Below the pieces are notes generated by a model. It made no database searches, had not been told where the DNA came from, and saw only the letters and a program-made list of their open reading frames with translations. The translations under genes were made by a program, and so were the position numbers. Of a stretch of 64,000 bases of DNA, positions 1 through 64,000 are shown one piece after another (the stretch's first letter is position 1; every line of letters starts with the position of its first letter). The stretch comes from Chlamydiia bacterium (GTDB lineage Bacteria; Chlamydiota; Chlamydiia; Chlamydiales; 2-12-FULL-49-11): positions 21,290 through 85,289 of the forward strand of contig JBIKLZ010000003.1 in assembly GCA_044359535.1 (NCBI GenBank), given 5' to 3'.

Positions 1-310
1 TTGCAAGGTCGGTTTTTTGAAGATGGATTAAAAAGGCTGTTGCAAAACAAGAGCCAATTGTTTGCCTTAATGGGACAAGGAGCGCTACTTTTAACGCAAT
101 TAACCGATCCAAAGATTCTTCCTCTGCACACACCCTTTTAAAGGGCTCATTTTCTAAAAAAAAGTGGAGCGTTTCAATCATATGGAAATGAAAAAACTCT
201 CCTAATATCCCTTCAATAGGGGGTGGTAATTGGGATAAAAAAGCCTTAATTTTATTGTCATCGGTTAATAGTGTTGCAATAATAGAGGCCCTTGAATAGA
301 TCTTTGCCAT
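1..310 (-). CDS. hypothetical protein, 5' part only (continues past the left edge); absent from the supplied ORF track
   Basis: Hand translation of the reverse strand from ATG (310-308) gives MAKIYSRASIIATLLTDDNKIKAFLSQLPPPIEGILGEFFHFHMIETLHFFLENEPFKRVCAEEESLDRLIALKVALLVPLRQTIGSCFATAFLIHLQKTDLA. There is no stop before position 1. Divergent from thrS. Family not recognised. Confidence 0.4.
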   Translation of the reverse strand, partial: MAKIYSRASIIATLLTDDNKIKAFLSQLPPPIEGILGEFFHFHMIETLHFFLENEPFKRVCAEEESLDRLIALKVALLVPLRQTIGSCFATAFLIHLQKTDLA

Positions 311-399
311 CCTTTGATCGCTTTTATCTCTAATCTTGCAAAGCTCTTTCTCTTGTGCTAATATTATTTCTATCATCATTTTCAAGGGATTCAATTAAA

Positions 400-2304
400 A
401 TGTCTACTTCATACAACGAAAAAGAATTAATAATCAAAGAAAAAACTACCGGCAATGCACTTATTGCTTCATTAGGGTACACAGATCCTCATAAAGGGGT
501 GACTATTTCTATAAATGGAGTTTTAAAAGATCTTTCTGATGACATTTACCCCGATGATAAGGTCAAGATCTATGATTTTGAGGATAAAGAGGGCAAAGAG
601 GTTTTTTGGCATACTTCAGCCCACGTTTTAGCTCAAGCTGTTTTAAGGCTTTTTCCTCATGCCCTTCCAACCATTGGTCCAGTAATTGAAGGGGGATTTT
701 ACTATGATTTTGCCCACCTAAATATCTCAAGCGATGATTTTAAAGCCCTTGAAAATGAGATCAAAAACATCTTGAAAGAAAATTACTCTACAGAAAAAGT
801 GCTCTTTGCAACAAAACAAGAGGCCCTTGCTGCATTTGGCTCTAATCCCTTTAAAAAAGAAATCATTCAATTTCTCCCCGACAATGAGCCAATTACGGCT
901 TATAGACAGGGAGAATTTTTTGATCTTTGCAGAGGCCCTCACCTAGCAAAAATAGGAAAAATAAAAGCCTTTAAGATCATGAAGTGTTCGGCAGCTTACT
1001 TTAGGGGCGACCAAGAAAGAGAGTCGTTAACAAGGATTTATGGGGTATCGTTTCCTGATAAAGGGATGTTACAAGACCATTTAACCCTTTTAGAAGAGGC
1101 AAAAAAAAGAGATCACAGGGTCATTGGACAAAACCTCTCCCTATTTTCTTTTTCAGAATTTGCCCCTGGGATGCCTATTATAGAGCCCAATGGAATGGTC
1201 ATTTGGAATGAGCTTTTAAAACATTGGCGAGCCCTTCATGATGCCGATGAGTATGTAGAAATTAAAACCCCTGCCATGATGGATAAAGGGCTTTGGGAAT
1301 TGTCAGGCCATTTTGCCAATTACAAAGAAAATATGTACCTTTCAGAAATTGATAAGGGTACGTACGCGATTAAACCGATGAACTGCCCAGCGTGCATGGT
1401 TTTTTATAAATCTAAAAAACATAGCTATCGAGAACTTCCGATGAAAGTCGGGGAAATTGGAAATGTCCATAGACATGAGCTGTCTGGCTCATTATCGGGA
1501 TTATTAAGGGTTCGGAGCTTTCATCAAGATGATGCCCATATTTTTATGAGAGCCGATCAAATCGAGGGGCAAATTTTAGAGGTATTACAGCTCACTGAGC
1601 GTTTATATGCCCCTTTTGGTCTTAACTACCATTTAGAGCTTTCGACCCGTCCTAAAACTAAAACTATTGGGACAGATAAAGACTGGGAAACATCAACCCT
1701 TGCCCTAAAAAATGCTTTAATTTCTTATGGAAAGGGATTTTTAATCAACGAAGGCGATGGCGCATTTTATGGCCCAAAAATTGATATCCATGTTAAAGAC
1801 GCTATCGGCAGGAGCTGGCAATGCGGAACTATTCAATTGGATATGTCCCTTCCTGAAAGATTTGAACTTACCTACACCGATGAACATGGGGAACAAGTGC
1901 GCCCTATTATGATCCATCGCGCTCTTTATGGATCTATTGAGCGCTTCTTTGCTATTTTAATTGAACACTACAAAGGGCGCTTCCCTTTATGGCTTTCTCC
2001 CAAACAAATTGCCCTTTTACCGGTTGCAGACCGTCATGTAGAGTACTGTAAAGAGATAAAAAAAGCGCTATCTTCCCAAGGCTTTAGAGTTCATATTGAT
2101 GATTCTCATGAATCGATAAGTAAAAAAATAAGAAATAGCCAAATGGAACAAGTGAATAAAATGGTGATTATTGGCGATCAAGAAGTTTCTTCAAAAACCC
2201 TTACATGTAGGGATAGAAATACACAAGAGGTGGAAGAAAAGCTCCTTCTTCAACCTTTTATTGAGATGTTAAAGAAGCTACGAGATGAAAAAAGGGAGTG
2301 TTAA
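400..2304 (+). CDS. thrS: threonyl-tRNA synthetase
   Basis: Track ORF 355..2304. ThrRS hallmarks: HTSAHVLAQAV (editing domain), MNCPACM, class II motif-2 region HRHELSGSLSGLLRVRSFHQDDAHIF, and a C-terminal anticodon-binding domain. ATG at 400 (MSTSYNEKE) is preferred over GTG at 355. Confidence 0.95.
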   Translation: MSTSYNEKELIIKEKTTGNALIASLGYTDPHKGVTISINGVLKDLSDDIYPDDKVKIYDFEDKEGKEVFWHTSAHVLAQAVLRLFPHALPTIGPVIEGGFYYDFAHLNISSDDFKALENEIKNILKENYSTEKVLFATKQEALAAFGSNPFKKEIIQFLPDNEPITAYRQGEFFDLCRGPHLAKIGKIKAFKIMKCSAAYFRGDQERESLTRIYGVSFPDKGMLQDHLTLLEEAKKRDHRVIGQNLSLFSFSEFAPGMPIIEPNGMVIWNELLKHWRALHDADEYVEIKTPAMMDKGLWELSGHFANYKENMYLSEIDKGTYAIKPMNCPACMVFYKSKKHSYRELPMKVGEIGNVHRHELSGSLSGLLRVRSFHQDDAHIFMRADQIEGQILEVLQLTERLYAPFGLNYHLELSTRPKTKTIGTDKDWETSTLALKNALISYGKGFLINEGDGAFYGPKIDIHVKDAIGRSWQCGTIQLDMSLPERFELTYTDEHGEQVRPIMIHRALYGSIERFFAILIEHYKGRFPLWLSPKQIALLPVADRHVEYCKEIKKALSSQGFRVHIDDSHESISKKIRNSQMEQVNKMVIIGDQEVSSKTLTCRDRNTQEVEEKLLLQPFIEMLKKLRDEKREC

Positions 2305-3032
2305 GCTTCCCACAACTCTTTAGAAAACTTTTTTAATTGATGATCAATGGCTTTAAGATTTTCATATGAAAAAGTGTTTTTATAGACATGCACCGCTTCC
2401 ATTGCCGCTTCAATAAGATACAGAACTTGACTTGCTGAGCTTTCCTTTCTTTTTTGGCGTCTATCCTTTCTTTCTAAAGGAAAAGCCTTTCTAATGGCTT
2501 TTAAATAGGTTTCTTTTGCTTCCCCATCATAACTGTCTATGACCTTTTGTTTATCCTCATCACTGCAATTTCTTGAGGCGATGGTATAGACAATTTGCTT
2601 AGGCATCGATAGTACTTTTTCTTGTAAGGCACTATTTAAAGAAGCGTAAAAAAGGTAGTACTTTAAAAAATTATAAGGGGTTTGACGGTTTCCATAGACT
2701 TGTTTAAGCCATGAAGAAAAGGCCCCCTCTTTATACGATTTGAAAAGGATTGAGGCTTTATAAATCCTTTCCCCATGAAGGAGGACCGATTGATGGTGAA
2801 TAGCTTTTATTTGGGCTGTTAATCCGACTAATAAGGAATAATCCTCGCTTATATTTACAGAATTGATCTGATGATCAAGGAGTAGATCTTTTAAAGCAAC
2901 CGATTCTCCTTGGGATAAAGAGCCCTTTTTAGAATCAATTGCAACCTCATCTAAACCCTTATACTCAGAATCTTTTTCCTCAAGACGCTCTTTTCCTGCA
3001 ATAGATCGCCTAATTTTTTCAGATAATTTCAT
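2301..3032 (-). CDS. pGP6-D / CT583-family protein (chlamydial plasmid-associated family, chromosomal copy)
   Basis: 243 aa. The block LVGLTAQIKAIHHQSVLLHGERIYKASILFK..FSSWLKQVYGNRQTPYNFLKYY matches my recollection of the chlamydial plasmid protein pGP6-D and its chromosomal paralogue. The convergent stop codons of this gene and thrS overlap in TTAA at 2301-2304. Confidence 0.55.
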   Translation of the reverse strand: MKLSEKIRRSIAGKERLEEKDSEYKGLDEVAIDSKKGSLSQGESVALKDLLLDHQINSVNISEDYSLLVGLTAQIKAIHHQSVLLHGERIYKASILFKSYKEGAFSSWLKQVYGNRQTPYNFLKYYLFYASLNSALQEKVLSMPKQIVYTIASRNCSDEDKQKVIDSYDGEAKETYLKAIRKAFPLERKDRRQKRKESSASQVLYLIEAAMEAVHVYKNTFSYENLKAIDHQLKKFSKELWEA

Positions 3033-3115
3033 CTCTTACTCCCCTAATAACAAGATATCGTCACAAGGATCCCTTATCTCATATTTTTTTTATGACAGCA
3101 AGAAACTTTTTTAGT

Positions 3116-3781
3116 TTATGTGGTTCGAATTTCTTTAAGCTCTTTAGAAGTGAGGCCATCAACTAAACAAGAAACCACCTCGCCATCGACAATTTTCCCC
3201 AATAGTCGTGATGCTTGGTAGTGAACAACCACACTTTCTGGATCCAAAGCAGCTTGTTCCTCATTATCGACAATTTTGACATAGGAGGCAGGGAGCCTTT
3301 TCATTTCAACAATTGTTGGGTAGTGGAGAATCACTTTTCTAAGACAAACTTGATCATAGACTGCCCCCCCCTTTTCAAGTTGCTTGTGGCACTCTTTTTC
3401 CCAGATGGTTAAAAGTTTTTTAGCCGATGCTGTGTTGTTAAAAAACATTGTCCCACTTAAAATCTTAGAAGGGTCATCAATAGGGACATAATCATTTACC
3501 CTTAAAGCACAATCTGCCTTGCACTCAAGAAGGAGGGTGGGGGTTTTTAAAATAACACTATCGACATCTGTCCAAATAAGGGGACGTTGATGCTCTTCTA
3601 ATTTTTTCAAAAGAAAGGTGGGTTTATAACAGCAATTTTTTTCCCAAGACCCTAAATTTGGGACTTCGGTGATTTCATACTCAAGGTCTAAGGCTTTGCA
3701 TGAAGCGATTAAATCCTCTGCTTCCCTTTTATATAAAGTGTCTTTTGTGTAATAACTAACGATTAATGGTTTTGTGTTCAA
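3116..3781 (-). CDS. putative nucleotide-diphospho-sugar transferase (glycosyltransferase-like)
   Basis: 221 aa. The layout PLIVSYYTKD..Y..EAEDLIASC...W..NCCYKPTFLLKKL...RPLIWTDVDSVI is typical of small GT-A-fold nucleotide-sugar transferases with a W-x-D-x-D type motif. Family assignment is by pattern only. Confidence 0.5.
   Translation of the reverse strand: MNTKPLIVSYYTKDTLYKREAEDLIASCKALDLEYEITEVPNLGSWEKNCCYKPTFLLKKLEEHQRPLIWTDVDSVILKTPTLLLECKADCALRVNDYVPIDDPSKILSGTMFFNNTASAKKLLTIWEKECHKQLEKGGAVYDQVCLRKVILHYPTIVEMKRLPASYVKIVDNEEQAALDPESVVVHYQASRLLGKIVDGEVVSCLVDGLTSKELKEIRTT
3364..3371 (-). repeat. 8-nt homopolymer (C8 on + strand, G8 on the coding strand) inside the glycosyltransferase-like CDS
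   Basis: Counted by hand at 3364-3371. The coding strand reads aaG GGG GGG Gca, encoding K-G-G-A of ...LEKGGAVYD... Confidence 0.9.
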
Positions 3782-4170
3782 TTGTAGGCTCCTTTTTGGG
3801 ATCTCTATAGAAAAATTTATGATTCAATAAAAAAATGGCAGTATACACAACTTAAGAAACTTTTGGCAAGCTATTGCTTTAAATGTTTGCACATTCTTTA
3901 TCAAAAGGATCTTCCATCACAGCACGAAGCCTTGCCATCTCTTTCTGGTAAAGGGATGGCAAGAGAAGCCTTAATATTTCTCCACAAAAATTTTTTTTCC
4001 GCTATGATTGCCCTTTTTGAAAATTTCTTTGGCAAAAGAGGAAAATTCCACATAAAACCTCCCTTATTTGATGCAAAAAAGGAGAGCTTCTCTTTAGAAA
4101 TAGGGTGGATGGTCACATTCTCCTAAAAAAAGAGTTTTACCCCACTTAAAAGTGGCTTTGTAAACCCGCT

Positions 4171-4998
4171 TTACATTTTTTCACACTCTTTACAAGGGTA
4201 CTGTTCGCAAGAATATTTATGCATAATATATTTTGCCCCTATTTCCCTTGGATACCAATCATAATAGTAGATTTCCCCATTTTTAATTGGAATATGTTCC
4301 CAACATGGTTGGATTTGAGTGAAATAGAGTGCAATATAACTTTGATCAGAAGAACCACTTTTATAAGTGTTTTTCAATTTAATAAGTTTATTAACAATTT
4401 TTCTATTGATAATATTTGTATCATATAACATCATCGTTGTTTGAAAATAATCCCCACTTAAGTCAAACTTCGTTTTTATATTTTGATTATCTCTTATCCC
4501 AGGAAATTGATCCTCTAAAGTCCACACATAGTTAGGATATGCATTTGAGAGAGCCACTAATTTATCCCTTTTTCTTAACTCTAAAATAGGGCTAATATCC
4601 TGGTGAATTTTCATTCCGCAATCTATGTATAAAATATATTGCCACCTCTTGAAATAGGGGTCAAACAAATAAAATTTTTGTATTTGCCCATTAAGCTTGT
4701 CCCTTGAATAGGCATAGCTGTATTCTATTTCATCTACTTTAATTTCAGGAAATTGGATAAGCTCTAACTCCTCTGTAGTGTATTTTTCCCTTACCCTTTC
4801 CTTGGTTAAACTTCCTGCGACCACTAAACAGACCTCCCCACTATAGCGCCCCTCATTTCGTAACATTTTATAGGTTTCTTGAAATCGATCGTAGTACTTT
4901 TCATCAGTCAACAAAACGACACATATTTTTTCTTCACCCCTTAGTTGATAATGCATCGCAAGTAAAAAACTCACTACACACACAAGAATGTTCTTCAT
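4171..4998 (-). CDS. putative membrane-anchored or secreted glycosyltransferase-like protein (GT8-like fold?)
   Basis: 275 aa. Hydrophobic N-terminus MKNILVCVVSFLLAM. The layout CVVLLTDEKYYDRF....KFYLFDPYFKRWQYILYIDCGMKI resembles GT8/glycogenin-like transferases, but the DxD position reads DCG. Confidence 0.4.
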   Translation of the reverse strand: MKNILVCVVSFLLAMHYQLRGEEKICVVLLTDEKYYDRFQETYKMLRNEGRYSGEVCLVVAGSLTKERVREKYTTEELELIQFPEIKVDEIEYSYAYSRDKLNGQIQKFYLFDPYFKRWQYILYIDCGMKIHQDISPILELRKRDKLVALSNAYPNYVWTLEDQFPGIRDNQNIKTKFDLSGDYFQTTMMLYDTNIINRKIVNKLIKLKNTYKSGSSDQSYIALYFTQIQPCWEHIPIKNGEIYYYDWYPREIGAKYIMHKYSCEQYPCKECEKM

Positions 4999-5656
4999 TT
5001 TTCCCCCATTGTACGTTTTTTCCTTTTTGGTTTAAAAATCTATTTGCAAGAGAAAAATGTTTGCATCCGAAAAAATTTCTTGCTGAAAGAGGGGATGGAT
5101 GGGCCCCTTTAAGGATCAAATGGTCCCTTTTTTTTGCAAAAAGGGCTTCTTTTTGTAGTGCTTTTTTCCCCCATAAAAAAAACACCTTCTCCCTTTTATC
5201 CTCCCATAGATGTGTCAATACTGCATCAGTAAAGATTTCCCAACCCCTTTTTTGATGCGATAAAGGGCGCCCCTCCTCTACAGTAAGGAGGGTGTTTAAT
5301 AAAAAAACCCCTTCTTGCCACAGATCTTGAAGCAACCTTGGCTCCTGCTGAACATCGTCTTGCATTTCTTTATAAATGTTTTTTAGTGACGGGGGATACT
5401 TTTGCCCTTCATTTACAGCAAAGGCAAACCCATTTGCTTTTCCATAGGTTGGATAAGGGTCTTGCCCCACAATTACCACATTTATTTTTTCAATTGAAAG
5501 GAGTTTAAAAGGGGCAAACACCTTTTCCTCCTCTGGAAAAATCCTTTTTGTCTCCCTTTCTTTTTTCAAAAAAGTCTCTAACTCCTTAAAATAGGGTTTT
5601 TGCATTTGTGTTCTTAGAACTTTTTCCCACGAAGATTCAAATTGTTTATATTTCAT
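4934..5656 (-). CDS. ung: uracil-DNA glycosylase (family 1)
   Basis: GQDPYP water-activating loop, PPSLKNI, LLNTLLTV and HPSPLSA motifs. A C-terminal tail of roughly 25 aa overlaps the next CDS by 65 nt. Confidence 0.9.
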   Translation of the reverse strand: MKYKQFESSWEKVLRTQMQKPYFKELETFLKKERETKRIFPEEEKVFAPFKLLSIEKINVVIVGQDPYPTYGKANGFAFAVNEGQKYPPSLKNIYKEMQDDVQQEPRLLQDLWQEGVFLLNTLLTVEEGRPLSHQKRGWEIFTDAVLTHLWEDKREKVFFLWGKKALQKEALFAKKRDHLILKGAHPSPLSARNFFGCKHFSLANRFLNQKGKNVQWGKNEEHSCVCSEFFTCDALSTKG

Positions 5657-5969
5657 ACTCTTTTCTAGTATTTAGAAGATCTTTATTTTTGTCAAACTCG
5701 TTCTTTTACACGAAAACCCTTTACCAGTCTGCATTCACAAAAAATCCCCCCTCCTCAAAAAAAATGATTTTGGATTGTGTGAAAGTTGTTGATAACTTGT
5801 CTATAATTCTCTCAAAACTTTTCCTTTGTTTAAAAAGGGGGCTTTTTAAACAGGTTTTGTTCATCTTATAAACACCCCTTTTCTCTATGGAAAAGTTTGG
5901 TTTTAAACAAATCCACACCCTCTGAAGAAGAAGAAAAATATAAAAGTACTATATTCTTTCTCTTTTTTT

Positions 5970-6635
5970 GTGGATACTGTGTTTATGTTATACGAAAAAT
6001 GCCCCCTTTTCCTCTTTTCTTTATTTTCTGCCCAAGAGGAGAGGTTAAAAAATGCTATTTTAGCTTCTATAGCTCCGTGGGAGTTAAGGGAGCGGTTATT
6101 AAACCCTTTTTTGGGTAAAAAGAAGTGTGATCTTTCCTCTTTTTCCAATGTTCATTTTATTAATTCTGACTCTATTTATATAGAAGAGGGGGTATCTATT
6201 GCCCCTGGAGCTTTAATAGAAGGGCCGTGCTACATAGGAGAACATGTTTCAATTGGTCATTGTGCCTACATTCGAAAGGGGACTTTTTTAGCAAAAAATG
6301 TCCACATTGGTCATTGTAGTGAGATTTCTCGCTCTCTTTTTCTTCAAGGGGCTAAAGCCCCTCACTTTAATTATGTGGGGGATTCTGTTATTGGGGAAAA
6401 TGTCAATTTAGGGGCTCATGCTACCTTAGCGAATTTAAGATTGGATAAAAAACCGATTAAACTTCATTTTGAAGGTACGACAATAGCTACAGAGAGAATT
6501 AAAATGGGCTCTTTTGTGGGGGATAACGCTTCTATAGCTTGTGGTGTTGTTCTAAATCCAGGGACAATTGTTCCAAAAAAGAGTCTTATTTACCCCCAAC
6601 AAACAACATATGGACTCTTTCATGGGCAAACATAG
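5970..6635 (+). CDS. hexapeptide-repeat (left-handed beta-helix) acyltransferase, GlmU C-terminal-domain-like
   Basis: Consecutive hexapeptide repeats IEEGVSIAPGALIEGPCYIGEHVSIGHCAYIRKGTFLAKNVHIGHCSEI...VGDSVIGENVNLGAHAT. Sits directly upstream of ispA. Start is uncertain (ATG 5970 or 5985). Confidence 0.7.
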   Translation: MDTVFMLYEKCPLFLFSLFSAQEERLKNAILASIAPWELRERLLNPFLGKKKCDLSSFSNVHFINSDSIYIEEGVSIAPGALIEGPCYIGEHVSIGHCAYIRKGTFLAKNVHIGHCSEISRSLFLQGAKAPHFNYVGDSVIGENVNLGAHATLANLRLDKKPIKLHFEGTTIATERIKMGSFVGDNASIACGVVLNPGTIVPKKSLIYPQQTTYGLFHGQT

Positions 6636-7476
6636 GCAAACACTTCTTGTTTTCCACAAAGAGGTCAACAATGAAATTCAAAATTACTTACGCTCAATAA
6701 GCAACTCACCCCTTTATCCTCCAATTGCCTATGCTTTATCCACAAAAGGGAAAAGACTTCGCCCCATCCTTACAAAAATGATGGCTCAAGCTCTTGGGAA
6801 GGGGTATGATGTTAATAGATGTGCGTTAGCTATTGAACTTTTTCATACGGCCTCTTTAATTGCCGATGACCTTCCTTGTATGGATAATGATGACTTTCGA
6901 AGAGAGCAACCCTCTCTTCATAAAAAATTTAATGAGGCAACAGCCTTACTTTCTAGCTACTGCTTATTAACAGAAGGGTTTTCTGAAATTGAAAAAAGTG
7001 GGGTTGTTTATCATCAAAGAGGGTATGGAACAGAGATTGATGGGCAAAAAAGGGTTTGTTTGGCTTTAAAGGAGACAGCAAGGCTATCTGGACCCAAAGG
7101 GGCTGCTTTAGGGCAATATTTTGATATAGAGCAAAAAAAGACCCAATCCTTAGAAGAGTTTGAAGAGCTCTATTATCTAAAAACAGGGACCTTATTCCAA
7201 GGGGCCTTTACCTTGGGGTATATTTTTGGTGGTGGCGATCTAAAAAATCTTTCATTAATAGAAAAGCTCTCTTTTCATTTAGGTTTTGCTTTTCAAATAC
7301 GGGATGATCTTGAGGATATGGGGGAAAAACAAATGAGTTTTTCCAAAAGATTTGGAGAACAAGAGTCCAAAAGAAGGTGTGACAGTGAGCTCAAGGATTT
7401 TTTTATAACCCTTGAGCAGCTTGATGTTGACAAGGCTCTTTTTATAGAGCTTGTGGAGTTTGTTTTTCCGAAATAG
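6610..7476 (+). CDS. ispA: polyprenyl (farnesyl/geranylgeranyl) diphosphate synthase
   Basis: First Asp-rich motif [16 protein letters not shown] and second motif FQIRDDLED. Track ORF starts at 6568 inside the previous gene. ATG 6610 (MDSFMGK) is more plausible. Confidence 0.85.
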
Positions 7477-8488
7477 GGGAGAGATACTTTTCTTGGTGAG
7501 CTTTTATAATAAGCCCTTCAAGCTCCTCTAAAAGGAGGGGATCATTAGACAGTTCTGCTTTTGCCGCCTCTCTTCCTTGAAAACGCTTCCCTTTAAACGA
7601 AAGCCAAGGCCCCTTTTTCTCCATAATGCCACTTTCAACCCCTAGATCTACAAGAGAGCCTGTTCTAGAAATCCCTTCATTAAACATAATATCAAATTCA
7701 GCACTTCTAAAAGGGGGAGCCATTTTATTTTTTACAATTTTAACACCCACTTGAATCCCTTGATCTAGGTTATCGACCCCTTTAATAGTTGCTTTTCTAC
7801 GAATATCCATTCTAACAGAGGCATAGAATTTTAAAGCCCTACCCCCAGGGGTTGTTTCAGGACTTCCAAACATCACCCCAATTTTTTCTCTGATTTGATT
7901 GATGAAAATAGCGCATGTTTTTGATTTTGCTAAAGTAGATGTTAGCTTTCTTAAGGCTTGAGACATAAGTCGTGCTTGAAGACCAATGTGAGAGTCCCCA
8001 ATTTCTCCAGCAAGTTCACTTTTTGGGACAAGGGCTGCTACAGAGTCTATCACAATAACATCGACAGCTCCAGATCGGGCAAGCATTTCAGCAATGTTTA
8101 AAGCCTCTTCTCCACTATCGGGCTGGGAAATTAAAAGCTCGTCTACATTTACCCCAATGCGAGCTGCATAAGCAGGATCTAAAGCATGCTCAGCATCGAT
8201 ATAGGCTGCAATCCCTCCTCCTTTTTGACAGTTGGCCACAATATGGGTAGCAAGGGTTGATTTACCCGAAGATTCTGGGCCAAAAATTTCAACCACCCTT
8301 CCTCGAGGAACCCCTCCAATTCCAAGGGCAAGGTCAAGGGTTAGCGCCCCTGTTTTAATCACTTCAACTTCTAAAGAGGCTCCCTTTTTTCCTAAGGACA
8401 TAATAGAGCCGGCTCCAAATTGTTTTTCAATATGGGAGATAGCAAGTTCTAAAGCTTTTTTCTTTTCTGATAGAGGATTATCTGACAT
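7442..8488 (-). CDS. recA: recombinase RecA
   Basis: Walker [14 protein letters not shown], plus [14 protein letters not shown] and [23 protein letters not shown]. The 3' end overlaps the convergent ispA by 35 nt. Confidence 0.97.
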
Positions 8489-8566
8489 GGTCTAACCTTT
8501 TTGTGAAATTTATAATCAAAAAGACTATATAGGAGAAAATAACAAAAAAAAAGGGTTTTTTTGCTT

Positions 8567-9556
8567 ATGGAAGAAGGGGATCGATTTTTAGTGGCCGATG
8601 TGGGTGCGACAAAAACGCTTATTTATTTAGCAGTCCATAAAGAAAAAGAGCCTCTTGTTATAAAAAAAATGACATTTTTAGCCGAAGGGTTTTCTTCCTT
8701 AGAAGAGATCCTTTTTCTTTTTTTGAAAGGGGAGCAAAAGGTCCATTGGGGGGTAATAGGGGCATGTGGAGCTGTGAAAAATGAGGTATGTCACCTTACA
8801 AATCTTTCTTGGATAATAGAAAAAAATGCCATTGCCAATCAATTTCCTATTGAAAGGGTTTTTTTGATAAACGATTTAGAGTTAGAAGGGGGCTCCCTCT
8901 TTTCTTTAGAAAAGAAAGATTTAATAGAGATTCAAAAAGGAAAAAAAGGGGAGGGGTCGGTTAAAGCCCTTTTATCAGTGGGAACAGGTCTTGGTGAGGC
9001 TATTGTTTTAGAGGATAGGGTCCTACCCACAGAAGGGGGGCATGCTGATTTTGTCTCCACAACAAAAACCGAGTTTGCGTTTTTTGAGTGGATGAAAAAT
9101 ATGCAGGGGCATGTATCGTGTGAAACAGCCCTTTCTGGAAAAGGGATTAGCCATCTTTATCAATTTTTTTCTGAACAAGAAGGAAAAGAAAAAATAGAAA
9201 ACATCTTTTTAGAAAAAAATGAGGCCTCAAAAAAAGCTGTTTCCTTTTTTTTAAACACTTTAGGGAGGGAAGGGGGGAATTTTGCTTTAAAAACCCTTTG
9301 TTTTGGAGGTCTTTACCTTTCTGGTGGGGTATTAAAGAAAAATCCTTTAATCCTTCAAAGGGGGGAGTTTTTAGAGGCCTTTAAAGAAAAAGGGGTTCAT
9401 AGATCTGTTTTAAAAAGCGTCCCCATCTATCTAATAAAAGGGGAAAAAAGTCTAATTTTAGGGGGGTGGAATTTCTTAAAACTGCAAAAAAAAGACCCCC
9501 TTTCAAAAAAAATAAGTGAGACTGGGAGAGGTTTGCAAAAAAAACAGTTGTATTAA
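8567..9556 (+). CDS. glk: glucokinase (Glk family)
   Basis: N-terminal phosphate-1 motif FLVADVGATKT, plus LSVGTGLGEAIV and PTEGGHADF. Track start is TTG 8561; ATG at 8567. Confidence 0.8.
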   Translation: MEEGDRFLVADVGATKTLIYLAVHKEKEPLVIKKMTFLAEGFSSLEEILFLFLKGEQKVHWGVIGACGAVKNEVCHLTNLSWIIEKNAIANQFPIERVFLINDLELEGGSLFSLEKKDLIEIQKGKKGEGSVKALLSVGTGLGEAIVLEDRVLPTEGGHADFVSTTKTEFAFFEWMKNMQGHVSCETALSGKGISHLYQFFSEQEGKEKIENIFLEKNEASKKAVSFFLNTLGREGGNFALKTLCFGGLYLSGGVLKKNPLILQRGEFLEAFKEKGVHRSVLKSVPIYLIKGEKSLILGGWNFLKLQKKDPLSKKISETGRGLQKKQLY

Positions 9557-9615
9557 TAAATTGTTTTTTTGTATAAAGACTATTTTTACTAAAAACTACT
9601 CTGAAGGGGGATAGA

Positions 9616-10740
9616 ATGAAACTAAATAGGATAGCCGGAGTGTTATTGACAGCAATTACTTGTATGTCTACTAGTCTAACAGCCGCTGATGTAACAAGTA
9701 CTAAATATAATGGATGCAAAGGGCCATCTCTTTGTTCTTCATTTCCACTCTTGGATAACGGCCAAAACTGCTGTTATACATGGCATTTAGATGTTGGATT
9801 GCTTTACCAACAACCCATTTTTAATGGAAATAGCGCAGGATCTGCGTTTGTCCCTGTCTACCAACAAACAGGAACAGCAGCAACAAGTGCTATTAGCCAA
9901 ACAGAAACAACTTTAAACGTCGCAATGGATTACGTTTTAGGGGTTACAGCAAGTGTTGGATACTTAATGCACCATGATAATTGGTTTTTCGGAGCGAAAT
10001 TTGATTGGTTAAGTGCAACAAGCAACACAAATTTTGATGAAACAAACACATTTTACCTTGCAAATAGAATGTTTGCTGATGGAAATACTTTAGGACTTGA
10101 AGCAGATTTCGGTATTTTTGCAGGTTCTGGTTTTGATCCAAGATCAGATTATTTTGACAACATCAACTATAATGCAAACATTGATATCTATGCATTAGAT
10201 GTTTTATTAAGCAGAGGAAGCTATATTTCAAACTGCTTTTCTTACGAGCCTTGGATGGGTGTTGAAGCTCTTTGGTTTTCAACAGCTACATTGAGTAAAT
10301 ACTACACAACTAGCTCAGGGGGTCTTGGAACAACGTCTTATGCACAATTAGCAGCAAACTACGATGTATGGGGCGCAGGACCTACATTTGGTTTTAATGG
10401 TGAATACTACATCACAGAAGGTTTAAGCTTCTTCTCTGATTCAAACGTAGCATTGTTAATTGGTGAAGTGACAGGAAAGTATACAACAAGTCTTATCACA
10501 AGTTCTACAACTACCGATCCTTTAGAATCTGTATTGAATGCAAACAACTCATCAGCTTATATGTTGCCAATAAGATCTATAATTGGTGTTAAACTCTCAT
10601 CATTTTGTTTAGAGGATAAGCACTTTGTAGCTCTTAAATTAGGTTATGATGTAAGAGTTGTTGGTGTAGCCCCAAATCAATATTTAGGGACAGGATTTAG
10701 TACAAATGGTCTATATGCTGATTTAGTTTGGAACTTCTAA
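9616..10740 (+). CDS. outer-membrane beta-barrel protein, MOMP-like candidate (paralogue A)
   Basis: Signal peptide MKLNRIAGVLLTAITCMSTSLTAADV. Cys cluster NGCKGPSLCSS...NGQNCCYTW. Alternating beta-strand-like pattern and a C-terminal aromatic ending ...DLVWNF. Paralogous to the next gene. Confidence 0.6.
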   Translation: MKLNRIAGVLLTAITCMSTSLTAADVTSTKYNGCKGPSLCSSFPLLDNGQNCCYTWHLDVGLLYQQPIFNGNSAGSAFVPVYQQTGTAATSAISQTETTLNVAMDYVLGVTASVGYLMHHDNWFFGAKFDWLSATSNTNFDETNTFYLANRMFADGNTLGLEADFGIFAGSGFDPRSDYFDNINYNANIDIYALDVLLSRGSYISNCFSYEPWMGVEALWFSTATLSKYYTTSSGGLGTTSYAQLAANYDVWGAGPTFGFNGEYYITEGLSFFSDSNVALLIGEVTGKYTTSLITSSTTTDPLESVLNANNSSAYMLPIRSIIGVKLSSFCLEDKHFVALKLGYDVRVVGVAPNQYLGTGFSTNGLYADLVWNF

Positions 10741-10766
10741 AACAAATTAAATAGGACAATAAAAAA

Positions 10767-10799
10767 AGAGTGGTAATAAAAATTACCACTCTTTTTTTA
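10767..10799 (+). terminator. rho-independent terminator after MOMP-like gene A
   Basis: Stem AGAGTGGTAAT / ATTACCACTCT (11 bp), 4-nt loop, followed by T7. Confidence 0.7.
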
Positions 10800-10815
10800 T
10801 TTTTAAAATAAATAG

Positions 10816-10844
10816 TTGCAAATAATAACTTTTAGAGTTATAGC
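10816..10844 (+). promoter_or_regulatory. candidate sigma70/66-type promoter for MOMP-like gene B
   Basis: TTGCAA (10816-10821), 17-nt spacer, TATAGC (10839-10844). Consensus match only. Confidence 0.35.
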
Positions 10845-10895
10845 AAAGATAAGAACGAAAATTTTTTAAAAAAAAAAACCCAAGAGAGGTACAAA

Positions 10896-12071
10896 ATGTT
10901 AAAAAAGAGAAGCGCTCTTACTATGCTTAGTGCAATGGTATGTGCAATACACTCACTATCTGCAAACCCAATGAACCAAGAGGATCCTCAAAGATCTTAT
11001 TTGTATACAAGCTATCCAGTAAAAGATAGTGTTGGACTACAATTGAATCTAGGTATCATTTACGAACAAATGAGAGTTGGTAACGCTGTTGCTGCTGAAT
11101 CTGTTATAGAAACAGACATAGTTAATATTCCTTCAGTTCCACAGGATTTTATAAACTACAATGCAGTGAATCAACGTTTTAATTTTGATATGGCTGTAGG
11201 ATTAAAAGCAGGTGTTGCCTATTTTTTTGAACCAGACGGTTGGCTATTATCTGCAAATGTTGAATGGCTAAGTGCTCAAACAACCTATGCACAGCAGTAT
11301 GACGGAATCACAAGATATTTTCCAGCAGATTATCCTGCGGTTTTTTTAACTACATCAGCTCACTTTCCACTTGATTTTCAAGCAGTAAATGCAAGTTTCA
11401 ATATTGACTACTATCTTTTAGATGTTGTTTTATCTAATGGATCTTATTTTTCTGGAGCGTTTACTTTTGAACCCTTTGGTGGAATCCAAACTTCATGGAT
11501 CAACTACTATACCTATAAACAATTTAGTAGAGATTCAAACAACAGTGCACAAACAAATGCCAATAGTGATGGAATGCTTCCAGCAAACAGGTCTTGGGTA
11601 AAGCTTACAAATATCAATTTTTGGGGCTGTGGTCCAGAATTTGGAATAAATGCAAACTACTACTTGGTTAAAGGGTTTAGTGTCTATTCTACATTACAAT
11701 TAGCTATTCTTTTAGGACAAACAACATTAGGGGATTCAACAGGGATTGTTGAAAGCAATCCATCCACTCCAACATTTCAATATATTGGGGATACTAATAA
11801 TTTAATGAGTCCAACAACAAGGGCGATTTTAGGTCTACAGTACGATGCAAATATGTTTAATGATACACAGCATTTAAAAATCAGAGCAGGTTTTGATACA
11901 AGATTTTACTTTAATCAACACCCAGTAGTAAGATATGAAAATCAATTCTTGTATGATAGAAACGTAACAGCTAATGAACTATACCAATACGAAATAACTA
12001 GACCTCGTATTGAAGAAAACAACACATTTTCTATGGTTGGTTTAATTGTTGATGTTACTTACGACTTCTAA
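10896..12071 (+). CDS. outer-membrane beta-barrel protein, MOMP-like candidate (paralogue B)
   Basis: Signal peptide ...AIHSLSANP. It aligns by eye with paralogue A in two blocks. NIDYYLLDVVLSNGSYFSGAFTFEPFGG matches NIDIYALDVLLSRGSYISNCFSYEPWMG. FWGCGPEFGINANYY matches VWGAGPTFGFNGEYY. Ends ...VDVTYDF. Confidence 0.6.
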   Translation: MLKKRSALTMLSAMVCAIHSLSANPMNQEDPQRSYLYTSYPVKDSVGLQLNLGIIYEQMRVGNAVAAESVIETDIVNIPSVPQDFINYNAVNQRFNFDMAVGLKAGVAYFFEPDGWLLSANVEWLSAQTTYAQQYDGITRYFPADYPAVFLTTSAHFPLDFQAVNASFNIDYYLLDVVLSNGSYFSGAFTFEPFGGIQTSWINYYTYKQFSRDSNNSAQTNANSDGMLPANRSWVKLTNINFWGCGPEFGINANYYLVKGFSVYSTLQLAILLGQTTLGDSTGIVESNPSTPTFQYIGDTNNLMSPTTRAILGLQYDANMFNDTQHLKIRAGFDTRFYFNQHPVVRYENQFLYDRNVTANELYQYEITRPRIEENNTFSMVGLIVDVTYDF

Positions 12072-12086
12072 AATAAAAGGGATAAG

Positions 12087-12126
12087 TAAAAAAGGGCGGT
12101 GAATTTTTTCACCGCCCTTTTTTTTT
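12087..12126. terminator. bidirectional rho-independent terminator between convergent genes
   Basis: Stem GGGCGGTGAA / TTCACCGCCC with a TTTT loop. Flanked by an A-run on the left and a T9 run on the right. Lies between the stops of MOMP-like B (+) and dus (-). Confidence 0.75.
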
Positions 12127-13078
12127 AGACACAACTCTCAATAATTGTGATCACTTCCTCTATACAAGAGGCTTTTGTAATCTCTTTTCGAACAAAGGTG
12201 TAGGCCTCTTCCTCCTTTAAATACCAACAGGCAACTTTCCGAATATCAGAAAGGACTTTTCTTGGAACTTGATAGCGGAGAATTTCTTTCACATGTTCAC
12301 TAAATAATTGAAATGGGGTTGGAGGGATAAAATCTTTTCCCAGTAAAATATCTTGTGAAATATGTGGATTGCCCATCGTTATTCGAGAAACAAGGACCCC
12401 ATCGGCTCCTGTATGTACAAGGGCTTTTTCCGCTGATTCCTTACAATTGATATCCCCATTTGCAAAGACTAGAATAGAGCGCTCTTGATCACAGGCCTCT
12501 TTAATATAGTCCCAGTTTGCTCCCCCCTTATACCCCTGCTCTCTTGTTCTACCATGAATAAAAATGGCATAAGCACCCGCTTGCTCAGCAATTTTAGTCA
12601 CTTGTTTAGCGTTAATAGAATGTTGATCCCACCCTGCTCGTATTTTTACTGTAATGGGGATATCTACCTTTTTTTGCATCTCGTAGACAATTTCCCCAAT
12701 TTTCTCAGGCGTTTTTAAAAGGGCTGAGCCGCTGCCATCTTTGGTCACTTTATCCACAGGACATCCACAGTTTAGGTCCAATAGATCAAAACCAAGATCC
12801 TCAATTATGGCACTGGAGGTCCTTGCCACCTCTTTATCACTTGTGCATATTTGCGCCCCAATAGGGTGCATCCCTTTTGAAAAGGAGAGGATAGAAAAGG
12901 TCCCTTTATCCCCCCGAACTATAGCCTCTCCTTTTGTCATTTCTGTAAAAAAAAGACTATCGCTAAACTTTCGAACCATCGCCCTAAAGGGAAGATCTGA
13001 ACATCCAGCAAGGGGTGAATAAACAATATTTGAGGCAAGCTCAAGGTTTTTTATTTTTATAGGTCTAAAAAGGGTCAT
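12125..13078 (-). CDS. dus: tRNA-dihydrouridine synthase
   Basis: SPLAGCSDLPFR, LDLNCGCPVDKV, GSALLK, and the TIM-barrel FMN pattern IHGRTREQGYKG. Confidence 0.9.
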   Translation of the reverse strand: MTLFRPIKIKNLELASNIVYSPLAGCSDLPFRAMVRKFSDSLFFTEMTKGEAIVRGDKGTFSILSFSKGMHPIGAQICTSDKEVARTSSAIIEDLGFDLLDLNCGCPVDKVTKDGSGSALLKTPEKIGEIVYEMQKKVDIPITVKIRAGWDQHSINAKQVTKIAEQAGAYAIFIHGRTREQGYKGGANWDYIKEACDQERSILVFANGDINCKESAEKALVHTGADGVLVSRITMGNPHISQDILLGKDFIPPTPFQLFSEHVKEILRYQVPRKVLSDIRKVACWYLKEEEAYTFVRKEITKASCIEEVITIIESCV

Positions 13079-13317
13079 AAAAATAGAGTTGTAATAAAAG
13101 TTTTTACTAATCGGAGGGTGACAAGGGCTATCATTGGACTTATATCAAGGACCCCTCCTACAGGAGGAATCAATTTCTTAAAAATATTCATATAAGGATC
13201 TGTCAAAAAAAGGATGTATTTAGAGGCCTGATACCTATAAAGGGAGGGAAACCATGAAAGGGCTATTCTAATAAATATTAATAACGAATAAGTGGAAAAA
13301 AATGTTTCAAGCATCAT
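13075..13317 (-). CDS. yggT: YggT-family small membrane protein
   Basis: 80 aa with two hydrophobic helices. LLIFIRIALSWFP...LDISPMIALVTLRL is typical of YggT/Ycf19. 4-nt overlap with dus. Confidence 0.7.
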   Translation of the reverse strand: MMLETFFSTYSLLIFIRIALSWFPSLYRYQASKYILFLTDPYMNIFKKLIPPVGGVLDISPMIALVTLRLVKTFITTLFL

Positions 13318-13416
13318 CGAACTCTTTGTGGAACTTTACGAACTATTTTACCATAGTAATCTTTTACGTCATCCTTTATTATACTAAAAGACTAAAGTTT
13401 TAGTTGGGTGTAAAGT

Positions 13417-14943
13417 ATGTATATTCTTGGGCTATATTCAGATGGGGACTACTTTAAAGTGTCCCTTATCCTAAAAAAATATGGGAAAAGGCGCCTTGAG
13501 TTTATTAAAGAGATAAAAAAGGGTGCTTTCCATCTAGCACACTTAAAAAAGGCTTTAGAGCAAAAGGGAGCTTTCTTTAATAAGAATATAGAAGTTGTTA
13601 CAGCTATAGATCCTGAAGAGCTTTTCGTACAAAAATTTTCTTTTCCTGTTAAAGGGCGATCAAAAGTTTTAAAAGCACTCAAATTTAGACTTTCTGATGA
13701 GGATATTTATTTTGAAAAGGGGGCTTATTTTATCCCAACATTTCAAAGGAAAGGGAACCAAACAGAGGTGGCTTTATATGGGTACACCAAAGAGGCGATG
13801 CATTCCCATGTGGAAGAAATAAAACATTTGGGTATAGATACTCACATTGTATCAACAATACCTAAAGCTTTTGAAAGATTTATTGATCTATTTGCCAAAG
13901 TGGAGCAACCTTTCTTTTTGTTTCACTTAGGTTGGGAAACCTCTTTTTTTTATTTTGTGATCAACAAAGAGGTTAAAAGGGAGGTTTCTTTTAGGTGTGG
14001 TTTAAAAAATATTGTCGATGCGGTTCAAAAGGACCACATTTTAACAGAAAATGTCGATATGCAAAGGATTCAAGAGCTGTTTATTGAATCCATTGATCAA
14101 GAAAAGAAAAATGACTCAACCAGGTTGTTTTTTGAAATAGAAAAAGAAATTTCCAGAGCATGGACATTTATCCTTGAAGAGGAAAAAAAGGCTCAAGAGG
14201 TTTTTTCTGTCCTATTTACTGGGTATAGTGACTTTTCAAGGGAATTAAAACCATACCTTCCCCCAATAGATTTTCAAGAGGTTGTTTTAACCCCCCATTT
14301 AGAGTACACCTCTTCACAACTTGCTTCCTATGCTATAGAAATTGGTCTTGCATTAGAAGGGGCTATTTCTTCAGTGCCCCCTTTGCAACTTGCTCAAGGA
14401 GAAATGATCCCTTATGCTCAAAAAAAGAGGGTGAAAAAAAGTTTAATCACCTTTGCAACCCTTTTAACCCTTTCTTGTGGGGTTTTATTTGTTTCATTAA
14501 ACTCAATCCTTTCTGTGAAAAAAGGGGAGCTAAAAGAAAGATATGAAAGGGCAATTTCGGAATTGGATGAAAAGGCACATTTAGACATTGATTATAAAAA
14601 CCTTGGATCTAAAAGAAAGCTACTGCAAAATGAGGCTAAAAAACTACAAGAGAAACAAAAAATTTTAGAGGGTCCTTTCCCTTTTTCTTCAGTCCTTGAA
14701 TGGATAGCAAAGTGTGATCAAAGTTCTTTTATTGTAGAAAATATAGACTATCGCATTGTTCAAGCCCCTTCTTTAGAAGATCCCTTGGGGGGGTATATTG
14801 TTGAGGTTGCCATTCAAATTGAAAAAAATGAACATGGATGGGATGAATTTTTTCTCAAAAAAGGGGAGAATGTCTTTTTTGATAGAGAACCGGAATATGA
14901 AGAGAAAACCAAAAGCTCTATAGTTAGGTTGAGGTTAAAATGA
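13417..14943 (+). CDS. bitopic membrane protein with PilM-PilN-fusion / GspL-like architecture (function inferred, not recognised by motif)
   Basis: 508 aa. Cytoplasmic domain of about 340 aa starting MYILGLYSDGDYFKVSLI. Single TM SLITFATLLTLSCGVLFVSLNSIL (about nt 14440-14515). This is followed by a coiled-coil segment and a beta-rich C-terminal domain ...FIVENIDYRIVQAPS..GGYIVEVAIQIE. The stop overlaps the next start (ATGA at 14940-14943). Confidence 0.5.
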   Translation: MYILGLYSDGDYFKVSLILKKYGKRRLEFIKEIKKGAFHLAHLKKALEQKGAFFNKNIEVVTAIDPEELFVQKFSFPVKGRSKVLKALKFRLSDEDIYFEKGAYFIPTFQRKGNQTEVALYGYTKEAMHSHVEEIKHLGIDTHIVSTIPKAFERFIDLFAKVEQPFFLFHLGWETSFFYFVINKEVKREVSFRCGLKNIVDAVQKDHILTENVDMQRIQELFIESIDQEKKNDSTRLFFEIEKEISRAWTFILEEEKKAQEVFSVLFTGYSDFSRELKPYLPPIDFQEVVLTPHLEYTSSQLASYAIEIGLALEGAISSVPPLQLAQGEMIPYAQKKRVKKSLITFATLLTLSCGVLFVSLNSILSVKKGELKERYERAISELDEKAHLDIDYKNLGSKRKLLQNEAKKLQEKQKILEGPFPFSSVLEWIAKCDQSSFIVENIDYRIVQAPSLEDPLGGYIVEVAIQIEKNEHGWDEFFLKKGENVFFDREPEYEEKTKSSIVRLRLK

Positions 14944-15515
14944 TAAAGGATTTTTTTTCAAAAAAAAATTGGATGATGGATGCAACACTTCTTTATTCTC
15001 TTATAGCTGCCCCTGTAATCTTATTTACAGCAGTATTAACCTTTTTTATCACAGCGATCCATTCTTTAAATGAATCCGAAAAAGAGGTGATCTTTGTTGA
15101 AAAACTGTTTCAAAAGAAAAAAAAAAGAGAGCCCTTTGATAAGGATCCTAAAGAAATAATCAGAAATATAGAAGCTCTTAACCTCCTTGAAGAGGAGCAA
15201 AGACTCCTTTTAAAAATTTTTCAAGAGGGAGAAAAAGAGGAGCTCTATGATGGAGTCTATGAGCGGTTAGCTTTTTTAAAAAATAAAAATCACATTGCTT
15301 TTGAACCCTTTGAAGGAAATGAATCTGTAGTGTGGAAGGTAAAAGAGCCTATAGAAATGAATCAAAACGATTTAAAAAATATTTTGATTATTGAAAAGAA
15401 TTTCCCGTACTTGTTTTTTTCTTCAGTAAATTTTAGAACAATAGATAAAAATAAGGGAGATATTTATACTATAGAAATGGAAATCACCCAAAAAGGAAAT
15501 AATGGGAATTTTTAA
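14940..15515 (+). CDS. small bitopic membrane protein, PilO/GspM-like architecture (inferred)
   Basis: 191 aa. N-terminal TM ATLLYSLIAAPVILFTAVLTFFITAI, a charged coiled segment, and a C-terminal beta-rich domain ...FFSSVNFRTIDKNKGDIYTIEMEITQK. Overlaps both neighbours. Confidence 0.45.
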   Translation: MIKDFFSKKNWMMDATLLYSLIAAPVILFTAVLTFFITAIHSLNESEKEVIFVEKLFQKKKKREPFDKDPKEIIRNIEALNLLEEEQRLLLKIFQEGEKEELYDGVYERLAFLKNKNHIAFEPFEGNESVVWKVKEPIEMNQNDLKNILIIEKNFPYLFFSSVNFRTIDKNKGDIYTIEMEITQKGNNGNF

Positions 15516-16761
15516 AAAAAAACATCTACTTTATATTTTGCCCATTCTTTTATTAGGGTGTAGATCCTCTTCTTCCCCAAATCTTGTTCATCTTCAAATA
15601 GTGGATAGAAATGGCTACACACAAACTATCAGCGACAGTGAGGGGATGAAAAAATATGAGAGGTATGATTTAAAAGCCCCTTCTCATCATAAAAAAGTGA
15701 TTCGGGTATTTGATAAGGATAAAAAAGGGGTGATCACCTTATACCATGAAAATGGGGAACTTTGGCAATATGTGGAAACAAAAAATGGCAGGGCTTCTGG
15801 GGTCTATGAAGAGTATTATCCTAACAGACAATTACATATTAAAAGCATTGTTAGTGAAGGAATAGCTGATCTAACCGATCAAGCAAAACTTTCTTGGATA
15901 TTTGATGAAACATCTACGGTATATGATGAAAATGGAAATGTGATTGCAACAATTCCTTACAGTAAAGGGGTGCAAGAGGGGATTGCAACCTATTTTTATC
16001 CTAATGGGGTGGTGAAAAGGACAATTCCTTATTTAAACAATAAAATTGAGGGGAAGGTGTGTACCTATACTCAAGAAGGGGTCTTATCAGCAACAAAAAA
16101 TTATTTTTTAGGAGAGGAAGAGGGAGAAGCTATTTTTAATGGATCTTCTGTTGAAGGGGGTTATAAAGAGTTTTATAAAAAGGGTCGCTTACTTGAGGGT
16201 AGATATCTTAATATAGATGGAACCTTTTTTTCTGAGATTAAGGAAGGAGAAGGGAAAAAACCCTATTTTAAAGAGGGGGCTCTTTATAAAGTCTGCGAAT
16301 ATAGAAAAGGGATTGAAGAGGGGGAGGTAACCCTTTATAGAAAAGATGGCTCTATTGAGTCTACCTATAGTGTTATCAACAATGAAAAACATGGGGAAGA
16401 GATCTGTTATTACCCAACTCACGTAGGAGAGGAAATGATAAAAAAATTTCTAATCACATGGAGAGAGGGGCTTATTCATGGGAGGGTTTGTTCTTGGTAT
16501 CCAAATGGGGTATTAGAAAGTGAAAAAGAAATTGTGGATCATAAAAAAGAAGGAACCTACCTTAGTTGGTATATAGATAGTTCTTTGATGATGGTGGAAG
16601 AGTATAGACAAGATAGACTTATCAATGGAAAATATTTACGTAAAGGGGAGAGTGTCCCTATTTCTCGGGTTATTGATGGGATGGGAGAGGCTCATATTTA
16701 TGATAAAGATGGGCTTTTGATAAGAAAGATTTCCTATTATAAAGGGTATCCAGTGGAGTGA
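15502..16761 (+). CDS. lipoprotein with MORN-variant (YwqK-like) repeats
   Basis: Lipobox PILLLGC. Repeated units of about 23 aa of the type G.x.G....YY.NG.l (for example YHENGELWQYVETKNGRASGVYEEYYPNRQL and YFYPNGVVKRTIPYLNNKIEGKV). Confidence 0.7.
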   Translation: MGIFKKKHLLYILPILLLGCRSSSSPNLVHLQIVDRNGYTQTISDSEGMKKYERYDLKAPSHHKKVIRVFDKDKKGVITLYHENGELWQYVETKNGRASGVYEEYYPNRQLHIKSIVSEGIADLTDQAKLSWIFDETSTVYDENGNVIATIPYSKGVQEGIATYFYPNGVVKRTIPYLNNKIEGKVCTYTQEGVLSATKNYFLGEEEGEAIFNGSSVEGGYKEFYKKGRLLEGRYLNIDGTFFSEIKEGEGKKPYFKEGALYKVCEYRKGIEEGEVTLYRKDGSIESTYSVINNEKHGEEICYYPTHVGEEMIKKFLITWREGLIHGRVCSWYPNGVLESEKEIVDHKKEGTYLSWYIDSSLMMVEEYRQDRLINGKYLRKGESVPISRVIDGMGEAHIYDKDGLLIRKISYYKGYPVE

Positions 16762-17279
16762 AAGAAGAGCTTAGACAAAGATATCTAAAAATAAGAAAGG
16801 GAATATCCTTAGAAAGGAAACAAGAGGCAAGAGGGGCTGTTTATAAAAAGCTCCTTGAAATGACACAAGGGGCTAAAGAGATTCTTTCCTATAGCCCCCT
16901 TGAAGATGAAGTTTGTGTCGATCTATTTAATCAATATTTAGCTGAACAAAACCGTTTATTTCTCCCTCGTATAGAAGGGAAAACCCTTGTCCCATATAAG
17001 GTTACTGATATGGGAAGTCAGTTGAAAACTTTTTCTCATAGATTTTTAGAACCTATTATAGAGTGTGAAAAAAAAGAAACGGTCGATCTTGTCATTGTCC
17101 CTGGGATTGTTTTTGATAATAAGTGCGGAAGAGTTGGATTTGGAAAAGGGTTTTATGATAAATTTCTTTTTAAAACCAAAACACCTTCTATAGGGGTTCT
17201 TTTTAGAGAACAACTTTTTGATGGAACTCTTGTTTTAGAAGATCATGACGTACCTATGGAGAGGCTATGTATTATCTAA
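16758..17279 (+). CDS. 5-formyltetrahydrofolate cyclo-ligase
   Basis: LRQRYLKIRKGIS...SYSPLEDEV...VDLVIVPGIVFDNKCGRVGFGKGFYDKFL (5-FCL family signature). GTG start overlapping the previous stop. Confidence 0.85.
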   Translation: MKEELRQRYLKIRKGISLERKQEARGAVYKKLLEMTQGAKEILSYSPLEDEVCVDLFNQYLAEQNRLFLPRIEGKTLVPYKVTDMGSQLKTFSHRFLEPIIECEKKETVDLVIVPGIVFDNKCGRVGFGKGFYDKFLFKTKTPSIGVLFREQLFDGTLVLEDHDVPMERLCII

Positions 17280-17809
17280 TTCTTTTTTTCTGCACCCTTC
17301 CCCTTTTTTCTAGAGAGATTCTTGTCTCCTATTTTGATAGAGAAATCTATAAAGAAAATAGACTTAATGTGCAAGAGTACCCAAAACATGTAGAAGTTTC
17401 TGAAATTGAGCAGGGTTTTCTTGTTGCATTTTCCTATCCTTTAAACCCGAATGCGGGAATTTTATCAATACATGCCGGCTCTTCTGTCGGTCGATTTAAT
17501 GTGATAGGGGATGAAGCCTATTCTTACTCAACCTATCTATCGGCAAAGCTGACCCCTTTTTCGATTTTTTTATGTTCTCCCTATGTGGAGGTAAGTCTTG
17601 CCGGCCCTACCTATCTTTCAAAAGGGACCTTAGGAAAGATCGATTTTGGCTCCTCTATTGTCTATCAAAATAGTTTTGCCTTGGGTCTTAAGGTTGCATC
17701 CCTTTTAATCGAAGCAAAACTACTTAACTATAGCACCTCGTTGCCCGATGCGTTTAGTAAAAAAAGTATCACATTCCCCCTGATTATATCTGCTGGAACC
17801 TCATTTTAG
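17267..17809 (+). CDS. small outer-membrane beta-barrel, PagL (lipid A deacylase)-like
   Basis: Signal peptide, ending ...ISAGTSF. The segment PYVEVSLAGPTYLSKGTLGKIDFGSSIVYQNSFALGLKVAS.LLIEAKLLNYSTSL aligns by eye with my recollection of P. aeruginosa PagL (PFIEAGIGVAAFSGTRVGDQNLGSSLNFEDRIGAGLKF...VRAIHYSNAGL). Confidence 0.45.
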   Translation: MYYLILFFCTLPLFSREILVSYFDREIYKENRLNVQEYPKHVEVSEIEQGFLVAFSYPLNPNAGILSIHAGSSVGRFNVIGDEAYSYSTYLSAKLTPFSIFLCSPYVEVSLAGPTYLSKGTLGKIDFGSSIVYQNSFALGLKVASLLIEAKLLNYSTSLPDAFSKKSITFPLIISAGTSF

Positions 17810-34516: not shown

Positions 34517-37042
34517 TTAATCCTTAACAATGTTTTTTGAAATGCATTTAGCAAGTTGCATCATGTCTAAAGGTTCATTAGACCCAAAAAAGGCTGCCAT
34601 TAATGCGTCAGGGACAATCAAGCGCTTATTCTTTTCATCTTGAAGCTGGTGCTCTTTAATATAGATCCATAACTTTTTAGTGATTTCTCCACGACTCATC
34701 TCCTTTTCTCCCACAAGGGCTTTTAATGCAGCAGAGACTTTTAAAAATGGTGAGTTTCTTTTTGTCCCACCCCTTTTTGCCCCCCCTTTTTTCTCATAAG
34801 GGGTTTTTAAGTGGTCTTTATACTTTTCTTCCACCTCATCAATGCTATTGCCTATGACATTACAATCAGGGAAATTTGAACAGGAAAAAAACATCTTTCC
34901 AAATCTTGATTTCTTTTGGGTAAGAGTGCCATCACACCCTTTTGCCGGACAAGGGGGGAGATTTGTTGCAAACTCTTCCCCTTTCTTAGGGATGTTTACA
35001 ATGGTTTTACACTCAGGGTAACCAGTGCACCCTAAAAACAATCCAAAACGAGAGCTCCTTGTTTTCATCTCCTTACCACATTTAGGACATTTTTGATCCC
35101 AGTTAAAATCATCGGCATAGGGGGTTTTATCAAGGGCTTTTTCCTCTTCAATCGGGGCGCTATAGTCACACTCTGGGTACCCCGTACATCCATAAAAATA
35201 CTTATCGTTAGCAAAGATTTTATTTAATTTATGCTTGTTACATTTTGGACAGTCAATATCTGTGGGTATCCTTGGAATTTTAGCCTCTTTTTTTGCTAAT
35301 TCCACCTCTGGTTTAAATTTTTCCCAAAACTTTTGTAAAAATTTCTTCCAGTCTTTTTGATCCTCAGCAATTTCATCAAGGGTCCTTTCCATCTCTGCGG
35401 TGAATTCAATATCCATAATATCCTGGAAATTTTCTTCTAAGAGCTGACAAATAATCTTTCCTAAATCTGTCGGTATAAGAGCCCCTTTTTCTTTGACTGT
35501 ATAGGCTCTTGATTGGATTTTATTCATAATCGCTGCGTAAGTTGACGGTCTTCCAATTCCTGAGCGCTCTAATTCTTTTACTAAAGAGGCTTCTGTAAAT
35601 CTTCCTGGGGGCTTTGTAAAGCTTTTGGTCATTTCTGTCTTTTTTAAAGGGAGAATTTCCCCTACCTCTAATGGAGGGAGAATCACCTCAAGTTCAGAAG
35701 TTTCTTCATCAGTTTTTTCTTCATAGGCGGCTAAAAATCCTTTGAACTTGATGTTTGAGCCCGATAACCTCATCATCATTGTCTTTATCATCGTATCTTT
35801 ATGTCCTGAGGCTTGTGCGTCAATATCGACAGAAACAGTATCGTAGATAGCAGCCTTCATCTGTGAAGCAAAAAAACGCTTCCATATCAATGAGTAGAGT
35901 TTAAATTGATCTGGGTTTAGAAAATGCTTTATTTTATCTGGGGAGTTTTCAAAGTTTGTAGGACGAATCGCTTCATGGGCATCTTGAACAACTTTTTTTG
36001 ATCCATAGATCGGAGGCACTTCTGGTAGGTATTTATCGCCATAAAGTAGAGAAATATAGGGTCTACAAAGAGCAGTAGCTTCTTTTGAAACCCTTACAGA
36101 GTCTGTTCTCATATAGGTTATAAGACCTTCTGTCCCATCTCCCATATCAATCCCTTCATAAAGATTTTGTGCGACCATCATCGTTTTTTTAGACGAAAAA
36201 CTATGGTGTCTTGACGCCTCTTGTTGGAGGGTTGAAGTAATAAACGGGGGAGAGGGCTGCCTTTTACGTTCCTTTTTCTCAATTTTTGTAACAGTATACT
36301 TGCTATGGTCAAGGGCATCTTTCACACTTGTTGCAATACGTTCATTATCAATAATAAAGACATCTTTCTTATCAGATTCTTCTTTTTCTACCTTTTTCCC
36401 ATTTACCGTGTGAAGGGAGCAGACAAGGCAATCTTTGTCTTTAGTTAAATGGGCTGAAAGGTTCCAATATTCAATGGGGATAAAAGCTTCAATTTCCCTT
36501 TCTCTATCGACAACAATTTTAAGAGCAACCGATTGCACTCTTCCGGCAGAAAGGGTATGGGTAGATCTTCGAATTTTTTGGTGTAAAATAGGAGAAATTT
36601 TGTAGCCCACAATGCGATCTAAAAACCTTCGAGCCTGTTGAGCATCGACAAGATGCATATCAATTTCTCTTGGGTTTTTTATCGCATTTTTTACAGCTTC
36701 TTTTGTAATTTCATTAAAAGTAATCCTTTGATACTTTGTCCCTTTCGGAAGAATTTCAGCAATATGCCAAGCTATAGCTTCCCCCTCTCGATCAGGGTCG
36801 GGGGAAAGGTAGACCATCTCAACAGATTTGGCCGCTTTTTTTAAAGCTGTGACAACTTTACTCTTCCCCTCTAAAATTTCATATTCGGGCTCAAAATTAT
36901 TTTCTAGATCAATACCAAATTTATTCGGGGGCAGATCTCTGATATGACCGATAGAGGATTCAAAAAGATAATCAGAGCCTAGAAATTTTTGGAGTGTTTT
37001 AATCTTTGCTGGGGACTCTACAATAATTAAGGCTTTTTTCAT
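34517..37042 (-). CDS. topA: DNA topoisomerase I with C-terminal SWIB domain
   Basis: TOPRIM N-terminus ALIIVESPAKIKT and active-site region YMRTDSVRVS. There are three C4 zinc-finger modules: CPKC...CTGYPEC, CPKCG...CTGYPEC and CPAKGC...CSNFPDC. The C-terminal SWIB/MDM2 domain reads MSRGEITKKLWIYIKEHQLQDEKNKRLIVPDALMAAFFG. Confidence 0.95.
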   Translation of the reverse strand: MKKALIIVESPAKIKTLQKFLGSDYLFESSIGHIRDLPPNKFGIDLENNFEPEYEILEGKSKVVTALKKAAKSVEMVYLSPDPDREGEAIAWHIAEILPKGTKYQRITFNEITKEAVKNAIKNPREIDMHLVDAQQARRFLDRIVGYKISPILHQKIRRSTHTLSAGRVQSVALKIVVDREREIEAFIPIEYWNLSAHLTKDKDCLVCSLHTVNGKKVEKEESDKKDVFIIDNERIATSVKDALDHSKYTVTKIEKKERKRQPSPPFITSTLQQEASRHHSFSSKKTMMVAQNLYEGIDMGDGTEGLITYMRTDSVRVSKEATALCRPYISLLYGDKYLPEVPPIYGSKKVVQDAHEAIRPTNFENSPDKIKHFLNPDQFKLYSLIWKRFFASQMKAAIYDTVSVDIDAQASGHKDTMIKTMMMRLSGSNIKFKGFLAAYEEKTDEETSELEVILPPLEVGEILPLKKTEMTKSFTKPPGRFTEASLVKELERSGIGRPSTYAAIMNKIQSRAYTVKEKGALIPTDLGKIICQLLEENFQDIMDIEFTAEMERTLDEIAEDQKDWKKFLQKFWEKFKPEVELAKKEAKIPRIPTDIDCPKCNKHKLNKIFANDKYFYGCTGYPECDYSAPIEEEKALDKTPYADDFNWDQKCPKCGKEMKTRSSRFGLFLGCTGYPECKTIVNIPKKGEEFATNLPPCPAKGCDGTLTQKKSRFGKMFFSCSNFPDCNVIGNSIDEVEEKYKDHLKTPYEKKGGAKRGGTKRNSPFLKVSAALKALVGEKEMSRGEITKKLWIYIKEHQLQDEKNKRLIVPDALMAAFFGSNEPLDMMQLAKCISKNIVKD

Positions 37043-37086
37043 CTGCTATACTTTTTGTTGTTAAATTTCTATTACCAATTACTCTT

Positions 37087-37115
37087 TTATTAGGATATAA
37101 AAAAACCTGTTGCAA
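37087..37115 (-). promoter_or_regulatory. candidate promoter for topA
   Basis: On the minus strand: TTGCAA (37115-37110), 17-nt spacer, TAATAA (37092-37087). Consensus match only. Confidence 0.3.
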
Positions 37116-37179
37116 GAGCCTTTGTGTAGAGTAAGCATAGAGGGTAGAAGGGATTAATGACAAGAGAAGGTTTCATCAT

Positions 37180-37208
37180 TTGAAAATAAAGAATCGATCT
37201 TCTATAAT
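37180..37208 (+). promoter_or_regulatory. near-consensus sigma70/66-type promoter for the GT2 gene
   Basis: TTGAAA (37180-37185), 17-nt spacer, TATAAT (37203-37208), about 40 nt upstream of ATG 37250. Confidence 0.45.
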
Positions 37209-37249
37209 TTTTCTCCTTATTGAATCAAAGAAGGGGAGAGAAAATTGCA

Positions 37250-38068
37250 ATGAAAAGATCTTTTATCATGATGGGGGTACATCTTTTTGCTTTTGGATCT
37301 TTTAAAAATTTTGCTCCGAAAATCGCCGCTCCTCCCTATGAAAAAAAGATCGTTGTTACAGTCCCTTCATATAATAATGAAGAGTATTTTGAGAAAAATT
37401 TGGAATCGATCTTTTCTCAAAACTATAGCGCCTATAGAGTGATCTATATTGATGATGCATCTACAGACAATACCTTTGAAAAGGTAAGTGCCTTTATTAA
37501 AGAAAAGGGATTTGAGGATAAAGTTCTCTTAATACGCAATACTAAGAACAAAGGGGCGATGGCTAATCACTATACAATGGGACACTTAGCTGAAGATGAT
37601 GAAATCATAGTCACTGTTGATGGGGATGATTGGTTGCCCCATAATGAGGTTTTTACAAGGGTAAATCAAGCCTATCATGATGAAAATGTGTGGGTTACCT
37701 ATGGAACGGATGAGGCGTATCCGGTTCCAAGAGCTTCTCTTTCCCGTCCTATACCGCTATCCATAATAAAAGAAAAAAAGTATAGGGGAATGCGATTTTT
37801 ATGGACTCATCTAAGAACCTACTATGGATGGCTTTTTAAAAAAATTCCCTCTACTTCCTTTATTGATCCTTTAACAGGGAAATTTTACTCAACAGCATGT
37901 GATGTGGCTATTATGATCCATCTTTTTGATCTAGCTCAAGAGCATGTCTACATGATTCCAGAGGTCATTTATACTTATAACACGGGAAATAGACGAAGCG
38001 ATGGGTATGTAGATCCAAAAAATCAAGTGGCAACAGAAAAAAGAATTAAGGAAAGAACCCCTTTATAG
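37250..38068 (+). CDS. family-2 glycosyltransferase
   Basis: VVTVPSYNNEEYFEKNLESIFSQNYSAYRVIYIDDASTDNT and IIVTVDGDDWL (GT2 DD and DxD motifs). N-terminal hydrophobic segment. ATG 37250 is preceded by AAGGGGAGAG. Track start is TTG 37220. Confidence 0.8.
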   Translation: MKRSFIMMGVHLFAFGSFKNFAPKIAAPPYEKKIVVTVPSYNNEEYFEKNLESIFSQNYSAYRVIYIDDASTDNTFEKVSAFIKEKGFEDKVLLIRNTKNKGAMANHYTMGHLAEDDEIIVTVDGDDWLPHNEVFTRVNQAYHDENVWVTYGTDEAYPVPRASLSRPIPLSIIKEKKYRGMRFLWTHLRTYYGWLFKKIPSTSFIDPLTGKFYSTACDVAIMIHLFDLAQEHVYMIPEVIYTYNTGNRRSDGYVDPKNQVATEKRIKERTPL

Positions 38069-39256
38069 AGTTTCAATAGTAGCCTTAAAATCTGCGACTT
38101 GACTTTCAAACAACGCTTTTTTTGTCCTGCGGATGTCTTCTAGGCGATCAGAGGCCATAGAAAACATCCCTTCTACATAAGAAAGGTACTTTTCTCCTTG
38201 ATTTAGATTTTCCTCTGTACCTAATCCATCTGCATAGCAAAGCCCGAGCCACATTATCGATTTTTTCTTATACAATGAAAGTTCATGAAGTTCAGCTTCT
38301 GAATAGTGCTCTGCAACATTTTCAAAAAGATAGGTAAAAGCTTTTTTTAGGTTCTTATCGACACCTAAGCCATGATGGTACATTTTAAAAAGGGTGTACG
38401 CAAAATGCCCTTGGTTAGGTTCTTTATTAAAAGCAGCGATTGCTTTTGAATAGCATTTTTTTTGGTAGTAGTATTCCCCTACTTCTCCCCATAAATGATT
38501 TGAGTAGGGGGCATCTAATCTTTCTAAAGTTTTAAGAACTTTATCGATATTGAAAAATATGGGTAGTGGGACTCCTAAATAGATTTCAGCAAGGTGTTGT
38601 TTGCTCGTATTTCGAGTTTCTTTTGAGGTACTCGGATGTTCAATCACCTTATCAAGCAATTTTATAATATGGTTTACAATTTTTTCAGTAGGGTTTATCT
38701 TAAAAAGGAGTTGAGCTATTGAATATAGATCTTGAGGTGCGTAAAAATCGGTGCAATGGTCTATAGCTTTATTTATGTACTCAAGAGCTTTCCCCTGACT
38801 TTTTGGAATGAAAGTTATATTTCCTTCTGAAAAAGTTGGGTCTAAATAAAAGTTAGCAAGAATTAACAGGGATTGTAAACAACCAAGATCAGCTGCCTTT
38901 TCATAATAAGCTATTGCACGAGGATAATTTTCTTTTCCAAAACTAGAACAACTATAGATCTCACCTAAAGTGTTAAAAATAAGACTTTTATTTGAATCTA
39001 TTAATAAACTGTTAAGAGAAGTGATAATTGTCTCTACTTCTTTTATAAAGGGGGGCTTGCTTCTATGCACTTTTCCAACTAAACGCAGAACGTTAAGTCG
39101 TGATTGGAGAGCTTCAAACGTGTCCCAAAAATTTTGAGCTACCGCCTGAATTTTTGTGTCAGTGACAGGATCGGGAGAATGAACTCTTTTTTGATGTGGG
39201 GTTATTGGTGGAGTTGTTGGTGACGTGGCACCCGAACCTATGGAAGAACTAAACAT
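38063..39256 (-). CDS. Sel1-like repeat (SLR/TPR-like) protein, paralogue A
   Basis: SLR-type units: AIAYYEKAADLGCLQSLLILANFY, FKMYHHGLGVDKNLKKAFTYL and LCYADGLGTEENLNQGEKYL. Ser/Thr/Pro-rich N-terminus MFSSSIGSGATSPTTPPITP. Confidence 0.7.
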   Translation of the reverse strand: MFSSSIGSGATSPTTPPITPHQKRVHSPDPVTDTKIQAVAQNFWDTFEALQSRLNVLRLVGKVHRSKPPFIKEVETIITSLNSLLIDSNKSLIFNTLGEIYSCSSFGKENYPRAIAYYEKAADLGCLQSLLILANFYLDPTFSEGNITFIPKSQGKALEYINKAIDHCTDFYAPQDLYSIAQLLFKINPTEKIVNHIIKLLDKVIEHPSTSKETRNTSKQHLAEIYLGVPLPIFFNIDKVLKTLERLDAPYSNHLWGEVGEYYYQKKCYSKAIAAFNKEPNQGHFAYTLFKMYHHGLGVDKNLKKAFTYLFENVAEHYSEAELHELSLYKKKSIMWLGLCYADGLGTEENLNQGEKYLSYVEGMFSMASDRLEDIRRTKKALFESQVADFKATIETL

Positions 39257-40011
39257 TCACTCTCCTTTGTACATTTTAATTCCCATAATTTTTTTGTATC
39301 ATCCCCACTCATCGTAGTTAAAAGGGAGGTAGCTGCCTTAATATTTAAAAATGAGTTTCCATATATTCCTAAATAGATTTTAACAGCTTTTCTTTTGAAT
39401 GTATGTATGGCATCTTCAGGGGACTTAAGATGGCATAAGATTTTATGAATCAATTCTAAGCGAAGGGAGGTAACCTTTTCTGTCGCCTTGCATTGTTTAA
39501 GGAGATGATCTATTGTTAAAGAGTGTTTTAAATCAGGAGCTTTTTTATAATATTCTATTGCTTTATTGATACATTCAAAAGCTTTTTCAGAATCAGAAGA
39601 ATCTTCAGACAGAATGAATTGAGCAACATACAATAAAGCGGGGATGGAACCTTTATCCCTTGCAATCATAAAATATTTCTTTGATAAAGAGAGGTTTTCT
39701 TTTCCAAATGTTTTGGTCATATAAACTTTGCCTAAAGTATATGCCGCTTTTCCATCTTGTTCTAAGTTAGAAATAGTAGATAAAAGATGAATAGCAAAGT
39801 GTATTGTTATTTGAACATGAACATCATCTATTTGAGATGGATCAATAAGAGATACACTTTTAAGCATAGATTTTGCTATATTCAAAAAAGAGGATGCTTC
39901 TATGAATGTAACTCCTGTTCCTTTATTATATGTCGTTGAATAAGAGGTAAGGCGGGATAGTTTATCTGGAAAGGTAAAAGGGGGTGGGGATATTGATGGG
40001 GAAGATGACAT
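39238..40011 (-). CDS. Sel1-like repeat protein, paralogue B
   Basis: Collinear with paralogue A (TFGKEN, INKAIEYY, IYLG). Start is placed at ATG 40011 (MSSSPSISPPPFTF). Track start 40161 lies inside the upstream gene. The 3' end overlaps the start of paralogue A by 19 nt. Confidence 0.65.
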   Translation of the reverse strand: MSSSPSISPPPFTFPDKLSRLTSYSTTYNKGTGVTFIEASSFLNIAKSMLKSVSLIDPSQIDDVHVQITIHFAIHLLSTISNLEQDGKAAYTLGKVYMTKTFGKENLSLSKKYFMIARDKGSIPALLYVAQFILSEDSSDSEKAFECINKAIEYYKKAPDLKHSLTIDHLLKQCKATEKVTSLRLELIHKILCHLKSPEDAIHTFKRKAVKIYLGIYGNSFLNIKAATSLLTTMSGDDTKKLWELKCTKESECLVLP

Positions 40012-40081
40012 TTTATTCCTTTTTTTTAAAAAAATTTTAAAGAAAGGGTGAATACATGTCAATTTTTTTAGTAGTTTAGAT

Positions 40082-41320
40082 CTAATGTGGTTTAGAACAA
40101 TAAAAAAGATATTTTTTTCTGATCTCTTCAAAAAAACGGTGGTCTTTTTCTGAGGCTTCAATCAAACTATAGGCAGGAAAGCTCTCTTTAGAAAGGATAG
40201 AAAAATACTTTTCGCTCCCATTGACTTTGTTATACATCTCTTTATTTGAGATTTTTAAAGATGCAAGATGTTTGTTCATCTCTTTTGGATAAAGAGATTT
40301 AAGGAGCCCTAGGAGCATCAGACCTGTTTTTATCGGCTTATAAGAAGAGGTTTCAGTGATATGAATTTTAACCCCTTTACAGAGGGTGTTTTTCATCGCT
40401 CCAGAAAAAGGGGTGAAAAAACATGGGGTAAAAATCACCCCTGGGAGTTTTTGATTATTTAATGTATCAGAAAATTTTTTCGCATCTATCCAAGGGGCGG
40501 CAACCACCTTAAAAGGATAGGCTGTCCCGATGCCAATACTTACACATCCAAGCTCTCCAATTGCCCCTGTTGTGGCACAATAAAAGGGGGTGTCAGGTTC
40601 TGGGATATTTGGACTAGTTGGAATCCAAAGAAGATCTGTCTCTTTAAAAACGGCTCTATCCTCCCATCCTTCCATCAAAAAGCACTTAAGGTTACATCCA
40701 ATTTTATACTCTCTATTAAAAAGGAGGGCAAGTTCACAAATGGTTAAACTGTGGCAATAAGGGACGTTGATATAGCCGACAAAAGATCGAAACGATTCTT
40801 CTAACATAGGGCCATCAAAAGGGCAGTTTCCCATCGGATTTGGACGGTCAAGGACAACCATTTCGATATTAAATTTTGCTGCCTCTTCCATGCAGTAAAA
40901 CAAAGTGGAGGTATAGGTATAGGGCCTTATCCCAATGTCTTGAATGTCAAAAACCAACACATCAATCTCTTTTAACATCTCTTTTGTGGGCCGTCTTGTT
41001 TCCCCATAAAGACTGTAGATCGGTATTGAGCCGTTATAAAGAGTGTGGTCAATAGTTTTGCCTGCCTCGATATTTCCAAAAAAACCATGCTCAGGGGCAA
41101 AAATGGCTTTAATAGAAAGGGAGGACTCATCTAGCAAGCGGTCAATGGTTAACTTCCCTTCTTTAGAAACAGCTGTATGGTTTGAAATTAAACCTATCCG
41201 TTTATTGTGATAGTTTTTACTATTTTCTTTTGCAAGAAAGGTGTCAATCCCTAAAGTCACATTCCCTCCGCATAAAAAAGCGGGGAAAAAAATGAGAAAA
41301 ACCTTGAATCCCATAACCAT
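40082..41320 (-). CDS. DUF1343 / NamZ-like exo-beta-N-acetylmuramidase family protein, exported
   Basis: Signal-like N-terminus MVMGFKVFLIFFPAFLCGG. GLISNHTAV...IKAIFAPEHGFFG...IPIYSLYGETRRPT..ML..IDVLVFDIQDIGIRPYTYTSTL...VVLDRPNP is the DUF1343 signature layout. Confidence 0.75.
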   Translation of the reverse strand: MVMGFKVFLIFFPAFLCGGNVTLGIDTFLAKENSKNYHNKRIGLISNHTAVSKEGKLTIDRLLDESSLSIKAIFAPEHGFFGNIEAGKTIDHTLYNGSIPIYSLYGETRRPTKEMLKEIDVLVFDIQDIGIRPYTYTSTLFYCMEEAAKFNIEMVVLDRPNPMGNCPFDGPMLEESFRSFVGYINVPYCHSLTICELALLFNREYKIGCNLKCFLMEGWEDRAVFKETDLLWIPTSPNIPEPDTPFYCATTGAIGELGCVSIGIGTAYPFKVVAAPWIDAKKFSDTLNNQKLPGVIFTPCFFTPFSGAMKNTLCKGVKIHITETSSYKPIKTGLMLLGLLKSLYPKEMNKHLASLKISNKEMYNKVNGSEKYFSILSKESFPAYSLIEASEKDHRFFEEIRKKYLFYCSKPH

Positions 41321-41352
41321 ATCGCGTACCCTTTTTGCAAGGAAATCAAAGT

Positions 41353-43464
41353 ATGTCTGAAAAAATGTTATTAAACAAGAAACAACTTGAAGCTATTTAT
41401 CATATCGATGGACCTCTTGTAGTTATTGCCGGTGCCGGCTCTGGAAAAACCGCTGTTGTGGTTCAAAGAATTGCACACCTACTTGAAAATGGTGTTTTTC
41501 CTCATGAAATACTTGCCCTTACATTTACAAATAAAGCAGCTTCTGAATTAAGGGAAAGGTTGGAAAAAAGGGCTCTTACCCCTCCATTAACTGTAACGTT
41601 TCACGCCCTTGGAGTAAGAATTCTTCGTGAATCGATCCACCACTTTGGATATACCAATAACTTTTCAATCTTTGATCAATCGGATTCTGAGTCCCTTATC
41701 GGTGCAGTTATGGTCGAACTTACGGGGAAAAAGGAAAAAAAAGATGTTAAAGAGATGAAAAGTAACATTTCATCGGCTAAATCTAAACTGATATCACCAC
41801 AATCCCATTTTTCAAAAGAGTTATTCTTCGCTTCAGAAGGGGAAAGAGCCTTTTTTTTCCAGGTCTATGCCCTCTATCAGGAAAGATTAAAAGGGGCAAA
41901 TGCTGTAGATTTTGATGATTTGATTTCTCTTACTGTCCAAATTCTACAAGATAAGGAATTACATAGAATCTATGCCGATCGATGGAAGTATCTATTAGTC
42001 GATGAGTATCAAGATACAAACCATGCTCAATATCTTATTTGTAAAGCGTTATGCTCAAAACATAAAAATATTTTTGTTGTGGGGGATCCTGACCAGTCCA
42101 TTTATTCGTGGAGGGGGGCAAAAATCAGCAATATTTTACATTTTGAAAAGGATTTTCCAGGGGCACATGTAATAGCCCTTGAACAAAATTATCGAAGCAC
42201 ATCCCATATTTTATCTGCAGCTAACTATGTAATACAAAAAAATGACCGGCTGTATGAAAAGAATCTTTACAGTGAAAAAGGGGATGGGGAAAAGGTCTAT
42301 GTACACCCTTTTTCAAATGGATATGAAGAGAGTCGATTTGTTGTTCAAGAGATTAAAAAAGCCTTAAAAGAGGGGGTAGAACCACAAGAGATTGTGATTT
42401 TTTATCGAACCAATTCTCAGTCAAGGATGTTTGAAGATAGCCTTATAGAACAAAAAATTCCCTATCACATTATTGGGGGGCTCTCTTTTTATCAACGAAA
42501 GGAAATCAAAGATATATTAGCCTTTTTAAGGATGATTGTTGCTCCTTTTGATACAGTAAGTTTTTCACGCATCATCCATTTGCCTAAAAGGGGGTTGGGG
42601 CCAAAATCTATAGAAAAAATCATTTCAGCAAGCAGGGAGAGTCAAAAATCCATCATAGATATTTTAAGGGAGGCTCTTGCTGGTAAAGCATTGTTTAAAT
42701 TAACAACCACCGCTCTTGAAGGGTTGAAAGACTTTTTAAATGTGATGGATCGTATTCAAACAATTGCTATGGAGTCAAAATCCATTGCACACCTTATTAG
42801 GGAAGTCTATGCGCTTTCAAGGTACAGTGTTGTTTTATCAGAAGAAAAGGATTCAATGGGTGATCGACTTGAAAATATTGATGAATTGATTTCAAAAGCA
42901 GATGGCTATGATAAGGAGCATCAAGGCTCCCTTCAATCATTTTTAGAAGATGTCTGTTTAGACGGTCAAAAAACAAATAGTGAAGGAGATCAACATAGGA
43001 TTTCTTTGATGACTATCCATAATGCAAAGGGTTTGGAGTTTAGACTCTGCTTTATTGTGGGTTTAGAAGAGGATGTTTTCCCTCATATTCGGGCAAAAAA
43101 TCGCTATGAGGAGATTGAAGAAGAGCGAAGACTTTTTTATGTGGGGATGACACGGGCAAAAGAAAGGCTCTATATGACTTTTGCAAAAAGACGCTTTTTA
43201 TGGGGGACTGAAAAAATTCTTACCCCTTCAAGATTTTTAAAAGAACTCCCCAAAGAACATATTGCAGGCAATGAGATTTCTATAAAAAATGAGGTTTCTA
43301 TAGAGGCTCAAGATGGATCAAGGGTAAGCCATAGAACTTTTGGCAAAGGGTTTATTGTAAAAGTATATGAAACATCCTATGGGGTCACCTATGATGTTGT
43401 TTTTGATTCAGATCTTCAAACTCGGACCCTTGTGGCAAAGTATGCAAAATTAACAGTGCTATAA
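41353..43464 (+). CDS. uvrD: ATP-dependent DNA helicase UvrD/PcrA family
   Basis: Helicase motif I AGAGSGKT, LLVDEYQDTN (motif II), YRS, and TIHNAKGLEF...VGMTRA. Track start is TTG 41335; ATG at 41353. Confidence 0.9.
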   Translation: MSEKMLLNKKQLEAIYHIDGPLVVIAGAGSGKTAVVVQRIAHLLENGVFPHEILALTFTNKAASELRERLEKRALTPPLTVTFHALGVRILRESIHHFGYTNNFSIFDQSDSESLIGAVMVELTGKKEKKDVKEMKSNISSAKSKLISPQSHFSKELFFASEGERAFFFQVYALYQERLKGANAVDFDDLISLTVQILQDKELHRIYADRWKYLLVDEYQDTNHAQYLICKALCSKHKNIFVVGDPDQSIYSWRGAKISNILHFEKDFPGAHVIALEQNYRSTSHILSAANYVIQKNDRLYEKNLYSEKGDGEKVYVHPFSNGYEESRFVVQEIKKALKEGVEPQEIVIFYRTNSQSRMFEDSLIEQKIPYHIIGGLSFYQRKEIKDILAFLRMIVAPFDTVSFSRIIHLPKRGLGPKSIEKIISASRESQKSIIDILREALAGKALFKLTTTALEGLKDFLNVMDRIQTIAMESKSIAHLIREVYALSRYSVVLSEEKDSMGDRLENIDELISKADGYDKEHQGSLQSFLEDVCLDGQKTNSEGDQHRISLMTIHNAKGLEFRLCFIVGLEEDVFPHIRAKNRYEEIEEERRLFYVGMTRAKERLYMTFAKRRFLWGTEKILTPSRFLKELPKEHIAGNEISIKNEVSIEAQDGSRVSHRTFGKGFIVKVYETSYGVTYDVVFDSDLQTRTLVAKYAKLTVL

Positions 43465-43507
43465 AGATTTTCTTTACTCTTTCTTCATTTTTTATTATTA
43501 AGAAAAT

Positions 43508-44677
43508 ATGAAGATGTCACAAAAAACGGGCGTTTATGTAGAACAAAATCTCCTCCAAGGGTTTGATTTACATATGGTCCAACAGGTGCATACATTACCT
43601 GGCTCTTTATTTTCTGAATTTGTCCTTGAGTACTGCCGTTTTCATCGAGGGCTTAAGGCTAGGGCTTTTACTTTGTCAAAAGGAGGGGGGGATCAACTTG
43701 ACTATGTAAAAAAAGAGAGCTTATATGAGCATTTAGCGTTTCAAATTCAAGTGAGCTTTGATGCAAGCGAAAAAAAGGAAGCATTAGAGATTGCAGCAAG
43801 TTTAGATAAAAATGGCTTTTATGATGGTACAATCACCCCTGTTGTAGAAAAGATGTGGCACCTTGATCCTGTGGGTATTGCTACCCCATCTGTTCAAAAA
43901 TCACTTTTTGTTCAACTTAAGAATCTTAATCAAGAGCATCTTCTTGCCGCTAACATTTTAGAACATGGGTATAGATACTTTTTACATAAAGATCTAAAGA
44001 AAATTGCTCATATTGAAAAGGTCTCCATCGATGAGGTAGAAAAAGCGTTTAGTGTGATAAAAACCTTAAATCCTTTTCCAGGAAGGGTATTTCAAGAGTC
44101 TTATGTACACTACATCACCCCTGAAATGATCCTTTCATTTGATAAAAAGTGGAAACTAGAGTTTGTTAAGGAGTGTTACCCCACAGTTAGGATAGTCCAT
44201 AAAGGTTCCCCAAAAGAAATTGCAGATGCAAAAAGATTTATTCATCAACTCCATCAAAGGAAGAATCGATTAGAATGGATTGTTAGCATTATTGTAAAAG
44301 AGCAGGGCTCCTTTTTATTAGGGGAGGGAGAAAAGAAAAACCTAACACGAAAAAGGATTTTAGAGGGGCTTAATATTTCTGAAAGCACCCTATCAAGGAT
44401 TTTATCAGAAAAATATATCCAAACCCCCATGGGGCTTTTTCCTCTAGGCTATTTTTTTTCAAGGCCTACAGCAACGCCATTTGTAGATCAAAGTGTTGAA
44501 AATGCCAAAAAGATCCTTAAAAAATTGATTGATCAAGAAGATAAAAAAGCTCCATACCCTGATGAAATTCTTAAAACACTTCTTAGACATGAAGGAATTA
44601 TTTGTTCTCGAAGGACGATTGCAAAGTACAGGAAAGGATTAAATATTTCTGGGGCCTATCATCGAACTTGTAAATAA
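43508..44677 (+). CDS. rpoN: RNA polymerase sigma-54 factor
   Basis: C-terminal HTH and RpoN box ...ICSRRTIAKYRKGLNISGAYHR. Gln/Leu-rich region I. At 389 aa it is shorter than typical. The uvrD-rpoN adjacency is as I recall in C. trachomatis. Confidence 0.85.
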   Translation: MKMSQKTGVYVEQNLLQGFDLHMVQQVHTLPGSLFSEFVLEYCRFHRGLKARAFTLSKGGGDQLDYVKKESLYEHLAFQIQVSFDASEKKEALEIAASLDKNGFYDGTITPVVEKMWHLDPVGIATPSVQKSLFVQLKNLNQEHLLAANILEHGYRYFLHKDLKKIAHIEKVSIDEVEKAFSVIKTLNPFPGRVFQESYVHYITPEMILSFDKKWKLEFVKECYPTVRIVHKGSPKEIADAKRFIHQLHQRKNRLEWIVSIIVKEQGSFLLGEGEKKNLTRKRILEGLNISESTLSRILSEKYIQTPMGLFPLGYFFSRPTATPFVDQSVENAKKILKKLIDQEDKKAPYPDEILKTLLRHEGIICSRRTIAKYRKGLNISGAYHRTCK

Positions 44678-45384
44678 AAGGGGTCGTCGATGCACAAGGT
44701 CTTTAAAGAACTAGTTTTAGCGCAAGAAGAAAAGAGTTGATCTATAGAGGCTTTAGCCTCCATATTTTGAGGGACCCTTTTTAAAGCGTCGGTATAGATT
44801 GTTTTGAAGTTGCACTTTTTATAGGTTAATGGAGCGCTATTTTTTAAAAAGGTGGGGAAGTTGATAAAATTTGCATAAAAAAGGGTGGGGGAGGGGCTTT
44901 TTTGATAGAAAGTGTTTAAGAGGTGTAAAGAAAAGGTATCTGTAAAGAGGCAATTTTCTCCTAAAAAAATAAGAACACTCTCTTTTTTCATTTCTTTTAA
45001 CCGATCAATGAGGGCTAATGAAATGGGGGTCTCTTGATCGATTTCTACAATCGTTAAAAGGTGATGTTTACCCCTTTTTTTTGCCGAAATATGGACTTTT
45101 TCCAACTCAAGAGGGTGATCCCTATCGATGAAAAGATAGATCTCATAGTTATCATAGTTTTGTTGAAACATTGACTCTAGCTTTTGATGAAAGGTTCGAT
45201 CACTTTCTTTATAGTGAGAAAGAAAAATAAAATCGGTATCTTTTAAATAGCTTTCGTAACTAGGTGGGGGAGAAGTAAAGCTCTTACTTCTTTTGTACAT
45301 ATATAGAAAGGAGAGGGAAAGAAAAAGGATGACAAAAAGGACTTTTAGGCTATGTTTCCGAAACATTCTTGAATAAACTCCCAT
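44659..45384 (-). CDS. membrane-anchored GT2-like protein with degenerate catalytic motifs
   Basis: It aligns by eye with the GT2 at 37250-38068. QKLESMFQQNYDNYEIYLFIDRDHP matches KNLESIFSQNYSAYRVIYIDDASTD. VLIFLGENCLF matches IIVTVDGDDWL. The acidic DD and DxD positions are replaced. Confidence 0.45.
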   Translation of the reverse strand: MGVYSRMFRKHSLKVLFVILFLSLSFLYMYKRSKSFTSPPPSYESYLKDTDFIFLSHYKESDRTFHQKLESMFQQNYDNYEIYLFIDRDHPLELEKVHISAKKRGKHHLLTIVEIDQETPISLALIDRLKEMKKESVLIFLGENCLFTDTFSLHLLNTFYQKSPSPTLFYANFINFPTFLKNSAPLTYKKCNFKTIYTDALKRVPQNMEAKASIDQLFSSCAKTSSLKTLCIDDPFYLQVR

Positions 45385-46067
45385 TTAAATTGAGACCAAT
45401 GAATTTTATCAACCCTTCCTTTGCTCATTAAAGTGATCTCCTCATCGGTCATGGAAAGGAGAATCTCCTCAGGAAAATCTGAAAGTTCTTTTAAGGTGCG
45501 TACACATTTATAGACGCGAAACTGTTTAATAGCTGTAAAGGTAAGGGATGCAAAAAAAAGGCAAAACAAAGGGATTAACGACCATGGGGTGAGAAAAAGG
45601 GCTAGAAAGAAGGCGCTGATTTCTTTGTTTGTAGATAGACAAGGGCTCACCCACTTTCTTAAAATAGAAGAGGAAGATCGGTAAGCTAAAATCTCTTCAT
45701 ATTTAGGCTCATCAAATTGAACACGCCTAGCATGAATTTCTTCATGAGCCATCACCTCTTTTGGGGAAACAAAAAAGGAAGAAATTTTTGAGGGTGCATG
45801 AATTACAGGGATATATAGATCCTTTTCTACTTCAATAATAGTAGTCCTTGCAGCCTCAAAAAAGCGATAGTTTTTATTTTTAAGTAAAATATACCCCCTA
45901 TCCACAGGGATAAAAAGAGCCTTTTTAAACCATTTCTTTGGAAGGGTGTTTAAGGGGTTTAAGGCTATTTCTCGAGTTTTTGCCACCCGTTTTAAAAATT
46001 TTTCCAAAGTTTCATAGGGGCCGGGGAGAAATCCTTTTTTATAGAGATCTAAAAAGGGTTCATGCAT
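45345..46067 (-). CDS. hypothetical membrane protein with HExxH motif
   Basis: 240 aa. VMAHEEIHARR (HExxH), followed by two hydrophobic helices ISAFFLALFLTPWSLIPLFCLFFASLTFTAI. No family recognised. Confidence 0.4.
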   Translation of the reverse strand: MHEPFLDLYKKGFLPGPYETLEKFLKRVAKTREIALNPLNTLPKKWFKKALFIPVDRGYILLKNKNYRFFEAARTTIIEVEKDLYIPVIHAPSKISSFFVSPKEVMAHEEIHARRVQFDEPKYEEILAYRSSSSILRKWVSPCLSTNKEISAFFLALFLTPWSLIPLFCLFFASLTFTAIKQFRVYKCVRTLKELSDFPEEILLSMTDEEITLMSKGRVDKIHWSQFKWEFIQECFGNIA

Positions 46068-46081
46068 AGAGTAAACCCCAA

Positions 46082-47290
46082 TTAAAGAGCATAGATGAGC
46101 TCAAGTTTATACTTTTGAAAATCAAATTTATTATGCATTTCCATAAGAGGTCGTGTAAAGGAAAAGCTTTGAGAAAGGGTAATTGTGTCCTGTAAAGCAT
46201 AGAGAAAGGAGAGTTTAAAACCCCAGTAGTTGCTATTTGCTACAGCTGTCTCTCTAATAGTTGCTGCCCCTTGACCATTAGCAAATAGGGTGTATAGGCC
46301 AATATTATCAGGATTTTCGATACCAATTCCAGAAAAATCCATGAAAGGGATGGCTTGAGGTTGGACAAATTGGACATTAAAATCTAAAGACCAATCATTT
46401 TTCTTTCTAATTTCCCCCATTGAAATACCAATATAGCCAGCAAGGTTATCTAGGCGGTTATCAAGAATTTCAAAGGGTTTAGCAAGGGCATTAAATAAAA
46501 AAGCGGCATAAGCAACACTTACAGCATCAAAAAAGGGATTTTGAAAGCGATAACCAAGGAGAAATTGGCTATTTAAATAGTTATAGGCATAGTTTATCCT
46601 TTCATCTTCATAGTCATGGGTGGCCCAATCAATTAAGGAGTATTTAGCATAAAAGCCCGTATTATAAATATTTAAAAGTCCTGTTTCAACAACAAAGGAA
46701 ATATGGGAAAAAATTTCACTGACTACAAAGGGTGCGGCATAAAGGTAGAAATCACCATAAAGCTCAGTAGTCCTGTTGTAAAGGAGTAAAATACCATCCA
46801 TTAATGCGCCGAATTGGATTTGGGAGTCAAAGGTATAACTTAAAAAACGTCGTCCAAATTCAAGATCTGTTGTGGAGACATCGGTTTCAGAAAGGCGAAA
46901 GCCAAAAAAGGCCCTTTCGAGAGTAAGACCATCAAAGGTGCCCCCATAAATTCCCATGTTATTATCGTATTCAAGTTTTGAGGAGGCCCACGTCATATCA
47001 GTTCTGTAATCAAGGAGAAAATTAAATTCAATATCAAATTGATCACTTGCAATAAGAGGGTGTAAAGATTGGGATCCTAAATACTTGACCCCATTTTTTT
47101 GTTCAGAAAGGGCAATGTACTCGACGTGAATGTCAGCACTAATGGATAAGGCTCCGCCCCGCTCATCAATGGTTAAAGCCCGTTTTGTTGCAATCCACTC
47201 TTTTAAAGCTTCTAAATTCAATGTGTCGTTATCTACAGCAATCAATTGAGGAGAGAAAAAAAAGAGCAATGAAAAGAAGATTTTTTTCAT
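46082..47290 (-). CDS. putative outer-membrane porin
   Basis: Signal peptide MKKIFFSLLFFFSPQLIA. N-terminal helical segment LEALKEWIATKRA, then an amphipathic beta-strand pattern rich in aromatic girdle residues. No family recognised with confidence. Confidence 0.5.
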   Translation of the reverse strand: MKKIFFSLLFFFSPQLIAVDNDTLNLEALKEWIATKRALTIDERGGALSISADIHVEYIALSEQKNGVKYLGSQSLHPLIASDQFDIEFNFLLDYRTDMTWASSKLEYDNNMGIYGGTFDGLTLERAFFGFRLSETDVSTTDLEFGRRFLSYTFDSQIQFGALMDGILLLYNRTTELYGDFYLYAAPFVVSEIFSHISFVVETGLLNIYNTGFYAKYSLIDWATHDYEDERINYAYNYLNSQFLLGYRFQNPFFDAVSVAYAAFLFNALAKPFEILDNRLDNLAGYIGISMGEIRKKNDWSLDFNVQFVQPQAIPFMDFSGIGIENPDNIGLYTLFANGQGAATIRETAVANSNYWGFKLSFLYALQDTITLSQSFSFTRPLMEMHNKFDFQKYKLELIYAL

Positions 47291-47350
47291 ATTGACTTGG
47301 AGGCTGGTTGTTATATATTCTAGGGTAAAGATTTTTTTTGGTAAAGGGTT

Positions 47351-49036
47351 TTGAAATTTCTACAGATACAGCTTTTTTTTACTCTCTTTTTTTCTTTATT
47401 ATTAGGAGCCACAGAAGAAAGGTATATTGATAATCAAGAGGTGATTCTCCATAAGGTGAATGGGCTCATCATTACTGGAGATGAACACCTTCCCCCTGAT
47501 TACATTTTAAAAACAACAGAGGATGTCCTTTTTTATAGGGTAAAAGCGCCCCATGATCTTTTGTTTCAAACCCAATTTTCAAGACGCCTTGGAGAAAAAG
47601 TATTAGGAAAATCGCTTACTTTTAAGGATATACAAGAGTGTAAAAAAGAAATTAAGAGCTATTTTTTAGAGCACTGTTCAAGACAAGTGAAGGTAAGTAT
47701 TTCTGAAAAAGAGTTTTTTGAGGGTGTTGTGGTTGTAAGGGTCCTTGAATCTAAAGTAGGGAAGGTAAAGGTGACTGGAAATGTATGGTTTCCAAAAGGG
47801 CATTACTTAGAATACATTCCTTTAGAAGAAAATGCCCCATTAGACACCGATCTTCTTGTTTCAGGGATACAAGATATTAATAAAAGTCCATGGAAGAAAG
47901 CTCAAGTTATCTATTCTGAAGGCAAAGGGGTAGAAGAAACCGATATAGAACTCATTGTTAAGGATAAAAACCCGATCCATTTTTATGCAGGGACAGATAA
48001 TAGTGGGTATAAAATGACCGAATATGGAAGGGTTTATAGTGGGTTTAGTTGGGGAAACATGTTAAATTTGGATCAAGCCATTGCCTTTTCATACAAAGGG
48101 TCGCGAGATTTTTCCTCCTACCAATCCTTTTCTTTAGAGTACTTAAGCCCCCTTTTTTCTTTTTGCCGCTTTAAAGTAGTTGGAGAGGGGATTTTTACCC
48201 AGCCGGAAATTGAAGAGCTTTTATACGCTGAAAATAAAGGGGTGCTGTGGCACCTTTCGTCAAGGGTGGATCTATTTCCCCCCCAATCGTTTAGTATGGA
48301 TCAAACCCTTTCTATGGGATTGAATTACAAAGGGACAAATAGTAATTATTCAGAAAATGAACTAGGCTTTTCACACACCTTTGTCACAATGGTTCAAATG
48401 GCTCTGGAATATAAGGGACATTTTGATCATAAAGCCCATAAGATGGAGGGTTTTTTGACTCTTTTAGGTCAACCTTGGCAGATTGGAAGGGGGATGGAAA
48501 AAAGTGCCTATAATGCCCTTAGAGAGGGAGCAAATCCACTTTTTGGGGTAATTAAAGGGGGGGGCAGTTATAGTTATAATGAAAAAGCTAAGGATCTATT
48601 TTCTGGAAAAGTTTCCTTTTATGGACAAATAGCCACAGCTGCTTTAATACCGATGGAACAATATCCCTTAGGTGGGATTGAGGGTGTAAGGGGGTATGAA
48701 AACTGTTCAGCACATGTGGATCATGCGTGTCTAATCCATATAGATATAAGGAGCCCACAAACATCGCTTTTAAAATATGTGAGACAAAAATTTGAGTCGC
48801 TGGATAGATGTAGCGGCGCCTTTTTTTTAGATGTTGGCAACGGCTGGACAGAAGGATCTAATGAGATGGATCGATCCAGCATCTATTTAATAGGTTTAGG
48901 ACCTGGATTAAGATATGAGCTTTTAGATTATGTTAATGGTAGAATAGATATTGGGATTCAAACAACAAAAGCCCCTTTAGAAGGGACTTTTGATTCAAAA
49001 GTGAGATGCAATTTTAGTATAAACGCTGCCTACTAA
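47351..49036 (+). CDS. ShlB/FhaC/HecB-family two-partner-secretion outer-membrane transporter (TpsB)
   Basis: Signal peptide. POTRA-like region VVVVRVLESKVGKVKVTGN..F....L. DNSGYKMTEYGRVYSGFSWGNMLNLDQ. Barrel with PLGGIEGVRGY. TTG start. Confidence 0.75.
   Translation: MKFLQIQLFFTLFFSLLLGATEERYIDNQEVILHKVNGLIITGDEHLPPDYILKTTEDVLFYRVKAPHDLLFQTQFSRRLGEKVLGKSLTFKDIQECKKEIKSYFLEHCSRQVKVSISEKEFFEGVVVVRVLESKVGKVKVTGNVWFPKGHYLEYIPLEENAPLDTDLLVSGIQDINKSPWKKAQVIYSEGKGVEETDIELIVKDKNPIHFYAGTDNSGYKMTEYGRVYSGFSWGNMLNLDQAIAFSYKGSRDFSSYQSFSLEYLSPLFSFCRFKVVGEGIFTQPEIEELLYAENKGVLWHLSSRVDLFPPQSFSMDQTLSMGLNYKGTNSNYSENELGFSHTFVTMVQMALEYKGHFDHKAHKMEGFLTLLGQPWQIGRGMEKSAYNALREGANPLFGVIKGGGSYSYNEKAKDLFSGKVSFYGQIATAALIPMEQYPLGGIEGVRGYENCSAHVDHACLIHIDIRSPQTSLLKYVRQKFESLDRCSGAFFLDVGNGWTEGSNEMDRSSIYLIGLGPGLRYELLDYVNGRIDIGIQTTKAPLEGTFDSKVRCNFSINAAY
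48557..48564 (+). repeat. 8-nt poly-G tract inside the TpsB CDS
   Basis: Counted by hand. aaa GGG GGG GGc encodes K-G-G-G of ...VIKGGGSYSY... A C7 tract lies upstream at 48278-48284 (F-P-P-Q). Confidence 0.9.
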
Positions 49037-49043
49037 ATGTAGA

Positions 49044-49319
49044 TTATACTTTTTTAGCAAAACGTGACTTTAGGCGAGAAGCTCTACCTTTTTTAATCAC
49101 TTTATTTTTAACAGCTTTGTCTAACAAACTGTAGAAAGTTTGAAGAAGAGGGACTTTTGCCTCTGAAGTTTCTTGTTTTAAAAAGGTAGCTCTTAGAGTT
49201 TGGATTCTTCTTTTCCAAGTTCTATTTCTTAAATGCTTTTTTTCATCTTGAAGGTGACGCTTTGCAGCTGTGGGCCTTCTTTTAGGAAATTTTTTTTCGT
49301 CTTTTTTATCTTCTGCCAT
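49044..49319 (-). CDS. rpsT: 30S ribosomal protein S20
   Basis: 91 aa, basic. PTAAKRHLQDEKKHLRNRTWKRRIQT...LDKAVKNKVIKKGRASRLKSR is typical of S20. Confidence 0.9.
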   Translation of the reverse strand: MAEDKKDEKKFPKRRPTAAKRHLQDEKKHLRNRTWKRRIQTLRATFLKQETSEAKVPLLQTFYSLLDKAVKNKVIKKGRASRLKSRFAKKV

Positions 49320-49375
49320 CGCACGACCTCTTTTAAATCAAAGAATTTTTTCTAGTGAAGTTATTTTCATGACAA

Positions 49376-49405
49376 AGTATACAGCCATAAGAGAGATTTT
49401 GTCAA
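49376..49405 (-). promoter_or_regulatory. candidate sigma70/66-type promoter for rpsT
   Basis: On the minus strand: TTGACA (49405-49400), 18-nt spacer, TATACT (49381-49376), about 55 nt upstream of the rpsT ATG. Confidence 0.4.
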
Positions 49406-49482
49406 AGAAAAATCTAGTTCTTTCCTTATAGAGAGGGAAAAGGTTCGTTTTTTTTACTTTTTTTGAACAATTAAAAAAATAT

Positions 49483-50088
49483 TTAACCTAAAGAAACAAG
49501 CCACTTAAAGGCTGTATAGTAATAATAAAGGATTTTTTTTATCCTTTTTTGAAAATATTTCCCCTTCATTTTCCAAATATAGGGGTTTTCTTTCATTCTT
49601 TTTATCCAACTAAGGGATCTAAGCTCCCCTTTGAAAAGAGTTCTTTTTGAAAAGGCTTTTTTGTAGGGGAGGTGGAGAAAAATTTCGTTAGGAGGGCTTT
49701 TGTAAAGACGCTTATTAAAATATAGAGCCTCCTCTTGATCAAAAATAATGCCCTCTCCAGCTTGGGAAATATTGGAGTAAAAGACCCTTTTATGGCCAAG
49801 CAAAAACATTTCGGCTCTTGACATGTACTTCTTATTAAAGGTTTTTTGGTGAAGTATCCATATAATATTAAGGTTTAATTTTTCAAAATCTTCTGTCCGT
49901 CTTTTTGCTTCATTAAGGGAAATAGGGGAGCATTGAACTTCAAAAACAGTTTTTTGGGAGGGCCAATAGACATCTGCAATGTGAGATCCCACTTTATATT
50001 CTAGAACAACATCAGGAGAGGCAATGATAGAAAGGATTTTGTTTTGAATTGTACGGTGAAGTCTGTTGTTAATATAATCCTTAGCCAT
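49483..50088 (-). CDS. CoiA-like (competence protein CoiA family) nuclease-fold protein
   Basis: HIADVYWPSQKTVFEVQCSPISLNEAKRRTEDFEKLNLNIIWILH matches the CoiA-family core (D...E.Q.S.I...E...R...Y......W). Confidence 0.6.
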   Translation of the reverse strand: MAKDYINNRLHRTIQNKILSIIASPDVVLEYKVGSHIADVYWPSQKTVFEVQCSPISLNEAKRRTEDFEKLNLNIIWILHQKTFNKKYMSRAEMFLLGHKRVFYSNISQAGEGIIFDQEEALYFNKRLYKSPPNEIFLHLPYKKAFSKRTLFKGELRSLSWIKRMKENPYIWKMKGKYFQKRIKKILYYYYTAFKWLVSLG

Positions 50089-50164
50089 AAGGGAAGTTAC
50101 TATGAGCGATAGACAATATTTAGTAAAGATGGTACCCTTTTTGCTCTAAAGGAGTTCAACCATT

Positions 50165-51826
50165 ATGTCTGAGCAAAGTTTGCTTGAAATTTCATATCAT
50201 CAAAAAATTGAAGAGATCGTTGCTATTGCAAAAGATCAAGGATTTATCACCTATGAAGACATCAATGATACCCTCCCTTTATCCATTGATTCAGCTGATG
50301 CACTAGATCAAATTATCATCTATTTAAATGGAATGGATGTTGAAATTTTAGACCAATTTGAGGTCGAAAAAAGGGCAGAAAGGGTAAAAGAAGCTAAAGA
50401 GGGACTCTCTACTAAAAGATCTGAAGGGGCCACCGATGATCCAGTAAGGATGTATTTAAAAGAAATGGGCTCTTCACCCCTACTTACTAGGGAACAAGAG
50501 GTTGAAATTTCAAAAAGGATTGAAAAAGCACAAAGTCAAGCAGAAAAAATTATCCTTCGTTTCAGATATTCAGTTTCAGAATCGCTTTCAATTATCCATT
50601 TTTTAATTGAAGGTAAAGAAAGGTTTGATAGGGTCATTACTGAAAAGAAAATTAATGATAAAAATCAATTTAATAAAATCCTCCCTAAATTATTTCATTT
50701 AATGAAAACTGAGGATGAAAAATTTTCTCATTACCTAACTCTTTTAGAAGATGAAACCCTGTCAAAAATTGAAAAAGCAAAAATTTCTGAAGAGGTTGAA
50801 AAAAGTTTGATTCGGACAGCTGCCTATCTTAGAAGACTTCATTACCGCTATGAAATTATAGAAAGCTTTGGAGAGGTCATTTTATCTAGCTATGAAATCT
50901 TTTTGAAATTGGAAAATGAAATTAAAGAGCTAGCTCCAAGGGCAGAGAAAAATCGATTTGCAAAAGCAAAGCTGTATTCAGCACAGCAAAAGCTTCGTAA
51001 AAAGGAAGTGGCGGCAGGAAGATCTATCATTGAGTTTAAAAAAGATGTAAAAATGTTAAAAAGGTGGATTGATAAGAGTCAAGAAGCTAAAAAAGAAATG
51101 GTTGAATCCAATCTTCGATTGGTGATCTCTATTGCAAAAAAATTTACAAATCGGGGCCTTTCGTTTTTAGATTTGATCCAAGAGGGGAATATGGGCCTTA
51201 TAAAGGCTGTAGAAAAATTTGAGTACAGAAGGGGATATAAGTTTTCCACTTATGCTACTTGGTGGATAAGGCAAGCTGTACAACGGGCCATTTCTGATCA
51301 AGCAAGGACCATTCGTATCCCTGTTCACATGATTGAAACAATCAATAAAGTCCTTAGAGGGGCAAAGCGATTAATGATGGAAACAGGGAAAGAACCAAGT
51401 CCTGAAGAGCTCTCTAAAGTTTTAGGGATGAGTACCGATCGCATTCAAGAAATTTATAAAATTGCTCAACACCCTATTTCATTGCAATCAGAGGTTGGAG
51501 AAGCTGGCGATAGCCAATTTGGTGACTTTTTAGAGGATGTGGGGGCCGAATCTCCTTCAGAAGCGACAGGGTATACAATTTTAAAAGACAAAATTAATGA
51601 GGTTTTATCTTCTCTATCAGAAAGAGAAAGGACAGTGTTGATTGAAAGATTCGGTTTAATCGATGGAAAGCCTAAAACCCTCGAGGAAGTGGGTGTCACT
51701 TTTAAGGTGACTCGAGAAAGGGTGCGGCAAATTGAGGCTAAAGCACTTAGGAAAATGAGACATCCGACAAGATCTTCTCAACTCCAAGCATTTTTAGAAG
51801 TGGCTAATAAAGCAAAGTGTGCATAA
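50165..51826 (+). CDS. rpoD: RNA polymerase primary-type sigma factor, diverged tandem copy 1
   Basis: 553 aa with full regions 1.1-4.2: [85 protein letters not shown], and [20 protein letters not shown]. Confidence 0.93.
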
Positions 51827-51921
51827 GGGTTCTAAAAAAACCTTAGAAAACTTATTTACTAATTTACAATTTTTAATTGAAATGCTAGGATGACATAACT
51901 CCTCTATGGGTATAGGTTTTT

Positions 51922-53595
51922 ATGTCCGATTCTTATCAAGCAAAAACGTTTGATCCTCAATATCAGCAAAAAATTGAAGAGATTGTAGCGATCTCAAAAG
52001 ATCAGGGTTATATCACCTATGAGGAAATCAATGACATTCTCCCCATGAGTTTTGATTCTGCTGAAGAAATCGATCAAATATTGATTTTTTTAAGTGGTAT
52101 GGACATCCAAATATTGAATCAAGTGGAGGTGGATCGTCAAAAAGAGCGAAAAAAAGAGGCAAAAGAGGTTGATGCCGCTCCAAAAAGGAGTGAAGGCTCT
52201 TCTGATGATCCTGTAAGGATGTATTTAAAGGAGATGGGATCAGTTCCCCTCCTTACTCGTGAAGAGGAAGTAGAGATTTCTAAACGTATTGAAAAGGCTC
52301 AAATACAAATTGAAAAAATCATTCTTCGATTCAGGTATGCAATTGGTGAAACCCTTTCAATGATTGAATTTTTAAATAAGGGGAAAGAGCGTTTTGATAA
52401 AATTGTTACGGAGAAGGAAATTACTGATAAGAAGAAATTTTTCGAGATCCTTCCAAAGCTCTATGTCCTTATGCAAGGGGAAGATGAAAAATTAGAAAGT
52501 TATCTTCGTGAGTCTAAAAGGGCTGGAATTTCAAAAATTGAAAAAGTGAAAGTTTTAGAAGAGCTTGAAAAAAGTAGAATTCGGGTTCAAGCCTACCTTA
52601 GGCGAATGCATTTTAAGTACGATATTGTTGAGGATTTAGGAGAAGTGGTTTTATCCAGCTACGAGGTTTTTTTAAGTCTTGAAAAAGAAATTACCGACCT
52701 TACCCCTCGAGCAGAAAAAAATCGATTTGCAAAAGCAAAGCTTTATTCCGCAAGTGAAAAGCTTTTTAGGTTAGAGCTTGCTGCTGGAAGGACAATTGAT
52801 GAGTTTAAAAAAGATGTACGGATGCTTCAACGGTGGATGGATAAAAGCCGCGAGGCAAAAAGGGAGATGGTGGAGTCAAATTTACGCCTTGTGATCTCTA
52901 TTGCAAAAAAATATACCAATAGAGGGCTCTCTTTTTTAGATCTTATTCAAGAGGGAAACATGGGTCTTATGAAGGCTGTAGAAAAATTTGAATACCGCAG
53001 AGGTTATAAATTTTCTACCTATGCCACATGGTGGATACGGCAGGCTGTTACCCGTGCAATTGCTGATCAAGCAAGGACCATTCGTATCCCTGTTCATATG
53101 ATTGAAACCATCAATAAAGTTCTTAGAGGGGCTAAAAAGCTGATGATGGAGACAGGCAAAGAGCCCACTCATGAGGAACTTGCTAAAGAATTGGGTTTAT
53201 CCACTGAAAGAGTTCGAGAAATTTATAAAATTGCCCAACACCCCATTTCATTGCAAGCGGAAGTAGGGGATAGTGGAGAGAGCCAATTTGGGGACTTTTT
53301 AGAGGATACAACAGTTGAATCGCCAGCTGATGCTACAGGCTATTCTATTTTGAAAGAAAAAATGAATGAAGTTTTGCACTCTCTTACTGAGAGGGAAAGA
53401 ACTGTCCTTATTGAACGATTTGGTCTTTTGGATGGAAAACCTAAAACTTTAGAAGAGGTGGGTCTTCACTTTAAAGTCACCCGAGAAAGAGTAAGGCAAA
53501 TTGAAGCAAAAGCATTGAGGAAAATGAGACATCCAACAAGAGCGGGACAGCTTCAAGCATTTTTAGAAGCTATTGAGAAAAATACCCATGGTTAA
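51922..53595 (+). CDS. rpoD: RNA polymerase primary sigma factor (sigma-66/70), tandem copy 2, canonical
   Basis: 557 aa. [66 protein letters not shown] and [20 protein letters not shown]. At positions where the copies differ, this one matches my recollection of Chlamydia sigma-66. Confidence 0.95.
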
Positions 53596-53647
53596 CCAAT
53601 TTTTTATAGAAATTATATCTTCATTTCCTTATACTTTTCCTCATCAT

Positions 53648-53720
53648 GGGGTGTTAGCTCAGTTGGTAGAGCGTAACGCTGGCAGCGTTGAGGTCATCGG
53701 TTCGATCCCGTTACACTCCA
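53648..53720 (+). tRNA. tRNA-Ala (anticodon GGC)
   Basis: Hand-folded 73-nt cloverleaf. Acceptor stem GGGGTGT/ACACTCC with the G3:U70 alanine identity pair. D arm GCTC-AGTTGGTA-GAGC. Anticodon arm TAACG-CTGGCAG-CGTTG. T arm ATCGG-TTCGATC-CCGTT (one U:U mismatch). Discriminator A. CCA is not encoded. Confidence 0.9.
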
Positions 53721-53739
53721 CATGTATTTTTGAGGGAAG

Positions 53740-54921
53740 ATGACTATTACCGATAATTTAGAAGATCCAGGGACAGACCCTATTTTTGGGATCCAAACAG
53801 AGTATCAACAAGATCTTCGCCCTTTTAAAATAGATCTAACAGTAGGCGTTTATGTCGGAGAAAATGAAAAAAAGCCTTCGATTTTTTCAAGTGTAAAAGA
53901 AGCTGAAAAAGAGCTCATCGAGACAGAAACGACAAAATCTTACCTAAGTATTGCTGGAGATAGGGTTTTTTTAGAAAAAACAGCCCACCTTATTTTTGGA
54001 GAGTGTGATCTATCAAAAATGGCCATGGTTCAAACTGTGGGAGGGACCTCTGCTTTACATTTAGGATGGGAATTTTTAAAAAAGCGTGGGTTTTCTACCG
54101 TCTCTCTTTCTAACCCAACATGGGATAACCACCTTCAAATTCTCAATGCTTTAGGCTATACCCCCCTCTCCTACCCTCAATTAGAAGGGGCTTTTGACTT
54201 TTCTCTCATTACAAATCATTTAAAAAGCCTCCCAAAAAAGACAGTTGTCCTCCTTCAAGCAAAAAGCCATAACCCAACAGGGGTTGATTTTACTAAAAAG
54301 CAGTGGGAAGAGCTTTCCACAATTTTGAAAGAACGGAACCTTTTCCCTTTTATTGATTCTGCATATCAAGGGTTTGCTCATTCTATCGATGAGGATGCGT
54401 GGCTCATCCGTCTTTTATTAAAAGAAAAGCATGAGTTTTTTGTCGCCCATTCCTATTCAAAATCATTTGGATTGTACAATGAAAGGGTGGGGGCCTTCTA
54501 TGGAATTTTTGATAATGCAGATCAGGCTAAGCTTGTTCAAAGTAACTTAAATCGTCTTGTTCGTGTTAACTATTCAAACCCCCCTTCGCATGGTTCATCT
54601 GTGATTAAGACCATTCTTAGTAATCCAAAACTTAAGACTTCTTGGATAGATGAATTAAGTGGACAAAGGGACCGAATGAATGCCATTCGAAATAAATTAG
54701 CCGATGCCTTAGCCCCGATTTTTGATGAAAATGTGATCTTAACGATAAAAAAAGGGCATGGATTTTTCTGTCAATTGCCGTTGAAAAGGGATGAAATTTA
54801 TCAATTAAAAAAAGAGTATGCTATCTATATGACTCAATCAGGAAGAATTAGTCTTCCAGGACTTAAAGAAAGCAGCTTTGACTATGTTCTTGATTCAATA
54901 AGGAAGGTAAAAGGACTCTAA
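53740..54921 (+). CDS. aspC: aspartate/aromatic aminotransferase (class I)
   Basis: PLP-lysine motif SYSKSFGLYNERVGA, plus GGTSALHLG, SNPTWDNH and NPTGVD. GAGGGAAG Shine-Dalgarno sequence upstream. Confidence 0.9.
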   Translation: MTITDNLEDPGTDPIFGIQTEYQQDLRPFKIDLTVGVYVGENEKKPSIFSSVKEAEKELIETETTKSYLSIAGDRVFLEKTAHLIFGECDLSKMAMVQTVGGTSALHLGWEFLKKRGFSTVSLSNPTWDNHLQILNALGYTPLSYPQLEGAFDFSLITNHLKSLPKKTVVLLQAKSHNPTGVDFTKKQWEELSTILKERNLFPFIDSAYQGFAHSIDEDAWLIRLLLKEKHEFFVAHSYSKSFGLYNERVGAFYGIFDNADQAKLVQSNLNRLVRVNYSNPPSHGSSVIKTILSNPKLKTSWIDELSGQRDRMNAIRNKLADALAPIFDENVILTIKKGHGFFCQLPLKRDEIYQLKKEYAIYMTQSGRISLPGLKESSFDYVLDSIRKVKGL

Positions 54922-55983
54922 ATGAAAAAAAGGACATGGCTTTCTTATTTTCTTTTGGGGATTTTTTGTTTTGCCCTCCTTAATTTTCAGCCCCCATTTC
55001 TATTGCGCTTCCAAGGCCCTTTCTTTGGCTTTGAAGAACTGTTTGCGGCCTCTTTTATAGATCCAAAAACGTTAGAAATTTCAGATTTACAAAAGGAAAA
55101 TGCCCATTTAAAAAAACAAATTGAAGCGGCCACTGCCTTTTTACTTTCATCCGATCATATTGAAAAGATCTATAAAAAATGCTCTGCTTATGACGTTGCA
55201 AACAAAGAGGCTTTTTCTTCATTTTATGCTCGCCGCCTTGAGGAAATGGTCTTATTTTTGAATCAGGCTAAATGGCAAATTCCTTGTAATGTCATTTATA
55301 GAGATCCAGCAAACTGGAGCAGTGCCATTTGGGTCGATGTGGGCTCAAAAGACAATGCCCTCTATAAAAGGGAAATTATTGCTATTAATAGCCCTGTCAT
55401 TTTTGGAAATCAACTTGTTGGGGTTGTTGAAAAGGTTGAAAAAGGGAAAAGCCTTGTTCGACTCATCACCGATTCAAGGGTAAATCCTGCCGTTCGATGT
55501 GTTCGGGGTGGGGAGCAAAAGACCTACATTCATAACGCTTGTAAACAACTTAAAGACCTCCTTCAAATTCATGGAGATACCCTTTATAGCGGTGTTATTG
55601 ACCAATTAGACACTCTTATTTCTTCTTTTAATAATGAGGATCAAAGTTATTACCTTGCAAAAGGGTATATGATGGGAAGTAGCACCCCTATTTGGAGGTC
55701 AAGGTCCCTTACTCTTCAAGGGGTAGGGTTTAATTATGATTTTGGCGATGAAGAGGGACCTCCAAAATCCATTCATGATCCATCTCAGATTCCCTTATTT
55801 CAAAAAGGGGATCTTCTTTTAACTACCGGTCTTGATGGAGTTTTCCCCTCTGGATTAGTTGTCGGTTATGTTAAAGAGGTCTTTCCATTAAAAGAGGGGG
55901 CAGTTTCTTGTGATCTAGAAGCTAAAATACCTCTGCCGGAGTTTTCCGACTTAAGAAAGGTGACAATATTACCTCCGATGTAA
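54922..55983 (+). CDS. mreC: rod shape-determining protein MreC
   Basis: N-terminal TM, coiled coil LQKENAHLKKQIEAA, and beta-barrel domains ...SPVIFGNQLVGVVEKVEKGKSLVRLITDSRVNPAVR and GDLLLTTGLDGVFPSGLVVGYVKEV. Confidence 0.8.
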   Translation: MKKRTWLSYFLLGIFCFALLNFQPPFLLRFQGPFFGFEELFAASFIDPKTLEISDLQKENAHLKKQIEAATAFLLSSDHIEKIYKKCSAYDVANKEAFSSFYARRLEEMVLFLNQAKWQIPCNVIYRDPANWSSAIWVDVGSKDNALYKREIIAINSPVIFGNQLVGVVEKVEKGKSLVRLITDSRVNPAVRCVRGGEQKTYIHNACKQLKDLLQIHGDTLYSGVIDQLDTLISSFNNEDQSYYLAKGYMMGSSTPIWRSRSLTLQGVGFNYDFGDEEGPPKSIHDPSQIPLFQKGDLLLTTGLDGVFPSGLVVGYVKEVFPLKEGAVSCDLEAKIPLPEFSDLRKVTILPPM

Positions 55984-55990
55984 ATCGGGT

Positions 55991-56911
55991 TTACATTTTG
56001 AATACATCTTCATAGAGTTCTTTTCTTGTATTTGCATATGTAGAGATCTCTTGATGCGGGTAGGGGTCTTTTTTATCTACAACCACTCCACATTGAGTGA
56101 GTGGATTTTGATTGAGTTCAGTAAAAAAAAGGGGTTTATTGAAGATTAAAAAGTCAGTGCCAATTGAGCTGTGATCTGTATAAAGGGCGTCGATCTTTGA
56201 TAAAAGGGGATAAATAGGGAAAAAGTTCTCAATAAAGGTCACCCTATCGGTAGATTCATATTTAACTTTAAGGGCTGAAAAAAAGCCCTTTTTATAGGTG
56301 TTTGGATGAAGCTTTATAAATAGATGGAATTTTTTTGGCTTCTTAGCAATCAAATGTGTGATCCAATCTTCAACATTATATTCCCAAGAGGGAGCATACA
56401 AGAGGTTCCCCTCTTTTGAAAAGCTAAACATTTTTTCGACCATAGAGGTGTAAAACTCTTTGTGTTTTAAAAAATAGTGGAGTCTAAAATTGCCTACATA
56501 GATTGTTTTGTCAAGGACGTTGTTTGGGAGCATTTTTTTCATTTTTTCCCCATAAATTAAAAGACGATCTTCATGAATAAGGGGCGACAAATTTTTTTTG
56601 TCAGAGGCTCCATGAGGGAGAAAGTAGGTGCGCATTCTTTTTTTAAGGGTAAGTTCATCAAATAAAAAGATGGGGTCAATGATTTGTCTAGGAAGGGTTG
56701 TAATAAGGGTTGAAAAATGTGTTGTGATCTCTTGTGCAACACTATTTGGATCGATATAAATCGCATTAATCTCTATGTATTGTTCTTTAATCCATTCATA
56801 AAGGGTTTTAGAGGTGATATAGAGAGGAATCCCTAATAAAGAGCTTATCGGGACAATATGATCGATATGTCCATCATCTCTTCCGTATAAAAGGGCTGCA
56901 ATATTCTTCAT
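55991..56911 (-). CDS. CDP-glycerol glycerophosphotransferase (TagB/TagF)-family protein
   Basis: FLPHGASDK (family HG motif), LLYAPSWE, IKLHPN, and IDALYTDHSSIGTDFLIFNKPLFF match the Glyphos_transf layout. Start is set at ATG 56911 (MKNIAALL). Track start is 56998. Confidence 0.6.
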   Translation of the reverse strand: MKNIAALLYGRDDGHIDHIVPISSLLGIPLYITSKTLYEWIKEQYIEINAIYIDPNSVAQEITTHFSTLITTLPRQIIDPIFLFDELTLKKRMRTYFLPHGASDKKNLSPLIHEDRLLIYGEKMKKMLPNNVLDKTIYVGNFRLHYFLKHKEFYTSMVEKMFSFSKEGNLLYAPSWEYNVEDWITHLIAKKPKKFHLFIKLHPNTYKKGFFSALKVKYESTDRVTFIENFFPIYPLLSKIDALYTDHSSIGTDFLIFNKPLFFTELNQNPLTQCGVVVDKKDPYPHQEISTYANTRKELYEDVFKM

Positions 56912-57000
56912 GACTGTTTTATAACAAGAGAGGGGTAAAAAAACTAGACTTTTCCACCCTCTACTTATATCATTTCCTTTTTTTATAAAAGGAGACAACT

Positions 57001-58017
57001 ATTTCACAGGAGCTAAATAAATGGTTTATAGAAGAGCAAAGGGACTTTCCTTGGAGAAGGGATAGATCCCCCTATTCTGTCCTTGTTTCAGAAATTATGC
57101 TCCAACAAACACAAGCTGTTACTGTTTTGCCCTATTATCTTCGTTGGATGGAAACATTCCCAGATTTTTTAACCCTGTCAAAAGCATCAGATCTAGAAGT
57201 GATAAAGTGTTGGGAGGGGTTAGGGTACTATTCAAGGGCAAGAAATTTGAAAGGTATTGCCTTAAGGGTGGTTGAAGAGTTTAACGGAACATTTCCTTCT
57301 GATTATGAGGATATCCTCTCATTTAAGGGAATAGGCCCCTATACAGCGGCAGCTATTTCCCATTTTGCCTTTCAAAAGAGGGCAATAGGTGCAGATGGAA
57401 ATATCAATAGAGTCATTGCAAGGTATTACGGGCATAAAAAAAGGGTAGATATAGAGGGGGGAATTCTCCATTTTTTAGATCAATTTCTCCCCTTTCAAAA
57501 AAGTGAGCTCACCTTTGAAGCTCTTATAGAGCTTGGCGCCACTTATTGTACAAAAAAGCCAAAGTGTCATTTTTGCCCAATAAAGGAAAAGTGTGTCGCT
57601 TTTAATGAGGAATTGACAGCTGTCCTCCCTATTGTAAAGCAAAGACAAAAAGTTGAAAAACTTTATAGAAGGGTCTTTATTATAGAAATGGATGGAAAAA
57701 TTGTTGTAAAAAGGGGGCAAAAAGGGCTTATGGAAGGATTAGTGGAATTTCCTTATCTAGAAATGGACCCCTCTTTAGATCCTTTAAAAGGGATTCAAAC
57801 CCTTTTTTCATGCACACTCCACCTTATTTCTGAAGGAAAAATGATTGTTCAATCGTTTACAAAGTATAAAGCCTATTTATTTCCATTTTTTTGTTCTCTT
57901 TCTGGAACAATTAGATGCCCAGAAGGTTACACACTTATTTCTATAGAAGAGCTTTTTTTATACCCATTTTCATCAGGGCATAAAAAGATTTTGGAGAACT
58001 ATCTTATTGCAAGATAA
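57001..58017 (+). CDS. mutY: A/G-specific adenine DNA glycosylase MutY (probable non-ATG start)
   Basis: SEIMLQQTQ, GLGYYSRARNL, HhH FKGIGPYTAAAI, DGNINRV, and 4Fe-4S Cys cluster C..KKPKCHFCPIKEKC, plus a C-terminal NUDIX-like domain. The conserved FPWRRDRSPYSVLVSEIM lies upstream of the first ATG (57097). See the finding on the ATT start. Confidence 0.85.
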   Translation: MSQELNKWFIEEQRDFPWRRDRSPYSVLVSEIMLQQTQAVTVLPYYLRWMETFPDFLTLSKASDLEVIKCWEGLGYYSRARNLKGIALRVVEEFNGTFPSDYEDILSFKGIGPYTAAAISHFAFQKRAIGADGNINRVIARYYGHKKRVDIEGGILHFLDQFLPFQKSELTFEALIELGATYCTKKPKCHFCPIKEKCVAFNEELTAVLPIVKQRQKVEKLYRRVFIIEMDGKIVVKRGQKGLMEGLVEFPYLEMDPSLDPLKGIQTLFSCTLHLISEGKMIVQSFTKYKAYLFPFFCSLSGTIRCPEGYTLISIEELFLYPFSSGHKKILENYLIAR

Positions 58018-58042
58018 TCCTTGTTTCAAGTAATGAAAAGGG

Positions 58043-58591
58043 ATGAAAGGGATGAAAAAGGCTGCTGAATTTATAGAGATTGCTCCTTGTGTAAGGGAAA
58101 AAGGCTCTGTCCACGAATTTTCTGAAGTGATTGGGAAAATAACCAAAGATTTTGGGGTCAAAAATGTCATTGATTTTGGCTGTGGGGATGGAAAGCTCTG
58201 TAAAGGATTTGCTAGAGAGGATTATTTAGGTTTAGATAGTGATGAAACTATTTTACAGATTGCAAGAAATACCTTTTTTGACTACACCTTTGCCCTTCCG
58301 ACAAATACCATTTACAGTGCCGATATGGTTATTGCATGCAGAGTCTTATCCGAGCTTGAGGAAGAAAGGATTCATGAAGTGATTAGAAATATGCGTTGCA
58401 AGTGGTTTCTTATTGCCGAACCCTTAAGTGAGATTTCTTTTAACAAAAGAGATCTTGAAGGGTATAAAAAGATGATGCGCTCCCACGATTTGCTCCTTTT
58501 CCAACATAGGGTAACACCTTTAGAAGGGGGAAATCATAAAGAGATCTCCTTTTTATTGTTTAAACGGTGTGGAAGAAATCCTAACTCTTAA
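58043..58591 (+). CDS. class I SAM-dependent methyltransferase
   Basis: Motif I VIDFGCGDGKL and a post-I acidic residue pattern, over 182 aa. Confidence 0.6.
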   Translation: MKGMKKAAEFIEIAPCVREKGSVHEFSEVIGKITKDFGVKNVIDFGCGDGKLCKGFAREDYLGLDSDETILQIARNTFFDYTFALPTNTIYSADMVIACRVLSELEEERIHEVIRNMRCKWFLIAEPLSEISFNKRDLEGYKKMMRSHDLLLFQHRVTPLEGGNHKEISFLLFKRCGRNPNS

Positions 58592-58618
58592 ATTTTTCTC
58601 TACACTTTTTTAAATATC

Positions 58619-58647
58619 TTGATTCTATAGGATTCTATCCTTATAAT
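58619..58647 (+). promoter_or_regulatory. near-consensus sigma70/66-type promoter for the large MORN-repeat gene
   Basis: TTGATT (58619-58624), 17-nt spacer, TATAAT (58642-58647). The promoter region carries a tandem direct repeat GATTCTAT-AG-GATTCTAT (58621-58638) that starts in the -35 hexamer and extends into the spacer. Confidence 0.45.
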
Positions 58648-58685
58648 CCCCCCATTAACTGCAAAAGTCTACGTAGAGGGTTCTT

Positions 58686-61121
58686 ATGGGTATAAAAAGG
58701 GTAATAATAGGATGGATCTGTTTTTCAACAGCAGTGTTTGCTGCTGAGTATACCTTAAAAACCCCTTTAAAAGAACGAGTCATCGACTGGAAAGCAACGG
58801 TTATCAAAAGACATCAAAATGGTCATGATGAAGAGGTCTTATTTACACAAAAAATAGATGGAAAGGATGTTGCAGTGAAACGCTATCTATTTTCCAATAC
58901 TGGGGTTGTCGTCCTTGAAGAGGATCTAACCACTGTTGAGGAAAATGGGGTTACAAAGATTGTTCCGGACGGCCCTTCGATAACATTTTATGCCCCGTCA
59001 TCGGTTGAAAGTGTTAAAGAGTATAATAAAGGGGTTCAAGATGGACTGTTTATTAAGTACACTAAAGAGGGTGTTGAAGAGATTGTAGCTCACTACAAAA
59101 ATGGCCTTTTATCAGGCTCCTATGTCGAGTATGCCGGAAAGAATCTAAAAAAGCAGGAAGGATTTTTCATAGACGGTAAGCTTGAGGGTGAAGTATGGAG
59201 GTACCACCCATCAGGGAAAAGGGCGCAAAAAGGGTCCTATGTAAATGGATTGCTTGAAGGGATTTCTATCAGTTGGTATGAATCAGGGGTTATTGAATCC
59301 TATAGTTTTTATAGCGGGGGGCTTTTAAATGATACTGATACAAAAGCGGCCCTTATTTTTTACTCAGAAGATGGGGTTGTCAAAGCGACCAAGCGCTATA
59401 AAAAGGGTCTAAAACATGGAGATCACCTTACTTTTTTTTCAAATGGAGCTAAAAAAAGCTACGAGACCTACATCGATGATAAGCTTCATGGAAAGAGTGT
59501 GGAGTATGAAGAAAGTGGAAAAATAGTAGCAAGCGGCGAATTTTGTCATGGGGTTGCTATATTTGAACACATCCGCAAAAGCAGTAATGGGAAAATTTTA
59601 TACATAGCCAACTATGATCAAGAAGGAAAGTTGTTAGAAGACATCAAAGAATTTAATGAAGAAGGGCTTTTAATAGCTAAATACTTTAAGGAAAATGAAC
59701 AGTTCGAAAAGGAGTTTATCACTTACTATGATAATGGAAAGATCAAGCAATCGCTTCATTTTAAGGGGGGGAAACTTCATGGAAAGGCCGAAGAATTTTT
59801 TGAAAGTGGAGAGTATAAGTATAGAGGGCACTATGTTGAAGGGACTCATATAGGGGAGCATTCCACATGGTATGAAAATGGCCAATTAGTTCGAAAAGAA
59901 GTTTATATAGATGGAAAACTTGAGGGTGACCTTAAGGTCTATTTTGAAGATGGGATCCTTGCAACCTCTGCATTTTATAAAAATGGAGAGCTTCATGGAA
60001 AGTACCTATCCCATACCCCACAAGGAGACCTTGTTTTTGAGGCAAACTATTGTGAGGGAAAATTAGATGGAAAGGTGATCAAATATTTTGATAAGGGAAA
60101 AATTTCAGATACTCAAGAGTATAAAAATGGTCTTTTACATGGAACATCAACCCATTATGCTACCGATGAAGGGATTACAGCGATAGAAAATTATAAGGAT
60201 GGGAAACTAGATGGAGAGGCCATAGGTTACTATCAAAGTGGAAATATGTCCTATCAAAATAGCTACAAAGAGGGTCTTTTAGTGGGGGCTCAATACAAGT
60301 ATTTTGATGAAAAACAAAAAAGGGTTGCAGTGTGTGAAAACTACAATAGTGAGGGAAAAAGAGATGGAGAGCAAAAGGCATTTTTTCACAATGGCGCTAT
60401 TTGCCACAGATGTACCTATCAAAATGATAGGCTTCATGGGTTAAAAGAGATCTATAATGAAGAGGGGGAGGTCCTTGAAAGGGCTTATTATGATCAAGGA
60501 GATCTAGATGGTCCCCATTATTCAAAAGATAAGAATGGATCTATTTCAGAGGGAACCTTTAATAAAGGGATGCGCGAAGGGATCCTAAAAGTATTTTATC
60601 CCCTCCACCCAAAATATGGACTTGTCCAATTTATTGAGGGGTATAATGTAGCTGGAAGCCTTCACGGACCTTTAAAAAAGTTTCATATAAATGGAACTTT
60701 AGCTGAAAATTATCAATGTGAGAAAGGTTTTATTGAAGGAAAAGCTACCTACTATAATAGCGATGGGGTTTTATTAAAAGAGGCCTATTTTGAAAAAGGG
60801 CTTTTACATGGGGCAACTAAGGAGTTCTATAAAGATGGAAAACTTCAAAGGGTGATGCATTATGCTCAAGGAAAACCAACGGGAGAGGAAATTGCCTATT
60901 TTCATGATGGGTCGATCAAGCATACTAAAAACTATAAAGAGGGCCTGTTACATGGGGAATGCAAAAATTTTAATGAAAATGGGATTTTGATATTTGAAGC
61001 CGAATATAAAAAAGGGTTGAAGCATGGGATCTTTAATAAGTATTTTGATGATGGAAGAAAAAAACTTTTTCAAAGATATGAAGAGGATAATCGAATAGAA
61101 AAGCAAAGTTTTCCAAAGTAA
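58686..61121 (+). CDS. exported protein built almost entirely of MORN-variant (YwqK-like) repeats
   Basis: Signal peptide MGIKRVIIGWICFSTAVFAAE. About 30 consecutive units of about 23 aa of the form Y..G.L.G....YY..G.....(Y/F), for example YKNGLLHGTSTHYATDEGITAIENYKDGKLDGEAIGYYQSGNM. Confidence 0.75.
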   Translation: MGIKRVIIGWICFSTAVFAAEYTLKTPLKERVIDWKATVIKRHQNGHDEEVLFTQKIDGKDVAVKRYLFSNTGVVVLEEDLTTVEENGVTKIVPDGPSITFYAPSSVESVKEYNKGVQDGLFIKYTKEGVEEIVAHYKNGLLSGSYVEYAGKNLKKQEGFFIDGKLEGEVWRYHPSGKRAQKGSYVNGLLEGISISWYESGVIESYSFYSGGLLNDTDTKAALIFYSEDGVVKATKRYKKGLKHGDHLTFFSNGAKKSYETYIDDKLHGKSVEYEESGKIVASGEFCHGVAIFEHIRKSSNGKILYIANYDQEGKLLEDIKEFNEEGLLIAKYFKENEQFEKEFITYYDNGKIKQSLHFKGGKLHGKAEEFFESGEYKYRGHYVEGTHIGEHSTWYENGQLVRKEVYIDGKLEGDLKVYFEDGILATSAFYKNGELHGKYLSHTPQGDLVFEANYCEGKLDGKVIKYFDKGKISDTQEYKNGLLHGTSTHYATDEGITAIENYKDGKLDGEAIGYYQSGNMSYQNSYKEGLLVGAQYKYFDEKQKRVAVCENYNSEGKRDGEQKAFFHNGAICHRCTYQNDRLHGLKEIYNEEGEVLERAYYDQGDLDGPHYSKDKNGSISEGTFNKGMREGILKVFYPLHPKYGLVQFIEGYNVAGSLHGPLKKFHINGTLAENYQCEKGFIEGKATYYNSDGVLLKEAYFEKGLLHGATKEFYKDGKLQRVMHYAQGKPTGEEIAYFHDGSIKHTKNYKEGLLHGECKNFNENGILIFEAEYKKGLKHGIFNKYFDDGRKKLFQRYEEDNRIEKQSFPK

Positions 61122-61207
61122 CCTCTAACGAGCTTCACTTCCCACATCTTTACTTTCTAAAAAAGAGCTGGATATAAATACTGGTCTTTGTAATAATAGT
61201 ATTCATT

Positions 61208-61813
61208 ATGAAAGTAGATAGAATACATTCATCCGATTTAGACCCATTTAGACCCTATATCGAATCAATTGAAAAACCTTTAGAAATCAGTACTGCTGAT
61301 CAAGTGATTCAAAGGGTGTGGTATTATTCCAAAAATGGGATTGTCTCTTTTAAATCCATAGAGATTCTTAATCAGGTTATAGGTTTTGGTGAAAATCCAA
61401 TGGAACCTGTTCTAAAGACATTTTATGCGAAACAATTCCCTGAAGACAAACAAAAATTGGGTCTAATTGTCGATATTGCAAAAAAAACCCTTGCTATGTT
61501 GTACTATTATGGGGCAAAATTTGATGATGATTCAGTTCTTTTAGAAAAAAACCCAAAAAAAGCATTTAAATTATTTGAATCTTTAACTATTTCAACTCCA
61601 CGGGATACAGAAGTTACAGCATTTTGTTGCTTGATGTATATGAATGGGTATGGGGTAGAACAGAATTTTAATACGGCTTTAACGTTGCTCCAAAAAATTA
61701 ACAATACAAATGACTATGGCTTTTATGGGAACCTTTTAAGGCAAGCAAAAGAGGGTGAAGAAAATGCACAACTCCTTCTAAAGCATTACCAAAACAGTTT
61801 TCAATCCACATAA
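61208..61813 (+). CDS. small Sel1-like repeat protein
   Basis: AKKTLAMLYYYGAKFDDDSVLLEKNPKKAFKLFESL and CCLMYMNGYGVEQNFNTALTLLQK are SLR-type units. Confidence 0.55.
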   Translation: MKVDRIHSSDLDPFRPYIESIEKPLEISTADQVIQRVWYYSKNGIVSFKSIEILNQVIGFGENPMEPVLKTFYAKQFPEDKQKLGLIVDIAKKTLAMLYYYGAKFDDDSVLLEKNPKKAFKLFESLTISTPRDTEVTAFCCLMYMNGYGVEQNFNTALTLLQKINNTNDYGFYGNLLRQAKEGEENAQLLLKHYQNSFQST

Positions 61814-62226
61814 AATGAATAGAGGCAATCATTTTCGATCACCCATTGCTTAAGGTTTTTTTCTGAGGGGAGGGTTGTTGGGGTGATCTTAATAGCATAA
61901 ATTCCATTTTCTTCAAATATTAGCCCTGTATAAAATGAAGAAGGGATCTTTTTAATGTTTAACCCAGTTGTGTTTCCACCGAGAGTTGTTTTTATATAGT
62001 CTCCTTCCTGAGAGATAAGGAGCATGAGATGATTCTCTTTAAGGCTATTTTCATGGGTAAGGGTTAAAAGACTTTCATAAAATGCTGCCTTTCCATGTCT
62101 TTTTCGAAACTCTTTAAGGGTATCGTAACCAAAAAAGGAAAAAATCGAGGTAAGAGTAAGAAGTAGGGCTAGACAAACAGATAGTTCAATAAGAGTAAAT
62201 GAGTGTTTACGATGTTTCTTGATCAT
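61801..62226 (-). CDS. type II secretion minor pseudopilin-like protein
   Basis: Short basic leader MIKKHRKHS, followed by FTLIELSVCLALLLTLTSIF (prepilin-type N-terminal methylation domain with Glu at +5). Start is set at ATG 62226. Track start is 62283. Confidence 0.6.
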   Translation of the reverse strand: MIKKHRKHSFTLIELSVCLALLLTLTSIFSFFGYDTLKEFRKRHGKAAFYESLLTLTHENSLKENHLMLLISQEGDYIKTTLGGNTTGLNIKKIPSSFYTGLIFEENGIYAIKITPTTLPSEKNLKQWVIENDCLYSFYVD

Positions 62227-62656
62227 CGAGTACAATAGTTGTGTTGTAGGCCCATGGATAGGTTTCTTCAATTTCTTCGGCACTCATCCCTTTTTCTTTA
62301 GTCAGGTATTCAACCCATTTTTTAGAGAAAAGGATAAAATCGTTATCCCCCACCGGAAGGATATGAAAGTCTTCTCCCCAACCATCTTTTAAAAGCTTTT
62401 TAGTGGACTTTACCAATCCAGAATCCATCAATACTTTACTTGGATCTTTTAAAACCTCTTCAATAGAAGAGCCTCCAGCAAGCTCAAGGGATAAAATATC
62501 ATAGACCTCTCTTGAGGCTGTTTCTGTTTTAAAGGCGCGCCCTTTAATAAGGCTTCCTTTCATGTTATGAGTCATTACCCCTCCAACGATAGAGATGATA
62601 AATATCACAATCATTATTTCAATAATTGTTAAGGGATTTCTTCTTTTTATTTTCAT
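62207..62656 (-). CDS. gspG: type II secretion major pseudopilin GspG
   Basis: MKIKRRNP-LTIIEIMIVIFIISIVGG leader plus hydrophobic helix with Glu +5. GspG-type C-terminal pattern LKDGWGEDFHILPVGDNDFILFS. Start is set at ATG 62656 (AGGA 5 nt upstream). Track start is 62683. Confidence 0.8.
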   Translation of the reverse strand: MKIKRRNPLTIIEIMIVIFIISIVGGVMTHNMKGSLIKGRAFKTETASREVYDILSLELAGGSSIEEVLKDPSKVLMDSGLVKSTKKLLKDGWGEDFHILPVGDNDFILFSKKWVEYLTKEKGMSAEEIEETYPWAYNTTIVLDDQETS

Positions 62657-62663
62657 ATAGATC

Positions 62664-63842
62664 CTAGAGTAAACTTGAAACATCTGTTAAAGGGATTAAA
62701 ACAGCAAGGAGAACAACCCCTACAATCAAACCAATCAGTAACAGGAGAATAGGTTGCAATAAAGCGGTAAATTTTTCAAGTGCTGTTTGTACTTCTTCAT
62801 GAAAAAGGGATGTAATATGTCTTAAAATTGGGGCAAGAGCCCCTGCATGCTCCCCTGTGGAGATCATTTTTGATACTAGGAGAGGAAAATGGGTTGAAAC
62901 TTGAAGGGCTTTGGAAAAAAGTTCCCCTTCCCTTACTAAGACAAGGACTTTATCGATATCCTTTTCAAGATAGGGGTGGTTTAAAGACCCTTTTGATAAT
63001 TCTAAGGCTGTAAGAATAGGGACTGTGTTGTCTAATAAGTTATAAAGGCTTGTTGTAAATCTAACAATTGCTATTTTAGTTGTAAGATCTTTAATTATCC
63101 TTATCTTATAAAAAAATTTTTTTATTGAATTTCTACTTTGTTTGTTCTTTATAGAGAGAAAAACTCCAAGGGCACTTAAGAGAAATGTACCTAATAGTTC
63201 AGGAATATGGGAGGTCATAAAATGACTGATAGTAAGGACTGCATGGGTAAGGGGGTGAAGAGTTCTCCCTTCAAAAAGCTCTCCCATTGAGGGGATGATA
63301 AAAAGAAACAACCCAAATAGGATGAAAAAGGCAAATGAAAGGAGGAAGGATGGATACAAAAGGGTATCTCTAATTTTTTTATTCCATTTTTCATTTGTTT
63401 CAATCATTGTGGAAATTTCAAAAAACGCTTTATCTAAGCGACCGCTTTGTTCCGCTGATTTGATCATCGAAACGTAGATGGGATTAAAGGTCGAAGTATA
63501 TTGAGAGATAATAGAAGAAAGAGCCTTTCCATATTTTACATTATCGGAAAAATCCAAGATCATTGGGTAGGCTTTTGTGTTTTTGTACTTATCTTCAAGG
63601 GTTATAAGGCTTTCATATAAAGGAAGATTTGAATGTAAAAGGTAATAAAGATCCTTTGTGATAGATAAAACAATTTTTGCATTGAGGGTGAACTGTTTTC
63701 TAAAGGAAGTGTGTTCAGAGATATTTGTAGCAAGAAGTTTTAAAGCATTGAGTTTTTTTTTCGCCTGTTCAAGGTTTTCTGCATCGATAAAGCGGTACCC
63801 TTTTCTTTTAAAATTCAGTTCTTTATAGCGGAAAATGGCCAT
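62664..63842 (-). CDS. gspF: type II secretion inner-membrane platform protein GspF
   Basis: 392 aa. Two GspF-type cytoplasmic domains and three TM segments. N-terminus MAIFRYKELNFKRKGYRFIDAENLEQAKKKL. The ATG shares one base with the gspE stop (TAATG). Confidence 0.9.
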   Translation of the reverse strand: MAIFRYKELNFKRKGYRFIDAENLEQAKKKLNALKLLATNISEHTSFRKQFTLNAKIVLSITKDLYYLLHSNLPLYESLITLEDKYKNTKAYPMILDFSDNVKYGKALSSIISQYTSTFNPIYVSMIKSAEQSGRLDKAFFEISTMIETNEKWNKKIRDTLLYPSFLLSFAFFILFGLFLFIIPSMGELFEGRTLHPLTHAVLTISHFMTSHIPELLGTFLLSALGVFLSIKNKQSRNSIKKFFYKIRIIKDLTTKIAIVRFTTSLYNLLDNTVPILTALELSKGSLNHPYLEKDIDKVLVLVREGELFSKALQVSTHFPLLVSKMISTGEHAGALAPILRHITSLFHEEVQTALEKFTALLQPILLLLIGLIVGVVLLAVLIPLTDVSSLL

Positions 63843-64000
63843 TAATAGTCCTCAGGAAGAGAGGTGACACGTCTAATTTCATCAAGGGTTGTTATCCCTT
63901 TATCGACATAGTACAATCCATCCTCATAAAGGGTTTTCATCCCTTCTTGCCGAGCAATTTCAGTAAGGGTCATTGCATCAACAGAGGAGGTGATTGCCTT
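63842..64000 (-). CDS. gspE: type II secretion ATPase GspE, C-terminal 52 codons (continues past the right edge)
   Basis: Hand translation: KAITSSVDAMTLTEIARQEGMKTLYEDGLYYVDKGITTLDEIRRVTSLPEDY*. This is the typical GspE/PilB C-terminal tail (G.TT..E..RV). Confidence 0.8.
   Translation of the reverse strand, partial: KAITSSVDAMTLTEIARQEGMKTLYEDGLYYVDKGITTLDEIRRVTSLPEDY

Follow-up and report, generated by a model that had tools for sequence, protein, structure and literature searches.

In the prevailing view, chlamydiae run their development with a minimal set of sigma factors, at most three in number. Group 2 sigmas (e.g., E. coli RpoS, cyanobacterial SigB-E and Streptomyces HrdA/C/D) are paralogous to the primary sigma; they retain its regions 2-4 and read -35/-10 promoters similar to those of the primary sigma, with subtle shifts. 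As a group they are defined by the absence of region 1.1 (PMC4598750). The set of sigma66, sigma28 and sigma54, which the preliminary description of the DNA studied here gave as normal for Chlamydiae, is correct for the Chlamydiaceae, but environmental chlamydiae have been reported without sigma-28 (PMC4652624).

In E. coli sigma-70, T440 and Q437 read position -12 of the promoter, and the substitutions T440I and Q437H change the specificity at this position, and these alleles act as suppressors of promoter mutations from T:A to C:G at -12 (PMC2613000). The statement of the preliminary description that substitutions at these two residues change the -12 preference is thus documented. Position 394 is occupied by Tyr in 996 of 1002 primary sigmas, and by either Tyr or Phe in alternative sigmas; Y394 accelerates opening and stacks on T-11(t), R441 reads G-14, and in the final open complex Q437 has no hydrogen bond to the -12 pair (PMC4593229). 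Natural replacements of the -12 readers are found in the sigmas of Carsonella (T440L/I) and Hodgkinia (Q437H), host-dependent bacteria with small genomes, and have been interpreted as erosion of a sole sigma (PMC8321222). Within the literature searched, whose coverage is incomplete, we found no published sigma-66 duplication and no report on the sigma factors of Parasimkaniaceae.

Organization of the locus and class of the two proteins

The window, that is, the whole stretch of 64,000 nt that was analysed, comes from Chlamydiia bacterium GCA_044359535.1 (contig JBIKLZ010000003.1, positions 21,290-85,289, forward strand). Reading its ORFs gives two full-length sigma-66 (RpoD-type) genes, head to tail and 95 bp apart, with the lengths of 553 and 557 codons that were first reported for this tandem duplication of the primary sigma. 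We refer to copy 1 as the QS paralogue and to copy 2 as the TA paralogue. The features of the locus, with coordinates within the window, are:

43508..44677, + strand: rpoN (sigma-54), 5.5 kb upstream, listed for context only; Pfam Sigma54_CBD and Sigma54_DBD, syntenic in relatives
50165..51826, + strand: copy 1 (QS), a 553-aa sigma-66-like protein whose region 2 carries derived residues; same sequence as database protein P0001
51827..51921, + strand: spacer of 95 bp between the genes, housing the predicted copy 2 promoter; no terminator-like hairpin predicted
51922..53595, + strand: copy 2 (TA), a 557-aa canonical sigma-66, identical to database protein P0021
53648..53721, + strand: tRNA-Ala(GGC), directly 3' of copy 2, which marks the end of the sigma unit (Rfam scan)

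A consensus scan of the + strand of the 95-bp gap returned no terminator-like site, which agrees with the earlier reading that no convincing terminator separates the genes. Across the family, tRNA-Ala is kept at this place, with the sigma gene on one side and the aminotransferase gene on the other. Apart from this tRNA, the Rfam scan gave a single match, located inside the uvrD coding region.

Pfam regions 1.1, 1.2, 2, 3 and 4 (PF03979, PF00140, PF04542, PF04539 and PF04545) are present in both copies, which are 75% identical across 540 residues with one gap (BLASTP). When same-genome paralogues are compared by region, regions 2, 3 and 4 have identities of 0.91, 0.80 and 0.88, respectively, versus 0.59 in region 1.1 and 0.61 in the non-conserved region, and the helix of region 4.2 shows no difference between copy 1 and copy 2. 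Both the contrast between an alike C-terminal half and diverged region 1.1 and non-conserved region, and the shared helix, had been pointed out in the preliminary description. NCBIfam equivalog model NF004562, which describes the chlamydial-type RpoD, scores copy 1 at 931.6 bits and copy 2 at 1003.2 bits, both above its curated cut-off of 779 bits. Based on its slower evolution, its higher NF004562 score and its grouping with the canonical partners of other genomes, copy 2 is likely the housekeeping sigma.

QS resembles chlamydial sigma-66 (RpoD/SigA) in its equal length, its five regions including region 1.1, its long non-conserved region, its identical region 4.2 helix, its score above the equivalog cut-off and its place at the ancestral rpoD locus. 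It differs from chlamydial sigma-66 in being a second copy beside the canonical one, in carrying Y394F, T440Q and A444S (sigma-70 numbering), and in evolving 1.5-2.9 times faster. Among the near-invariant promoter-contact residues of group 1 sigmas (Y394, W433, W434, Q437, T440, R441, H455 and E458), copy 2 carries the full set, whereas copy 1 keeps 6 of the 8, the exceptions being F at 394 and Q at 440. Like group 2 sigmas, copy 1 is a primary-sigma paralogue close to the primary sigma in regions 2-4, but region 1.1, whose absence is the other group 2 feature, is present in all QS members. It is acidic in these members, with a net charge of -7 to -11, and it is kept, together with the other four Pfam regions and the whole non-conserved region, in 11 of the 11 QS-clade members tested. 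Further differences from group 2 sigmas are the 75% identity of QS to its primary partner and its tandem arrangement with that partner.

An ancient duplication under purifying selection

Beyond the window's species, independent assemblies of at least 11 species-level lineages contain the tandem pair with the same synteny (pair loci L001-L004, L006, L007, L026, L027, L049, L063, L070, L086, L093, L107, L108 and L114). All the pair-bearing lineages, which are uncultured and represented by MAGs, fall in a single clade, and Ca. Parasimkaniaceae MAGs are among its members. The gene order is rpsT, a coiA-like gene, QS, TA, tRNA-Ala, the aminotransferase gene and mreC, and it was recovered repeatedly in assemblies of independent origin (JGI, ENA, Logan and NCBI). 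In the sister families, Simkaniaceae and Rhabdochlamydiaceae, that slot is taken by one sigma gene. A metagenome scan for further members of the family brought no more than a truncated relative and one additional contig from the species of the window.

Two members depart from this picture. In L108, the QS ORF is conserved apart from one frameshift, and pseudogenisation was not accepted because this lone frameshift lies in a long-read contig of 2x coverage. In a sponge-associated species (L005/L048), both genes are intact but lie on different contigs; between QS and the canonical gene lies an array of small ORFs, rich in repeats and containing an N-gap, which breaks the assembly. Loss of the canonical copy in this species was rejected, since the canonical gene (P0016) is present at the start of a second contig in that MAG.

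The preliminary description had proposed a tree across Chlamydiota and dN/dS estimates as checks, and both point to an old and maintained pair. The QS clade and the partner clade each receive 100% bootstrap support and are sisters of each other, with 99% support for QS plus partner against other chlamydial sigma-66. The divergence of QS parallels that of TA (Mantel r = 0.84, p = 0.0004). Between the paralogues pS is 0.70-0.81 and synonymous sites are saturated. There is no signal of gene conversion between QS and TA, the fraction of identical codons being ~0.5 in every 40-codon segment and equal to that of non-partner comparisons; recent duplication or gene conversion as the source of the alike C-terminal halves was rejected on this basis. 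The duplication is not a product of assembly, nor is it recent. Both paralogues are under strong purifying selection, with omega of 0.023 for QS and 0.010 for TA in one unsaturated species pair, and dN(QS)/dN(TA) is 1.5-2.9.

Substitutions at the upstream fork junction

Residues 258-545 of copy 1 align without gaps to residues 325-612 of E. coli sigma-70 (offset +67), which provides the numbering used here. Gln373 and Ser377 of copy 1 are accordingly the equivalents of T440 and A444. The codons concerned are:

51143..51145, + strand: Phe327 of copy 1, equivalent to sigma-70 Y394 (Taq Y217); coordinate computed from the start codon
51281..51283, + strand: Gln373 of copy 1 (CAA), equivalent to sigma-70 T440, the -12-reading position; from the sequence and the alignment to sigma-70
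51293..51295, + strand: Ser377 of copy 1 (TCT), equivalent to sigma-70 A444, one helical turn past 440 and adjoining R441
53050..53052, + strand: Thr377 of copy 2 (ACC), the canonical T440 equivalent

The difference of Gln versus Thr at the T440 equivalent had been read from the sequence before, with exactly these codons. Y394F had been missed and A444S had not been stressed.

Seven substitutions are fixed family-wide in QS: Y394F, T440Q, A444S, K469R, E516D, V528A and T144S, the first three of which are located at the upstream fork junction. When 11 QS proteins were compared with 108 canonical chlamydial sigma-66 proteins, Y394, T440 and A444 were invariant in all 108 of the latter; across the family, the derived states at 394, 440 and 444 are present in 14/14 QS and the canonical states in 11/11 partners. 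All the other DNA-contact residues of QS are unchanged, with W433, W434, Q437, R441, H455, E458 and the region 4.2 helix invariant. F41I, E162K and Q219A are further differences fixed among closer members only, and the acceleration of QS in absolute terms is largest in region 1.1 and the non-conserved region.

These changes have several parallels. E. coli RpoS also departs from sigma-70 at 440 (E) and 444 (M), and Phe at 394 is a state known in alternative sigmas (PMC4593229). T440Q lies on the same helix face, toward the -12 major groove, as the sigma-70 mutations T440I and Q437H, but those are laboratory alleles of a sole primary sigma, whereas the QS change is natural, to Gln, fixed in the family, accompanied by A444S and Y394F, and found in an extra copy. 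QS shares with the Carsonella and Hodgkinia sigmas a natural replacement of a -12 reader, but it has a canonical copy alongside and its variant is under strong purifying selection. Gln at 440 is not unique to QS: a survey of 185,579 species genomes gave 96 stretches that carry it, most of them belonging to short alternative sigmas in other phyla. It is also present in a few long, possibly primary sigmas of other phyla and thus appears compatible with general promoter use. The Y-to-F and A-to-S changes are chemically conservative, which speaks against an altered preference.

Promoters of the pair and the proposed role of QS

Upstream of each gene we predict a promoter of the extended -10 type:

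50110..50138, + strand: P_QS, with -35 TAGACA (50110-50115), a 17-nt spacer, extended -10 TG (50130-50131) and -10 TACCCT (50133-50138)
50149..50154, + strand: Shine-Dalgarno-like AAGGAG of copy 1, ~10 nt before the ATG at 50165
51863..51891, + strand: P_TA (consensus scan), with -35 TTTACA (51863-51868), a 17-nt spacer, extended -10 TG (51883-51884) and -10 TAGGAT (51886-51891)

The QS module, T(A/G)GACA-N14-TGn-TAnnnT, is in register in 11 species including the deepest branches, and the GGAG motif is repeated in orthologous QS leaders. The TA module, TTTACA-N14-TGn-TA(G/A)NAT, is in register in 10 species. Each sigma gene has its own conserved predicted promoter, with transcription predicted to start near 50145 for copy 1 and near 51898 for copy 2, and the -35 and -10 hexamers of P_QS and P_TA have diverged from each other, each version being conserved. 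T-12, A-11 and T-7 are kept across species in 5 of 5 footprinted promoters (rpsT, the ShlB-like gene, omp402 and both sigma genes); no promoter class with a -12 base other than T was seen among these five promoters of the syntenic neighbourhood, a sample (n=5) far too small to exclude one.

We propose that the duplication happened in situ on the stem of one chlamydial family, Ca. Parasimkaniaceae with its close relatives, and that it involved the sigma-66 gene, probably together with its extended -10 promoter. Of the two copies, the downstream one would have remained the canonical housekeeping sigma, and the upstream one has kept the full group-1 architecture, the -35-reading helix and the residues reading the extended -10 TG, A-11 and T-7. 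In the upstream copy three changes around the upstream fork junction became fixed: Y394F, at the residue stacking on the orphaned T of the template strand at -11; T440Q, at a position facing the major groove at -12; and A444S, next to R441, the contact of G-14. Smaller changes in region 3 and the sigma finger are fixed as well, and region 1.1 evolves fast. QS most likely competes with the canonical copy for the same core RNA polymerase, and would read sigma-66-type promoters with a preference shifted at -12/-13 and/or with other opening kinetics, resulting in a partly distinct regulon. Transcription from its own predicted promoter would allow the QS level to be set independently. Because Q437 does not bond to the -12 pair in the final open complex (PMC4593229), changes at the -12 surface may act on kinetics instead of cleanly switching base specificity.

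What we infer from the sequence data is that QS differs in promoter selectivity and directs a regulon of its own. Our assessment is that QS is, on balance, likely to be a sigma of group-1 architecture that acts like a group-2 alternative sigma, with a shifted promoter preference and/or shifted opening kinetics. That QS is an extra promoter-specificity factor, re-tuned at the -12/-11 fork-junction surface and with its own regulon, possibly of stage-specific genes, is a more tentative proposal, to which we give somewhat less than an even chance. Late or elementary-body genes are a possible QS regulon, in which case QS might functionally replace the sigma-28 reported lost in environmental chlamydiae.

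The pair could also have been kept by regulation only, with both sigmas reading the same promoters and differing in the timing of expression, in partner binding (candidates being the anti-sigma RsbW and the activator GrgA) or in autoinhibition by region 1.1, and with the region 2.4 changes being minor at most. The diverged but separately conserved hexamers of P_QS and P_TA would fit such a division of labour, as would the concentration of QS acceleration in region 1.1 and the non-conserved region, the fixed differences located in those two regions (T144S; F41I, E162K and Q219A in closer members) and the T at -12 of every sampled local promoter. Published work on Chlamydia is also in its favour, in which RsbW is described to control sigma-66 availability (PMC4552016) and GrgA to contact the non-conserved region (Bao et al. 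2012, cited in PMC4652624). Yet this explanation does not account for the single change, followed by invariance in 14 QS proteins, of three positions at which 108 canonical proteins show no variation, nor for the departure of RpoS from sigma-70 at the same two helix positions; moreover, two of the three changed positions are known determinants of promoter reading or opening. We therefore regard regulation alone as unlikely, though as an explanation that keeps appreciable weight.

Two simpler explanations fare worse. If the second gene merely raised or buffered the supply of sigma-66, the passing of NF004562 by both proteins and their common major DNA-contact residues, except at 394, 440 and 444, would be expected. 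Redundant copies, however, are not expected to last to synonymous saturation with omega of ~0.02 and a family-wide fixed signature, the amino-acid rate is consistently 1.5-2.9-fold higher in one copy only, and no gene conversion holds the copies alike, so that a mere dosage role is very improbable. An assembly or binning chimera, or an incipient pseudogene, could draw on the L108 frameshift and on the separate contigs of the sponge-associated species, but the former is one frameshift at 2x coverage, and in the latter both genes are intact. In addition, the tandem pair was assembled independently by several pipelines from many samples, and ~75% of synonymous sites differ between the paralogues, which hence are not collapsed or duplicated reads. 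An artefact, which the preliminary description had asked to be excluded, or a decaying gene is effectively refuted.

With the role proposed here for QS, this Ca. Parasimkaniaceae-type family of environmental chlamydiae probably possesses a promoter-selecting factor in addition to those usually credited to chlamydiae. A second, selectively maintained factor of sigma-66 type in a whole family would constitute an unrecognised layer of promoter selection and, if true, would overturn the view of three sigma factors at most. It would also be a natural and evolutionarily stable change in how the upstream edge of the -10 element is read, via positions 394, 440 and 444. The pair may thereby serve as a natural experiment on how a primary sigma can be re-tuned at its -12/-11 fork-junction surface, where the two helix positions concerned also separate RpoS from sigma-70. 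As only seven fixed differences separate the paralogues, the idea is directly testable with recombinant proteins. Annotation pipelines and single-copy marker sets call both genes "RpoD/SigA", which hides the paralogy and possibly inflates estimates of contamination.

The tandem pair and its occurrence in relatives

The window carries two sigma genes in tandem on the same strand, separated by 95 bp:

50165..51826, + strand: copy 1 (553 aa), the QS paralogue, with Gln and Ser at the equivalents of E. coli sigma-70 residues 440 and 444
51922..53595, + strand: copy 2 (557 aa), the TA paralogue or canonical partner, with Thr and Ala at these positions

Pfam regions 1.1, 1.2, 2, 3 and 4 are present in both proteins, which share 75% identity across 540 residues with one single-residue gap and score 932 bits (copy 1) and 1003 bits (copy 2) against the NCBIfam equivalog NF004562 (cut-off 779 bits). 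A consensus scan of the + strand between the genes predicted no terminator. The region 4.2 helix does not differ between the copies, whereas in region 2.4 copy 1 has CAA (Gln, 51281-51283) and copy 2 has ACC (Thr, 53050-53052). Since E. coli sigma-70 residues 325-612 align with copy 1 residues 258-545 without gaps, Gln373 corresponds to T440 and Ser377 to A444. The preliminary description had reported two full-length same-strand genes of 553 and 557 codons, no convincing terminator, a common recognition helix and this Gln/Thr codon difference at the T440 equivalent; the sequence observation holds in every detail, including the exact positions.

Searching with copy 1 yielded 120 close chlamydial primary sigma (sigma-66) proteins, 12 of which have the Gln-bearing 10-residue motif and the rest another form. 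We also scanned 185,579 species genomes for this motif and retrieved the encoding contigs. The gene order shared with relatives is rpoN, ShlB-like, rpsT, coiA-like, QS sigma, TA sigma, tRNA-Ala, aminotransferase and mreC. The same pair in the same synteny in independent JGI, ENA, Logan and NCBI assemblies, and in several species, essentially excludes an assembly artefact, a concern raised earlier, or an oddity private to one genome. In a sponge-associated species, the contig runs from the QS gene into a repeat-rich small-ORF array, which includes an N-gap, and then ends; the canonical gene starts a different contig of the same MAG. The QS gene of L108, a long-read contig with 2x coverage, has a single frameshift. 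These are two apparent exceptions to the tandem pair, and both have ordinary explanations. Three of the family's MAGs, O_S4.2_20, O_S4.2_27 and P_S1_9, are classified as Ca. Parasimkaniaceae of the Simkaniales (Data S6, Dharamshi et al. 2022; PMC9666466); the word 'sigma' is absent from the main text of that paper. For the sister families Simkaniaceae and Rhabdochlamydiaceae, the representatives L109 and L110, respectively, have one sigma-66 gene only, in the exact same slot.

Origin of the pair and selection on both copies

The tree suggested for dating the duplication (neighbour-joining, 125 proteins, bootstrapped) separates a QS clade (100%) from a clade of co-resident canonical partners (100%) and joins the two against all other chlamydial sigma-66 at 99%. 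An upstream paralogue bearing both Gln and Ser is present in the deepest two partner lineages (L107 and L108) as well. Distances among QS proteins correlate with those among partners (Mantel r = 0.84, p = 0.0004), and by pairwise distances the QS proteins evolve about 2.6 times faster. Synonymous differences between the paralogues are saturated (pS 0.70-0.81). In each 40-codon segment, identical residues use the identical codon about 50% of the time, as in non-partner comparisons, which rules out gene conversion between the copies.

A dN/dS test per region had also been proposed. Both copies proved to be under purifying selection, with omega of 0.023 (QS) and 0.010 (TA) from one species pair with unsaturated dS, and dN(QS)/dN(TA) is 1.5-2.9 over all pairs. 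Region by region, the QS copy is accelerated over TA about 5-fold (region 1.1), 3-fold (regions 1.2 and 3) and 1.3-fold (region 4); for region 2 the ratio is large but the absolute difference small (identity 0.93 vs 0.99). Overall, the pair stems from a single old in-situ tandem duplication on the family stem, and purifying selection keeps both copies.

Substitutions, promoters and possible function of the QS paralogue

Seven positions are fixed differently between 14 QS and 11 partner sequences: T144S, Y394F, T440Q, A444S, K469R, E516D and V528A (E. coli numbering from 394 onward); the sole exceptions trace to L108, whose frameshifted gene was joined only roughly. Y394, T440 and A444 are invariant in 108/108 canonical chlamydial sigma-66, compared with 11 QS sequences. 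Within the QS clade, W433, W434, Q437, R441, H455, E458 and the entire region 4.2 recognition helix are invariant, and region 1.1 is kept, still acidic, in 11/11 members tested.

Three of the seven changes share one surface, the upstream fork junction, where the literature places these residues, and two of the three are states typical of alternative sigmas. Q437 and T440 lie on the helix face toward the major groove at -12, and Q437H and T440I are the classical alleles that suppress a promoter mutation from T:A to C:G at -12 (PMC2613000). Y217, the Thermus counterpart of sigma-70 Y394, stacks in the open complex on the template T at -11 that is orphaned once A-11 flips out, and Y394A slows isomerisation two- to three-fold. 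Among 1002 primary sigmas, position 394 is Y in 996, H in 5 and F in 1, whereas alternative sigmas have 'Y or F' there. R264 (R441), whose place on the helix is between residues 440 and 444, recognises G-14 of the extended -10. In the final open complex Q437 forms no hydrogen bond with the -12 pair, and its role may lie in an intermediate (all PMC4593229). Two parallels support the link to alternative sigmas at this surface. E. coli RpoS departs from sigma-70 at both helix positions (440, E; 444, M), and Gln at 440 occurs outside chlamydiae in 96 genome stretches, mostly encoding short proteins of 230-400 aa without N-terminal regions. Four metagenome contigs (L111, L113, L116 and L112; 43-47% GC) have non-chlamydial sigma-70-family genes with 40-46% identity to the window proteins. 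The region 2.4 string WWIRQAIQRAISDQ is matched exactly in L111, L113 and L116, so the Gln/Ser pair arose or was kept in at least one further lineage; in L112 the DNA pattern matched, but the protein regex did not pick up the motif.

Upstream of each gene lies a conserved promoter-like module of its own, with a spacer of 17 nt and a -10 of the extended type:

50110-50138, + strand: copy 1 module, TAGACA (50110-50115), TG (50130-50131) and TACCCT (50133-50138)
51863-51891, + strand: copy 2 module, with extended -10 TG

The consensus is T(A/G)GACA-N14-TGn-TAnnnT for copy 1 (in 11 species) and TTTACA-N14-TGn-TA(G/A)NAT for copy 2 (in 10 species), and the two overlap at many positions (ACAATATT ... 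TGnTA). The promoter was probably part of the duplicated unit, its hexamers later diverging and each then being conserved. Footprinted promoters of rpsT (TTGACA-17/18-TATACT), the ShlB-like gene (TTGACT-17-TATYSY-type: TATCCT, TATTCT, TATTGT, TATCGT) and omp402 (TTTACC-17-TAGRAT) keep T-12, A-11 and T-7, and TG is absent. No base other than T was seen at -12 among 5 neighbourhood promoters, too few to decide.

The QS protein is alike to chlamydial sigma-66 in the sequence tests, which it passes, but unlike primary sigmas at contact residues 394 and 440, which are near-invariant in that group. With group 2 sigmas it shares its mode of origin and the sites of divergence from the primary partner, but it keeps the region 1.1 that group 2 lacks by definition (PMC4598750). 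The best-supported reading of these sequence patterns is a second sigma of full group-1 architecture that would act like a group-2 alternative sigma. It would use the same core enzyme, with -35, TG, -11 and -7 reading unchanged, and its re-tuned fork-junction surface would alter -12/-13 preference and/or opening kinetics; its own promoter would drive its expression. The chief alternative leaves promoter specificity as it was: regulatory subfunctionalisation through different timing, or through different RsbW or GrgA binding via region 1.1 and the non-conserved region. Both the diverged promoters and the N-terminal divergence fit it, but it leaves unexplained why positions 394, 440 and 444 go from invariant to changed to invariant again. 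Pure redundancy of the copies is, like artefact, essentially excluded. According to Domman and Horn (PMC4652624), the known sigma factors of Chlamydiae number just three, and environmental chlamydiae have lost sigma-28. We found no published report of a sigma-66 paralogue in our incomplete coverage of the literature. The QS sigma is relevant to chlamydial gene regulation and sigma specificity.

Neighbourhood of the pair

rpoN (sigma-54; 43508-44677) lies 5.5 kb upstream of the pair, giving three sigma genes within 10 kb, and follows uvrD (41335-43464); relatives share the uvrD-rpoN ... rpsT-coiA-sigma-66 order. Between rpoN and the ShlB-like gene, three consecutive - strand ORFs (44659-47290; 241, 240 and 402 aa) are syntenic in relatives, though without Pfam match. 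In the window only 163 bp (49320-49482) separate rpsT from the coiA-like gene, where L001, L004, L006, L107, L108 and outgroups L109 and L110 have a + strand ORF of about 155-170 aa with no Pfam match, which the window's lineage has apparently lost.

The sponge-associated Parasimkaniaceae species (O_S4.2_27 / P_S1_9) has the repeat-rich array inserted between both sigma genes (L005 7678-11692, L104 about 590-2600, L105 about 415-2430); its ORFs are small and paralogous (about 80-160 aa), with no Pfam matches on record, and it breaks the assembly at this point. In a Lake Mendota lineage (L003 / L086 5641-6174) the inter-sigma spacer is 534 bp vs 65-112 bp, with two small overlapping ORFs called (63 and 95-99 aa) and the copy 2 promoter retained at its 3' end. 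Three public MAGs titled 'Chlamydia trachomatis' (CAMCSI01, CAMAXK01 and CAMDFS01; loci L026, L027 and L049; about 36-37% GC) bear the tandem pair, and this organism label is evidently wrong.

Throughout the family, the next feature after the sigma gene on its strand is tRNA-Ala(GGC) (53648-53721 in the window), which has a TATACT -10 just upstream at 53630-53635; by eye, the apparent same tRNA is in opposite orientation in the Rhabdochlamydiaceae outgroup L110 (about 7690-7765). Further downstream, 58686-61121 (+) encodes an 811-aa protein of mostly MORN-type repeats. Rfam RF03531 ('C. difficile sRNA included into helicase gene') matches 43090-43187 (+) with 66.2 bits (gathering score 65.2); because the match is inside the UvrD helicase coding region, it most likely represents coding-sequence conservation and not an sRNA.
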